Positions 1-41,716 of a stretch of DNA of 41,716 nucleotides are shown here, one piece after another. Every line of letters starts with the position of its first letter. Position 1 is the first letter of the stretch. Position numbers and translations under genes: made by a program. Below the pieces are notes generated by a model. The model was not told the DNA's origin. It saw nothing but the letters and a program-made list of their open reading frames with translations, and ran no database searches. Source of the DNA: Candidatus Geocrenenecus huangii (GTDB lineage Archaea > Thermoproteota > Nitrososphaeria_A > Caldarchaeales > Wolframiiraptoraceae); NCBI GenBank assembly GCA_023254095.1, contig JALNLM010000012.1, positions 1-41,716 on the forward strand, in the 5' to 3' direction.

Positions 1-89
1 GAATCTCATAAAGAGAATTGAAAGAAAATGCTTTTTTTAAGCTGTTTTCCACAAATTTTTTATTCGAATCTCATAAAGAGAATTGAAAG
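1..89 (+). CRISPR. End of a CRISPR array: two identical 24-bp repeats (1-24, 66-89) and a 41-bp spacer (25-65). The array probably continues beyond the window edge.
   Basis: GAATCTCATAAAGAGAATTGAAAG occurs twice, ends in the typical archaeal ATTGAAAG, and has a spacer-length gap. A possible further spacer (90-126) and degenerate repeat (127-152) follow. Confidence 0.9.
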
Positions 90-196
90 ATAATCACATA
101 GTTCATTTCCTCTACTTTCACTCTAATATTCTAGTACACCTGAATTTTAAAGTAATATGGAGAGGCAAGCGAAAGTTATTAATTACTTAGATTTGT

Positions 197-595
197 TTAT
201 TCATTCTTCCCATCTTTTAAATTGTTGTTAGAAGTCTTACTTAGGAAGTCGTTGTCGGTTGAATCACTGCTTGCTGTCTTCTTGTTTATCTCCGCTTTGA
301 TCTCATCCAATGTCTTACCATATGTTTGAATATTAAGCATTTTCGCGAACCTTATTATATGCTCATCTTGGGATTCTTGTCTATTTTCAGAGATTTGCTC
401 CGATAGTTGAGATTCTGCCTCCTCTATTGTTCTAGATTCTTTCTCGATCTGCTCAATTAATGTTGATGAGGCTTTTTCATATTCTTTTTTTGCTTGAGCC
501 AGTGCTTTCGATAATTGGACTATCTTTTTCGGATCATAGAATATTAACAGTAGGACAATAATCCCAATGAAAAGCCATTCTATCCCTTCTATCAT
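197..595 (-). CDS. tatA: Twin-arginine translocase TatA/TatE-family subunit (paralogue 1)
   Basis: N-terminal G-x-E-W TM helix, hinge (FYDPKKI) and amphipathic helix (LSKALAQAKKEY); similar to 10171..10521. Confidence 0.8.
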   Translation of the reverse strand: MIEGIEWLFIGIIVLLLIFYDPKKIVQLSKALAQAKKEYEKASSTLIEQIEKESRTIEEAESQLSEQISENRQESQDEHIIRFAKMLNIQTYGKTLDEIKAEINKKTASSDSTDNDFLSKTSNNNLKDGKNE

Positions 596-906
596 TTCCT
601 CCTAATACTGACTTAGCATCTTAATTTATATCTTTAATATTCAATACTTTACTCCATACAAGTGTCTTCCTAAAAACCTGAAAAAATCTCACCAGATAAT
701 AGCGATACATAGAATATTAATAACGGATGGTGAAGTGAGACTGGATCAGCAATAACCTTCTTTAAAGAAATACAGTAAGGACTTCAAAGTCATGAAAGAA
801 TCTAGTCTCTGACATCTGCTGGTAGACATAATGGTTGAGGATCATGCGTAGAAACTAGTTTTAAGCTTTAGGGTTACGTTTTTTAGTAGCCAAGGATATT
901 TATAAT

Positions 907-2130
907 ATGTACTTTTTGAGGTGTAAGTATATGGGTAGGAAATTATCTCCCGAGGAGCAACCTTGGTGCATCGATAAAGTTTCCGGGAAAGTCTTAATCA
1001 ATAAAGGTGTAGAGAATGTTTGCATAGATAAGAGCACTATATGCTATATAGATGGATTCCACAGTAAACTGTACTATAGAGGATTCAGCATAGAAGAACT
1101 AGCTCAAAAAAGTACATACGAGGAGGTCGTATATCTTTTACTCTATGACAAGCTACCAACTAGAAGAGAACTAACAGATTTCAGTGGGTGGATGAGGGAA
1201 GAGAGAGATATTCCGAGAGAAGTAGATGAACTACTTTGCAGGATTCCGAGAGATGTTGAGCCGATGGAGGTGCTTAGAACCGCCGTCTCATATCTTGGAA
1301 ACCTGGACCCAGGAAGACACGATACTAGTAGAGAGGGGATGTATAGGAAAACCATAAGGTTGGTGGCTAAGATACCGACTATAATTGCTCATTGGTATAG
1401 GATAAGGAATAATCAGAGTGTCGTAGATCCTGATCCTAGATTAGCTCATGCAGAAAACTTTCTATACATGATGCATTGTGAGAAGCCTGATAGTCTATCT
1501 GCGAGAGCAATGGATGTCTCATACATATTGTTGGCTGAGCATGAGATGAATGCTTCAGCATTTACTGCCGTCGTCATAGCATCCACGTTAAGCGACTACT
1601 ATAGCGCTATAGTTGGAGCTATAGGCGCTCTTAGAGGCCCCCTCCATGGTTATGCTAACGTAGCAGCTATGAGGCAGTTTGAGGAGATCGGTAGCCCCGA
1701 TAATGTGGAGAAGTGGTATAAGGAAAACATCCTGACTGGGAAGAAGAGAGTTATGGGTGCAGGACATAGAGTTTACAAGACATACGATCCTAGAGCAAAG
1801 ATATTCAGGGATTACGCTAAACAGTTCGCTGACAAAATGGGCGGCAGAGTTAAAGAATTCTATGAGATAGCCAATAAACTTGAAGATTTAGTGATGAGAG
1901 AGCTATGCGAGGCTAGGAATATATGTACTAACTGCGACTTCTGGAGCGGAATAGTATACTATGCGATGAAGATACCCATAGATCTTTACTGTACATTGTT
2001 CGTGGCGTCTAGAACGATAGGATGGTCAGCTCACATACTAGAATACGTCGCGGACAATAGAATAATAAGACCCAGGCTCTACTACGATGGAGAAGTGGAT
2101 AGAGAATACATACCGATAGAGAACAGGTAG
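907..2130 (+). CDS. gltA: Citrate synthase / 2-methylcitrate synthase family; true start may be ATG 931
   Basis: LYYRG, EHEMNAS, GPLHG, GHRVYK..DPRA, NxDF and RIIRPR motifs. Confidence 0.9.
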   Translation: MYFLRCKYMGRKLSPEEQPWCIDKVSGKVLINKGVENVCIDKSTICYIDGFHSKLYYRGFSIEELAQKSTYEEVVYLLLYDKLPTRRELTDFSGWMREERDIPREVDELLCRIPRDVEPMEVLRTAVSYLGNLDPGRHDTSREGMYRKTIRLVAKIPTIIAHWYRIRNNQSVVDPDPRLAHAENFLYMMHCEKPDSLSARAMDVSYILLAEHEMNASAFTAVVIASTLSDYYSAIVGAIGALRGPLHGYANVAAMRQFEEIGSPDNVEKWYKENILTGKKRVMGAGHRVYKTYDPRAKIFRDYAKQFADKMGGRVKEFYEIANKLEDLVMRELCEARNICTNCDFWSGIVYYAMKIPIDLYCTLFVASRTIGWSAHILEYVADNRIIRPRLYYDGEVDREYIPIENR

Positions 2131-2152
2131 TCATCCATCTCATTATCCTGTC

Positions 2153-2165
2153 TTTTTTATTTTTT
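2153..2165 (+). terminator. Oligo-T archaeal terminator after citrate synthase
   Basis: TTTTTTATTTTTT about 25 nt after the stop codon. Confidence 0.45.
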
Positions 2166-2232
2166 GAAAACGAGGAGGCAGTGAGAATTAATTAGGAAAG
2201 TGTCCCGTACTATGGATTGGCTACCTAGTATG

Positions 2233-3552
2233 TTATCTTTCTAGAGCTTCTCTCTTCTTCTTTAAAGATACTTTAAGCGTTATGAGCTTTTCACCTGAGA
2301 AGAGCCAAGCTGAGATGGTCAAGAATACTAAAGTGAATAATCCTGTTACCGCTGTCGCGGACAGCGCTTCTAGATATTTTCCAGCGTAGACGTAATCTAT
2401 TGCTCTGAAGAAGTGGGTGTACGGGTTTAACATCATTATATGGGAAGCAGGGAAGGCTAACTCATCAATGTTTATGAAAGCGGTTAAGAAAAATGCTGGA
2501 AACATTGGGAGAAACGTTGCGGCTCCAACTAGCTGCTGGGATCCCCTAACATCTTCTGCAAGTACTCCGACTAGAATGCCTATAGACATCGTTAAAAGCA
2601 TGGCCACAAATATTGTGAGCATCAGGATGACTGCGCCCGAAGAACTCAGTGAGAGTATTGATACGGTAGGGGCATATACTCCGAAGTTTTCACCTTGGCT
2701 TGACAATTCTCCAAGGTTGCCTATCCTTGAGAATGCTAGCATTAAATATATTCCAAATCCTGCTACAAATGAAAACATGCCTATCAAGGCAATGATGGTT
2801 GAAGCAAGCATTTTGGCGAAGAGTATCTTAAGCCTGCTGATTGGAAGCGTAAGAAGTATTTCTAGGGTCTTGGCTTCTTTCTCCAATCCGATACTAGTTG
2901 CAGAGATCGTGGCGGTGAGGGCCACAACTATTAGAGCAACTAGAGGTAAACCATAAACTGTGGAAAGAATAGTGTTCACCATGATTGTTGGAGAATAGTT
3001 TAGGATATCCCCCCTGTAGAATGTGTTAGATTCTTCTTGAATTGGATTGCTTAGGAAATCCAAGTCGACTCCTCTCTCCTCAGCCAGTTTTCTAGATATT
3101 GATTGATAGGCATTCGAGAGGATTCCGGAAATCTTGCTGACGCTGACTAAACTACTTATTTTCACAGTCTTCACATTATAATAGACATACACTTTGGACT
3201 TCTCGCCTTCCGAGATCCTCTCTGTAAAATCTTTAGGAATCTCGAGATAAGCTACCACCCCTTTATCGAATAGTTCATCTAGGCTTCTGAATCCTTCATC
3301 CGATATAATTTCGACCTTGTTCTCTTTAATCTTGTCTACTAAGAGTTTGCTGTATGTTCCTTTATCTAGGTCGTTTACGGCTAAAGTTATCGTTTCGATG
3401 TCTCCCGTCCTAGTTGTTTCAATCATTGTGAACGAGAGTATCCCACCGATAGTCGGGAATAAGAGTAGGGGCATTAATATTACTCCAACAAGGATCGTCT
3501 TCTCCATCAGTAGTTCTTTTAGCTCTTTATGTATCAGTGCTCTTAAACTCAT
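2233..3552 (-). CDS. ABC-2 type (NatB-like) exporter permease
   Basis: N-terminal TM, extracytoplasmic loop, EKEAKTLEILLTLP motif, multiple C-terminal TMs; overlaps the ATPase gene. Confidence 0.85.
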   Translation of the reverse strand: MSLRALIHKELKELLMEKTILVGVILMPLLLFPTIGGILSFTMIETTRTGDIETITLAVNDLDKGTYSKLLVDKIKENKVEIISDEGFRSLDELFDKGVVAYLEIPKDFTERISEGEKSKVYVYYNVKTVKISSLVSVSKISGILSNAYQSISRKLAEERGVDLDFLSNPIQEESNTFYRGDILNYSPTIMVNTILSTVYGLPLVALIVVALTATISATSIGLEKEAKTLEILLTLPISRLKILFAKMLASTIIALIGMFSFVAGFGIYLMLAFSRIGNLGELSSQGENFGVYAPTVSILSLSSSGAVILMLTIFVAMLLTMSIGILVGVLAEDVRGSQQLVGAATFLPMFPAFFLTAFINIDELAFPASHIMMLNPYTHFFRAIDYVYAGKYLEALSATAVTGLFTLVFLTISAWLFSGEKLITLKVSLKKKREALER

Positions 3553-4274
3553 CTTCTCACAGCCTTAATGAATACTTCTTCAAGATTTTCAGCCTCATAC
3601 TCCTTTTTTATCTGCTCAGGCTCCCCCTCAACAATTATTGATCCATTCTTCATTAACGCTATTCTATCACATAGATATTCTACTTCAAGCATATTATGGC
3701 TTGAGACGATACATGAAGCATTCATTTGCTTAACATATTCTTTTATCAACTTTCTGACATATACGGCGTGTTCAACGTCTAGGCCGCTTGTAGGTTCATC
3801 GAGTATCAAAACCTTAGATTTACCCATTAGAGTTCGAGCTAGCATTACCCTCCTCCTCATCCCTTTACTATAAGACCCCATTGGAGCATCTACAAGCTCT
3901 CCCAAACCACTTATCCTTACGCCATATTCTACAGCCTCTTCGAGATCTCTGTTTCTAAGCCCCTGTATCGATCCATTAATCTTCAAGAACTCCCTTCCAG
4001 TTAGATGCTTGTATACTCCTACATCTTCGGGAAGATAGGAAACTATTCTTCTTACATCACTTGTATCTTTTATGACGCTTTTCCCGAGTAAGTATACGTC
4101 GCCTTTGTCGGGTTTAAGGATCGTAGCCAAGATTCTCAGGGTAGTTGTTTTGCCTGCACCATTCGGCCCAACGATCCCGTAGACTTCCCCCTCACCTACT
4201 TTGAAGCTTAGCTCTCTCAATACATATCTTCCTCCAAACCTCTTCCATATATCTACGGCGTCGACAGCAATCAT
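3549..4274 (-). CDS. ABC exporter ATP-binding protein (NatA-like)
   Basis: Walker A GPNGAGKTT, signature YSKGM, Walker B LILDEP, H-loop SSH. Confidence 0.93.
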   Translation of the reverse strand: MIAVDAVDIWKRFGGRYVLRELSFKVGEGEVYGIVGPNGAGKTTTLRILATILKPDKGDVYLLGKSVIKDTSDVRRIVSYLPEDVGVYKHLTGREFLKINGSIQGLRNRDLEEAVEYGVRISGLGELVDAPMGSYSKGMRRRVMLARTLMGKSKVLILDEPTSGLDVEHAVYVRKLIKEYVKQMNASCIVSSHNMLEVEYLCDRIALMKNGSIIVEGEPEQIKKEYEAENLEEVFIKAVRR

Positions 4275-4445
4275 GTTTATAGCAATCTTACATTCTATAA
4301 CCCAGCTAATAAATGTTGGAGAAGAAAAGATCGAGTACGCATCGTGAGACTGGTCACAATCTTCATACGTAAAACTTTATCAATTATGGAATTGCTGTCT
4401 TGAAAGCTAACTTTTATATCATCGTCAAACTTATGAGAGGAAAGA

Positions 4446-5246
4446 ATGGAGAGTATTGGGATTATTGGGGCTGGGCAGATAGGTTCAGCTATAGCTAAGG
4501 TGATTGCAGAAACTGGTAGATATCATGTGATAGCTTCTAGGAGGAACCTATCAAAAATTAAAGAACTTGAAAACCTGGGCGTAAGACTGACCCAGAACAA
4601 TAAAGAGGTTGCCTCTAGATCAGACATAGTGGTGGTCTCTGTTAAACCTCACAAGACGATCGAGGTTTTAAGAGAGGTATCACAGTATTTGAAGAACAAG
4701 ATCGTGATCTCTGTTGCTGCAGCTATACCTATAGCAAGGATGGCCAGAGCCGTTCCCGAAGCAAAGATCGTTAGGGCTATGCCTAACATTAATGTACTGG
4801 TAAAGTCTAGTCTTACGGCATATGCTAAAGGGCCGAACCTCACCGAGGAAGATGTAGGAAAAGTACAGGAACTCTTCAAGCTGATGGGCGAATACGTCGA
4901 GGTTGAAGAAGAATTGATGGATGCAATTACCGCGTTGAGCGGTAGTGGTCCAGCCTATGTTTCTACGTTGATCGAGGCCATGGCTTACGCTGCGTTGAAG
5001 GTTGGGATACCTAGAGAGCTGGCATACTATTCTGCAGCGTATACTGTTTACGGCTCTGCTAAACTGTACTTGGAGACAGGGTTGCATCCATCGGTTATAA
5101 AGGAAATGGTTTTAACGCCAGCAGGTGTAACTATTGAGGGAATATTCTATCTTGAAGAAGGTGGAATAAGAACAGCTATAATGAGAGCGGTCGAGGCGGC
5201 GACGAAGAAAGCACAAGAAATAGCTGAAAGACTTAACAAAGACTAA
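4446..5246 (+). CDS. proC: Pyrroline-5-carboxylate reductase
   Basis: GxGxxG, VKP, RAMPN, TALSGSGPAY and TPAGVT motifs. Confidence 0.95.
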   Translation: MESIGIIGAGQIGSAIAKVIAETGRYHVIASRRNLSKIKELENLGVRLTQNNKEVASRSDIVVVSVKPHKTIEVLREVSQYLKNKIVISVAAAIPIARMARAVPEAKIVRAMPNINVLVKSSLTAYAKGPNLTEEDVGKVQELFKLMGEYVEVEEELMDAITALSGSGPAYVSTLIEAMAYAALKVGIPRELAYYSAAYTVYGSAKLYLETGLHPSVIKEMVLTPAGVTIEGIFYLEEGGIRTAIMRAVEAATKKAQEIAERLNKD

Positions 5247-5321
5247 CAAATCACAGAAACGATATTCTAGGAGGAATTATTTCTCCTACTTATAGAAGGG
5301 TTTAAGTTGGAAGTCTAGATG

Positions 5322-5834
5322 TCAGGAGGCTTTCTTCTTTTCCTTCTGTTTTCTTTTCTCTCTTCTTTCAATTCTTCTCGTCAACGTATTAGGTAGCTGT
5401 ACGTCTTTGTCATTTCTTACCGATGGGTGATGTGGGTCAACCATTATTACTTCAAACCATTTGTAGAGTCCGTCTTCAGCTATCCAGTATGCTCCAAGAG
5501 GATAGAGGTTTGGATACTTCTTGACTGCACGGTTTAATGCTTCCTCCTTCATCGTTACGTTTACTTTATGTTTGGTTACTCCAATGGTCTTCGGTCTTCT
5601 ACCTGCTCTAGCTCTAGGCTTTTGGAATCCTCCTCTCCTAACTCTTACCCTTAGCACTATGAAGCCCCGTTTATCTTTGTACCCGAGTTGGCGTGCACGG
5701 TCGAGTCTAAGCGGTTTATCAACCCTAACGACAGCAGGCTGCCTTCTCCACTTAATCAACCTCTCCTTCATTAAGGCTTTGAGTTCTTCGGGCTTCTCCC
5801 TCCAAAGCTCGTTAAGCTTACTGTAGAACGACAT
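5322..5834 (-). CDS. rpl15e: 50S ribosomal protein L15e
   Basis: RLDRARQLGYK, RVRVRRGG, YKWFEVIMVDP. Confidence 0.95.
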   Translation of the reverse strand: MSFYSKLNELWREKPEELKALMKERLIKWRRQPAVVRVDKPLRLDRARQLGYKDKRGFIVLRVRVRRGGFQKPRARAGRRPKTIGVTKHKVNVTMKEEALNRAVKKYPNLYPLGAYWIAEDGLYKWFEVIMVDPHHPSVRNDKDVQLPNTLTRRIERREKRKQKEKKKAS

Positions 5835-6071
5835 ACTCCGTTATCTCCTTAACAAAAGGTCTCGAACTCTCTATTTAACTATAGTATGTCTCCTAAGAGA
5901 TTTAGACTCTGAGATTGAGGGTTGGCCTAAACACATGTCCATCCTAGGAGCATGTAAGACTCAAGTAAAAAATTGCCTACACCGGTTACTTTTCTATTTA
6001 TTAAACCTTGGCGGTCTCAAGCATGAAGTAAGGAGAGAAAGCCTGTTAAGTAGTGAGGTGTATCTTCCATT

Positions 6072-7100
6072 TTAGAAAAATCTAAAAGTTTTCCCAGGGA
6101 TGTATCTTCCTCTGATCGGTATCTTGCATCCACATCTTGGACACCCGTCATCATCAAGTTTAAAGTATGTTACTCTATAGTTTTTTCTAGAGATTACTAT
6201 CTTACCGCATCTTGGGCATCTGGTATCTTCTAGACCTTCTATCCCTACATTTCCCACATATACGTAGTTTAAACCATTCTTCTCAGCTTTTTCTTTTATT
6301 GCAAGCAGAGTGGATAAAGATGTAGGGTGGTTTCTCCATACATTTGCTGGATAGTACCTATTTACGTGGAGTGGAGTGTCAGGCGTAAGCTCATCTAGAT
6401 ACTTATCGAGTATCCAGTCCACGCATTCCTCGAAATCATTATAACCTGTAACGACTAGGTATACCATCTCTACATGCCCTCCTAGATCGATTATCCTCCG
6501 AGCATTACGGAAAACTACGCTGTGGTCTACTGATGCTATGGCCTTCTTAGCGGTGGGGCAGCCCTTAATGTCTATGCTGAAGCCGTCTGCACCATGCTCG
6601 ATCAATTCTTGGATTGCCCGAAGTGTAAAGTATCCGTTTGTAACGATTGTTCCATATAGGTTAAATTTTCTTCCCAGTTCGAATAAGTCTAGCAAGTAGT
6701 CGAAGAGTGTTGTCGGCTCATTGAAGCTTGCACATAATCCCTCATCTTTGTTTCTGAGAGCCTTCTCCACAAGTTCTCTAGGCCGTATTATCCTAGAAGT
6801 TCTCGGAAGATCTGAGAAGCTTAAATGATTATTCTGGCACCACGGGCAGTAGAATGTACAGCCGTATCCTGAGAATGTTAAAGATGTACTATTTGGCCAG
6901 TAATGGAAGAATGGTTTAATCTCTATAGGTCTACTCTCGACAGCGCTGATTATGCCGTAGCCTTCATGTAATAATCTCCCATCAACATTTACATAATTCT
7001 TACAGACTCCTCTAGCACCTTTAGCTAACCTACATCTTCTCTCACATACTTGACACTCGATTAAGTCGTCGAGCTTAACCCAGAGCTTCCCAACCTTCAA
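6072..7100 (-). CDS. Radical SAM enzyme, AmmeMemoRadiSam/PFL-activase-like family
   Basis: N-terminal CxxCxxxC, PIEIKPFFH, CTFYCPWCQN, FNEP, C-terminal CPRCG twice. Confidence 0.88.
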   Translation of the reverse strand: MKVGKLWVKLDDLIECQVCERRCRLAKGARGVCKNYVNVDGRLLHEGYGIISAVESRPIEIKPFFHYWPNSTSLTFSGYGCTFYCPWCQNNHLSFSDLPRTSRIIRPRELVEKALRNKDEGLCASFNEPTTLFDYLLDLFELGRKFNLYGTIVTNGYFTLRAIQELIEHGADGFSIDIKGCPTAKKAIASVDHSVVFRNARRIIDLGGHVEMVYLVVTGYNDFEECVDWILDKYLDELTPDTPLHVNRYYPANVWRNHPTSLSTLLAIKEKAEKNGLNYVYVGNVGIEGLEDTRCPRCGKIVISRKNYRVTYFKLDDDGCPRCGCKIPIRGRYIPGKTFRFF

Positions 7101-7189
7101 CTCCTATCCGCATAATTCGTAAGACCAATATATTTTAATTCTATAGGGTTTTCTTGACTTTGGTTACTTAATGTTAATACTGAGGATGT

Positions 7190-7645
7190 ATGATGTTTAT
7201 GCTGGATATGCGTATTGATAAGATGCTTCTACAGGTGCTCTGTCATGCTACTGAAGATGAAGAGAAAGTTATGAAAGCTGTAGAGAACGTTGTTAGGTTC
7301 GATAGGATGAGTAAGATGAAGATCGTTACCCAGGTCTTGAAAGGTTACTATGGTGACCCCCTAGCAATGATCAGGTTCGAAGTATTGGATCCAGATACTT
7401 CTCTAGAGATAGTTAAAGACATATTCTCTAGGCTTTCAGAATATGAGAGGCATGATTTAATCGAGAACTGTATTGAGGGGGGAAGGCATGGAGGGAAACT
7501 CTACATCCGGCTAGATAAGCAGGCAGCCTACAATGGGGTTTTGAGGCTCTCTGATAAGGATCCTATAAGAATAGAGGTAGCGGTAAGAGGAGAGGTCAAC
7601 AAGCTGGTGAACATGTTAAACATTCATAGCAAAGAAGATATATGA
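7190..7645 (+). CDS. Exosome/RNase P superoperon-associated RNA-binding protein (COG1325-like)
   Basis: HATEDEEKV, GYYGDP, LYIRLDKQAAY; directly upstream of rpp30. Confidence 0.85.
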   Translation: MMFMLDMRIDKMLLQVLCHATEDEEKVMKAVENVVRFDRMSKMKIVTQVLKGYYGDPLAMIRFEVLDPDTSLEIVKDIFSRLSEYERHDLIENCIEGGRHGGKLYIRLDKQAAYNGVLRLSDKDPIRIEVAVRGEVNKLVNMLNIHSKEDI

Positions 7646-7687
7646 TGAGTAGAGTGCTATGCATGGTCCAAGATTGAGGGGGTAGGT

Positions 7688-8368
7688 TTGGGGAGAAGCT
7701 ACGTGGATTTCTGGATAAACTTGGATGAAGAAGTAGACCAGTCTGAGATGCTTTCAGAGATAAGAAAGCTCGGTTTCAGAAGAGTGGTTGTATCTTCGAT
7801 GGATAAGGCTAGGCTTGAAGAATTCAAGAAGCTTGGTGAAAGCTTCGGTGTAGAAGTTTACGGTAAGATTGTTCTAGTGCCCGAGGATAGGCCAGCCCTC
7901 CTCAAGGATTTAAGAAGTAGGAGAGGAGAATATGAGGTGGTCTCGGTTATATGTAATAATCTGGAGGTTGCTTTAACATCTGCTAGAGATAGCAGAGTTG
8001 ATACCGTAATCTTTCCTCCGGGAAAGAAGTTTAGGATCGATAAGGGTGTAGCGGCGGTAATCAAGAATTCTATCGAGCTACCTTTTAGATGGTTAGTTGA
8101 TGAAACTACTAGGAGAGAATTCATAAGATTGGCATTTGAAGTCGTCAACCATTTATTTGGGAAGACTAGCATAATCGTCTCTTCGAGTGCTTCTAGACCA
8201 TTAGAGCTGCGCAGCCCATTTGAGCTTTCTTCTCTTCTAGAGGTTTTAGGGCTGGATAGGAATGTAGCTCTAGATTCTGTGTCTACTATTCCTGGAAGAA
8301 TCATTGAGACTAATCTGTTAAAGCTTTCACCCAGCTATGTCGCGAGAGGTGTATTGAGGGTTGGTTAA
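7688..8368 (+). CDS. rnp3: RNase P protein subunit Rpp30
   Basis: ARDSRVD, IVSSSAS..ELRSP, position before Pop5. Confidence 0.8.
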   Translation: MGRSYVDFWINLDEEVDQSEMLSEIRKLGFRRVVVSSMDKARLEEFKKLGESFGVEVYGKIVLVPEDRPALLKDLRSRRGEYEVVSVICNNLEVALTSARDSRVDTVIFPPGKKFRIDKGVAAVIKNSIELPFRWLVDETTRREFIRLAFEVVNHLFGKTSIIVSSSASRPLELRSPFELSSLLEVLGLDRNVALDSVSTIPGRIIETNLLKLSPSYVARGVLRVG

Positions 8369-8669
8369 GAGAAAGAAGAGGTACATAATTGTTGAAACAT
8401 CCTCAAACATACCTCTAGATGTTTTTAGAAAGCTTGTTGAGAAAAGCTATCTAGAATTGTTTGGCGAATTCGGTTTAATCCAAGCAAACGTAAAGGTAGT
8501 CAAGAAGATCGATAGCACGTTTGTTCTAGAGTGTTCTCATGGCTCTGTCCCGAAGCTGATTTTATCGCTTTCCTCTATTACGAGGCTTGAAGAAGGCGCG
8601 ATCCGTTTTAGAGTTGTAAAGATTGCAGGGACGGTCAAGAAGGTGCGAGAAATAATTGTTGGGGAATAG
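8361..8669 (+). CDS. rnp2: RNase P protein subunit Pop5/Rpp14
   Basis: KRYII, LFGEFG, C-terminal GTVKK. Confidence 0.82.
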   Translation: MVKRKKRYIIVETSSNIPLDVFRKLVEKSYLELFGEFGLIQANVKVVKKIDSTFVLECSHGSVPKLILSLSSITRLEEGAIRFRVVKIAGTVKKVREIIVGE

Positions 8670-9297
8670 GCTTCTAGAATCATTATTCGTATGGGCTTCT
8701 TCTATGACTCTATTACTATTGTCAGGGTTTGCCGAGACTTCTGGATATCTATATTCAACAATTGTAAATGAGTCCGCTCTGGCAGCCCCATGCTTGGTTT
8801 ACCTAGCTGTGAGGAGGGATGTCTTGTCGAGCATGCTGAGGTCGTTGTGGAATATTAGAATGAGGCATTCTGTCTTGATGGCTTTAACAGTGTGGGTTCT
8901 AGGTTACTTTCTCACCTATGTGCAGGACCTCTTTATGCCGCCTCCATCATGGTATGTAGAGAAGATGAAGAGCTTGGCTCCCACGAACTATGTTGATTTC
9001 ATCTTAGCGTTATTATTAACTTGGCTTTTGGTTGCACCTGCTGAAGAATTGTTATTTAGGTGGGTTCTACTCAATCCTATGGTTGGCTCTCTAGGGGTGA
9101 GGATGGGGGCCATCTCTTCGGCGGTTATCTTTTCATTTTCACACCTAGATCCTTGGAATATCGTCTCACCATTCGTGATGGGTTTAGTCGCTGGATTAAT
9201 GGTAGCTACGAGTAGAAGCATATTGTCGGCTATATTTATTCATGGAGTTCATAACACGATATCGATATCTTTAATCTATCTTTCAAGTCTTCTTTGA
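8656..9297 (+). CDS. CPBP (CAAX/Abi) intramembrane metalloprotease
   Basis: EELLFR, FSFSH, HGVHN motifs. Confidence 0.9.
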   Translation: MLGNRLLESLFVWASSMTLLLLSGFAETSGYLYSTIVNESALAAPCLVYLAVRRDVLSSMLRSLWNIRMRHSVLMALTVWVLGYFLTYVQDLFMPPPSWYVEKMKSLAPTNYVDFILALLLTWLLVAPAEELLFRWVLLNPMVGSLGVRMGAISSAVIFSFSHLDPWNIVSPFVMGLVAGLMVATSRSILSAIFIHGVHNTISISLIYLSSLL

Positions 9298-9488
9298 GAC
9301 CGGGATAACTCATGTGGAGAATATCTTCTAAGACTCTATTTAGGATCGTGGAGTTCGAGGTCATGATCAATATCTTCTCCTCGACTGGTCTATTCTGGAG
9401 ATGAGCTGTATAGGTGAAGGGACGTGTTAATGTATCATCTCTGCTTAAATAGAATATTTATTAAATGGCTTCTGTGATGGTTTATTGA

Positions 9489-9947
9489 ATGTCTTCGAGA
9501 GAGTACCGGCATATTGTTAGATTTCTCGGAACAGACTTAGACGGCTCTCTAAAGATACCTTATGCTCTAGCTAAGGTTAGAGGTATAGGGATTATGTTGG
9601 GATATGCTATAGCTAGAGCGGCAAAAGTGGATGCAGAGAAGAGGCTCGGCCTCCTAACAGACCAAGAACTTCAGAGGCTTGAAGAAGTTGCTAGAGACCC
9701 TGCTAGGCATGGTATTCCGGCATGGATGCTGAATAGGAGGAGAGACCCTATCTCGGGGAAAGACCTACAACTATATGGTTCAGACCTAGTATTCACTATA
9801 AGAGAGGACATTAGGAGGGAGATGATGATAAAGTCTTGGCGCGGGATGAGACACTCATTAGGGTTGAAAGTTAGAGGCCAGAGAACTAGAACAACTGGAA
9901 GAGTAGGAACAGCAGTAGGGGTATCAAGGAGAGAAGCAAGAGCCTAG
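9489..9947 (+). CDS. rps13: 30S ribosomal protein S13
   Basis: IVRFLGTDLDG, WMLNRRRD, RHSLGLKVRGQRTRTTGR. Confidence 0.96.
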   Translation: MSSREYRHIVRFLGTDLDGSLKIPYALAKVRGIGIMLGYAIARAAKVDAEKRLGLLTDQELQRLEEVARDPARHGIPAWMLNRRRDPISGKDLQLYGSDLVFTIREDIRREMMIKSWRGMRHSLGLKVRGQRTRTTGRVGTAVGVSRREARA

Positions 9948-10010
9948 AATATTCAACAACCAATCCCTAATCCTCCACATAAAACCGCATGAAAATCCAA
10001 ACAGACACTA

Positions 10011-10034
10011 CTTTTAATTCTCTTTATGAGATTC
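10011..10034 (-). CRISPR. Solitary CRISPR repeat, inverted relative to the array at 1-89
   Basis: Plus strand CTTTTAATTCTCTTTATGAGATTC is the reverse complement of the array repeat with 1 mismatch (23/24). Confidence 0.9.
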
Positions 10035-10035
10035 C

Positions 10036-10158
10036 GTGTCTAGGCTTTTCAGGTTCTATAACTATAGCTCCGTTGAGAAGGCATATAATATTCTATTGTT
10101 TACTGCTGGATTAAGCTTTAGAGGCGTTAGTAAGAGATATTGTTTAAATAATAGTTGA
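10036..10158 (+). pseudogene. N-terminal fragment of an IS6-family-like transposase
   Basis: Frame reads VSRLFRFYNYSSVEKAYNILLFTAGLSFRGVSKRYCL. GLSFRxVS matches the IS6 transposase at 41547 (GLSFRCVS), and both share TAAGCTTTAGA. Family call is from recalled archaeal IS6 sequences. Confidence 0.6.
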
Positions 10159-10170
10159 ATCAGAAATACT

Positions 10171-10521
10171 ATGAGACACATGCCTATAGCTGGTCTTGAG
10201 TGGGTGATCATCGGGATAATAATCGTAGTCCTGATCTTATGGGGGCCTTCCCAAATTCCCAAGATCGCTAAAGCGTTAGGAGAAGCTAAGAAGGAATTCT
10301 CGAAAGCAGCAAAAGAAACGGAACAAGCATCTAGAGAAGTGGAAAAAGTAGTTCAAGATACTGTACAACCGTTTACTGATACTGCTAAGACCTTCTCCGC
10401 AGAAGTACAAGAGCTAGACGCTGAGCTCATGAAGCTAGCGAAGATGCTTAACATAAGCACTGAGGGAAAAACTAAGGAACAGATAGCTAACGAGATCGCT
10501 AGGAAGATTTCGAAGCAATAG
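10171..10521 (+). CDS. tatA: Twin-arginine translocase TatA (paralogue 2); start may be ATG 10180
   Basis: GLEW TM helix, WGPSQIPKIAKALG hinge/amphipathic helix, directly upstream of tatC. Confidence 0.92.
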   Translation: MRHMPIAGLEWVIIGIIIVVLILWGPSQIPKIAKALGEAKKEFSKAAKETEQASREVEKVVQDTVQPFTDTAKTFSAEVQELDAELMKLAKMLNISTEGKTKEQIANEIARKISKQ

Positions 10522-10706
10522 ATGAATACAAAAATATAGTGATCGTCAAGAATACCGTAGATAGTGAAGATGTAGAGCAGAAATACTTGTACTATTTCAA
10601 TCCACCTCTTCACTCTGCAGAATCTTTAGAAAGGTTTTTATTTTCTAAGTCGAGGTGACAATTAGGTTTAGTAAATTAGGGTTTCTCTCATGAGGTAAGA
10701 AGAATC

Positions 10707-11600
10707 ATGAAAACAAAGAAAGACGCGAAAAAACAACAACCTGTCAGAGATATGCGTGAAATGACCTTAATGGAGCATCTTGCTGAACTCAGGGATAGAC
10801 TCAAAATATGCTTGATAAGCATCGGTGTCTCTACTCTGATAATGTTAGCATTTCCAGCTCAAATCCTTAACCCTATGGAGCTGCTTTCAGGCATATACAA
10901 ACCTCTCGTCTCAATTATTCTACAACAAATAGTAAATCTAGTTAAACCTCCAGAGATGCAGATAATAGGGGGAACTATAACTGCACCTCTTGAGATTTAT
11001 TTTATTGCTTCTCTCGTTTTCGGGTTAGGCTTCAGCAGCCCCATAGTTGGATACGAGGTATACAAGTATATCGATCCAGCGCTTTATCCTCATGAAAGAA
11101 GACTCGTATATCCTTTCGTAGCTGCCTTCACCGGATTGTTCACTACAGGTTTGTTCTTTGGATTGTTCTTAATATCGCCATTTACTTTCAGGGCCATGAT
11201 AATATTCTTTGACCTCGTCGGTGCTCTACCAATGATAACGGTAATGGATTTCTACATGACTATACTTGTCGTAACTGTCGCAACGGGAGCGATCTTCACA
11301 ACACCAATATTCATCATAATATTTGTGAGAATAGGACTGATAAGTACGAAGAGCATTGAAAAGAATAGAAAGTGGATTTACGGCATCGGCTACATAGTTG
11401 CAGCAATAATAACCCCCGATGGAGGAGTCTTCGCAAACCTGATTCTACTAGGCTTCCTCATAGTTTTAGTGGAAAGTGGAATAGTGATAGCGAAGAGATA
11501 TGAGAGAAGGAGAGCTGAAGAAGAGAGACTATGCCCCTTCTGCGGAGAATATATGGGAGATAGAATATTCTGTCCGCATTGTGGAAGATCCAGACTATGA
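10707..11600 (+). CDS. tatC: Twin-arginine translocase TatC with C-terminal zinc ribbon
   Basis: MTLMEHLAELRDRL, PALYPHERR, AAIITPD, multiple TMs; C-terminal CPFC-x9-CPHC. Confidence 0.95.
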   Translation: MKTKKDAKKQQPVRDMREMTLMEHLAELRDRLKICLISIGVSTLIMLAFPAQILNPMELLSGIYKPLVSIILQQIVNLVKPPEMQIIGGTITAPLEIYFIASLVFGLGFSSPIVGYEVYKYIDPALYPHERRLVYPFVAAFTGLFTTGLFFGLFLISPFTFRAMIIFFDLVGALPMITVMDFYMTILVVTVATGAIFTTPIFIIIFVRIGLISTKSIEKNRKWIYGIGYIVAAIITPDGGVFANLILLGFLIVLVESGIVIAKRYERRRAEEERLCPFCGEYMGDRIFCPHCGRSRL

Positions 11601-11621
11601 GAAGAGCGGAGACTCACCGCC

Positions 11622-11871
11622 AAAACGTTAGCATTAACTATAACTATAAAACCTATAGCTCAAGATACATCCAAGTCAAACGATGTGGGATATCTACTGA
11701 AAACAGATGCATATACAACTCCGAGATCAATGGAAGACCATTAGCTAGAGAAGACCTTGAGAGACAGCGGAGGCTATGGAGCTTGAATTAAATGATAAGC
11801 AAAGACAAGCCATAGAAGAAGTGGTACAAAGAATAGAGGAGGAGCTATCCAGAAGAAAACTAATCCAGTAA
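11622..11871 (+). pseudogene. Possible decayed C-terminal remnant of an aldo/keto reductase; includes the 31-codon ORF 11776-11871
   Basis: Two frames give KPIAQ..YLLK..TTP..(stop)LEKTL and AEAMELELNDKQRQAIEEV, resembling AKR C-termini; interrupted by a stop and a frameshift. Confidence 0.3.
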
Positions 11872-11937
11872 ACAATCATGACGATACCCCAACGTCGAGG
11901 CGAAACTACTAATAATTCTCATGAATTGTTGATGAGG

Positions 11938-12037
11938 GGCCGCGGCTGGGATTCGAACCCAGGCATCCGGCTTTCTCTCTAGATCCACTGTGTGCTAGTC
12001 CACAGGCCGGAAGGCTAACCGCTACCTCACCGCGGCC
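11938..12037 (-). tRNA. tRNA-His(GUG) with a 27-nt intron at 37/38 (11973-11999); G-1 and C73 encoded, CCA not encoded
   Basis: Acceptor stem GCCGCGG/CCGCGGC, T-loop GGTTCGAATCC, anticodon stem CCGGC/GCCGG with CT-GTG-G, BHB-like intron. Confidence 0.93.
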
Positions 12038-12198
12038 ATTACCTCTTTCAATACCGTTTATCTACAAGGATTATTTTAGGCTTATTGATCCTTATCTTAT
12101 TCATGGTCGATAAGATTTTTCATGCTAGAATTTTCTCTAACGCCTAGTATTGACACTTGGATATCTTTTAACATTTGAGGCCATTTTTGCGAGATTAG

Positions 12199-12417
12199 TT
12201 CCAGATCTCGTATGGTTTCACATATTTTTCGCTTAATAATGTTCATCAGCGCCTCTCCCAACTTGGTAAGGAATGCCATGAGAAAGTAGCAAAAATATTG
12301 CCAGCCCTAGCAAGCAAATACAAATCTATCGAAAAAATAAGAGCCGAAATAAAGAAATACCTTAAAAACGAGTTTCAGGAAATAGATCAACTATCAAAGC
12401 AAATATTAAAGATCTAA
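12199..12417 (+). pseudogene. Start-less frame resembling the C-terminus of an N6-adenine DNA methylase / type IIG restriction-modification protein
   Basis: NNVHQRLSQLGKECHEKVAKILP..KSIEKIRAEIKKYLKNEFQEIDQLSKQIL*; AT-rich; bounded upstream by TAG at 12196. Confidence 0.4.
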
Positions 12418-12491
12418 AAATTTTCATTTATGCCGAGTTCATATTAGCAACTCTTACAACCACATTATAGACTTTACTTAATCCCTACTGA

Positions 12492-12520
12492 TCGATTTAA
12501 ATCGACGGAAGACTTTATAT
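12492..12520 (+). promoter_or_regulatory. Perfect 14-bp palindrome directly upstream of the BRE/TATA of the LysE gene
   Basis: TCGATTTAAATCGA (12492-12505), then CGGAAGAC-TTTATAT (TATA 12514-12520). Confidence 0.55.
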
Positions 12521-12555
12521 CCATGTCTTTAGGGTTTAATGAAAATAGATAGTGG

Positions 12556-13254
12556 ATGGATCTACTCAACCTATTCATTTATGTTGTCTTGATTTCTTCT
12601 TCTGGTGCTCTTTCACCAGGTCCTCTAACAATTGCAACTATTAGATACTCTCTCGATTATGGTAAGAAGGCGGGGTTTCTGATATCTTTCGGCCACATGG
12701 TCTTTGAGCTTCCACTGGTTCTAGCCATCTCGGTAGGGGTCATCTCTTTCATTAACGACCCGCTGGTAAAGTTTTCAATAGGTTTAGCAGGATCTACCGC
12801 ATTGATCTTCTTCGGTTTAATGGAGGTCCATTCATTCATCAAGTATCGTAGAAACGTCAACAGCTCAATAAACCCCATAACAGAAGATGTAGGAGATAGA
12901 AGATTTTCCCTAGTCGGTAGGAGAGGGGTCTTCCAAGCTATACTAGTTGGATTTCTCTTCACGAGTCTTAACCCATACTTTATTATATGGTGGATGAGTA
13001 TCGGTCTTACATTGATCGTTAATTTCCTAGCCTACGCATCCCTGATAGGGATCCTGATAATGTATATCTTCCACATATGGATAGATTATGCATGGTTAGG
13101 CGTCATATCCTACGTAACGTACTCGGGTAAACGTTTCCTTAAAACATTCCATATCAAAGTCATATCGGTAGTTCTTTCAATCATCATAATATTGCTAGGA
13201 GTTTATCTATTAACCTCAGTAGCCTCCGAGTTTTTAGCTCCTAGATCCCTGTGA
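12556..13254 (+). CDS. LysE-family translocator
   Basis: SGALSPGPLT, GHMVFELP, LNPYFIIWW motifs; multiple TMs. Confidence 0.9.
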   Translation: MDLLNLFIYVVLISSSGALSPGPLTIATIRYSLDYGKKAGFLISFGHMVFELPLVLAISVGVISFINDPLVKFSIGLAGSTALIFFGLMEVHSFIKYRRNVNSSINPITEDVGDRRFSLVGRRGVFQAILVGFLFTSLNPYFIIWWMSIGLTLIVNFLAYASLIGILIMYIFHIWIDYAWLGVISYVTYSGKRFLKTFHIKVISVVLSIIIILLGVYLLTSVASEFLAPRSL

Positions 13255-13867
13255 ATCTATAGGAAACCTCCTTTTTCCTGTGTTTTCTATTCATGTAGAT
13301 TAGTAAATGAGTAAAGTTTTCTATTATCCTAGAGTGTTCGAGGGGGCCACAGTCGAAAGCCCTAACCCCAGGAATCTTCTCTGCAAGCTCTATGGCCACC
13401 TTTTTTGCTTCATCATCACCGCATACAGCTACATCAGATTCAACATCCTTCTCAAGGTCTAGAAGTGCTTTATACCCAATATTGTGGAAGGCCGACGCTA
13501 TATACGTAGATCTTGGGAGGAGCTCTCTAATAATCTCTGCAGCAGATCTTTCCGAGAAGATTGGTGGAACAATAGTAGATATCACAATCTTTCCATCTAG
13601 ATGGCGGGAAACGTCTTCAATTATGTTTCTCACCCCATCGAAAGGTATAGTTAAAACGATTACATCGCTTATCCTAGTAGCATCTCTATTCGTCAATCCT
13701 TGGACAGCTCTACCCGTCTTCTCCCCTATCTCTTTAGCTACCTTCTCTGCTTTCTCTATGTAGCGCGACCCAATCACGACTTCCAGAGATGCTTTAATCC
13801 ATCTCAATGCAAGTCCACGTCCAAGATTTCCCGTTCCTCCTACAATCCCGATGACTCTACGATTCAT
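13241..13867 (-). CDS. npdG: NADPH-dependent F420 reductase (F420:NADP+ oxidoreductase)
   Basis: GGTGNLGRGLALRW, IGSR, SAAE, SAFHN, CGDD, GPL. Confidence 0.9.
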   Translation of the reverse strand: MNRRVIGIVGGTGNLGRGLALRWIKASLEVVIGSRYIEKAEKVAKEIGEKTGRAVQGLTNRDATRISDVIVLTIPFDGVRNIIEDVSRHLDGKIVISTIVPPIFSERSAAEIIRELLPRSTYIASAFHNIGYKALLDLEKDVESDVAVCGDDEAKKVAIELAEKIPGVRAFDCGPLEHSRIIENFTHLLIYMNRKHRKKEVSYRFTGI

Positions 13868-14065
13868 CTACTTCACCTACTTTAGATTAAGGTCTTAGAC
13901 ATAACATTGTTTAAGCCTCTACTTAAATCAATCATGATACAGAGAACCTATAGGTGGGCCACACTACCAGAATGAGCTAATCATCTTTGATCTGGATAAT
14001 GTTATGAAGAAGTCTAGACAAAATGATGGAATCAGAGACTAGAACATCTAGAGCATATGGTTTTG

Positions 14066-15205
14066 CTAGAAGTTGTATTCAGCCACATCTTTTAACGTTT
14101 CTTCCACTACTTCTTCTAGATTATTCTTCTCCCATATCTCTCTCAGCTCCCGAGGATCTGCTCTCGTTTCCGGATGTCTAGCTAGTATCGCGCAGCAATC
14201 TCTATATTCCTGTATACTGTATTCGTAGGTTCCGATCTTTTTTGCTAAATCAATGATCTCCTGCTTATCCATTCCTATTAATGGCCTGTAGATCGGTGTT
14301 TGAGAGAACATACTCACAGCGTAAAGATTCTCTAATGTTTGAGATGCTACTTGACTTAGGCTATCACCTGTAACTATGCCTAGATATCCTTTCTTCCCCG
14401 CCATTCTATCAGCAAGCCTAGCCATATATGCTCTGAAGACTACTAGAATCATTTTTGGAGGGAGCTCGAAGGATTTTAGGAAGAATGGTCTAAAAGATGC
14501 TAGGTGCAGAGTTAATCCTAAACCATACTCCGATAAAACTCTAGCAATCTTTCCAATCTTCGATTCCAGTACTTCATCATGAGTCAACGACGAGTGGATA
14601 TGGAGTAAATCGACGATGCAACCACGCTTCATCATTAACCAGCTCGCTACAGGCGAATCTATCCCTCCAGACAGTAGAGACAACACTCTACCTGAAGAGC
14701 CCGTCGGCAAACCACCCAGCCCCTCAATCTTCTCAAACAAGAAGTAGAACCCCTCTTCCGTAACTTCCACCCATACTATCTTTTCAGGATTTTCCAAGTC
14801 TACCCTAAGATTCAGATTATTCGAAATGCTTCTTCCAAGTTTTTCCGCAAGCTCCAGAGACGTAAGAGGAAACGTTTTATCACTCCTCTTAACAGACACC
14901 TTAAAACTTCTCACATTATCTTCTCTCAATGCTTCAATGATCTTCCTCTCTAACTCCTCGACATCTTTTTTCACGTATACTGCGGGAGCATACCAGACTA
15001 CCCCGAACGTCTTTCTAATTTTCTCGGATAAGATCCTCCAATCATCGCCCTCCAGCTTTAGAATGAGCCTCCCACGAAGTCTCCTTAGCTTTCTACCTAG
15101 CTTCTCTTCAAGATTCTTCTTTAATAGTTTTTCATAGTAAGGCCTCCTACCACGTTTTAACGCAATCTCACCATAATGAATGACGATCGAATTGTATTCA
15201 ACCAT
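14066..15205 (-). CDS. thiI: tRNA 4-thiouridine synthase (THUMP + PP-loop, no rhodanese domain)
   Basis: HYGEIALK, GGLPTG, SGGIDSPVA, QVASQTLENL, RPLIGMDK, DCC. Confidence 0.95.
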   Translation of the reverse strand: MVEYNSIVIHYGEIALKRGRRPYYEKLLKKNLEEKLGRKLRRLRGRLILKLEGDDWRILSEKIRKTFGVVWYAPAVYVKKDVEELERKIIEALREDNVRSFKVSVKRSDKTFPLTSLELAEKLGRSISNNLNLRVDLENPEKIVWVEVTEEGFYFLFEKIEGLGGLPTGSSGRVLSLLSGGIDSPVASWLMMKRGCIVDLLHIHSSLTHDEVLESKIGKIARVLSEYGLGLTLHLASFRPFFLKSFELPPKMILVVFRAYMARLADRMAGKKGYLGIVTGDSLSQVASQTLENLYAVSMFSQTPIYRPLIGMDKQEIIDLAKKIGTYEYSIQEYRDCCAILARHPETRADPRELREIWEKNNLEEVVEETLKDVAEYNF

Positions 15206-16505
15206 CTTCTAAAATCTCTCTATCAAGTATTTTTATTAGTCTTCCGATTAGGCAGTATGGTTTGGCGTCTATGACTTCTACTTCGACCTTCCTACCTAGG
15301 AGAATGTGACCACAATTATCTCTTAATACTATAGGCTTGTAGTAGATGTTTCTGGCTATTGCTTCACCTCCCTCTCCAATCTCATCTACAAGTGCTCTTC
15401 CACTCCACCCGATCCACCTAATATTCTTCTTATACGCGATCTCCCTAACTACCTCCGTGATATGCCTACTTCTCTCTTTGATTATTCTAGGATCTAGCTG
15501 AGGAAGCCTCTCTGAGGAGGTATGCGGTCGAGGGAAAAACTTAGAGATGTTGACCGAGTCCGGCTCTAATTCTTTTATTAGTTTGATGGTTTTCTCGAAG
15601 TCTTCTTCATCTTCTCCAGGATACCCCACTATTATGTCTGTCGAGATCGTGAGATTCTCTATCCTATTCTTCATATATTCTATCATCTCCTTAAACATGG
15701 AGACCGTATATCCTCTATTCATGGCCTTGAGCACCTTGTCCGATCCTGACTGAACGGGTATATGGAGGAACTTGTAGACCTTTGGATGAAGATACAAGTC
15801 GGCTAATTCTCTCAATATTGGCTTCAAGTATATTGGATTCATCATTCCTATTCTTACCCAGAATTCTCTAGGAATCGAAACGATACTTTTAATTAATCCG
15901 GGAAGCATGTTTCTCCCGAAGTCTAATCCATAGCTTCCCATATCTTGGCTGGTAAGCCAGATCTCCATAACACCATTAGAGATCAGTCTCGTAGCTTCAT
16001 CTATGATCTTGTCTAACGAGTAGCTTACGAATCTTCCTCTAGTAAAAGGCACTATGCAGAATCCACATCTACCCCACCTACATCCTTCCGAGACTGGAAT
16101 AATACCCACAACCCTATTTTTCAATACTCTACTTTTGCCAAGCTTGTCTACACAATCTCCAGTTAGTAAATCTTTCTTAGATTCTACTGCTTCGAGGATC
16201 TGGGTAATAGCTCTAGGATGAACTAATACAGCTTCCGGCGCGATCCGTTTTACTTTATCTCCTTCTCCAGAAGCCATGCATCCAGCCACAATCATCGTCT
16301 TCCCATAAATTTTCAATGCTTTAATTCTATGGAGCATTCTATCGCTTGTAGGCTTCTTTACAGCGCATGTTACTAGTAGGATGAGGTCTGAGTCCTCGGG
16401 TTTATCTACTATCTCCCATCCAGCTTCCTTCAATATCCCCAGAGCTATCTCTCCATCAGCTGTATTCGCTGTACATCCATAGATTTCAGCGTATAGCTTA
16501 CCCAT
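15198..16505 (-). CDS. tRNA methylthiotransferase, MiaB-like archaeal/CDKAL1 (e-MtaB) type
   Basis: UPF0004 domain (YGC, TC, AGC), radical SAM cysteines, HIPVQSGS, DIIVGYPGE, TRAM domain. Confidence 0.9.
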   Translation of the reverse strand: MGKLYAEIYGCTANTADGEIALGILKEAGWEIVDKPEDSDLILLVTCAVKKPTSDRMLHRIKALKIYGKTMIVAGCMASGEGDKVKRIAPEAVLVHPRAITQILEAVESKKDLLTGDCVDKLGKSRVLKNRVVGIIPVSEGCRWGRCGFCIVPFTRGRFVSYSLDKIIDEATRLISNGVMEIWLTSQDMGSYGLDFGRNMLPGLIKSIVSIPREFWVRIGMMNPIYLKPILRELADLYLHPKVYKFLHIPVQSGSDKVLKAMNRGYTVSMFKEMIEYMKNRIENLTISTDIIVGYPGEDEEDFEKTIKLIKELEPDSVNISKFFPRPHTSSERLPQLDPRIIKERSRHITEVVREIAYKKNIRWIGWSGRALVDEIGEGGEAIARNIYYKPIVLRDNCGHILLGRKVEVEVIDAKPYCLIGRLIKILDREILEDG

Positions 16506-16572
16506 TCCTCCAAACTACACTAGGAGAGAAGAAGATAAAAACATAAGCTAACCTAAGGCAAGCTTAATTCCT

Positions 16573-17172
16573 TCAACCTAGAGCTAGAAGTGCTCTCTTT
16601 ATTTTTGCAGCATTTTTTCCGACTAGCTGAGACAACATGTTTATTCCTTCTTCTTCTCCTAGGTGCTGAACGAACTTTGGGGCTAGAAGTTTTATCATTT
16701 CGTACTTCTCCCATGGATAGACTATCCATGCATCCACCCTCTCAACATAGTAATCTGGCTTAAAGATACTCCAAGGCTTTATATGTAGTGTAGCTGTACG
16801 AAGATCTTTAGGGTTCTTTGGAGATACCACTTTTTCAACTATCGTCTTTAATGTTTCACCGCTATCTGCTACGTCATCCACGACCAGTACATTCTTATCT
16901 CCAAGATCATCTATGATGAGTGGATGATATATTCTGACCTGAGAACGTTGATAGATGTCTATGTAACTTGAACATCCTACAGGGTATATCTCATCTACAC
17001 CAAGTATATCTGATAAGAGATGGGCAACCATCATACCGCCTCTAAGTACACCGACCAATACATCGAACTCGTAACTACTCATGATTTTTTCTGCAAGATC
17101 TTCTACAAGTTCTTCAAGCCTCTCCCAGGATACCCTAAGATACTTCGATTCTCCAAGCCTGTAAATATCCAT
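16573..17172 (-). CDS. Purine phosphoribosyltransferase (type I PRTase)
   Basis: LRGG, VLVVDDVADSGETL, WIVYPWE. Confidence 0.9.
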   Translation of the reverse strand: MDIYRLGESKYLRVSWERLEELVEDLAEKIMSSYEFDVLVGVLRGGMMVAHLLSDILGVDEIYPVGCSSYIDIYQRSQVRIYHPLIIDDLGDKNVLVVDDVADSGETLKTIVEKVVSPKNPKDLRTATLHIKPWSIFKPDYYVERVDAWIVYPWEKYEMIKLLAPKFVQHLGEEEGINMLSQLVGKNAAKIKRALLALG

Positions 17173-17352
17173 ACAATTATTATGCTAAACTAGAATAAAT
17201 AATTTAACCACTACTAGAATCTTCTCTACTTATCATATTGAGTAAGTAGATATTATCTTGATTTGAAAAGTATCATTCTAAGGTTTATTGGCCAACTTCT
17301 CTAAGACGCCAACATTCATACAATAGCTAACCAGAATAAGCAGATAGCCTGA

Positions 17353-18180
17353 TTAAATGAACGCAAACCTTTTCATGAATTCTAGCCTAGAGTATGCTTC
17401 TTGCTTCTCCTCGATTAATCTTTTGAGTACTGTATAATCTTCTCTTGATATTGTTCGAGCTATTTTACTGAACTCCCTTAATAGTTTGGATGACAGTTGC
17501 TTGGTGCCATCGTTGTAGTATAGTATGGATGTAAAGGTATCTAGGCTTTCGGTCAGCGTAGCATTCAGCATCTTGCACATGTGTTTAAAGCTTGTTCCTG
17601 CTAGTTTTTCCAGCATCTCCATGTCTCCAATCTCCCCGATTATATCCACTACCACTATTGAGAGGAGGTGGGTTAGAGACAATATGTAGGTCATTAGTTT
17701 ATCATGTTCGTTGATATCTACTTCGATTATCTTCACTTCGGGAAAAAGCCTTTCCACGATCCTTCTCTCCTCAAGACTATCTCTCACAGGTATTAGTGCG
17801 ATCCTCTCGTTCCCTAGGTGTTGAGCCGCCGGACCGAATAAGGGATGTATGCAGACCGGCTTCAAGTCTTCTCTAAGATTCTTCATAATATCGTAGACGG
17901 GCTTCTTTATAGATGAAACATCTACTATCACCCCTCGGGTCATCTGCTTCGAGACTTCTATTATTACTCTGCCTGCAACGTTTACCGGAATGGAGACTAC
18001 TACCACGTCTACGCTTTCTACGGCTTCTTCAAGGGTTCTACACCTAATCACGTTAGGAGATTCAAGGTTCTCGAGTCTTCCATAATCTACATCGTATGCC
18101 TTAATTCTGAAATCTTGTTTAATAAATTGTTCTATGAGCCATCTACCAAATGCACCTAAACCGATGACGGCTATATCCAT
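17353..18180 (-). CDS. tyrA: Prephenate/arogenate dehydrogenase
   Basis: GLGAFG, DVSSIK, HPLFGP, EHD..M..LTH, GTSF. Confidence 0.9.
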   Translation of the reverse strand: MDIAVIGLGAFGRWLIEQFIKQDFRIKAYDVDYGRLENLESPNVIRCRTLEEAVESVDVVVVSIPVNVAGRVIIEVSKQMTRGVIVDVSSIKKPVYDIMKNLREDLKPVCIHPLFGPAAQHLGNERIALIPVRDSLEERRIVERLFPEVKIIEVDINEHDKLMTYILSLTHLLSIVVVDIIGEIGDMEMLEKLAGTSFKHMCKMLNATLTESLDTFTSILYYNDGTKQLSSKLLREFSKIARTISREDYTVLKRLIEEKQEAYSRLEFMKRFAFI

Positions 18181-18383
18181 AACTTAATCCAGCATAGACT
18201 ACGAAATAAGGAATTATATAGATTCTCAGCAAGACTTAGATACTAAGGCTTGAAAGAGATTCTTAACGATTAGACGATTCTGTCGAGAAGCTAGCTATTA
18301 GAAGCTCATCTCAGACTTTTAAAGTGCTATGTCTCCTCGACTAGTAGTTCCTCTCCCTTCTTCTCACCTTTAAGACAACTCTC

Positions 18384-19277
18384 CTACACTTTTACACCGT
18401 ATGCTGGATCTCCTTTAATTTTCTCAAATTCTTCTATCAATCTCCTAGTTACTGGTCCAAGTTTACCGTCTCCTATCTTTCTTCTATTTACCTCTACTAC
18501 TGGAACTATCTCTGCCGCTGTACCTGTCAAGAATACCTCGTCGGCGGTTAACAGCTCATGAGGTGTTATATCTCTTTCTTCTACACTGTATCCAATTTTT
18601 TTAGCCAGCTCTATGACTGTGGCCCTAGTAATCCCGGGAAGTATTCCAGCCGTTTGAGGTGGTGTAGCTATAACGTCGCTCTTTACGATGAAGAGGTTGG
18701 CAGCACTCGCCTCCGATACGAATCCCCTTTCATCCAGCAGGATCGCATCATCTACTCCAGCATTTATAGCATCTACCTTTGCAAGAATACTGTTGAGATA
18801 GTTTAACGTTTTCGCTTGATGGGTTGTAGCATCGACTCTATCTCTCCTAACCGATGAGATTACCAGTCTCACACCTTTCTCTTTCACCTCTTTTCCAAGC
18901 AGAGGCTCCATAGGCTGAGCGATAACGATTATAGAAGGCTTACTACATTTCCGAGGATCCAGGCCAAGGTCTCCTACGCCTCTCGTGACCACTAATCTAA
19001 TATATGCATCTTTAAGCTTGTTTTTTCTAAGAGTCTCTAAGACTACGTTTACCATCTCTTGCTTGGTTATAGGTATGTCGAGCATTATCGTCTTCGCCGA
19101 GTCGTATAATCTGTCTATATGTTCTATAAGCCTGAAGACCACACCATTATAGCTCCTTATACCTTCGAAGACTCCGTCGCCGTAGAGTAAACCGTGGTCA
19201 AAGACCGAAACCTTCGCTTGAGATCTTGGAACAAACTCTCCATCAATATAAACTAACAATTCACCACTAGACATCAA
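18384..19277 (-). CDS. ilvE: Branched-chain amino acid aminotransferase
   Basis: [38 protein letters not shown]. Confidence 0.96.
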
Positions 19278-19410
19278 CCTAATTCTAAAGTAACGAGCTT
19301 TTTAAGGATTGAGCTGACCAATCTTTTCAAAAAGCCATGGACGTCAAGTCTATAATGTGTACTTTAATCATGGAGAAGCTTAATAACAACCATGGAGAAC
19401 GTATTATCGG

Positions 19411-19743
19411 ATGGGCAAAAGAAAGATCGTTTCAGAGCCTGATGAGCTTGAACAGATGATGGAACCTGGACCTGGAGATGTCTACGGAGTGGTAGTGAAA
19501 TTGTATGGATACGATAGAGTATTGGTTGAATGTAGTGATGGTAAAACTAGGCTTTGTAGAATTAGAGGTCAGCTTAAACGAAGGATATGGATTAAGGAGG
19601 GGGACCTCGTACTAGTTAGCCCATGGGATTTCCAGAGTGATAAACGTGGAGATATATGGTGGAGGTTTACTAAAGGTCAAGCCTTGAAGCTTGCGGAGCA
19701 GGGGGTTCTACCGGACTTTCTTAAAGCCAAGGTCTCAGAGTAG
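19411..19743 (+). CDS. eif1a: Translation initiation factor aIF-1A
   Basis: CSDGKTRLCRIRG, IWIKEGDLVLVSPWDFQ. Confidence 0.96.
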   Translation: MGKRKIVSEPDELEQMMEPGPGDVYGVVVKLYGYDRVLVECSDGKTRLCRIRGQLKRRIWIKEGDLVLVSPWDFQSDKRGDIWWRFTKGQALKLAEQGVLPDFLKAKVSE

Positions 19744-19763
19744 TCCAGCACTCTTTTGAAGCA

Positions 19764-20330
19764 TCATCTTCTAACAATCCGTGTCTTTCTCATTCTTGCA
19801 TAGTTATTTAAGAATTTGTAGACTGAGGAATGCGGCGCACCGTTTATAATGGAGATTACAGCTTCTTCCGCAGTTCTCACATCTTCTTCATCTTCACCGA
19901 TTATCGCTACGGTATCCCCATATATTGAGAGATATGTATCGGTAGTTTCTTCTATTATCCTCCTAGTTTTTCCTTCTTGACCTATCAGTCTCGCTTTAAC
20001 TCTTACTAGATTATTTCTAGTCCGTTTAACGAAGTCATCTATGTTTATTATGCTTAGGATAGCGTTTTCGGAAAATAGTCTGAAGGCTCTCTCGGGAGAA
20101 AATCCTCGGCCGATTGCTTCAACTATGTCCCTGGCTTTAAACAGGGACAATGGGTCGCCCCCCTCATTTAATGGTTTAGCCAACTCTATCCTGACGCTTC
20201 CAGATTGACTATCTACCTCGAGTTTTACATTAAGCCTTTCCTCGATACTCTTCTTGACTACACCTCCTTTACCAATCAAGACACCAATCCTCTCAACTGG
20301 AATATTTACAATAAAGTAGTTTGTCTCCAT
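19764..20330 (-). CDS. KH-domain pre-rRNA processing protein (aDim2/Pno1-like)
   Basis: IGVLIGKGG, AIGRGFSPE, RLIGQEGKTR, GAPH; follows rio1. Confidence 0.92.
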   Translation of the reverse strand: METNYFIVNIPVERIGVLIGKGGVVKKSIEERLNVKLEVDSQSGSVRIELAKPLNEGGDPLSLFKARDIVEAIGRGFSPERAFRLFSENAILSIINIDDFVKRTRNNLVRVKARLIGQEGKTRRIIEETTDTYLSIYGDTVAIIGEDEEDVRTAEEAVISIINGAPHSSVYKFLNNYARMRKTRIVRR

Positions 20331-20346
20331 CTTCCATCATCCCCGC

Positions 20347-21162
20347 TTACTCTTCACCTAAATCATATAATGGTGGATGACCAGTAATCTTCTCAAATAA
20401 TATTTTATAATCTTCAACTTCTAAATCATTCTTCTTGAAATATTTAACAATATTCTTTAAGTCTCTTAAGAAAAGCTGCTCGGCTTGAGGCTGCTCTATG
20501 CGTACCGCCTGTGATAAGTCTATGAAAGCTATACGGTTCTCAGGTATTAGGAAGATATTGTATTCGCTTAAGTCTCCGTGGATCAGTTTCGCTTCATGAT
20601 ACAGCTTTTGTACCGCTTCGATAACTTGCGGGTAGATTTCTTCCAGTACTTCTTTCTCAATTTTAACTTCCGCCAAGGTAGGATATCTTTCCCCATCTTC
20701 TCCCATGAAGCTCATTCCTAGAACGTTGTTCTTAACGAATAATGGCTTAGGTACGGGTACCCCTACATTATAAGCTGCTTCGAGATTACTGTATTCTCTT
20801 CTAGCCCACAGATATATGAATTTCCTGAAATCGCTGGGTATACGATTGAATCTAGGGTCACCTGAGACATATATTACTCTATTCTTTTTAAACTCTGCAC
20901 TAATCACCAAATATATTTTTACAGCCAAATAGTTTAGATTTGAATCTCTCGCAAGATAGATTCTAGATTCCTTGCCTGCGCTAACCACTCCGTAAAATTC
21001 CTTGATCAAGCCCTTCTTCATCAAGTCGTAGATCGTCATCAACGTAGTTTGGTCGAAGACCTCTTCGAGGACTTCGTCTAACTCAGACCTTTTCTTCAAG
21101 TATCTCTGTTCTCTATCATATTTGTAGAGCCTCCTCCATATTTTTTTCTCTACTTTGCTCAA
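20347..21162 (-). CDS. rio1: RIO1-family serine/threonine kinase
   Basis: SAGKES, AVKIY, WARREY, HGDLSEYN, IDLSQAV. Confidence 0.95.
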   Translation of the reverse strand: MSKVEKKIWRRLYKYDREQRYLKKRSELDEVLEEVFDQTTLMTIYDLMKKGLIKEFYGVVSAGKESRIYLARDSNLNYLAVKIYLVISAEFKKNRVIYVSGDPRFNRIPSDFRKFIYLWARREYSNLEAAYNVGVPVPKPLFVKNNVLGMSFMGEDGERYPTLAEVKIEKEVLEEIYPQVIEAVQKLYHEAKLIHGDLSEYNIFLIPENRIAFIDLSQAVRIEQPQAEQLFLRDLKNIVKYFKKNDLEVEDYKILFEKITGHPPLYDLGEE

Positions 21163-21344
21163 TTCTTCTTCTCCGTAACAATGTCTTCAATGTTATGTAA
21201 AAAACGTTATCTTGACGGCTCAGGCCATATTTTCTTGGATGGATAACCATAAATATACTCGTGTCCTCAAATACTCCACAACAGATTAAACATGTACCCG
21301 ATATACAGTGAATATTTTTACTATAGAGTTTACGTATCTAGATT

Positions 21345-22559
21345 GTGAGTAGAATGGTTGTAGAGAGTTTCTCTATTCCAAGCCGCATAGTCAATCTAAG
21401 AGCTGAGGCAGCCTTCACGGTTCTCGAGAAGGCTAAACTTGCAGAGAGAAAAGGCATCGACGTAGTTCACTTAGAGATCGGTGAGCCTGATTTCGATACT
21501 CCTCACCATATAAAAGAAGCCGCGATAGAAGCATTAAGGAGAAACGAAACACATTATACTCCTACTCCTGGAATGCCTGAGCTTAGAGAAGCTGTTGCCG
21601 AGTATCTTAGAGAAGTTTACGGCGTAGATTTTGACTGGAAGGATAACATAGCTATCACTGTTGGAGCTAAACAAGCTGTCTTCGCAGTAATGCTTTCTAT
21701 TCTAGAAGAGGGGGATGAAGTAATATATCCTGAGCCAGGATATCCAGCGTATAGTTCTGCTGCAGCTTATGCTGGCGCTAGAACAATACCTTACAGGCTG
21801 ACGATAGATAATGGATTCTCCATGAAGGCTGAGAAACTCTCGGAGATGATAACGCCTAAAACTAAGATTATCGTATTGAATTCACCTAACAATCCATGTG
21901 GATCTGTTATGCCGAGCCAGGATGTCAAAGAAATTGTTGAGCTCGCCGAAGACCATAAACTCTACATCCTCTCTGATGAAATATACCGGCCGATAATCTT
22001 CGATGACCTACAACATTATTCTCCACTGAATTACGCATCCCACACCGATAGAGTTATACTTGTAGACGGCTTCTCGAAGAGATACGCTATGACGGGCTGG
22101 AGGCTTGGATATGTCGCTATCTCTAAAGAGATCTATCCATACCTCGTCAAAGTACTGAATATTATGACCTCGTGCCCAGTATCTTTCGCTCAGCGTGCTG
22201 CAGTAGCTGCTCTCCGTGGCCCCCAAGAACCTGTATATGATATGGTTAGAGAGTACGAGAAGAGACGTGATGTCGTCGTTGAAGAATTATCTAAGATACA
22301 AGGTTTAAGATTTATCAAGCCTACTGGAGCATTCTACGCATTTGTAGATGTTTCACATATATTGGGGAAGATCGGTAAGAACTCTGAAGAGTTTGTACTA
22401 GACTTAATTGAAAATTACGGTGTAGCTTTCCTGCATGGTACAGCTATGGGAGATTATGGTGAGGGATATATTAGGATAAGCTTCGCCAACTCGGTGGATA
22501 ATATCCGGAGAGGCATCAGGAGACTGAAGCAAGCAGTAGAAGAGATCATGGGAGAATAG
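21345..22559 (+). CDS. Class I PLP aminotransferase (aspartate aminotransferase-like)
   Basis: GEPDF, NSPNNP, SDEIY, GFSKRYAMTGWRLG. Confidence 0.93.
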   Translation: MSRMVVESFSIPSRIVNLRAEAAFTVLEKAKLAERKGIDVVHLEIGEPDFDTPHHIKEAAIEALRRNETHYTPTPGMPELREAVAEYLREVYGVDFDWKDNIAITVGAKQAVFAVMLSILEEGDEVIYPEPGYPAYSSAAAYAGARTIPYRLTIDNGFSMKAEKLSEMITPKTKIIVLNSPNNPCGSVMPSQDVKEIVELAEDHKLYILSDEIYRPIIFDDLQHYSPLNYASHTDRVILVDGFSKRYAMTGWRLGYVAISKEIYPYLVKVLNIMTSCPVSFAQRAAVAALRGPQEPVYDMVREYEKRRDVVVEELSKIQGLRFIKPTGAFYAFVDVSHILGKIGKNSEEFVLDLIENYGVAFLHGTAMGDYGEGYIRISFANSVDNIRRGIRRLKQAVEEIMGE

Positions 22560-23247
22560 CTTCATAAAGGATTACCCTCCAGCAAGGTCTCCAAAACTTA
22601 TCATAAAAATAATCGGCGTGCTCGAGTCTATCAATATATTCTTTTATCTTTATTAGCTTATCCCCGAAAGGCCTCCAGCCGTATCCCAAAACCTTAATTT
22701 TAAAACCTAGCGAAGTGAGCAGTCTCCAAGTCTTATCAATCCCTACCAACGAGATAGTTGGGATAATCAATCTACCATTCTTCCTTAGATGCTTAGACGC
22801 ATCGAGGATTACTCTGTCTAGCATCATTCTACCATCTGCTCCACCCCAAGTATATCTTGGGAAAGGTCGGACGGATGGAGTCATAGGCGGATTCGAGATT
22901 ATTACATCGAACTTCTCATTCTCCACAGATTGATATATACTCCCATACCTAAGCTCGACATTCTCTACATTATTCATCTTGAGATTAATAGAAGCATTAT
23001 CTAAAGCTCTTCTAGAAATGTCCGTAGCGATGATTCTGCATGCTCCAAGCTTTGAGGCTACGATGGCCAGTATGCCTGAACCCGTGCCGAGATCTAGGAC
23101 GTCTAGACAATCTAGGCTTGGAAGATTCTTAGCTATCAACCTAGTAGTAAATGATGGGGGGTAAACCTTGGAATCTACCAGTAGCTTAATGGTCAATCCC
23201 CTTATAGATATAGTCCTAACCCTGCTCAACGTTATTAACTGGTTCAC
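22546..23247 (-). CDS. HemK-related class I SAM methyltransferase
   Basis: VYPP, DLGTGSG, SNPP, GGADG. Confidence 0.85.
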   Translation of the reverse strand: MNQLITLSRVRTISIRGLTIKLLVDSKVYPPSFTTRLIAKNLPSLDCLDVLDLGTGSGILAIVASKLGACRIIATDISRRALDNASINLKMNNVENVELRYGSIYQSVENEKFDVIISNPPMTPSVRPFPRYTWGGADGRMMLDRVILDASKHLRKNGRLIIPTISLVGIDKTWRLLTSLGFKIKVLGYGWRPFGDKLIKIKEYIDRLEHADYFYDKFWRPCWRVILYEAILP

Positions 23248-23288
23248 GGGTTAGATATTTAGATGTAGAATCTATGGTGAAAAGATAG

Positions 23289-24242
23289 TTGGAGATCCTT
23301 GAAGGCTATTATGTGAGGGTTTGTGGAGACATATACGCTGTTAAAGGCGTACTGCATCCTCCTAGAAAAGTAGTCGCTATCCCCACCTACGTAAGAAAAG
23401 AGAATGGGAGATACCATAGGATTAGAAATTTAAAAGAAGCATTCAGCTACATAGAGGAGAAAAAACCAAGTTACTTAGAGTATCTCGATTTCACTGGACA
23501 GAAGACACCCCTTATCCCGCTAAACGACGTTGACGAAGTATATGATCCTGTAAAGTTCGATCGGGCGGATACAGAAGCTAGTAGGGATGCTCTAATGTTG
23601 AAAGAGATCTTAACGTCATCGTCGTCAAAGATAAAGATCGGGATAACAGGCTCGATCCTACTAGGGCTCGATGAGCCTAGCTCAGACATAGACTTAGTAG
23701 TTTACGGGGTAAATTCAGGCGAAAGATTCATCAATATCCTCAAAGACCTAAGAATAAATAATGTAGTTAAGCCTGTAAACACTATAGATTGGCTTACTGA
23801 AACACGAAGAGATTCAAATATCTCTCCCGAGGATTGGCTAAGACTGGAGTCTAGAAAACTCTTAACAGGAGTATTCAATAATAGGCTATATACCTCTAAG
23901 ATTGTCCCTTTTCCACGCGAGTATTGGGAGGACCTATCCCAGAGAGTAAGAGAAATAGGTAGAGCAAGGATGTTGTGTAGAGTGGTTGATTCAAGGTTCG
24001 GTAAGACAACTCCAAACCTCTATCTGGTCGAAGTATTAAAGATAATGTACGGAGACGGGAAAGCTCGAGATGTTTCACAAGTAATGTCTATGAGGAGCAG
24101 ATTCGCAGAAATAGCATCCAATGGGGACATAGTGGAGGTAGAGGGAAGACTTGAAGAAGTATGCTGCCGAGACAAGAAAATCTATAGGATATTCCTAGGA
24201 AACGATGAAAGAGATAAGTTTTTGCCAGTATATAGATATTAA
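23289..24242 (+). CDS. Predicted nucleotidyltransferase (COG1665-like), copy 1
   Basis: Pol-beta-superfamily motif GITGSILLG..SDIDLVVYG; N-terminal GxxHPP; C-terminal OB-like region. Confidence 0.75.
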   Translation: MEILEGYYVRVCGDIYAVKGVLHPPRKVVAIPTYVRKENGRYHRIRNLKEAFSYIEEKKPSYLEYLDFTGQKTPLIPLNDVDEVYDPVKFDRADTEASRDALMLKEILTSSSSKIKIGITGSILLGLDEPSSDIDLVVYGVNSGERFINILKDLRINNVVKPVNTIDWLTETRRDSNISPEDWLRLESRKLLTGVFNNRLYTSKIVPFPREYWEDLSQRVREIGRARMLCRVVDSRFGKTTPNLYLVEVLKIMYGDGKARDVSQVMSMRSRFAEIASNGDIVEVEGRLEEVCCRDKKIYRIFLGNDERDKFLPVYRY

Positions 24243-24305
24243 CATACCTAGAATATTCTTTTGAAAAATGTCTAGGATCAGACCATAAACAATACATTCT
24301 CATAA

Positions 24306-24364
24306 TCAGCTCGGGTATCATTCTTCATCTCGGGAAGATCAGATTTACCCGCTCACATCATCAG
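24306..24364 (-). ncRNA. Candidate C/D-box sRNA
   Basis: Minus strand: CTGATGA (C), 15 nt, CTGA (D'), 10 nt, ATGAAGA (C'), 12 nt, CTGA (D); BRE/TATA-like CGAAAAGTCTTTAAC at 24385-24399. Confidence 0.65.
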
Positions 24365-24542
24365 AAATTATTTTTCCTACCCAAGTTAAAGACTTTTCGA
24401 TAAACAATAAAGCTCGAAGTATGCCAAGGTCGGAATCCATATCCAAGGTATTATTGTAAAATATTCCTTTAGACGAGTACTTCAAAATTCATGGTCTATA
24501 TAGCTCTATATTTTAGCTCACACCTAGATTTGTAAAGATCAA

Positions 24543-25550
24543 ATGGGGATTATTAGAGACCATGACTTCCTAGAAGATCTACAAGGCTGGATGTTTTGCG
24601 TAGTTGGAGATATTCATCCTCCCGACGGGTTCTTCGCCTACCCAAAGTATGCTCTAGGCCCAGGGCCATGGAGACGGGGGGAAAGATCGTTCACTAGAAC
24701 CCTCGAGAAATATAGCATGAGTGAGCTAAAGAATCTCCTCGAAAATCTAAAGAGGCTGAGACCGGAATGCGTCAGGCTTGATTATGTACTAGGTGCGGAG
24801 ATGTTCTTCCTTCCTTCAATAAAGATATTAAAGCATTATAGCTGTAATGAGGACTTAAAGAAAATAATAGAGAAAGATGATAGAGACGTTCTCGAGCAAC
24901 TGCTAGTAGACCTTGTTCATGAGTTCTCTGATCTTTCAGGTGTAAGGTTAGAGTACTTCGGGGTAACAGGCTCGATCCTACTAGGTATACATCATGAAAG
25001 ATCGGACATTGACTTAGTAATCTATGGTAAGGAGAACTATTGGAAGGTCATCGAAGCATTAGATGAGATTACTTCTCCTCGTTATGAGCATAGTTTAAAG
25101 AGGTTCAGCACGATATACCCTATCAAAGTAGAGGATGCGAAGAAGCTGGCTAGAAGAGTCAGACATAAAAGAACATACCGAGGAGCAAACTTCTCCATAT
25201 ATGGTGTGAGAAAGCAGGATGAAATAGACGAAAAGTATGGAGACTACATTTATAGAATGATAGGCCTAGCTAAGGCAGAGCTAGAAGTAGTAGATTCATC
25301 TAGGTCATGTTTTACTCCATCAATATACATAGTGGAGGGATATGCGGAAATAGGGGGTGTTAGATATCCTGTAGAAAGATTGACCTGCTACGACCTAACT
25401 TATACAGCGTTACTCCATGAAGGAGACAAGTTAGAGGTCTTTGGAAAACTCGAAGAAGTAATAAATGCAAGAAGCAATAACAGTTTCCATCATGTCTTGA
25501 TCGGATCTTTCGAAGCAGCTGAAAGAGAATACATCAAGCTATTAATTTAA
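24543..25550 (+). CDS. Predicted nucleotidyltransferase (COG1665-like), copy 2
   Basis: RDHDF, GDIHPP, GVTGSILLG..SDIDLVIYG; paralogous to 23289..24242. Confidence 0.78.
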   Translation: MGIIRDHDFLEDLQGWMFCVVGDIHPPDGFFAYPKYALGPGPWRRGERSFTRTLEKYSMSELKNLLENLKRLRPECVRLDYVLGAEMFFLPSIKILKHYSCNEDLKKIIEKDDRDVLEQLLVDLVHEFSDLSGVRLEYFGVTGSILLGIHHERSDIDLVIYGKENYWKVIEALDEITSPRYEHSLKRFSTIYPIKVEDAKKLARRVRHKRTYRGANFSIYGVRKQDEIDEKYGDYIYRMIGLAKAELEVVDSSRSCFTPSIYIVEGYAEIGGVRYPVERLTCYDLTYTALLHEGDKLEVFGKLEEVINARSNNSFHHVLIGSFEAAEREYIKLLI

Positions 25551-25629
25551 ATATTTTCCTCACATATTTTGGAATAAGTAGATAAGTGAAAATTATTTAG
25601 TCAAATGTTGTTTCATGCCTTGATGTAGT

Positions 25630-25851
25630 ATGCCTCGTGTAATCATTCATACGGCTAAGAGACCATTCATCCACACGACCGAGTCGGGTGAAAGAATCAC
25701 GATATGTATGTGCGGTCTAAGCCTAGCTTATCCTTTCTGTGATGGAAGCCATAGAATGACTGGAGACGAAGATGAAAATACAATATATCTATACGATCCT
25801 GAAAGAAGAAGGTTGGCTAGGGTTAACCTAGAAGATCTTAGGAAAGTCTAA
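25630..25851 (+). CDS. CDGSH iron-sulfur domain protein
   Basis: CMCGLS..YPFCDGSH. Confidence 0.92.
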   Translation: MPRVIIHTAKRPFIHTTESGERITICMCGLSLAYPFCDGSHRMTGDEDENTIYLYDPERRRLARVNLEDLRKV

Positions 25852-25884
25852 TGAAGATAAGTTAGTCGAGAAATAGCGGACTCT

Positions 25885-27492
25885 TTATCCACATTCCTTC
25901 TCCATTAATATTTTTTGAATTCCTTTAATTGCTCTAGACTGTATCCAGAAGGGCGTGAGGGGAGAAAGAAGCCTTGTATATTTTGGCTCGGTTGATTCCT
26001 TTAAGTCTTTTGGTTCTCCACCATTCTCGATGTAAGCTTTCGAGAAAGTATATGCGAACTCCTCGACGAAGTTTGATGGAAGATAATGAGAAGTATATAG
26101 TATCAATTCTGTTAAATCCCAAGGCTTTAATCCTTTAAGAGAACATTGCTCAAGATCGGTCAAGTATACTTCTCGATTACTTTTGAATATAAAGCTAAAG
26201 GGGTTGCAATCTCCCATAGTTATATCGTTTAAGTGAAGCTTGGCCATTATTCCGCCAAGCTTATCTGCTACTTCCTGCATCTTGTCCAACCCTTTATTCC
26301 TTATATATTCTATCATGTTTTCTCCTTCGATATATCTCTGGAAGAGGAGTTTATCTTTCCAGTTTATATGGAGTATCTCGGCGGTATTGAAGCCGAGCTC
26401 TGAAAGCTTATTTATGAAGAATACTTCATTACTCATCCTAGTCGAAGCCATAATAGAGAAGTTCTTTACCCCAAGCGCCCAAAGCCATGCTGCAACCCAT
26501 TTAAAATCCGACCAGTTAAGATACTTCTTAACAAATATTTTTTCAAGTTTCCCATCCTTATAAAATTCTACAGTATATGTTGCGTTGAGTATTCCTCCAG
26601 TCCTCTTAACCTTGACTTTCTCCATTTCAACTCCAGACATGTTTTTGACAAATTCTTCAATAGTTAATCTTGTAGGAAATGGCTGTGTTCCGAGGCTAGT
26701 AGTTATATAAAGATAGTCTTCCGGGTCAGGTATCTTAGGTATCGTCAGGGTAGAGGGATCTATGGCTGCGTATCTGATGAAATCTAGGACTGTAGATTGT
26801 TTCGTAGATATGTAGATTCTAAAAACGTGCTCAAGGTCTTCCGATGTATTGATTAATGTCTTCTCCGAAGATACTTTATGTATAAGCTTTTCTGTCGGAG
26901 AATATCCAGTAAAGTTCTTCTTCAAGTATCCATCATAGACTAGGGTATCCAGAATCTTTTTGAGCCTTCCTAACACTATCTCTATACTTTTCCTATCTAG
27001 ACTCTTGATAGAAGCCCTAGATAATGGATAGATCGTGGAAATCCTCTTTAGCTTATCGTAGAGTATGTATTCTGGAGTTACTATAAAGAAGGTCGATGAA
27101 AGCTTGTAGCTTAGTATCAAGTTTCTAAGAGACTCCATAGAAACATGCTTAAGATAGTTCGACTCCATCTCTCCTAAGTACTCTTCACCTACTAAAGGTG
27201 TGTAAGGTATCAGGAGGAGGTGGGCCGCAGCTCCGCCAAGATCTTCATTGATACAATCTTTTCTAAAGAGTTCTTCATCGATGACCGTAACAGATAGTAG
27301 AGTATTATCGAATCTCCTATTCATTATCTTTATTCTCCCATATCCTCTACCCAATACAACTAGAAGTTTAGAGTGCTCTGAAGTCATTCGAGACTCATGT
27401 TGTTTAGGGTTATGTAAGCTGGCCGAGACTATCTGTTCGCTGGGGATGTTGAGTGTTGGGGTAATCTTGTCCAGGCTAATCCTATGAAACAT
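25885..27492 (-). CDS. Two-domain protein: degenerate nucleotidyltransferase-like N-terminus plus atypical (Kdo/InaA/Bud32-like) kinase C-terminus
   Basis: Kinase-like IFVKK, NE, LHxxxxxMGD, LTDLEQ, PWD; the N-terminal assignment is from recalled homologues. Confidence 0.6.
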   Translation of the reverse strand: MFHRISLDKITPTLNIPSEQIVSASLHNPKQHESRMTSEHSKLLVVLGRGYGRIKIMNRRFDNTLLSVTVIDEELFRKDCINEDLGGAAAHLLLIPYTPLVGEEYLGEMESNYLKHVSMESLRNLILSYKLSSTFFIVTPEYILYDKLKRISTIYPLSRASIKSLDRKSIEIVLGRLKKILDTLVYDGYLKKNFTGYSPTEKLIHKVSSEKTLINTSEDLEHVFRIYISTKQSTVLDFIRYAAIDPSTLTIPKIPDPEDYLYITTSLGTQPFPTRLTIEEFVKNMSGVEMEKVKVKRTGGILNATYTVEFYKDGKLEKIFVKKYLNWSDFKWVAAWLWALGVKNFSIMASTRMSNEVFFINKLSELGFNTAEILHINWKDKLLFQRYIEGENMIEYIRNKGLDKMQEVADKLGGIMAKLHLNDITMGDCNPFSFIFKSNREVYLTDLEQCSLKGLKPWDLTELILYTSHYLPSNFVEEFAYTFSKAYIENGGEPKDLKESTEPKYTRLLSPLTPFWIQSRAIKGIQKILMEKECG

Positions 27493-27605
27493 ATCTCCAT
27501 AGAATATATCCTACCTTGACTTAAAAACATTGAATCACAAGACCGCATTAATCCCCACCATTACCTTTGAAATATTTTTATCCTGACACATATCTATCTG
27601 TAGTG

Positions 27606-28925
27606 ATGGATTCTCTAGACAGGTTTATCTCGCTGGCATCCGAGCTAGGTGCAACCGATACAGTTATCGAAGTCTATAAAGGCTTAACTAGGATGATTAG
27701 ATTTTCAAATAATGAAATAACCGTTGTTAAAGAGATGGTAAATGAAAGGGTAGCCGTGTACGCCGCTATCAGAGAGAAAAGAGCTATACTTGAAATAAAC
27801 GATGCATCAACTCCATCCATCAAGAAAGCGGTTAAAGAAGTTGTCGAGATGGCTAAGAAGAGTCGGCCTTCAGATTTATATGCTCCCTTACCCAAGGGGC
27901 CCTTCAAATATAACTCTGAGTTATTAAAAGTCGGTAAAGTCAGAGGATTACCCGAACATCTAGTTGGATACGTTGAGACCTCCGTAAACGAAGCTCTAAA
28001 CCAGGGGGCGATAAGGGTCGCTGGCACACTAACCTACTCTGCGGGAAGAAGAATCCTGAAGACGAGTAATGGAGCTGAAGGAGTATCTAGGTCTTCAAGC
28101 ATATCCATCTCGGTTCGGGCCTTCGCAGCGGATGACGCGACAGGACACTTTGTCTCCATAGCCACAGACGATAAGAACTTTAAACCAGAAGTAGCAGGGA
28201 GAATGGCTGGACAGATCGCTAAGCTCGCCGTCAACCCGGTTGAATGTGAGCCCGGAACGTATGAAGCCCTTCTTGGACCAATGATCTCGGCAAATATTCT
28301 GGAACAAGCAGGAGATGCTTCCTCAGCTTTTTACGTTGATGCGGGTTTCTCATTCTTAACTAATCTGATAGGAAGAGAAGTTGCTTCAAATGTCTTAACG
28401 TTAGTTGATGATCCAACTATTCCAGAGACGGTTGGAGCTGAACCATTCGACGACGAGGGGCTACCTACTAGGAAGAACATCATTATAGATTCAGGTGTTC
28501 TGAAAACTTACCTACATAATTCTACGACTGCTAAGAAGTTTGGAGTAGAGTCTACCGCAAACGCGGGTCTCATCATTCCGCAACCCTTCAACCTCCTAGT
28601 TGAGGGGGAGGGCAGACCGCTGGACAAATTGATCTCAGGCATCGATGACGGAATATACGTTACCAACAACTGGTATCTAAGATACCAGAATTATAGAACA
28701 GGCGATTTCTCAACCCTTCCACGAGACGGCATCTTCAGAATCAGAAAAGGCAGCATAGAGCATCCGGTAAAGAATCTCAGGATCAGCGATAACATGCTTA
28801 ATTTACTGAAGAACATCCGTGAGATTAGTCAGGAAAAGTACTGGATACTTTGGTGGGAAGTGGATAAACCCGTTTATGCTCCATATATTTCGCTAAGTGA
28901 GCTAACCTTCACGAGACCATATTAA
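27606..28925 (+). CDS. TldD/PmbA-family protein, PmbA/TldE type; ORF track starts at 27567, ATG 27606 preferred
   Basis: RFSNNEIT, PFDDEG, GVLKTYLHN, TANAG, GDFS; no HExxxH. Confidence 0.88.
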   Translation: MDSLDRFISLASELGATDTVIEVYKGLTRMIRFSNNEITVVKEMVNERVAVYAAIREKRAILEINDASTPSIKKAVKEVVEMAKKSRPSDLYAPLPKGPFKYNSELLKVGKVRGLPEHLVGYVETSVNEALNQGAIRVAGTLTYSAGRRILKTSNGAEGVSRSSSISISVRAFAADDATGHFVSIATDDKNFKPEVAGRMAGQIAKLAVNPVECEPGTYEALLGPMISANILEQAGDASSAFYVDAGFSFLTNLIGREVASNVLTLVDDPTIPETVGAEPFDDEGLPTRKNIIIDSGVLKTYLHNSTTAKKFGVESTANAGLIIPQPFNLLVEGEGRPLDKLISGIDDGIYVTNNWYLRYQNYRTGDFSTLPRDGIFRIRKGSIEHPVKNLRISDNMLNLLKNIREISQEKYWILWWEVDKPVYAPYISLSELTFTRPY

Positions 28926-28932
28926 GACAGAT

Positions 28933-29073
28933 TCATCTTAAGATGGATTTAGAGGCCTTCCTAACTTCTTCTTTCAATTCTTCGAGGCCCTTGTTTATCT
29001 CCTTCATCAACCTATCTTCCAATTCTTTAAATTCCTGCTCAACTTTTTCTCTCGCCCTAGATCCTAAGCTCAA
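28933..29073 (-). CDS. Unannotated 46-aa charged helical protein overlapping the atpD stop; candidate small A-ATPase subunit
   Basis: TTG start after GAGGAGG; MSLGSRAREKVEQEFKELEDRLMKEINKGLEELKEEVRKASKSILR*. Confidence 0.6.
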   Translation of the reverse strand: MSLGSRAREKVEQEFKELEDRLMKEINKGLEELKEEVRKASKSILR

Positions 29074-29725
29074 CCTTCTCAACCTCCTCAATCTTTCTTC
29101 TCTCAAGTATTCTCTTCACATGTTTTAGCTTTATGAATTCCTCTCTTTCCCTTTCTTCAAGCGTCATAGAAATAAACTTTATCGCTTCTTCGTATCTAGG
29201 GATAACTACGTGTTCCAAGGCATTCAGCAACCTCTGGGTCTTCTTCAATTCTTCCGCAAGCCGGAAAATAGTATTCTCTATCTCTGCGGCTTCACATATC
29301 TTGGGTATGAGTTTTCTAAAGTTTTTGGCCGCGTCGTCTAGGTGGGCGGTTGTATCTTTAAATCCATATGTTAGAGGAGGCTCAGTAAACCTAGCATTTA
29401 TCGTCGGGATCTTCACGCCCAGTATAGTTTTTAAACCCACCTCCAAGTTTGTCGTTTCAGGTACTGTTGAAGCTATAGCATCTAGAGATGAGATCCCCAT
29501 GCTCATATACGCTCTGGACACGCTGTTATACGCTTCTCGTAGAGGTGTGTAAAGCTCCATCCTAGCTTTCTCAGCCCTCTCAATCATTTCATTCAATTTA
29601 TTTATCAGGACATCACGCTTGTCTTCAAGTATCCTATGGACGTTCCTAGCAACGGAAAGCGACCGCCTAATCTTAATCAATTCAAGCTTAGTTGGAAGAA
29701 ACTTACCCCCAAAAGATACCGACAT
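29057..29725 (-). CDS. atpD: A/V-type ATP synthase subunit D
   Basis: PTKLEL, LEDKRD, KTQRLLNALEHVVIP, LEEREREEF. Confidence 0.96.
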   Translation of the reverse strand: MSVSFGGKFLPTKLELIKIRRSLSVARNVHRILEDKRDVLINKLNEMIERAEKARMELYTPLREAYNSVSRAYMSMGISSLDAIASTVPETTNLEVGLKTILGVKIPTINARFTEPPLTYGFKDTTAHLDDAAKNFRKLIPKICEAAEIENTIFRLAEELKKTQRLLNALEHVVIPRYEEAIKFISMTLEEREREEFIKLKHVKRILERRKIEEVEKVELRI

Positions 29726-30102
29726 CTTCCTACACTCCTAGTGAAATATCCTCACATTCCTATTAAAAATCCTTAACTCTGCTCCACTATATGGAGAGAA
29801 TTGGCATAAGGAGACCCTCGATTGATGATCTATAATACTGGAAGGCAATAGACATAGAAGATGTTAACCTACTAGATAATGATGTCAAACTGTGAAAACT
29901 CTATCGATCTCTAAGTTCTGCCGCTCATCAACTACGGAGGTTGTTTATGCTGTATGTTCTCTATAAATTCTTTTAAAGTCTTCTATAACACTAAAGCATC
30001 TATCTAAACATCAGATCCTTTCAAGAAACACTCTTGAGAAACTAATTTCAATTATTTTAATTTTGAAGAAGAGATTAGTTATTTTGCTTTCTAGGATAGC
30101 AG

Positions 30103-31119
30103 TCACTTTTTTAACACTTTGTCTATCTCTCTTAGGTCTTCACATACGAATCTACCATTGCTTGCGATTAACACTCCATCAAAATATACATCGGGGTTAT
30201 AGAGCCCTACATCTGTGTGAGATTTTGCTTTTCCGATACGCCCTTTAAATTTTAAGCTCTGAGAGCCAAAACCGAATTCTATCCCTGCGTAAAGTCTTTC
30301 ATCTTCAAGAGGTATTCCCGTCAATCTTGCTTTTGGATGAAAACCCCATGAAGCATGTGCTATATAATACATTTTTTCATCTTCTATGCTTCTCAACCAA
30401 TTCCCGAATATTTTTGCCTCGACACCTCCTTCAATCTCGACGATTTTCCCCTCTCTGATGTATAGTTTTACAGGCTTTTTGAGAATGCCTAACTCCGTTG
30501 GAGGCCATATGAAGGTGTCTACTACTATGGTACCTTCAATACTCTCTTCAATAGGGGCCCATGATATCTGTCCACCTAATGGTTTGTAAATACCCTTCTC
30601 TTTGAGAATTCCATCATTATGGTAAACGGGTCGAGCTGGATCATTTTCAAATCTTAGGTCTGTCCCATTATTACTTTTTATATGAACCTCTCTTGCATCT
30701 TTAGTAATTTTTACTAGTTGGTCTCCTAGTTCACACATTTTTAGATAGTCAACTCTTCCTATAAGTCTAATCATCATATCTGGATTCATGCCTGTTAGCT
30801 CAAGAATTCTAGCTCCTGCTTTAAGTGCTTCATTATATGCGTTTGTATGGAGAATGTACATTAATGGGAGACTAATAATTACATCACTAGATATCATAGC
30901 CTCAGCAACATGTTTAGGTGGCTCCATATTTACTTCTTCTCTCGTCTCATATATCATGATAGATGGTTCCGCATTTAGAGAATAGGCTGCAGATGCTAAC
31001 ATTTTAAGCATCTCTAAATCTATAGCTGTATCTGCTAAGATCAAAATTTTTTCACCAGAGTTTGTTAAAGCAAGATCACGGACTGTCTTCAAAGCTGAAT
31101 TATAAAGTTCCATAAACAT
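30103..31119 (-). CDS. M29-fold (aminopeptidase T/COG2309-like) metalloprotein; start likely 31119 or 31113
   Basis: GEKILI, NGTDL, GTIVVD, EDER, HTD; a BRE/TATA (GAAAAATCTTTATAAG, 31160-31175) lies inside the longer ORF-track call. Confidence 0.75.
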   Translation of the reverse strand: MFMELYNSALKTVRDLALTNSGEKILILADTAIDLEMLKMLASAAYSLNAEPSIMIYETREEVNMEPPKHVAEAMISSDVIISLPLMYILHTNAYNEALKAGARILELTGMNPDMMIRLIGRVDYLKMCELGDQLVKITKDAREVHIKSNNGTDLRFENDPARPVYHNDGILKEKGIYKPLGGQISWAPIEESIEGTIVVDTFIWPPTELGILKKPVKLYIREGKIVEIEGGVEAKIFGNWLRSIEDEKMYYIAHASWGFHPKARLTGIPLEDERLYAGIEFGFGSQSLKFKGRIGKAKSHTDVGLYNPDVYFDGVLIASNGRFVCEDLREIDKVLKK

Positions 31120-31244
31120 ACTCAAACTATAACACCTTGTATTAACGTAGATTAACCTCTTATAAAGATTTTTCAAGACAAGAATTTATCCTTCTTATGG
31201 AAAATAAATATAAGGGAATATGGTCCTAAAAAGAGAGGTAAACT

Positions 31245-31925
31245 ATGTTAAATCGTGTTGGTATGTTAACGATCGGTCAATCTCCAAGAGAAGATATCAT
31301 GAAGGATTTTTCAAAAATCTTACCGAGTGGTATAGAGATAGTGGAGGCAGGAGCTCTAGACGATTTTAAGAGCAGGAACGAGATTATAGAATCTTTAAAA
31401 CCTGAACCTGGTGAAGTAGTTTATATTTCAAGATTGAGAGACGGGTCAGAAATAAGAATATCTAGAGAGAAACTTATACCCCTTATGGATCTAAAGATCA
31501 AATATTTAGATTCTCAGAAAGTTGATATAATAATCATATTGTGTTCTGGAGAATTTCCAGAATTCGAGACTAAGACTCTCATAATATATCCTGAAAAGAT
31601 ACTTAAAGGAGTCGCTTCAAGTATCTCCTATAGCGGAGATGTAGCAGTGCTAATACCATCTCCAGAACAGATAGATTATGCATATAAGAAGTGGTCAAAG
31701 TATTTTCATAGATTAGAAGTTATACCTATCTCTCCATACTCGTTTAGTGTTGAAGAATTCAGTATTGTTGGAAAGAGGATAAAAGAGAAAAGTATAAAGT
31801 TGGTTATAATGGATTGTATAGGCTATACTTTTATGCATAAAGAAGTTTTACGAACGTCAGCCCCTATGTCGAGGATAATTAGTACTAGAGGAGTCTTAGG
31901 AAAGATTATTTCTGAGATGTTTTAG
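31245..31925 (+). CDS. AroM-family protein
   Basis: TIGQSPR.D, GALD, SRLRDGS, LCSGEF, SPY, MDCIGY. Confidence 0.9.
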   Translation: MLNRVGMLTIGQSPREDIMKDFSKILPSGIEIVEAGALDDFKSRNEIIESLKPEPGEVVYISRLRDGSEIRISREKLIPLMDLKIKYLDSQKVDIIIILCSGEFPEFETKTLIIYPEKILKGVASSISYSGDVAVLIPSPEQIDYAYKKWSKYFHRLEVIPISPYSFSVEEFSIVGKRIKEKSIKLVIMDCIGYTFMHKEVLRTSAPMSRIISTRGVLGKIISEMF

Positions 31926-31971
31926 AAGGCACCTTATCATTAAAGTTTTTGTCAGAATATCTTGAGAATTG

Positions 31972-32856
31972 TTATCTTTTTCTCAGACGTGGGTTTAAAT
32001 ATTCTACTAATCCGTCTCCTAGCAAATTAAGCCCTATTACTATAATGGATAACATTAAGCCTGGGAATACCGCCATCCACCATGCATTCATTAAGTATTG
32101 TTGAGCCGTATTCAGCATTAACCCTAAGCTGGGCACATTTGGATCAGCTATACCTAGGAAGCCTAATCCAGCCTCAATTAATATAGCGGCATTGATCTGT
32201 AATATAACGTAGGGTATAACTGAGGGCATAGCATTCGGTAATATCTCACTAAATATTATCTTTATATCAGATAACCCTATTGCTTTAGCCGCTTCTATGA
32301 AGGGTCTCTCTCTTATTGAGAGGAATTCAGCTCGGATCATTCTTGCTATTCCTGGCCAACTAACTATTCCTATAGCTATAATTATATTTTGAAAATTTTG
32401 ACCAAATATTGCAACGATAATTAACGCCAGTAAGAACTGTGGTAGTATCAATGTCATATCTGTTATTCTCATTAAGAAGTCTTCCAATAGACCTCTATAA
32501 TAACCTGCTAAAACACCTATTAATGTTCCAATTATGACTGCTATTAAAACTGAGCTTAATCCTACAATGAGTGATGTTCTTATACCATAAACAACATTAG
32601 TATAGATGTCTCTGCCTAAATCATCAGTTCCGAAAAGATAATAATTGTTCGGAGTCGTAAACGGTTCACCTACAAGTGTCTTAAGAGGAGGATACCAAGT
32701 TATGAGTGGTGCGGTTATAGCCATCATAGTAATTGCGAGAACAACTACTAATCCAGTAAAAACTCGAGAATTCGCTTTTGCGGGAGTTATTTTTTTAAAT
32801 AAGAGTTGAAGAAAATTAGACTTTAAAAGAGAATTCTTTCCAATTATCTTATTCAT
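31972..32856 (-). CDS. Peptide/nickel ABC permease (DppC/OppC)
   Basis: FGTDDLGRD, EAAKAIG..ILPN, LGFLG, WWMAVFPG. Confidence 0.93.
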   Translation of the reverse strand: MNKIIGKNSLLKSNFLQLLFKKITPAKANSRVFTGLVVVLAITMMAITAPLITWYPPLKTLVGEPFTTPNNYYLFGTDDLGRDIYTNVVYGIRTSLIVGLSSVLIAVIIGTLIGVLAGYYRGLLEDFLMRITDMTLILPQFLLALIIVAIFGQNFQNIIIAIGIVSWPGIARMIRAEFLSIRERPFIEAAKAIGLSDIKIIFSEILPNAMPSVIPYVILQINAAILIEAGLGFLGIADPNVPSLGLMLNTAQQYLMNAWWMAVFPGLMLSIIVIGLNLLGDGLVEYLNPRLRKR

Positions 32857-32863
32857 ATAGACA

Positions 32864-33832
32864 TCATCTCACGCGGATTCTTGGATCTAATAAGCCATAC
32901 AGTATATCTACGATTAGATTTGCAATAATAATAATTATTGAACCATATATGAATACTCCAAGTATAACTGGGTAATCTCTAAGTCTAATCGAATCGTAGA
33001 GTAATGAACCCATTCCAGGCCATGCGAAGATTGTCTCTGTTAAGATCGCACCGATGAGTAAGACGCCCGTATTGAACCCTGTATAAGTCACGACGGGTAT
33101 TAGTGCGTTTCTAAGGGCATGTTTAAATATCACTTTACTCTCAGGTAATCCTTTCGAGCGAGCTGTTACTATATAATCTTGTGTAAGTGCTTCCAATACA
33201 CTTCCTCTAGTAATCTTCGTTGTATAGGCTAGGTTAAAAATAGCTAATGTCATGACGGGTAGAACTAGATGATATATTACATCTAAAATATGATCTATTC
33301 CCTGGTAGTTTCTTCCAACGGTAACCATTCCACCTAATGGAAAGAGTCCTAACTTAACAGCGAAGATTACGAGTATTATTTGACCTAACCAGAAGTAGGG
33401 TATTGAGATGCCGACTAATGAGAATGTAGAGAGAGAAATATCGAGAACGCCTCTCTTAGCAGCAGCAATAGTTCCTATTATTATTCCGACAAGAGCTGAA
33501 AAAAACATCGCTGTTAGAACTAATAAAAGTGTAGCAGGTATACGATCTATTATCAACTTAGCGACAGGTTCGGATCTAAGGTAAGAGTAACCTAGATCAC
33601 CTTTCAATACATTTGAAACGTATATTAGGAAGCGTTCGTGAAGAGGTTTATCAAGCCCCAATCTTGCTCTTGCAGCTCTTACGAATTCTTCATCTCCAAC
33701 TTCTCCTACCAAGATAAATGTGGGATCTCCGGGAGCCATGTTAACGAGTATGAAAGTTATTATTATAACAGCAAACATCATTGGTATATACTGCACTAAC
33801 TTTTTAATAATAAAAGATATTAGAGGAGACAT
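32864..33832 (-). CDS. Peptide/nickel ABC permease (DppB/OppB)
   Basis: PGDP, GDLGYS, TARSKGL..HALRNA, ETIFAWPG, LDPRIR. Confidence 0.94.
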   Translation of the reverse strand: MSPLISFIIKKLVQYIPMMFAVIIITFILVNMAPGDPTFILVGEVGDEEFVRAARARLGLDKPLHERFLIYVSNVLKGDLGYSYLRSEPVAKLIIDRIPATLLLVLTAMFFSALVGIIIGTIAAAKRGVLDISLSTFSLVGISIPYFWLGQIILVIFAVKLGLFPLGGMVTVGRNYQGIDHILDVIYHLVLPVMTLAIFNLAYTTKITRGSVLEALTQDYIVTARSKGLPESKVIFKHALRNALIPVVTYTGFNTGVLLIGAILTETIFAWPGMGSLLYDSIRLRDYPVILGVFIYGSIIIIIANLIVDILYGLLDPRIRVR

Positions 33833-33936
33833 TATGTTTATACCTCCGATTTTAGGAATGGTTTTCTCAGTAAAAAGTTTTTCTTAAGTTGGACAAGATA
33901 CAAGGTAGATAAGTTTATATCAATGTAAACCCAATC

Positions 33937-34947
33937 TCACTCATATAGGAAACAAGAGACAAGCCTATCATCAACTTGAAAGTATGATGGAGTTTCTGTT
34001 CTACATTTATCCATGACGTAGGGGCATCTAGGGTGGAAGTGGCAACCAGGAGGAGGATCTATTAAAGAGGGAGGCTCCCCAGTTATAGGTATACGTTTCC
34101 TTTCTCTCGCACTCTCGGGATCTGGTATGGGAATGGCTGAGATGAGCACCTTCGTGTAAGGATGTAAAGGGGATTCTATTATTCTATCTGTCTCACCTAA
34201 TTCAACCATTCTTCCCAAGTACATTACTAAAGTATTTTTGCACATACTTTTAATTAACGCGATATCATGGGAGATGACAATATATGTCATGTCTCCTCGA
34301 CTTTCATTGTATATGTCAAGAAGTAATTTAATAATCTGTCCTCTAACAGATACATCAAGAGCTGATACAGGTTCATCAGCTATTAAAAGTCTTGGATTGA
34401 GAGCAATCGCTCTAGATATGCATACTCTCTGCCTTTGCCCTCCGCTAAGTTCATGAGGGTATCTTTCAAGAAACAGTTCTGGAGGAGATAAACCAACTTT
34501 CTCCAACAAGCTTAATATCCTCTCATGGATTTCTTCGCTACTTAAGGAAGTGTGTAGCTTAAGTACCTGTGCAAGTATCTGCTTAACCTTCTTTCTAGGA
34601 TTTAGAGAAGCCATTGGATCTTGGAAGATCATCTGCATCTGCGGTCTGAGTCTTCTTAACTCATGTTTATTCAGTTCAAAAATATTCTTATTATCAAAAT
34701 AGACTGAGCCCGATGTAGGTTCTATGAGCCTCAATACTAAACGTGCTAAAGTAGTTTTACCTGATCCACTTTCGCCAACTATGCCTAAAGTCCCGCCTTT
34801 CTCGACTACGAAGCTTATGTTATCAACAGCTTTAACATATTTCTGAGGACCAGCAAAGAAGCCCCTACTTACTGGAAAATACTTTTTGAGATTTATAACT
34901 TTCAGAGAGAAATGACTTTCCATAAATATCACTCCATAAGCCAACAT
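33937..34947 (-). CDS. Peptide ABC ATPase (DppF/OppF); likely start ATG 34923
   Basis: GESGSGKT, LSGGQ, DEPVSALD, C-terminal GCHFHPRC..C..C. Confidence 0.94.
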   Translation of the reverse strand: MLAYGVIFMESHFSLKVINLKKYFPVSRGFFAGPQKYVKAVDNISFVVEKGGTLGIVGESGSGKTTLARLVLRLIEPTSGSVYFDNKNIFELNKHELRRLRPQMQMIFQDPMASLNPRKKVKQILAQVLKLHTSLSSEEIHERILSLLEKVGLSPPELFLERYPHELSGGQRQRVCISRAIALNPRLLIADEPVSALDVSVRGQIIKLLLDIYNESRGDMTYIVISHDIALIKSMCKNTLVMYLGRMVELGETDRIIESPLHPYTKVLISAIPIPDPESARERKRIPITGEPPSLIDPPPGCHFHPRCPYVMDKCRTETPSYFQVDDRLVSCFLYE

Positions 34948-35894
34948 GCGACATATCTATTCTTGTTAAAATTAATCAATGGGGGCTCTTCTCGCATACA
35001 TTTCTCAAACATATAGGGACATCTTGGATGAAACCTACAGCCAGGAGGGGGATTAGTTAGATCGGGTATACTACCTGTCATAATATGAATTCTAGACTGC
35101 GATTCTTTAATGGTTGGAACAGCATTGAGTAAACCTATAGTATAGGGATGTTTTGGATCTTTATACAAGCTATAAATATCCGCTAACTCAACTATTTTAC
35201 CAGCATACATTATTGCAACTCTATCGCAAGTTTCAGCTACGATCCCTAAATCATGAGTAACGAGTATTAAAGCTGTCTTTAGTTCCCGGATTAAGTTTTT
35301 CAATAGTTCTAAAACCTCTGCCTGAACAGTAACATCTAATGCTGTCGTGGGCTCATCAGCTATTAGAAGTTCAGGATTACAAGAAATAGCTATAGAAATC
35401 ATGACTCTTTGTTTCATCCCTCCACTTAATTGATGAGGATAACGTGATGCTACATTATCCGCATCGGGAACTTTTAATTTCTCTAATAACTCTATTGATT
35501 TCTTTCTAGCTTCTTTCAGTGAACAATTCTGATGATGTACTATGCTCTCTGCTATTTGATCACCAACCTTCATTACTGGATTAAGATAAGTCATAGGATC
35601 TTGGAAAATCATGCCTATTCTACCTCCTCTTATTTTTCTCAATTCTTTTTCAGATAATTTAGTTAGGTCTATTTTCTCTGGATGTAACTGAATACTTCCA
35701 CTTAGAATTCGAGCATTATCTGGAAGTAGTCTTGGTATTGAGAGGGCTAAAGTAGTTTTACCACTTCCAGATTCTCCAACGATGGCTACTGCTTCTCCTC
35801 TGTTAACTTCTAATGAGATATTATCTACAGCTTTAACTAAGCTTTGTAGTGTGGAATAGTAAACGACTAAATTGGATATTTCGAGCAGTTTCAA
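34929..35894 (-). CDS. Peptide ABC ATPase (DppD/OppD)
   Basis: GESGSGKT, LSGGM, DEPTTALD, GCRFHPRC. Confidence 0.94.
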   Translation of the reverse strand: MKLLEISNLVVYYSTLQSLVKAVDNISLEVNRGEAVAIVGESGSGKTTLALSIPRLLPDNARILSGSIQLHPEKIDLTKLSEKELRKIRGGRIGMIFQDPMTYLNPVMKVGDQIAESIVHHQNCSLKEARKKSIELLEKLKVPDADNVASRYPHQLSGGMKQRVMISIAISCNPELLIADEPTTALDVTVQAEVLELLKNLIRELKTALILVTHDLGIVAETCDRVAIMYAGKIVELADIYSLYKDPKHPYTIGLLNAVPTIKESQSRIHIMTGSIPDLTNPPPGCRFHPRCPYMFEKCMREEPPLINFNKNRYVACWLME

Positions 35895-36044
35895 TAGTAG
35901 TCCCCGGACTTTATGTTAATATAGACTGTTAATAAAGCTTTCAAGACAACCATGTTCTGATAACTTGCTACATCTCTAGCATATCTTAGAAATTGGCTGA
36001 AATCCTAAACTACTCTACATTCGTTGTTAATCGTAGGAAATCAG

Positions 36045-37145
36045 TTACAGAATTTGAGATGTATTTGTAAACTTGATAATCTCCTTATTGATAATCTCCT
36101 CTACTTCTTGCAATATTTTAATATCTTTAACACCTTCACCTAAACGTATTTTTTCCTTCGGAACCATTAATATTAGTACTTCATGATTTATATGTATTTC
36201 CGCCGATGAGACTGGTAGCCCTGAATTACAATCTAAAGTGACTATTAAGTCTGGAAAAGTAGCGAGTCTTCTGTTCTTCGAGTCCTCAAGCGTCATGTAT
36301 TCATTCCAGAAAGTTATTTCGTATTTATCTAATTTACCTTTCACTATAACCTTGCCTATATCGTATCCGCCTCTACTTTCAAGTAAAACATGTTCTACTA
36401 ATCCCCTATCTACTGTCTTCCCATCAATCAACTTAGTTATTTCCTCACTTATCTTCTCAACATCTTTCTTATATTTCTGGAATATCTTCCCAACTTCTAT
36501 TGCTTCGGTTAAAGCTCCTACTGCTGCATTCTTCTTAACAAATTCCGGCGTTAAAGGGTTTCTAGAAACCGCCACCATACCTCCAGCTTGCACAGAGGCT
36601 TCTCTTATTATCTTGTCAACACTTTGTAATGATCCTCTCACAATTATCTCAATATATCTATTAAGGTTCTTATCCCCTCCAACAGCAGTCTGGATGGATA
36701 TGTAGTCTTCTACCTTATGAAGACCCATAGAACCCATCACACCTGTTGGATGTGCCCGTCCATCTGCAGGTGCGTCGATAACGGGTACATCGAATACCGC
36801 TGCAGGTATCCATCCATTCACGGTCGATAATCCACCATTCTCAGAAGTTATAAAACCTCCTATAGGGACCTCCGCTACATCTAGAAGTAGTTGAGCGGAC
36901 CTGATTATGTGACTAGGAAGTACATATTTTTCTTTAGCGGAGGGAGCTCCAATAATTGAAGAAGTAACAATATAATTGTCTCTATTATTTAATACATCAT
37001 CTATATTGAGAATCATAACATCGCCTAATTCTACAGCGAGCTTAGCATACTTTAATCCGGTGTATAGATCACCTCCTCCGCCGCCTCCATAAAAAGCTCC
37101 ACCTAAAACTGCTGCTTCAGCAATGGATTCATCTACTCTGATCAT
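36045..37145 (-). CDS. DUF917-family protein
   Basis: GGGGGG near the N-terminus, GAP, ENGG, DxxxDGRAHP, NEY, FPDLI. Confidence 0.88.
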   Translation of the reverse strand: MIRVDESIAEAAVLGGAFYGGGGGGDLYTGLKYAKLAVELGDVMILNIDDVLNNRDNYIVTSSIIGAPSAKEKYVLPSHIIRSAQLLLDVAEVPIGGFITSENGGLSTVNGWIPAAVFDVPVIDAPADGRAHPTGVMGSMGLHKVEDYISIQTAVGGDKNLNRYIEIIVRGSLQSVDKIIREASVQAGGMVAVSRNPLTPEFVKKNAAVGALTEAIEVGKIFQKYKKDVEKISEEITKLIDGKTVDRGLVEHVLLESRGGYDIGKVIVKGKLDKYEITFWNEYMTLEDSKNRRLATFPDLIVTLDCNSGLPVSSAEIHINHEVLILMVPKEKIRLGEGVKDIKILQEVEEIINKEIIKFTNTSQIL

Positions 37146-37150
37146 GCTTA

Positions 37151-37807
37151 TTAAACGCTCCTTTGTTTTAATATACTTAGGGTAATAGCTCCTGCAGCTA
37201 AGATAGGATCTATAACTGGTACTGAAGTTATCTCTTCAGCTAATTTCTTGAAGCCAATTGTTGTGAAGCCAGTACAAGCTAATACTATAACCTCAACATC
37301 GTGTTCTAATAATCTTTTCAAAGCATTTATAGATGCTGTTTTACCTTTCTCACTCATTAAATCAATTACGCTTCCAACATTTTCAAGACTTTCTTCTGCA
37401 ATTAAATGGGGTCCTAGAATTTTCCTAATTATATTCGGGACCTCTTTAGTAATTTTTATAACGCCTACTCTTTCACCACATGTTAAAGCTAGAGACGCTG
37501 AAGCTGATCCTGCTCCAATAATAGGTATCTTAAAAATTCTTCTCGCTTCGGTAACAGCGGGATCCCCTGCGCAACTTATGATAACTGCATCAACATTCAT
37601 ATCTTGAAATTCTTTTATTAGCTTAATGATTTTATGCTTAGCCAACTCTTCACTTTGGAGATCATAGATCCCTTCAGGCTGGTCTTCAATGCATTTTGTT
37701 ACTACCTTTAATTCTGGAAATGCTTTCTCAATAATTCTTCCATGTAAGTTTAGCTTTTCTTCATCCTCCATCGTTAAGACTCTTACGAGACCTATTGTGT
37801 ATTTCAA
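37151..37807 (-). CDS. Asp/Glu/hydantoin racemase-family protein; TTG 37807 preferred over the ORF-track start at 37885
   Basis: Two catalytic-type cysteines (ISCAGDP, LACTGF), PVIDP; GGGGG RBS before the TTG. Confidence 0.85.
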   Translation of the reverse strand: MKYTIGLVRVLTMEDEEKLNLHGRIIEKAFPELKVVTKCIEDQPEGIYDLQSEELAKHKIIKLIKEFQDMNVDAVIISCAGDPAVTEARRIFKIPIIGAGSASASLALTCGERVGVIKITKEVPNIIRKILGPHLIAEESLENVGSVIDLMSEKGKTASINALKRLLEHDVEVIVLACTGFTTIGFKKLAEEITSVPVIDPILAAGAITLSILKQRSV

Positions 37808-37818
37808 GTTTAAACCCC

Positions 37819-38766
37819 CTATTCCGGAGCTCCTCTTCTCATAATATCTCTGAGAGGACCATGAATGGCTAAGATGGTTTTCCACTCTTCTTCATCATAG
37901 AATCTAACCTTACCTTTACCAAACTGCTTAGCGACTTCTACAATAAATCTAGTAGCGTTTTCTAAACTGATGAAGTTAGTTACTCCTGTTACTGAGCCTG
38001 GCACAACCATTCTTGTAGTTATGGCAACTCCTACAACAGGTGCTTTTGTATAGAGCCAAGGCTGCATCATACTATTCAGATGATAGACGCTAGTTGAATA
38101 TGGCAATATATCTTGCATTGTTATAGGAACTATAACAGGTGGCTCCCCTGTTACTCTAATATATATGTCGATAAGCTCTTCACTAACTTTAAGTATCCAA
38201 CCTTCTTTAACTGTTGGAGTTATAGCGAATCCTGTATGGTTGACTACTAAATTTGCTTTAGTTGCATCAACTGAAAGAACCGCATCCATATCTGCAGATA
38301 CTTCTTTCTTTAAAAGAGTGAAGATATTAATAGGAGAGTCCATCATTGGTGCTGGTTTATGAGGTCTTATCGGGGCATTGGGACATATATGTGTTGTTAT
38401 TTTTATATCTCCTAAGATTATTTCTCCTCTATTCTTCATTTCAGCAATCTTATATCCAGCAGCTAGTGCTACTATGGCACCATCTGCATCTGAGACAAGT
38501 CCAACCTCACTCGGTCTAGCTCCTATTCCTCCTAACCTCCCAACTATACCTAAAGTCTGAGCGTCACCACCAGAAATCTTTCCATTAGCTCCTGGGATAG
38601 TGATGGTCATAAAATCTGTAAAACTTTTTTCACTCCTAATAGTTTCAACTTCTATCGAAAAATCTTTAAGACCTCGACTTATAAAGAACCTTCTTATTTT
38701 CTCACCACTAACACTAGGGTCGTCTAGCAAATCTATGATTTCTGAAACATGTTTCAGAGTTGACAT
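37819..38766 (-). CDS. DUF1177-family protein
   Basis: GRLGGIGARP, VSDADGA, LSVDATK.N, TPTVKEGWIL, HLNS..QP. Confidence 0.88.
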   Translation of the reverse strand: MSTLKHVSEIIDLLDDPSVSGEKIRRFFISRGLKDFSIEVETIRSEKSFTDFMTITIPGANGKISGGDAQTLGIVGRLGGIGARPSEVGLVSDADGAIVALAAGYKIAEMKNRGEIILGDIKITTHICPNAPIRPHKPAPMMDSPINIFTLLKKEVSADMDAVLSVDATKANLVVNHTGFAITPTVKEGWILKVSEELIDIYIRVTGEPPVIVPITMQDILPYSTSVYHLNSMMQPWLYTKAPVVGVAITTRMVVPGSVTGVTNFISLENATRFIVEVAKQFGKGKVRFYDEEEWKTILAIHGPLRDIMRRGAPE

Positions 38767-38796
38767 AACTATACCCTTTTTTCCTAGACCCTGAAA

Positions 38797-38812
38797 GATA
38801 TAAAAACCTTTC
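38797..38812 (-). promoter_or_regulatory. BRE/TATA promoter for the DUF1177-racemase-DUF917 unit
   Basis: Minus strand GAAAGGTTTTTATATC about 30 nt upstream of the ATG at 38766. Confidence 0.6.
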
Positions 38813-38848
38813 TAAAAATAAAAATAATTTAGTGAAATAAAGAGAAAT

Positions 38849-40771
38849 CTAGGTTTTTGGTTTCCTCGCTCTTCGGATAGCGAACAATATGGAGCCAACA
38901 ACGATTACAACTGCGACCGCAACCACTGCATAAACCCATTCAGGAACTACTGGAACTTCTACCGGCATTATCGTTGGCTGTGTAGTAACAATAGTTGTTA
39001 CCTCAGGTCTAACCATGGTAGACACGACCGTTGTACCTGGTTTAACCAATGTGGTTACTTCAGTTTTCTCTATGGTCTTCTCAACAGTAATAATTTCCGT
39101 TCTTATAGGTGCTTTCACCCAATAGATCTTTTCTAAGTTTAGGTATCCTGTACCCATTCCATGCTCCCATGCTCCAAGATCAAACTCATCGCTAAAATCG
39201 AGATTAACTGCAGCAATGAATGTTCTTGAACAAGTCCATACGGCTGGTTGATCTTCTACTAAGATCTTTAAAGCCTGTCTTACAAGCTCAGCCTCTTTCT
39301 CTTTATTGATCTCGTACTCAGCCTTAAAGATTAATTCATTAAACTCTGGATTGTTATAACCCATAGCATTTGACCATGAGGCTCTCACGATCCCTCTTTC
39401 AGTATAGTATCGGATGAAATATGTTGGACCTGGACCATGAACGAATGGGAAGATGCTCATATCGAAGTCCCAGTTCTTAAATACTCTTTCATGCCATGCT
39501 GCAGTATCTAATGCTACAATCTCAACGACAATACCGACTTGTGCTAGGAAATCTCTTATGAGCTCCGCTTCTTTAAGATAGAATGGATAGGAAACAGAAT
39601 CTATCATGAGTCTTATCTTAAACCTAGTACCATCAGAACCACGTGGATAACCTGCTTCATCTAATAGTTTCTCTGCAAGTGCTGGGTCATAAGCCGGCTG
39701 ATTCACGCCTGGATTGTAACGAGCTACCGCTGGTGCGGAGGACACAACTGTATCCAGTGCCTCAACCCTATTGAAGTATACTACTTCAGCTATTTTCTTA
39801 CGATCTATTGCTGCAGCAATAGCTTTCCTGACTCTTACATCCTTTAGCGGAGCAGGTCCCTCAGGATGTAGATTGAATCCCACGACATCGAGAGAGCCTC
39901 CAGGACTTGGGAAGAACCATACTCTCTTCCCAACTAATTGTCCGAGGCCTATCTTCTCTTGTAAGCTAACAGCATCTGACATTGCTAACCCATAAGTCCA
40001 TATAAAGTCCACTTCACCTTTCTCGAAAGCTAGTGTTAGTGCTGGTGAAGTCTTTATTATCTTGTAGATTATCCTATCTAGATACGGTAAGCCTTTTTTC
40101 CAGTATTTTTCATTTCTTTCTAAGAGTATATATTCACCCTTCTTCCATTCTTTGAATTTGAATGGCCCTGTACCAATTGGTCTAGTATTGTATGGATTAT
40201 TAGCGATGTCGGTACCTTCATATAAATGCTTTGGACTAATATTTATTCCAGAACCGCCAAAATAGCCCGGATAGAATGCAGGAGCCCATGTAGTATTAAA
40301 TCTAAATATAACAGTATAGTCGTCAGGTGTTTCAACAGCCTTCACATATGTTTTCATCATAGCGGCTACAAAACTATTAAATACTGGTGCAACCTGCTCA
40401 TAAGTGAATTTTACGTCTGCAGATGTAAATGGTTTACCATCATGCCATGTTGCATTTCTAACCAAGTGGAAGATGATAGTCATGCCACCATCAGGTTCTT
40501 TAATTATCTCCCAAGATTCTGCTAATTCAGGTCTCCATTCTAATGTTTCTGGGTCAAAGCTAACTAGGGAATTACCTATTTGACGGACTACTTGATAGAA
40601 TACCCATGTTGGAGGACCACTCAGAGCTAGATGAGGTGGTTCTGAACTTAGACCAACCATGAGCGTTCCACCATATCTCGGCTGAGCTTCTAACACTGGT
40701 ACGCTAGAGACGAACACTAGCATTATTGACAGGATTACTGATGCGAAGATAACCTGAATTTCCTTTCTCAT
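38849..40771 (-). CDS. Family-5 ABC substrate-binding protein with signal peptide, Thr/Val-rich linker and C-terminal TM anchor
   Basis: LAESW, WHDGKPFTSADV, PIGTGPF, DVRVRKAI, LLDEAG; hydrophobic tail ending RRARKPKT. Confidence 0.93.
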   Translation of the reverse strand: MRKEIQVIFASVILSIMLVFVSSVPVLEAQPRYGGTLMVGLSSEPPHLALSGPPTWVFYQVVRQIGNSLVSFDPETLEWRPELAESWEIIKEPDGGMTIIFHLVRNATWHDGKPFTSADVKFTYEQVAPVFNSFVAAMMKTYVKAVETPDDYTVIFRFNTTWAPAFYPGYFGGSGINISPKHLYEGTDIANNPYNTRPIGTGPFKFKEWKKGEYILLERNEKYWKKGLPYLDRIIYKIIKTSPALTLAFEKGEVDFIWTYGLAMSDAVSLQEKIGLGQLVGKRVWFFPSPGGSLDVVGFNLHPEGPAPLKDVRVRKAIAAAIDRKKIAEVVYFNRVEALDTVVSSAPAVARYNPGVNQPAYDPALAEKLLDEAGYPRGSDGTRFKIRLMIDSVSYPFYLKEAELIRDFLAQVGIVVEIVALDTAAWHERVFKNWDFDMSIFPFVHGPGPTYFIRYYTERGIVRASWSNAMGYNNPEFNELIFKAEYEINKEKEAELVRQALKILVEDQPAVWTCSRTFIAAVNLDFSDEFDLGAWEHGMGTGYLNLEKIYWVKAPIRTEIITVEKTIEKTEVTTLVKPGTTVVSTMVRPEVTTIVTTQPTIMPVEVPVVPEWVYAVVAVAVVIVVGSILFAIRRARKPKT

Positions 40772-41498
40772 TTTTCAATTCACATCATTTATCAACTTAT
40801 TAACTTTATTTAAGTATTTCTATCAAATTCAAATACAGCTAAGACGAAAAAGGAAAGATGCCATCAATATAATCAAACTCGTCGAAATCATTTTTAAAAT
40901 CCTACTATTGATATAGGACCTGTTTCTTAATATTTTCCTTTTAAGATTTATGAAAATTTTGATTAATGCCACAAAAAGTATTTTCTAATAAACTTTAAGA
41001 TAATTCATCTCCAAATATGATACTTAATGGACTGAGTCGGTTATTTAAACTTCTTTTTAAATTTTAATTTCCTCAGTTGCTTCAACGCCTAGTTTCGAGA
41101 TGATCTTCGAATCTATCCATCCAAAAATAATTAAGTTTTCTGGAAATATCTTCTCCTATCTTATCAACAACTATTACAAACTTCCACAATTGCAGATTAC
41201 TTCATGAGGAAATCATCTAGCCATTTCTATAAATGACTTCGAGACTTTAAAAGATATCTCTTCATCTCCATATTTACGAATATCTTCTTCTCGATTATTT
41301 CTAATACTCTTTAAGAAATTAAAGTTATTTTCTATAGCTCTATTCGTTTTAACCCTTACTCATAGGTTTAATAAGAGTCTCTGTAAACCACGAGGATGAG
41401 AAGGAACTATTCTGGGAACCTACGACGCACTTAACTCTATTTGTAGAACAGCGTAAAGATAAGGAGATACATATATAGATGTTGTTCCTCTTTAATTA

Positions 41499-41716
41499 GG
41501 CTCTGTTAACTTAAGGCTTTTGGCCTAGGGCTGCGGTTGTTTTCTTATGTTCTTGAGGGTAAGGACACCTTTTCCAGTGGTTCTCTACGGCCTTTACCTA
41601 GTAGCCCTAGGCCTAAGCTTTAGATGTGTCTCAAGGGTTCTTAAGCCTTTCGTAGATAGGAGTCATGTGGCTGTCTGGGGCTGGGTTCAGAGGCTCCCAG
41701 GATTCAGAAAGTTCTT
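41499..41716 (+). mobile_element. Left end of an IS6-family insertion sequence, truncated by the window
   Basis: GGCTCTGTT start resembles IS6-family terminal inverted repeats; abrupt GC rise; transposase ORF follows. Confidence 0.8.
41547..41716 (+). CDS. IS6-family transposase, N-terminal part
   Basis: MFLRVRTPFPVVLYGLYLVALGLSFRCVSRVLKPFVDRSHVAVWGWVQR: archaeal IS6 HTH signature GLSxR..SHVAVWxWVQ. Confidence 0.8.
   Translation, partial: MFLRVRTPFPVVLYGLYLVALGLSFRCVSRVLKPFVDRSHVAVWGWVQRLPGFRKF

Follow-up and report, generated by a model that had tools for sequence, protein, structure and literature searches.

A solitary, inverted CRISPR repeat beside rps13 in Candidatus Geocrenenecus huangii is probably the stranded end repeat of an array

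A single CRISPR repeat that lies among housekeeping genes, far from its array and on the opposite strand, may belong to a small regulatory RNA gene or may be what is left of an array, and the intergenic region between rps13 and tatA of Candidatus Geocrenenecus huangii raises the question of which of the two applies. The window analyzed here is the entire 41,716-nt contig C21 of an assembly of 32 contigs and 1.6 Mb (GCA_023254095.1). Its first 89 nt (1..89, plus strand) form the tail of a CRISPR array that is cut by the contig start and consists of two perfect repeats (1-24 and 66-89) and one 41-nt spacer. A sequence-only reading had reported a 23/24 copy of this repeat on the opposite strand, 10 kb from the array, and had offered two explanations for it, a regulatory guide or decoy processed by Cas6 and a relic of an array. 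The copy is present: the minus strand at 10011..10034 reads GAATCTCATAAAGAGAATTAAAAG, is inverted relative to the array tail, and shares 23/24 bases with the plus-strand repeats at 1-24 and 66-89, while no match with ≤3 mismatches was obtained in 100 dinucleotide-preserving shuffles. The sole mismatch is a G>A change within the final eight bases (ATTGAAAG to ATTAAAAG), a position consistent with the 8-nt handle predicted to start at 10018. Unlike the lone repeat, the last repeats still joined to their arrays (66-89 in the window and C28:68-91) are perfect.

Chromosomal housekeeping genes flank the lone repeat on both sides. Read along the minus strand, the repeat is followed by T-runs after 17-30 nt and by a total of 63 nt of unique sequence (9948..10010, read from 10010 to 9948) up to the stop codon (9945-9947) of the convergently oriented rps13 (9489..9947, plus strand; Pfam Ribosomal_S13, E 1.3e-37), as the sequence-only reading had estimated. 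On the other side is tatA (10171..10521, plus strand; Pfam TatA_B_E, E 2e-11), with tatC (10707..11600, plus strand; Pfam TatC, E 1.1e-39) downstream of it. The repeat is separated from tatA by the dinucleotide CG (10035..10036, minus strand) and an internal piece of a transposase gene of the IS6 family (DDE_Tnp_IS240; 10037..10147, plus strand), and homology with the tatA upstream region of relatives begins at about 10135. A TTATAT element that had been placed about 50 nt upstream of the repeat occurs 49 nt away (10083..10088, minus strand, read from 10088 to 10083), inside the transposase gene fragment. The claim that no convincing second repeat exists at spacer distance also held: on the minus strand between 9880 and 10160, the best other match is only 12/24, and the stretch at spacer distance 44 (9943-9966) matches 11/24, both within the level of shuffled flanks (n = 1000), which usually peak at 12-13/24. 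The only Rfam match in the window is a tRNA (11938-12036, minus strand), which spans 99 nt compared with a 71-position model, and an intron in this gene is probable. Farther along the window, two pairs of direct repeats (23638-23707/24958-25027, 77%; 34745-34836/35746-35837, 72%), each spaced 1.0-1.3 kb apart, look like tandem paralogous genes.

A scan of the genome for the repeat with ≤4 mismatches gave 21 matches in total, located on C12 (n = 13), at the start of C28 (n = 2), on C21 (n = 3), at the end of C20 (n = 1), near the end of C32 (n = 1, with one mismatch), and on C13 (n = 1, weak, with four mismatches). Leaders precede the first repeat on C12, C20, and C32, and long conserved blocks common to all three, including GAATTCCC..AGGGA, fix the direction of array transcription. 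The leader-distal tails are C21:1-89 and C28:1-91, and three leader ends (C12, C20, and C32) thus stand against two tails plus the lone repeat. In an alignment with the three leaders, the conserved blocks are absent upstream of the lone repeat, and only the final 2 nt are common, as the CG at 10035-10036 equals the last two leader bases in 3/3 leaders of the genome. This CG may mark a leader-repeat junction or, alternatively, be the final dinucleotide of a lost spacer. The leaders of the arrays adjoin housekeeping genes rather than cas genes. The array spacer sequence at 29-58 had no matches in a genome-contig scan, from which the own genome was possibly left out.

The weak match on C13 is a second lone repeat-like unit (GATTCTCATGAAGAAGATTGAAAG; C13:145753-145776, minus strand, locus L036), which agrees with the repeat at 20/24 positions and has an intact ATTGAAAG end. 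It is intergenic, upstream of an aminoacyl-tRNA-synthetase-like ORF, and is present in 1/76 genomes of the order, while any match at ≤4 mismatches was found in 0/10 shuffled genomes. At a distance of 1.7 kb from this unit (C13:147433-147786), C13 also carries a piece of the IS6-family transposase gene found beside the lone repeat of the window.

The gene order in related genomes gives the lone repeat a place. In all six congeners whose rps13 locus was fetched (G001, G002, G003, G005, G006, and G007), rps13 faces a metE-like gene (PF01717) in convergent orientation, and the two genes are -24 to 120 nt apart. No rps13 match was obtained in a seventh congener, which is 59% complete. In Ca. G. huangii, a 266-nt leader and, at the contig end, a first repeat come after the metE-like gene (C20:46884-48008). 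Together, the metE-rps13 synteny and the leader on C20 indicate that an array lies or lay between metE and rps13. In the window, rps13 is followed by 63 nt and then by the lone repeat, in the orientation that the far end of the C20 array would have. Thus, the lone repeat fits the place and orientation of the last repeat of a metE-rps13 array, with C20 presumably linked to C21. No spacer or further repeat precedes it; CG and the transposase gene fragment are found there instead. The order Pop5-CPBP-rps13 of the window also occurs in G001 and G003, and the rps13 DNA identity to the window is 83% for G007 and G002 and 80% for G001. Among the 40 relatives searched, no rps13 match extends beyond window position 9960.

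The transposase gene fragment covers residues 11-50 of a 216-residue protein, and 27 of its 40 codons (68%; BLASTP E 1e-16) encode residues identical to the full-length copy L020:8-658. The intact relatives L020 and L021 match PF13610 with 58.1 and 46.8 bits, both above the cut-off of 27, and the inverted ends of the L021 element are situated ~90 nt before its start codon. The window fragment lacks the DDE domain as well as an IS end with terminal inverted repeats; 10037-10147 is, judged from these sequence comparisons, an internal gene piece cut at both ends. DNA homologs of the fragment are found at C22:20601-20712 and C23:1850-1919 of the same genome and also in G004, G007, G033, and G038, and the contigs of Ca. 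G. huangii hold only fragments of that transposase gene (C13, C17, C21, and C22, plus the DNA remnant on C23). The bases matching TTATAT in other copies of the IS are coding sequence and variable. Position 10037 was considered as the terminus of an IS and rejected, as full-length copies place it 30 nt inside the gene. A further candidate, L003:2146-2691, which adjoins rps13 in G002 and was taken for a transposase from its C-terminal letters, was dropped because it has no Pfam family. Likewise, a stem around the repeat or a MITE, suggested by inverted similarity between the trailer start and the start of the IS fragment, was attributed to chance (score 15, equaled by 296/2000 shuffles). In G033 (contig C42, locus L017), a scrambled 373-nt element (1969-2341) is MITE-like debris of the same IS; at its two ends, the first 50 nt of the transposase gene region, counted from residue 11, occur as inverted copies of each other.

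The other end of the rearrangement that this setting suggests is close to the array tail, where a second TatA paralog, tatA2 (197..595, minus strand; 132 aa), is encoded with a weak Pfam TatA_B_E match (E 0.002, below the cut-off). In the window, tatA2 and tatA are 9.6 kb apart and on opposite strands. The best homolog of tatA2 in G001 (G001:C30:8138-8497, 53% identity) is arranged in tandem, 280 nt upstream of tatA. The congeners G003, G005, G006, and G007 have a second TatA gene at another site, which corresponds to approximately 70.8-71.0 kb on C2 of Ca. G. huangii; only the genome studied here (G000) and G001 lack a second TatA gene at this C2-type site and have the longer paralog near tatA instead. 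In the four congeners, the C2-type site adjoins a tRNA-like stretch. The second TatA gene has changed its location among these genomes.

Flipping the segment from ~90 to 10036 resolves three irregularities of the window at once: tatA2 comes to lie in tandem before tatA-tatC as in G001, rps13 becomes convergent with the array in agreement with the metE-rps13 synteny, and the repeats at 1-24, 66-89, and 10011-10034 all have one orientation. The putative inverted segment (90..10036, ~9.9 kb), delimited by synteny, comprises tatA2, the genes for citrate synthase, Pop5, and a CPBP protease, rps13, and the lone repeat. Its left breakpoint would fall in the stretch between the last array repeat and the tatA2 stop codon (90..196), which may include the rest of a severed last spacer. 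The left break was not located more precisely: positions 90-260 and 10100-10185 gave no alignment above chance with the G001 intergenic region, positions 90-200 contain no IS remnant (alignment scores at chance, with 220-297/300 shuffles equal), and two stretches of 90-127 had no matches in viral contigs. An uninverted allele was not found, and the lone match to a metagenome contig shows the present arrangement.

These gene orders, together with the orientation of the repeat, make it probable that the lone repeat is the stranded terminal repeat of a CRISPR array that was cut off by an inversion and has no dedicated function. The ancestral locus would have had the metE-like gene followed by the leader, repeats and spacers, the last repeat, and a 63-nt trailer, with rps13 facing the array from the other side. 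An inversion of ~9.9 kb would have had one break within the last spacer, at a distance of 2 nt from the terminal repeat, and its second break between the tandem tatA2 and tatA genes, where the IS debris is found today. As a result, the last repeat, the trailer, rps13, and ~9 kb of genes would have been flipped away from the array and would now lie beside tatA and the decayed IS6-family fragment, while the remainder of the array would end at window positions 1-89. The opposite strand of the lone repeat would thus be due to the inversion. A single ~9.9-kb inversion is the simplest history, in which the array on C20 presumably continues into window positions 1-89 and the IS may have participated. 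The sequence-only reading had offered an array relic as its second explanation, and this part is supported by the synteny, the inversion, and the transposase debris, while no positive evidence emerged for its first part, a Cas6-processed regulatory guide or decoy. Even as a relic, the repeat could still be transcribed and cut.

Several observations count against the stranded-end model. The end of the C20 array and window positions 1-89 are both at contig ends, and a second tail exists on C28. The tandem tatA2-tatA order is found in only one congener (G001), and by rps13 DNA identity this congener is not necessarily the closest one. Because the IS fragment is internal to the transposase gene, the model requires at least one further deletion. 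In addition, the CG next to the repeat fits a leader-repeat junction better than the end of a random spacer, as the last two bases are the same in 3/3 leaders. Owing to these weak points, including the C20 link and the left break, we retain some chance, albeit a small one, that the repeat is a functionless relic that arose by another route.

Such a relic could be the first repeat of a second, opposite array upstream of tatA, or a hybrid formed by recombination between inverted repeats of two arrays, in both cases with the leader later overwritten by the IS; otherwise, an array may have collapsed to a single repeat. These routes would account for the CG immediately upstream of the repeat and for the inverted repeat copies on either side of the 9.9-kb segment, a pattern expected after recombination between inverted repeats. 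Furthermore, the recombinogenic nature of repeats favors standalone copies, and many solitary units are probably spurious, according to Shmakov et al. 2023 (PMC10120712). However, an extra array between tatA2 and tatA would be required, which G001 does not have, no leader blocks are left beyond 2 nt, and two matching bases carry little weight. The stranded end repeat remains our preferred reading.

A working crRNA-like gene, as envisaged in the first part of the sequence-only reading, is improbable. It would require a minus-strand transcript that starts in the transposase remnant (e.g. from the TTATAT at 10088-10083) and is cut by Cas6 8 nt from the repeat end. The product, with the handle ATTAAAAG followed by the downstream sequence, which would act as the guide, would enter a type I-A-like or type III-B complex and serve as a regulator or decoy. 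The genome encodes proteins suited to this scenario, with a Cas6-like protein (C2:772-1611; 56.3 bits, slightly below the cut-off of 58.65), a module of Csa2/Cas7 and Cas3-HD on C1, and Cmr2 on C22; no Cas1 gene (PF01867) turned up in the assembly, which is 96% complete. Also in favor of this scenario are the near-perfect repeat and the T-runs 17-30 nt after it. Against this reading, neither leader homology nor a second repeat is present, and a search for five cas families placed none of them on the window contig.

In favor of a working unit, RNA data indicate use of the variant handle somewhere in nature. In the sediment metatranscriptome run X16, contigs that align to 10009-10044 contain an array with the exact ATTAAAAG variant (four copies, 0 differences, period ~63-65 nt), and such an array may be retained in a close strain. 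The contigs of this run further comprise parts of rps13 (9627-9811) and tatA (10205-10609), which are 98-99% identical to the window, and none joins the lone repeat to its flanks; as contigs, they are uninformative on strand, transcript ends, and absence. A scan for bacterial-type promoters and terminators, whose models are not relevant to archaea, gave nothing near the lone repeat. The predicted fold of the minus-strand RNA (9948-10062) is ordinary, at -24.8 kcal/mol with a z-score of -1.54, and 17/200 shuffles were equally stable.

A crRNA-like regulator would also be expected to have a target, and the guide has none above chance in the genome or at the cas loci. For the initial 20, 30, and 40 nt of the guide, the best whole-genome matches were 16/20, 20/30, and 27/40, within the range of 20 shuffles each. 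At the cas loci (38 kb), the 12-nt seed had two matches with ≤2 mismatches, fewer than the average of 3.55 obtained with 200 shuffled seeds. CCN, a motif known from work on Sulfolobus type I-A systems and not derived from the present genome, precedes neither of these two matches. Very short matches between guide and target may still exist. The comparison that had been proposed, of the downstream 40 nt with the genome and especially with cas promoters, gave no partial matches above shuffled controls, and the first 23 nt of the guide had no exact match in viral contigs. An 18-nt exact match between 9960-9977 and C13:164212-164229 is located 34-51 nt past the repeat and falls in an ABC-transporter permease gene in mRNA sense (blastn-short E 0.004); it is unexplained and probably due to chance.

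The sequence-only reading had named a lack of conservation in close relatives, together with a lack of transcription or processing, as refuting the regulatory unit, and conservation is indeed lacking among the relatives searched. The unit of repeat plus trailer was not found in the 40 relatives searched, including the region beside rps13, and the exact repeat variant occurs in 1/76 genomes of the order, namely only in the genome studied here. No match to the variant was found among the contigs of species-representative genomes, which possibly do not include the own genome. Outside the assembly, the lone unit was seen only in near-identical populations (X9 and L035).

In a more specific and still more doubtful version, the unit would be transcribed and cut by Cas6 into a fixed crRNA-like RNA with the handle ATTAAAAG that is antisense to the 3' end region of rps13 and guides a type III-B (Cmr) complex to read-through rps13 mRNA. 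If true, the repeat complement beside the target would act as a self mark and result in quiet trimming of the rps13 mRNA or in titration of Cas6 and effectors rather than in immunity, and the inversion would have accidentally made a self-directed guide.

That the junction is an assembly artefact, with an array end chimerically joined to an IS-like stretch upstream of tatA, can practically be dismissed despite the 32 contigs of the assembly and the location of all arrays at contig ends, because contigs from two separate studies bridge both junctions. From run X1, possibly the source sample, a 5070-nt contig spans 9300-10800 with 0 differences, and one 11903-nt contig of run X9, from another study, spans the same positions with eight differences, none of them listed at 9948-10170. 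The metagenome contig L035 has the same arrangement, including the identical join and intergenic region (99.96% identity over 2476 nt), and, on sequence identity, probably represents the same population as the window. In addition, the repeat variant and both of its flanks occur only once in the genome. Assuming that the X9 contig and the window are collinear, the contig would by extrapolation begin at approximately position 64 and carry both the array tail and the lone repeat. The window sequence also occurs in hot-spring metagenome runs; in run X10 (depth ~5), contigs end at 9950 and resume at 10062, a gap that carries no weight for or against the junction. Under the same assumption of collinearity, the X1 and X9 contigs both stop near the tRNA at 11938-12036.

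The lone repeat calls for caution in the search for regulatory crRNAs: a near-perfect solitary repeat resembles a candidate for a CreA-type or decoy RNA, yet the gene order of relatives points to rearrangement debris. The locus would also be a case, in a thermophilic archaeon, of a small inversion bounded by a CRISPR array on one side and by IS6-family debris on the other, and would add to the view that arrays and insertion sequences are structurally weak sites in genomes. For Thermotogales, DeBoy and colleagues reportedly described in 2006 that CRISPR arrays are located at the boundaries of chromosomal inversions. In both cases, an inverted stretch of chromosome ends at an array; the present case differs in that it is archaeal, comprises only ~10 kb, and has one repeat severed from the array, and recombination between repeats is only conjectural here. 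Among the matches listed in a literature search for CRISPR repeat remnants at inversion breakpoints, only unrelated genome-editing work was found.

Among CRISPR-derived RNAs and repeats, the closest counterparts are degenerate terminal repeats and trailers of arrays and solitary repeat units (SRUs) that array recombination or decay leaves behind (PMC10120712). They share with the lone repeat a single repeat with one change, unique sequence after it, the orientation of the far end of a neighboring array, a lack of conservation, and the absence of a target. The lone repeat differs in being 10 kb away and on the opposite strand, as a putative result of the inversion, and in abutting transposase debris. 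We consider it a further instance of this known kind of debris. The CreA antitoxin RNAs of CreTA modules and regulatory mini-arrays likewise involve an ectopic repeat and a potential Cas6-cut RNA with a repeat-derived handle (PMC9458426, PMC10120712). Regulatory mini-arrays are characterized, according to PMC10120712, by their location in cas loci, their conservation, usually two repeats, and a promoter guide with seed and PAM; 0/4 of these defining features are found in the lone repeat. RNA anti-CRISPRs (Racrs), the solitary repeat units of viruses, also contain a solitary copy of a host repeat, but they are borne by viruses or other mobile elements (PMC10651486), whereas the lone repeat lies between housekeeping genes, and the only mobile trace next to it is a 111-nt dead gene fragment. 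Should the unit nevertheless be expressed, it would illustrate, in nature, how array fragments could give rise to regulatory crRNA-like genes, a route proposed by Shmakov et al. 2023 (PMC10120712).
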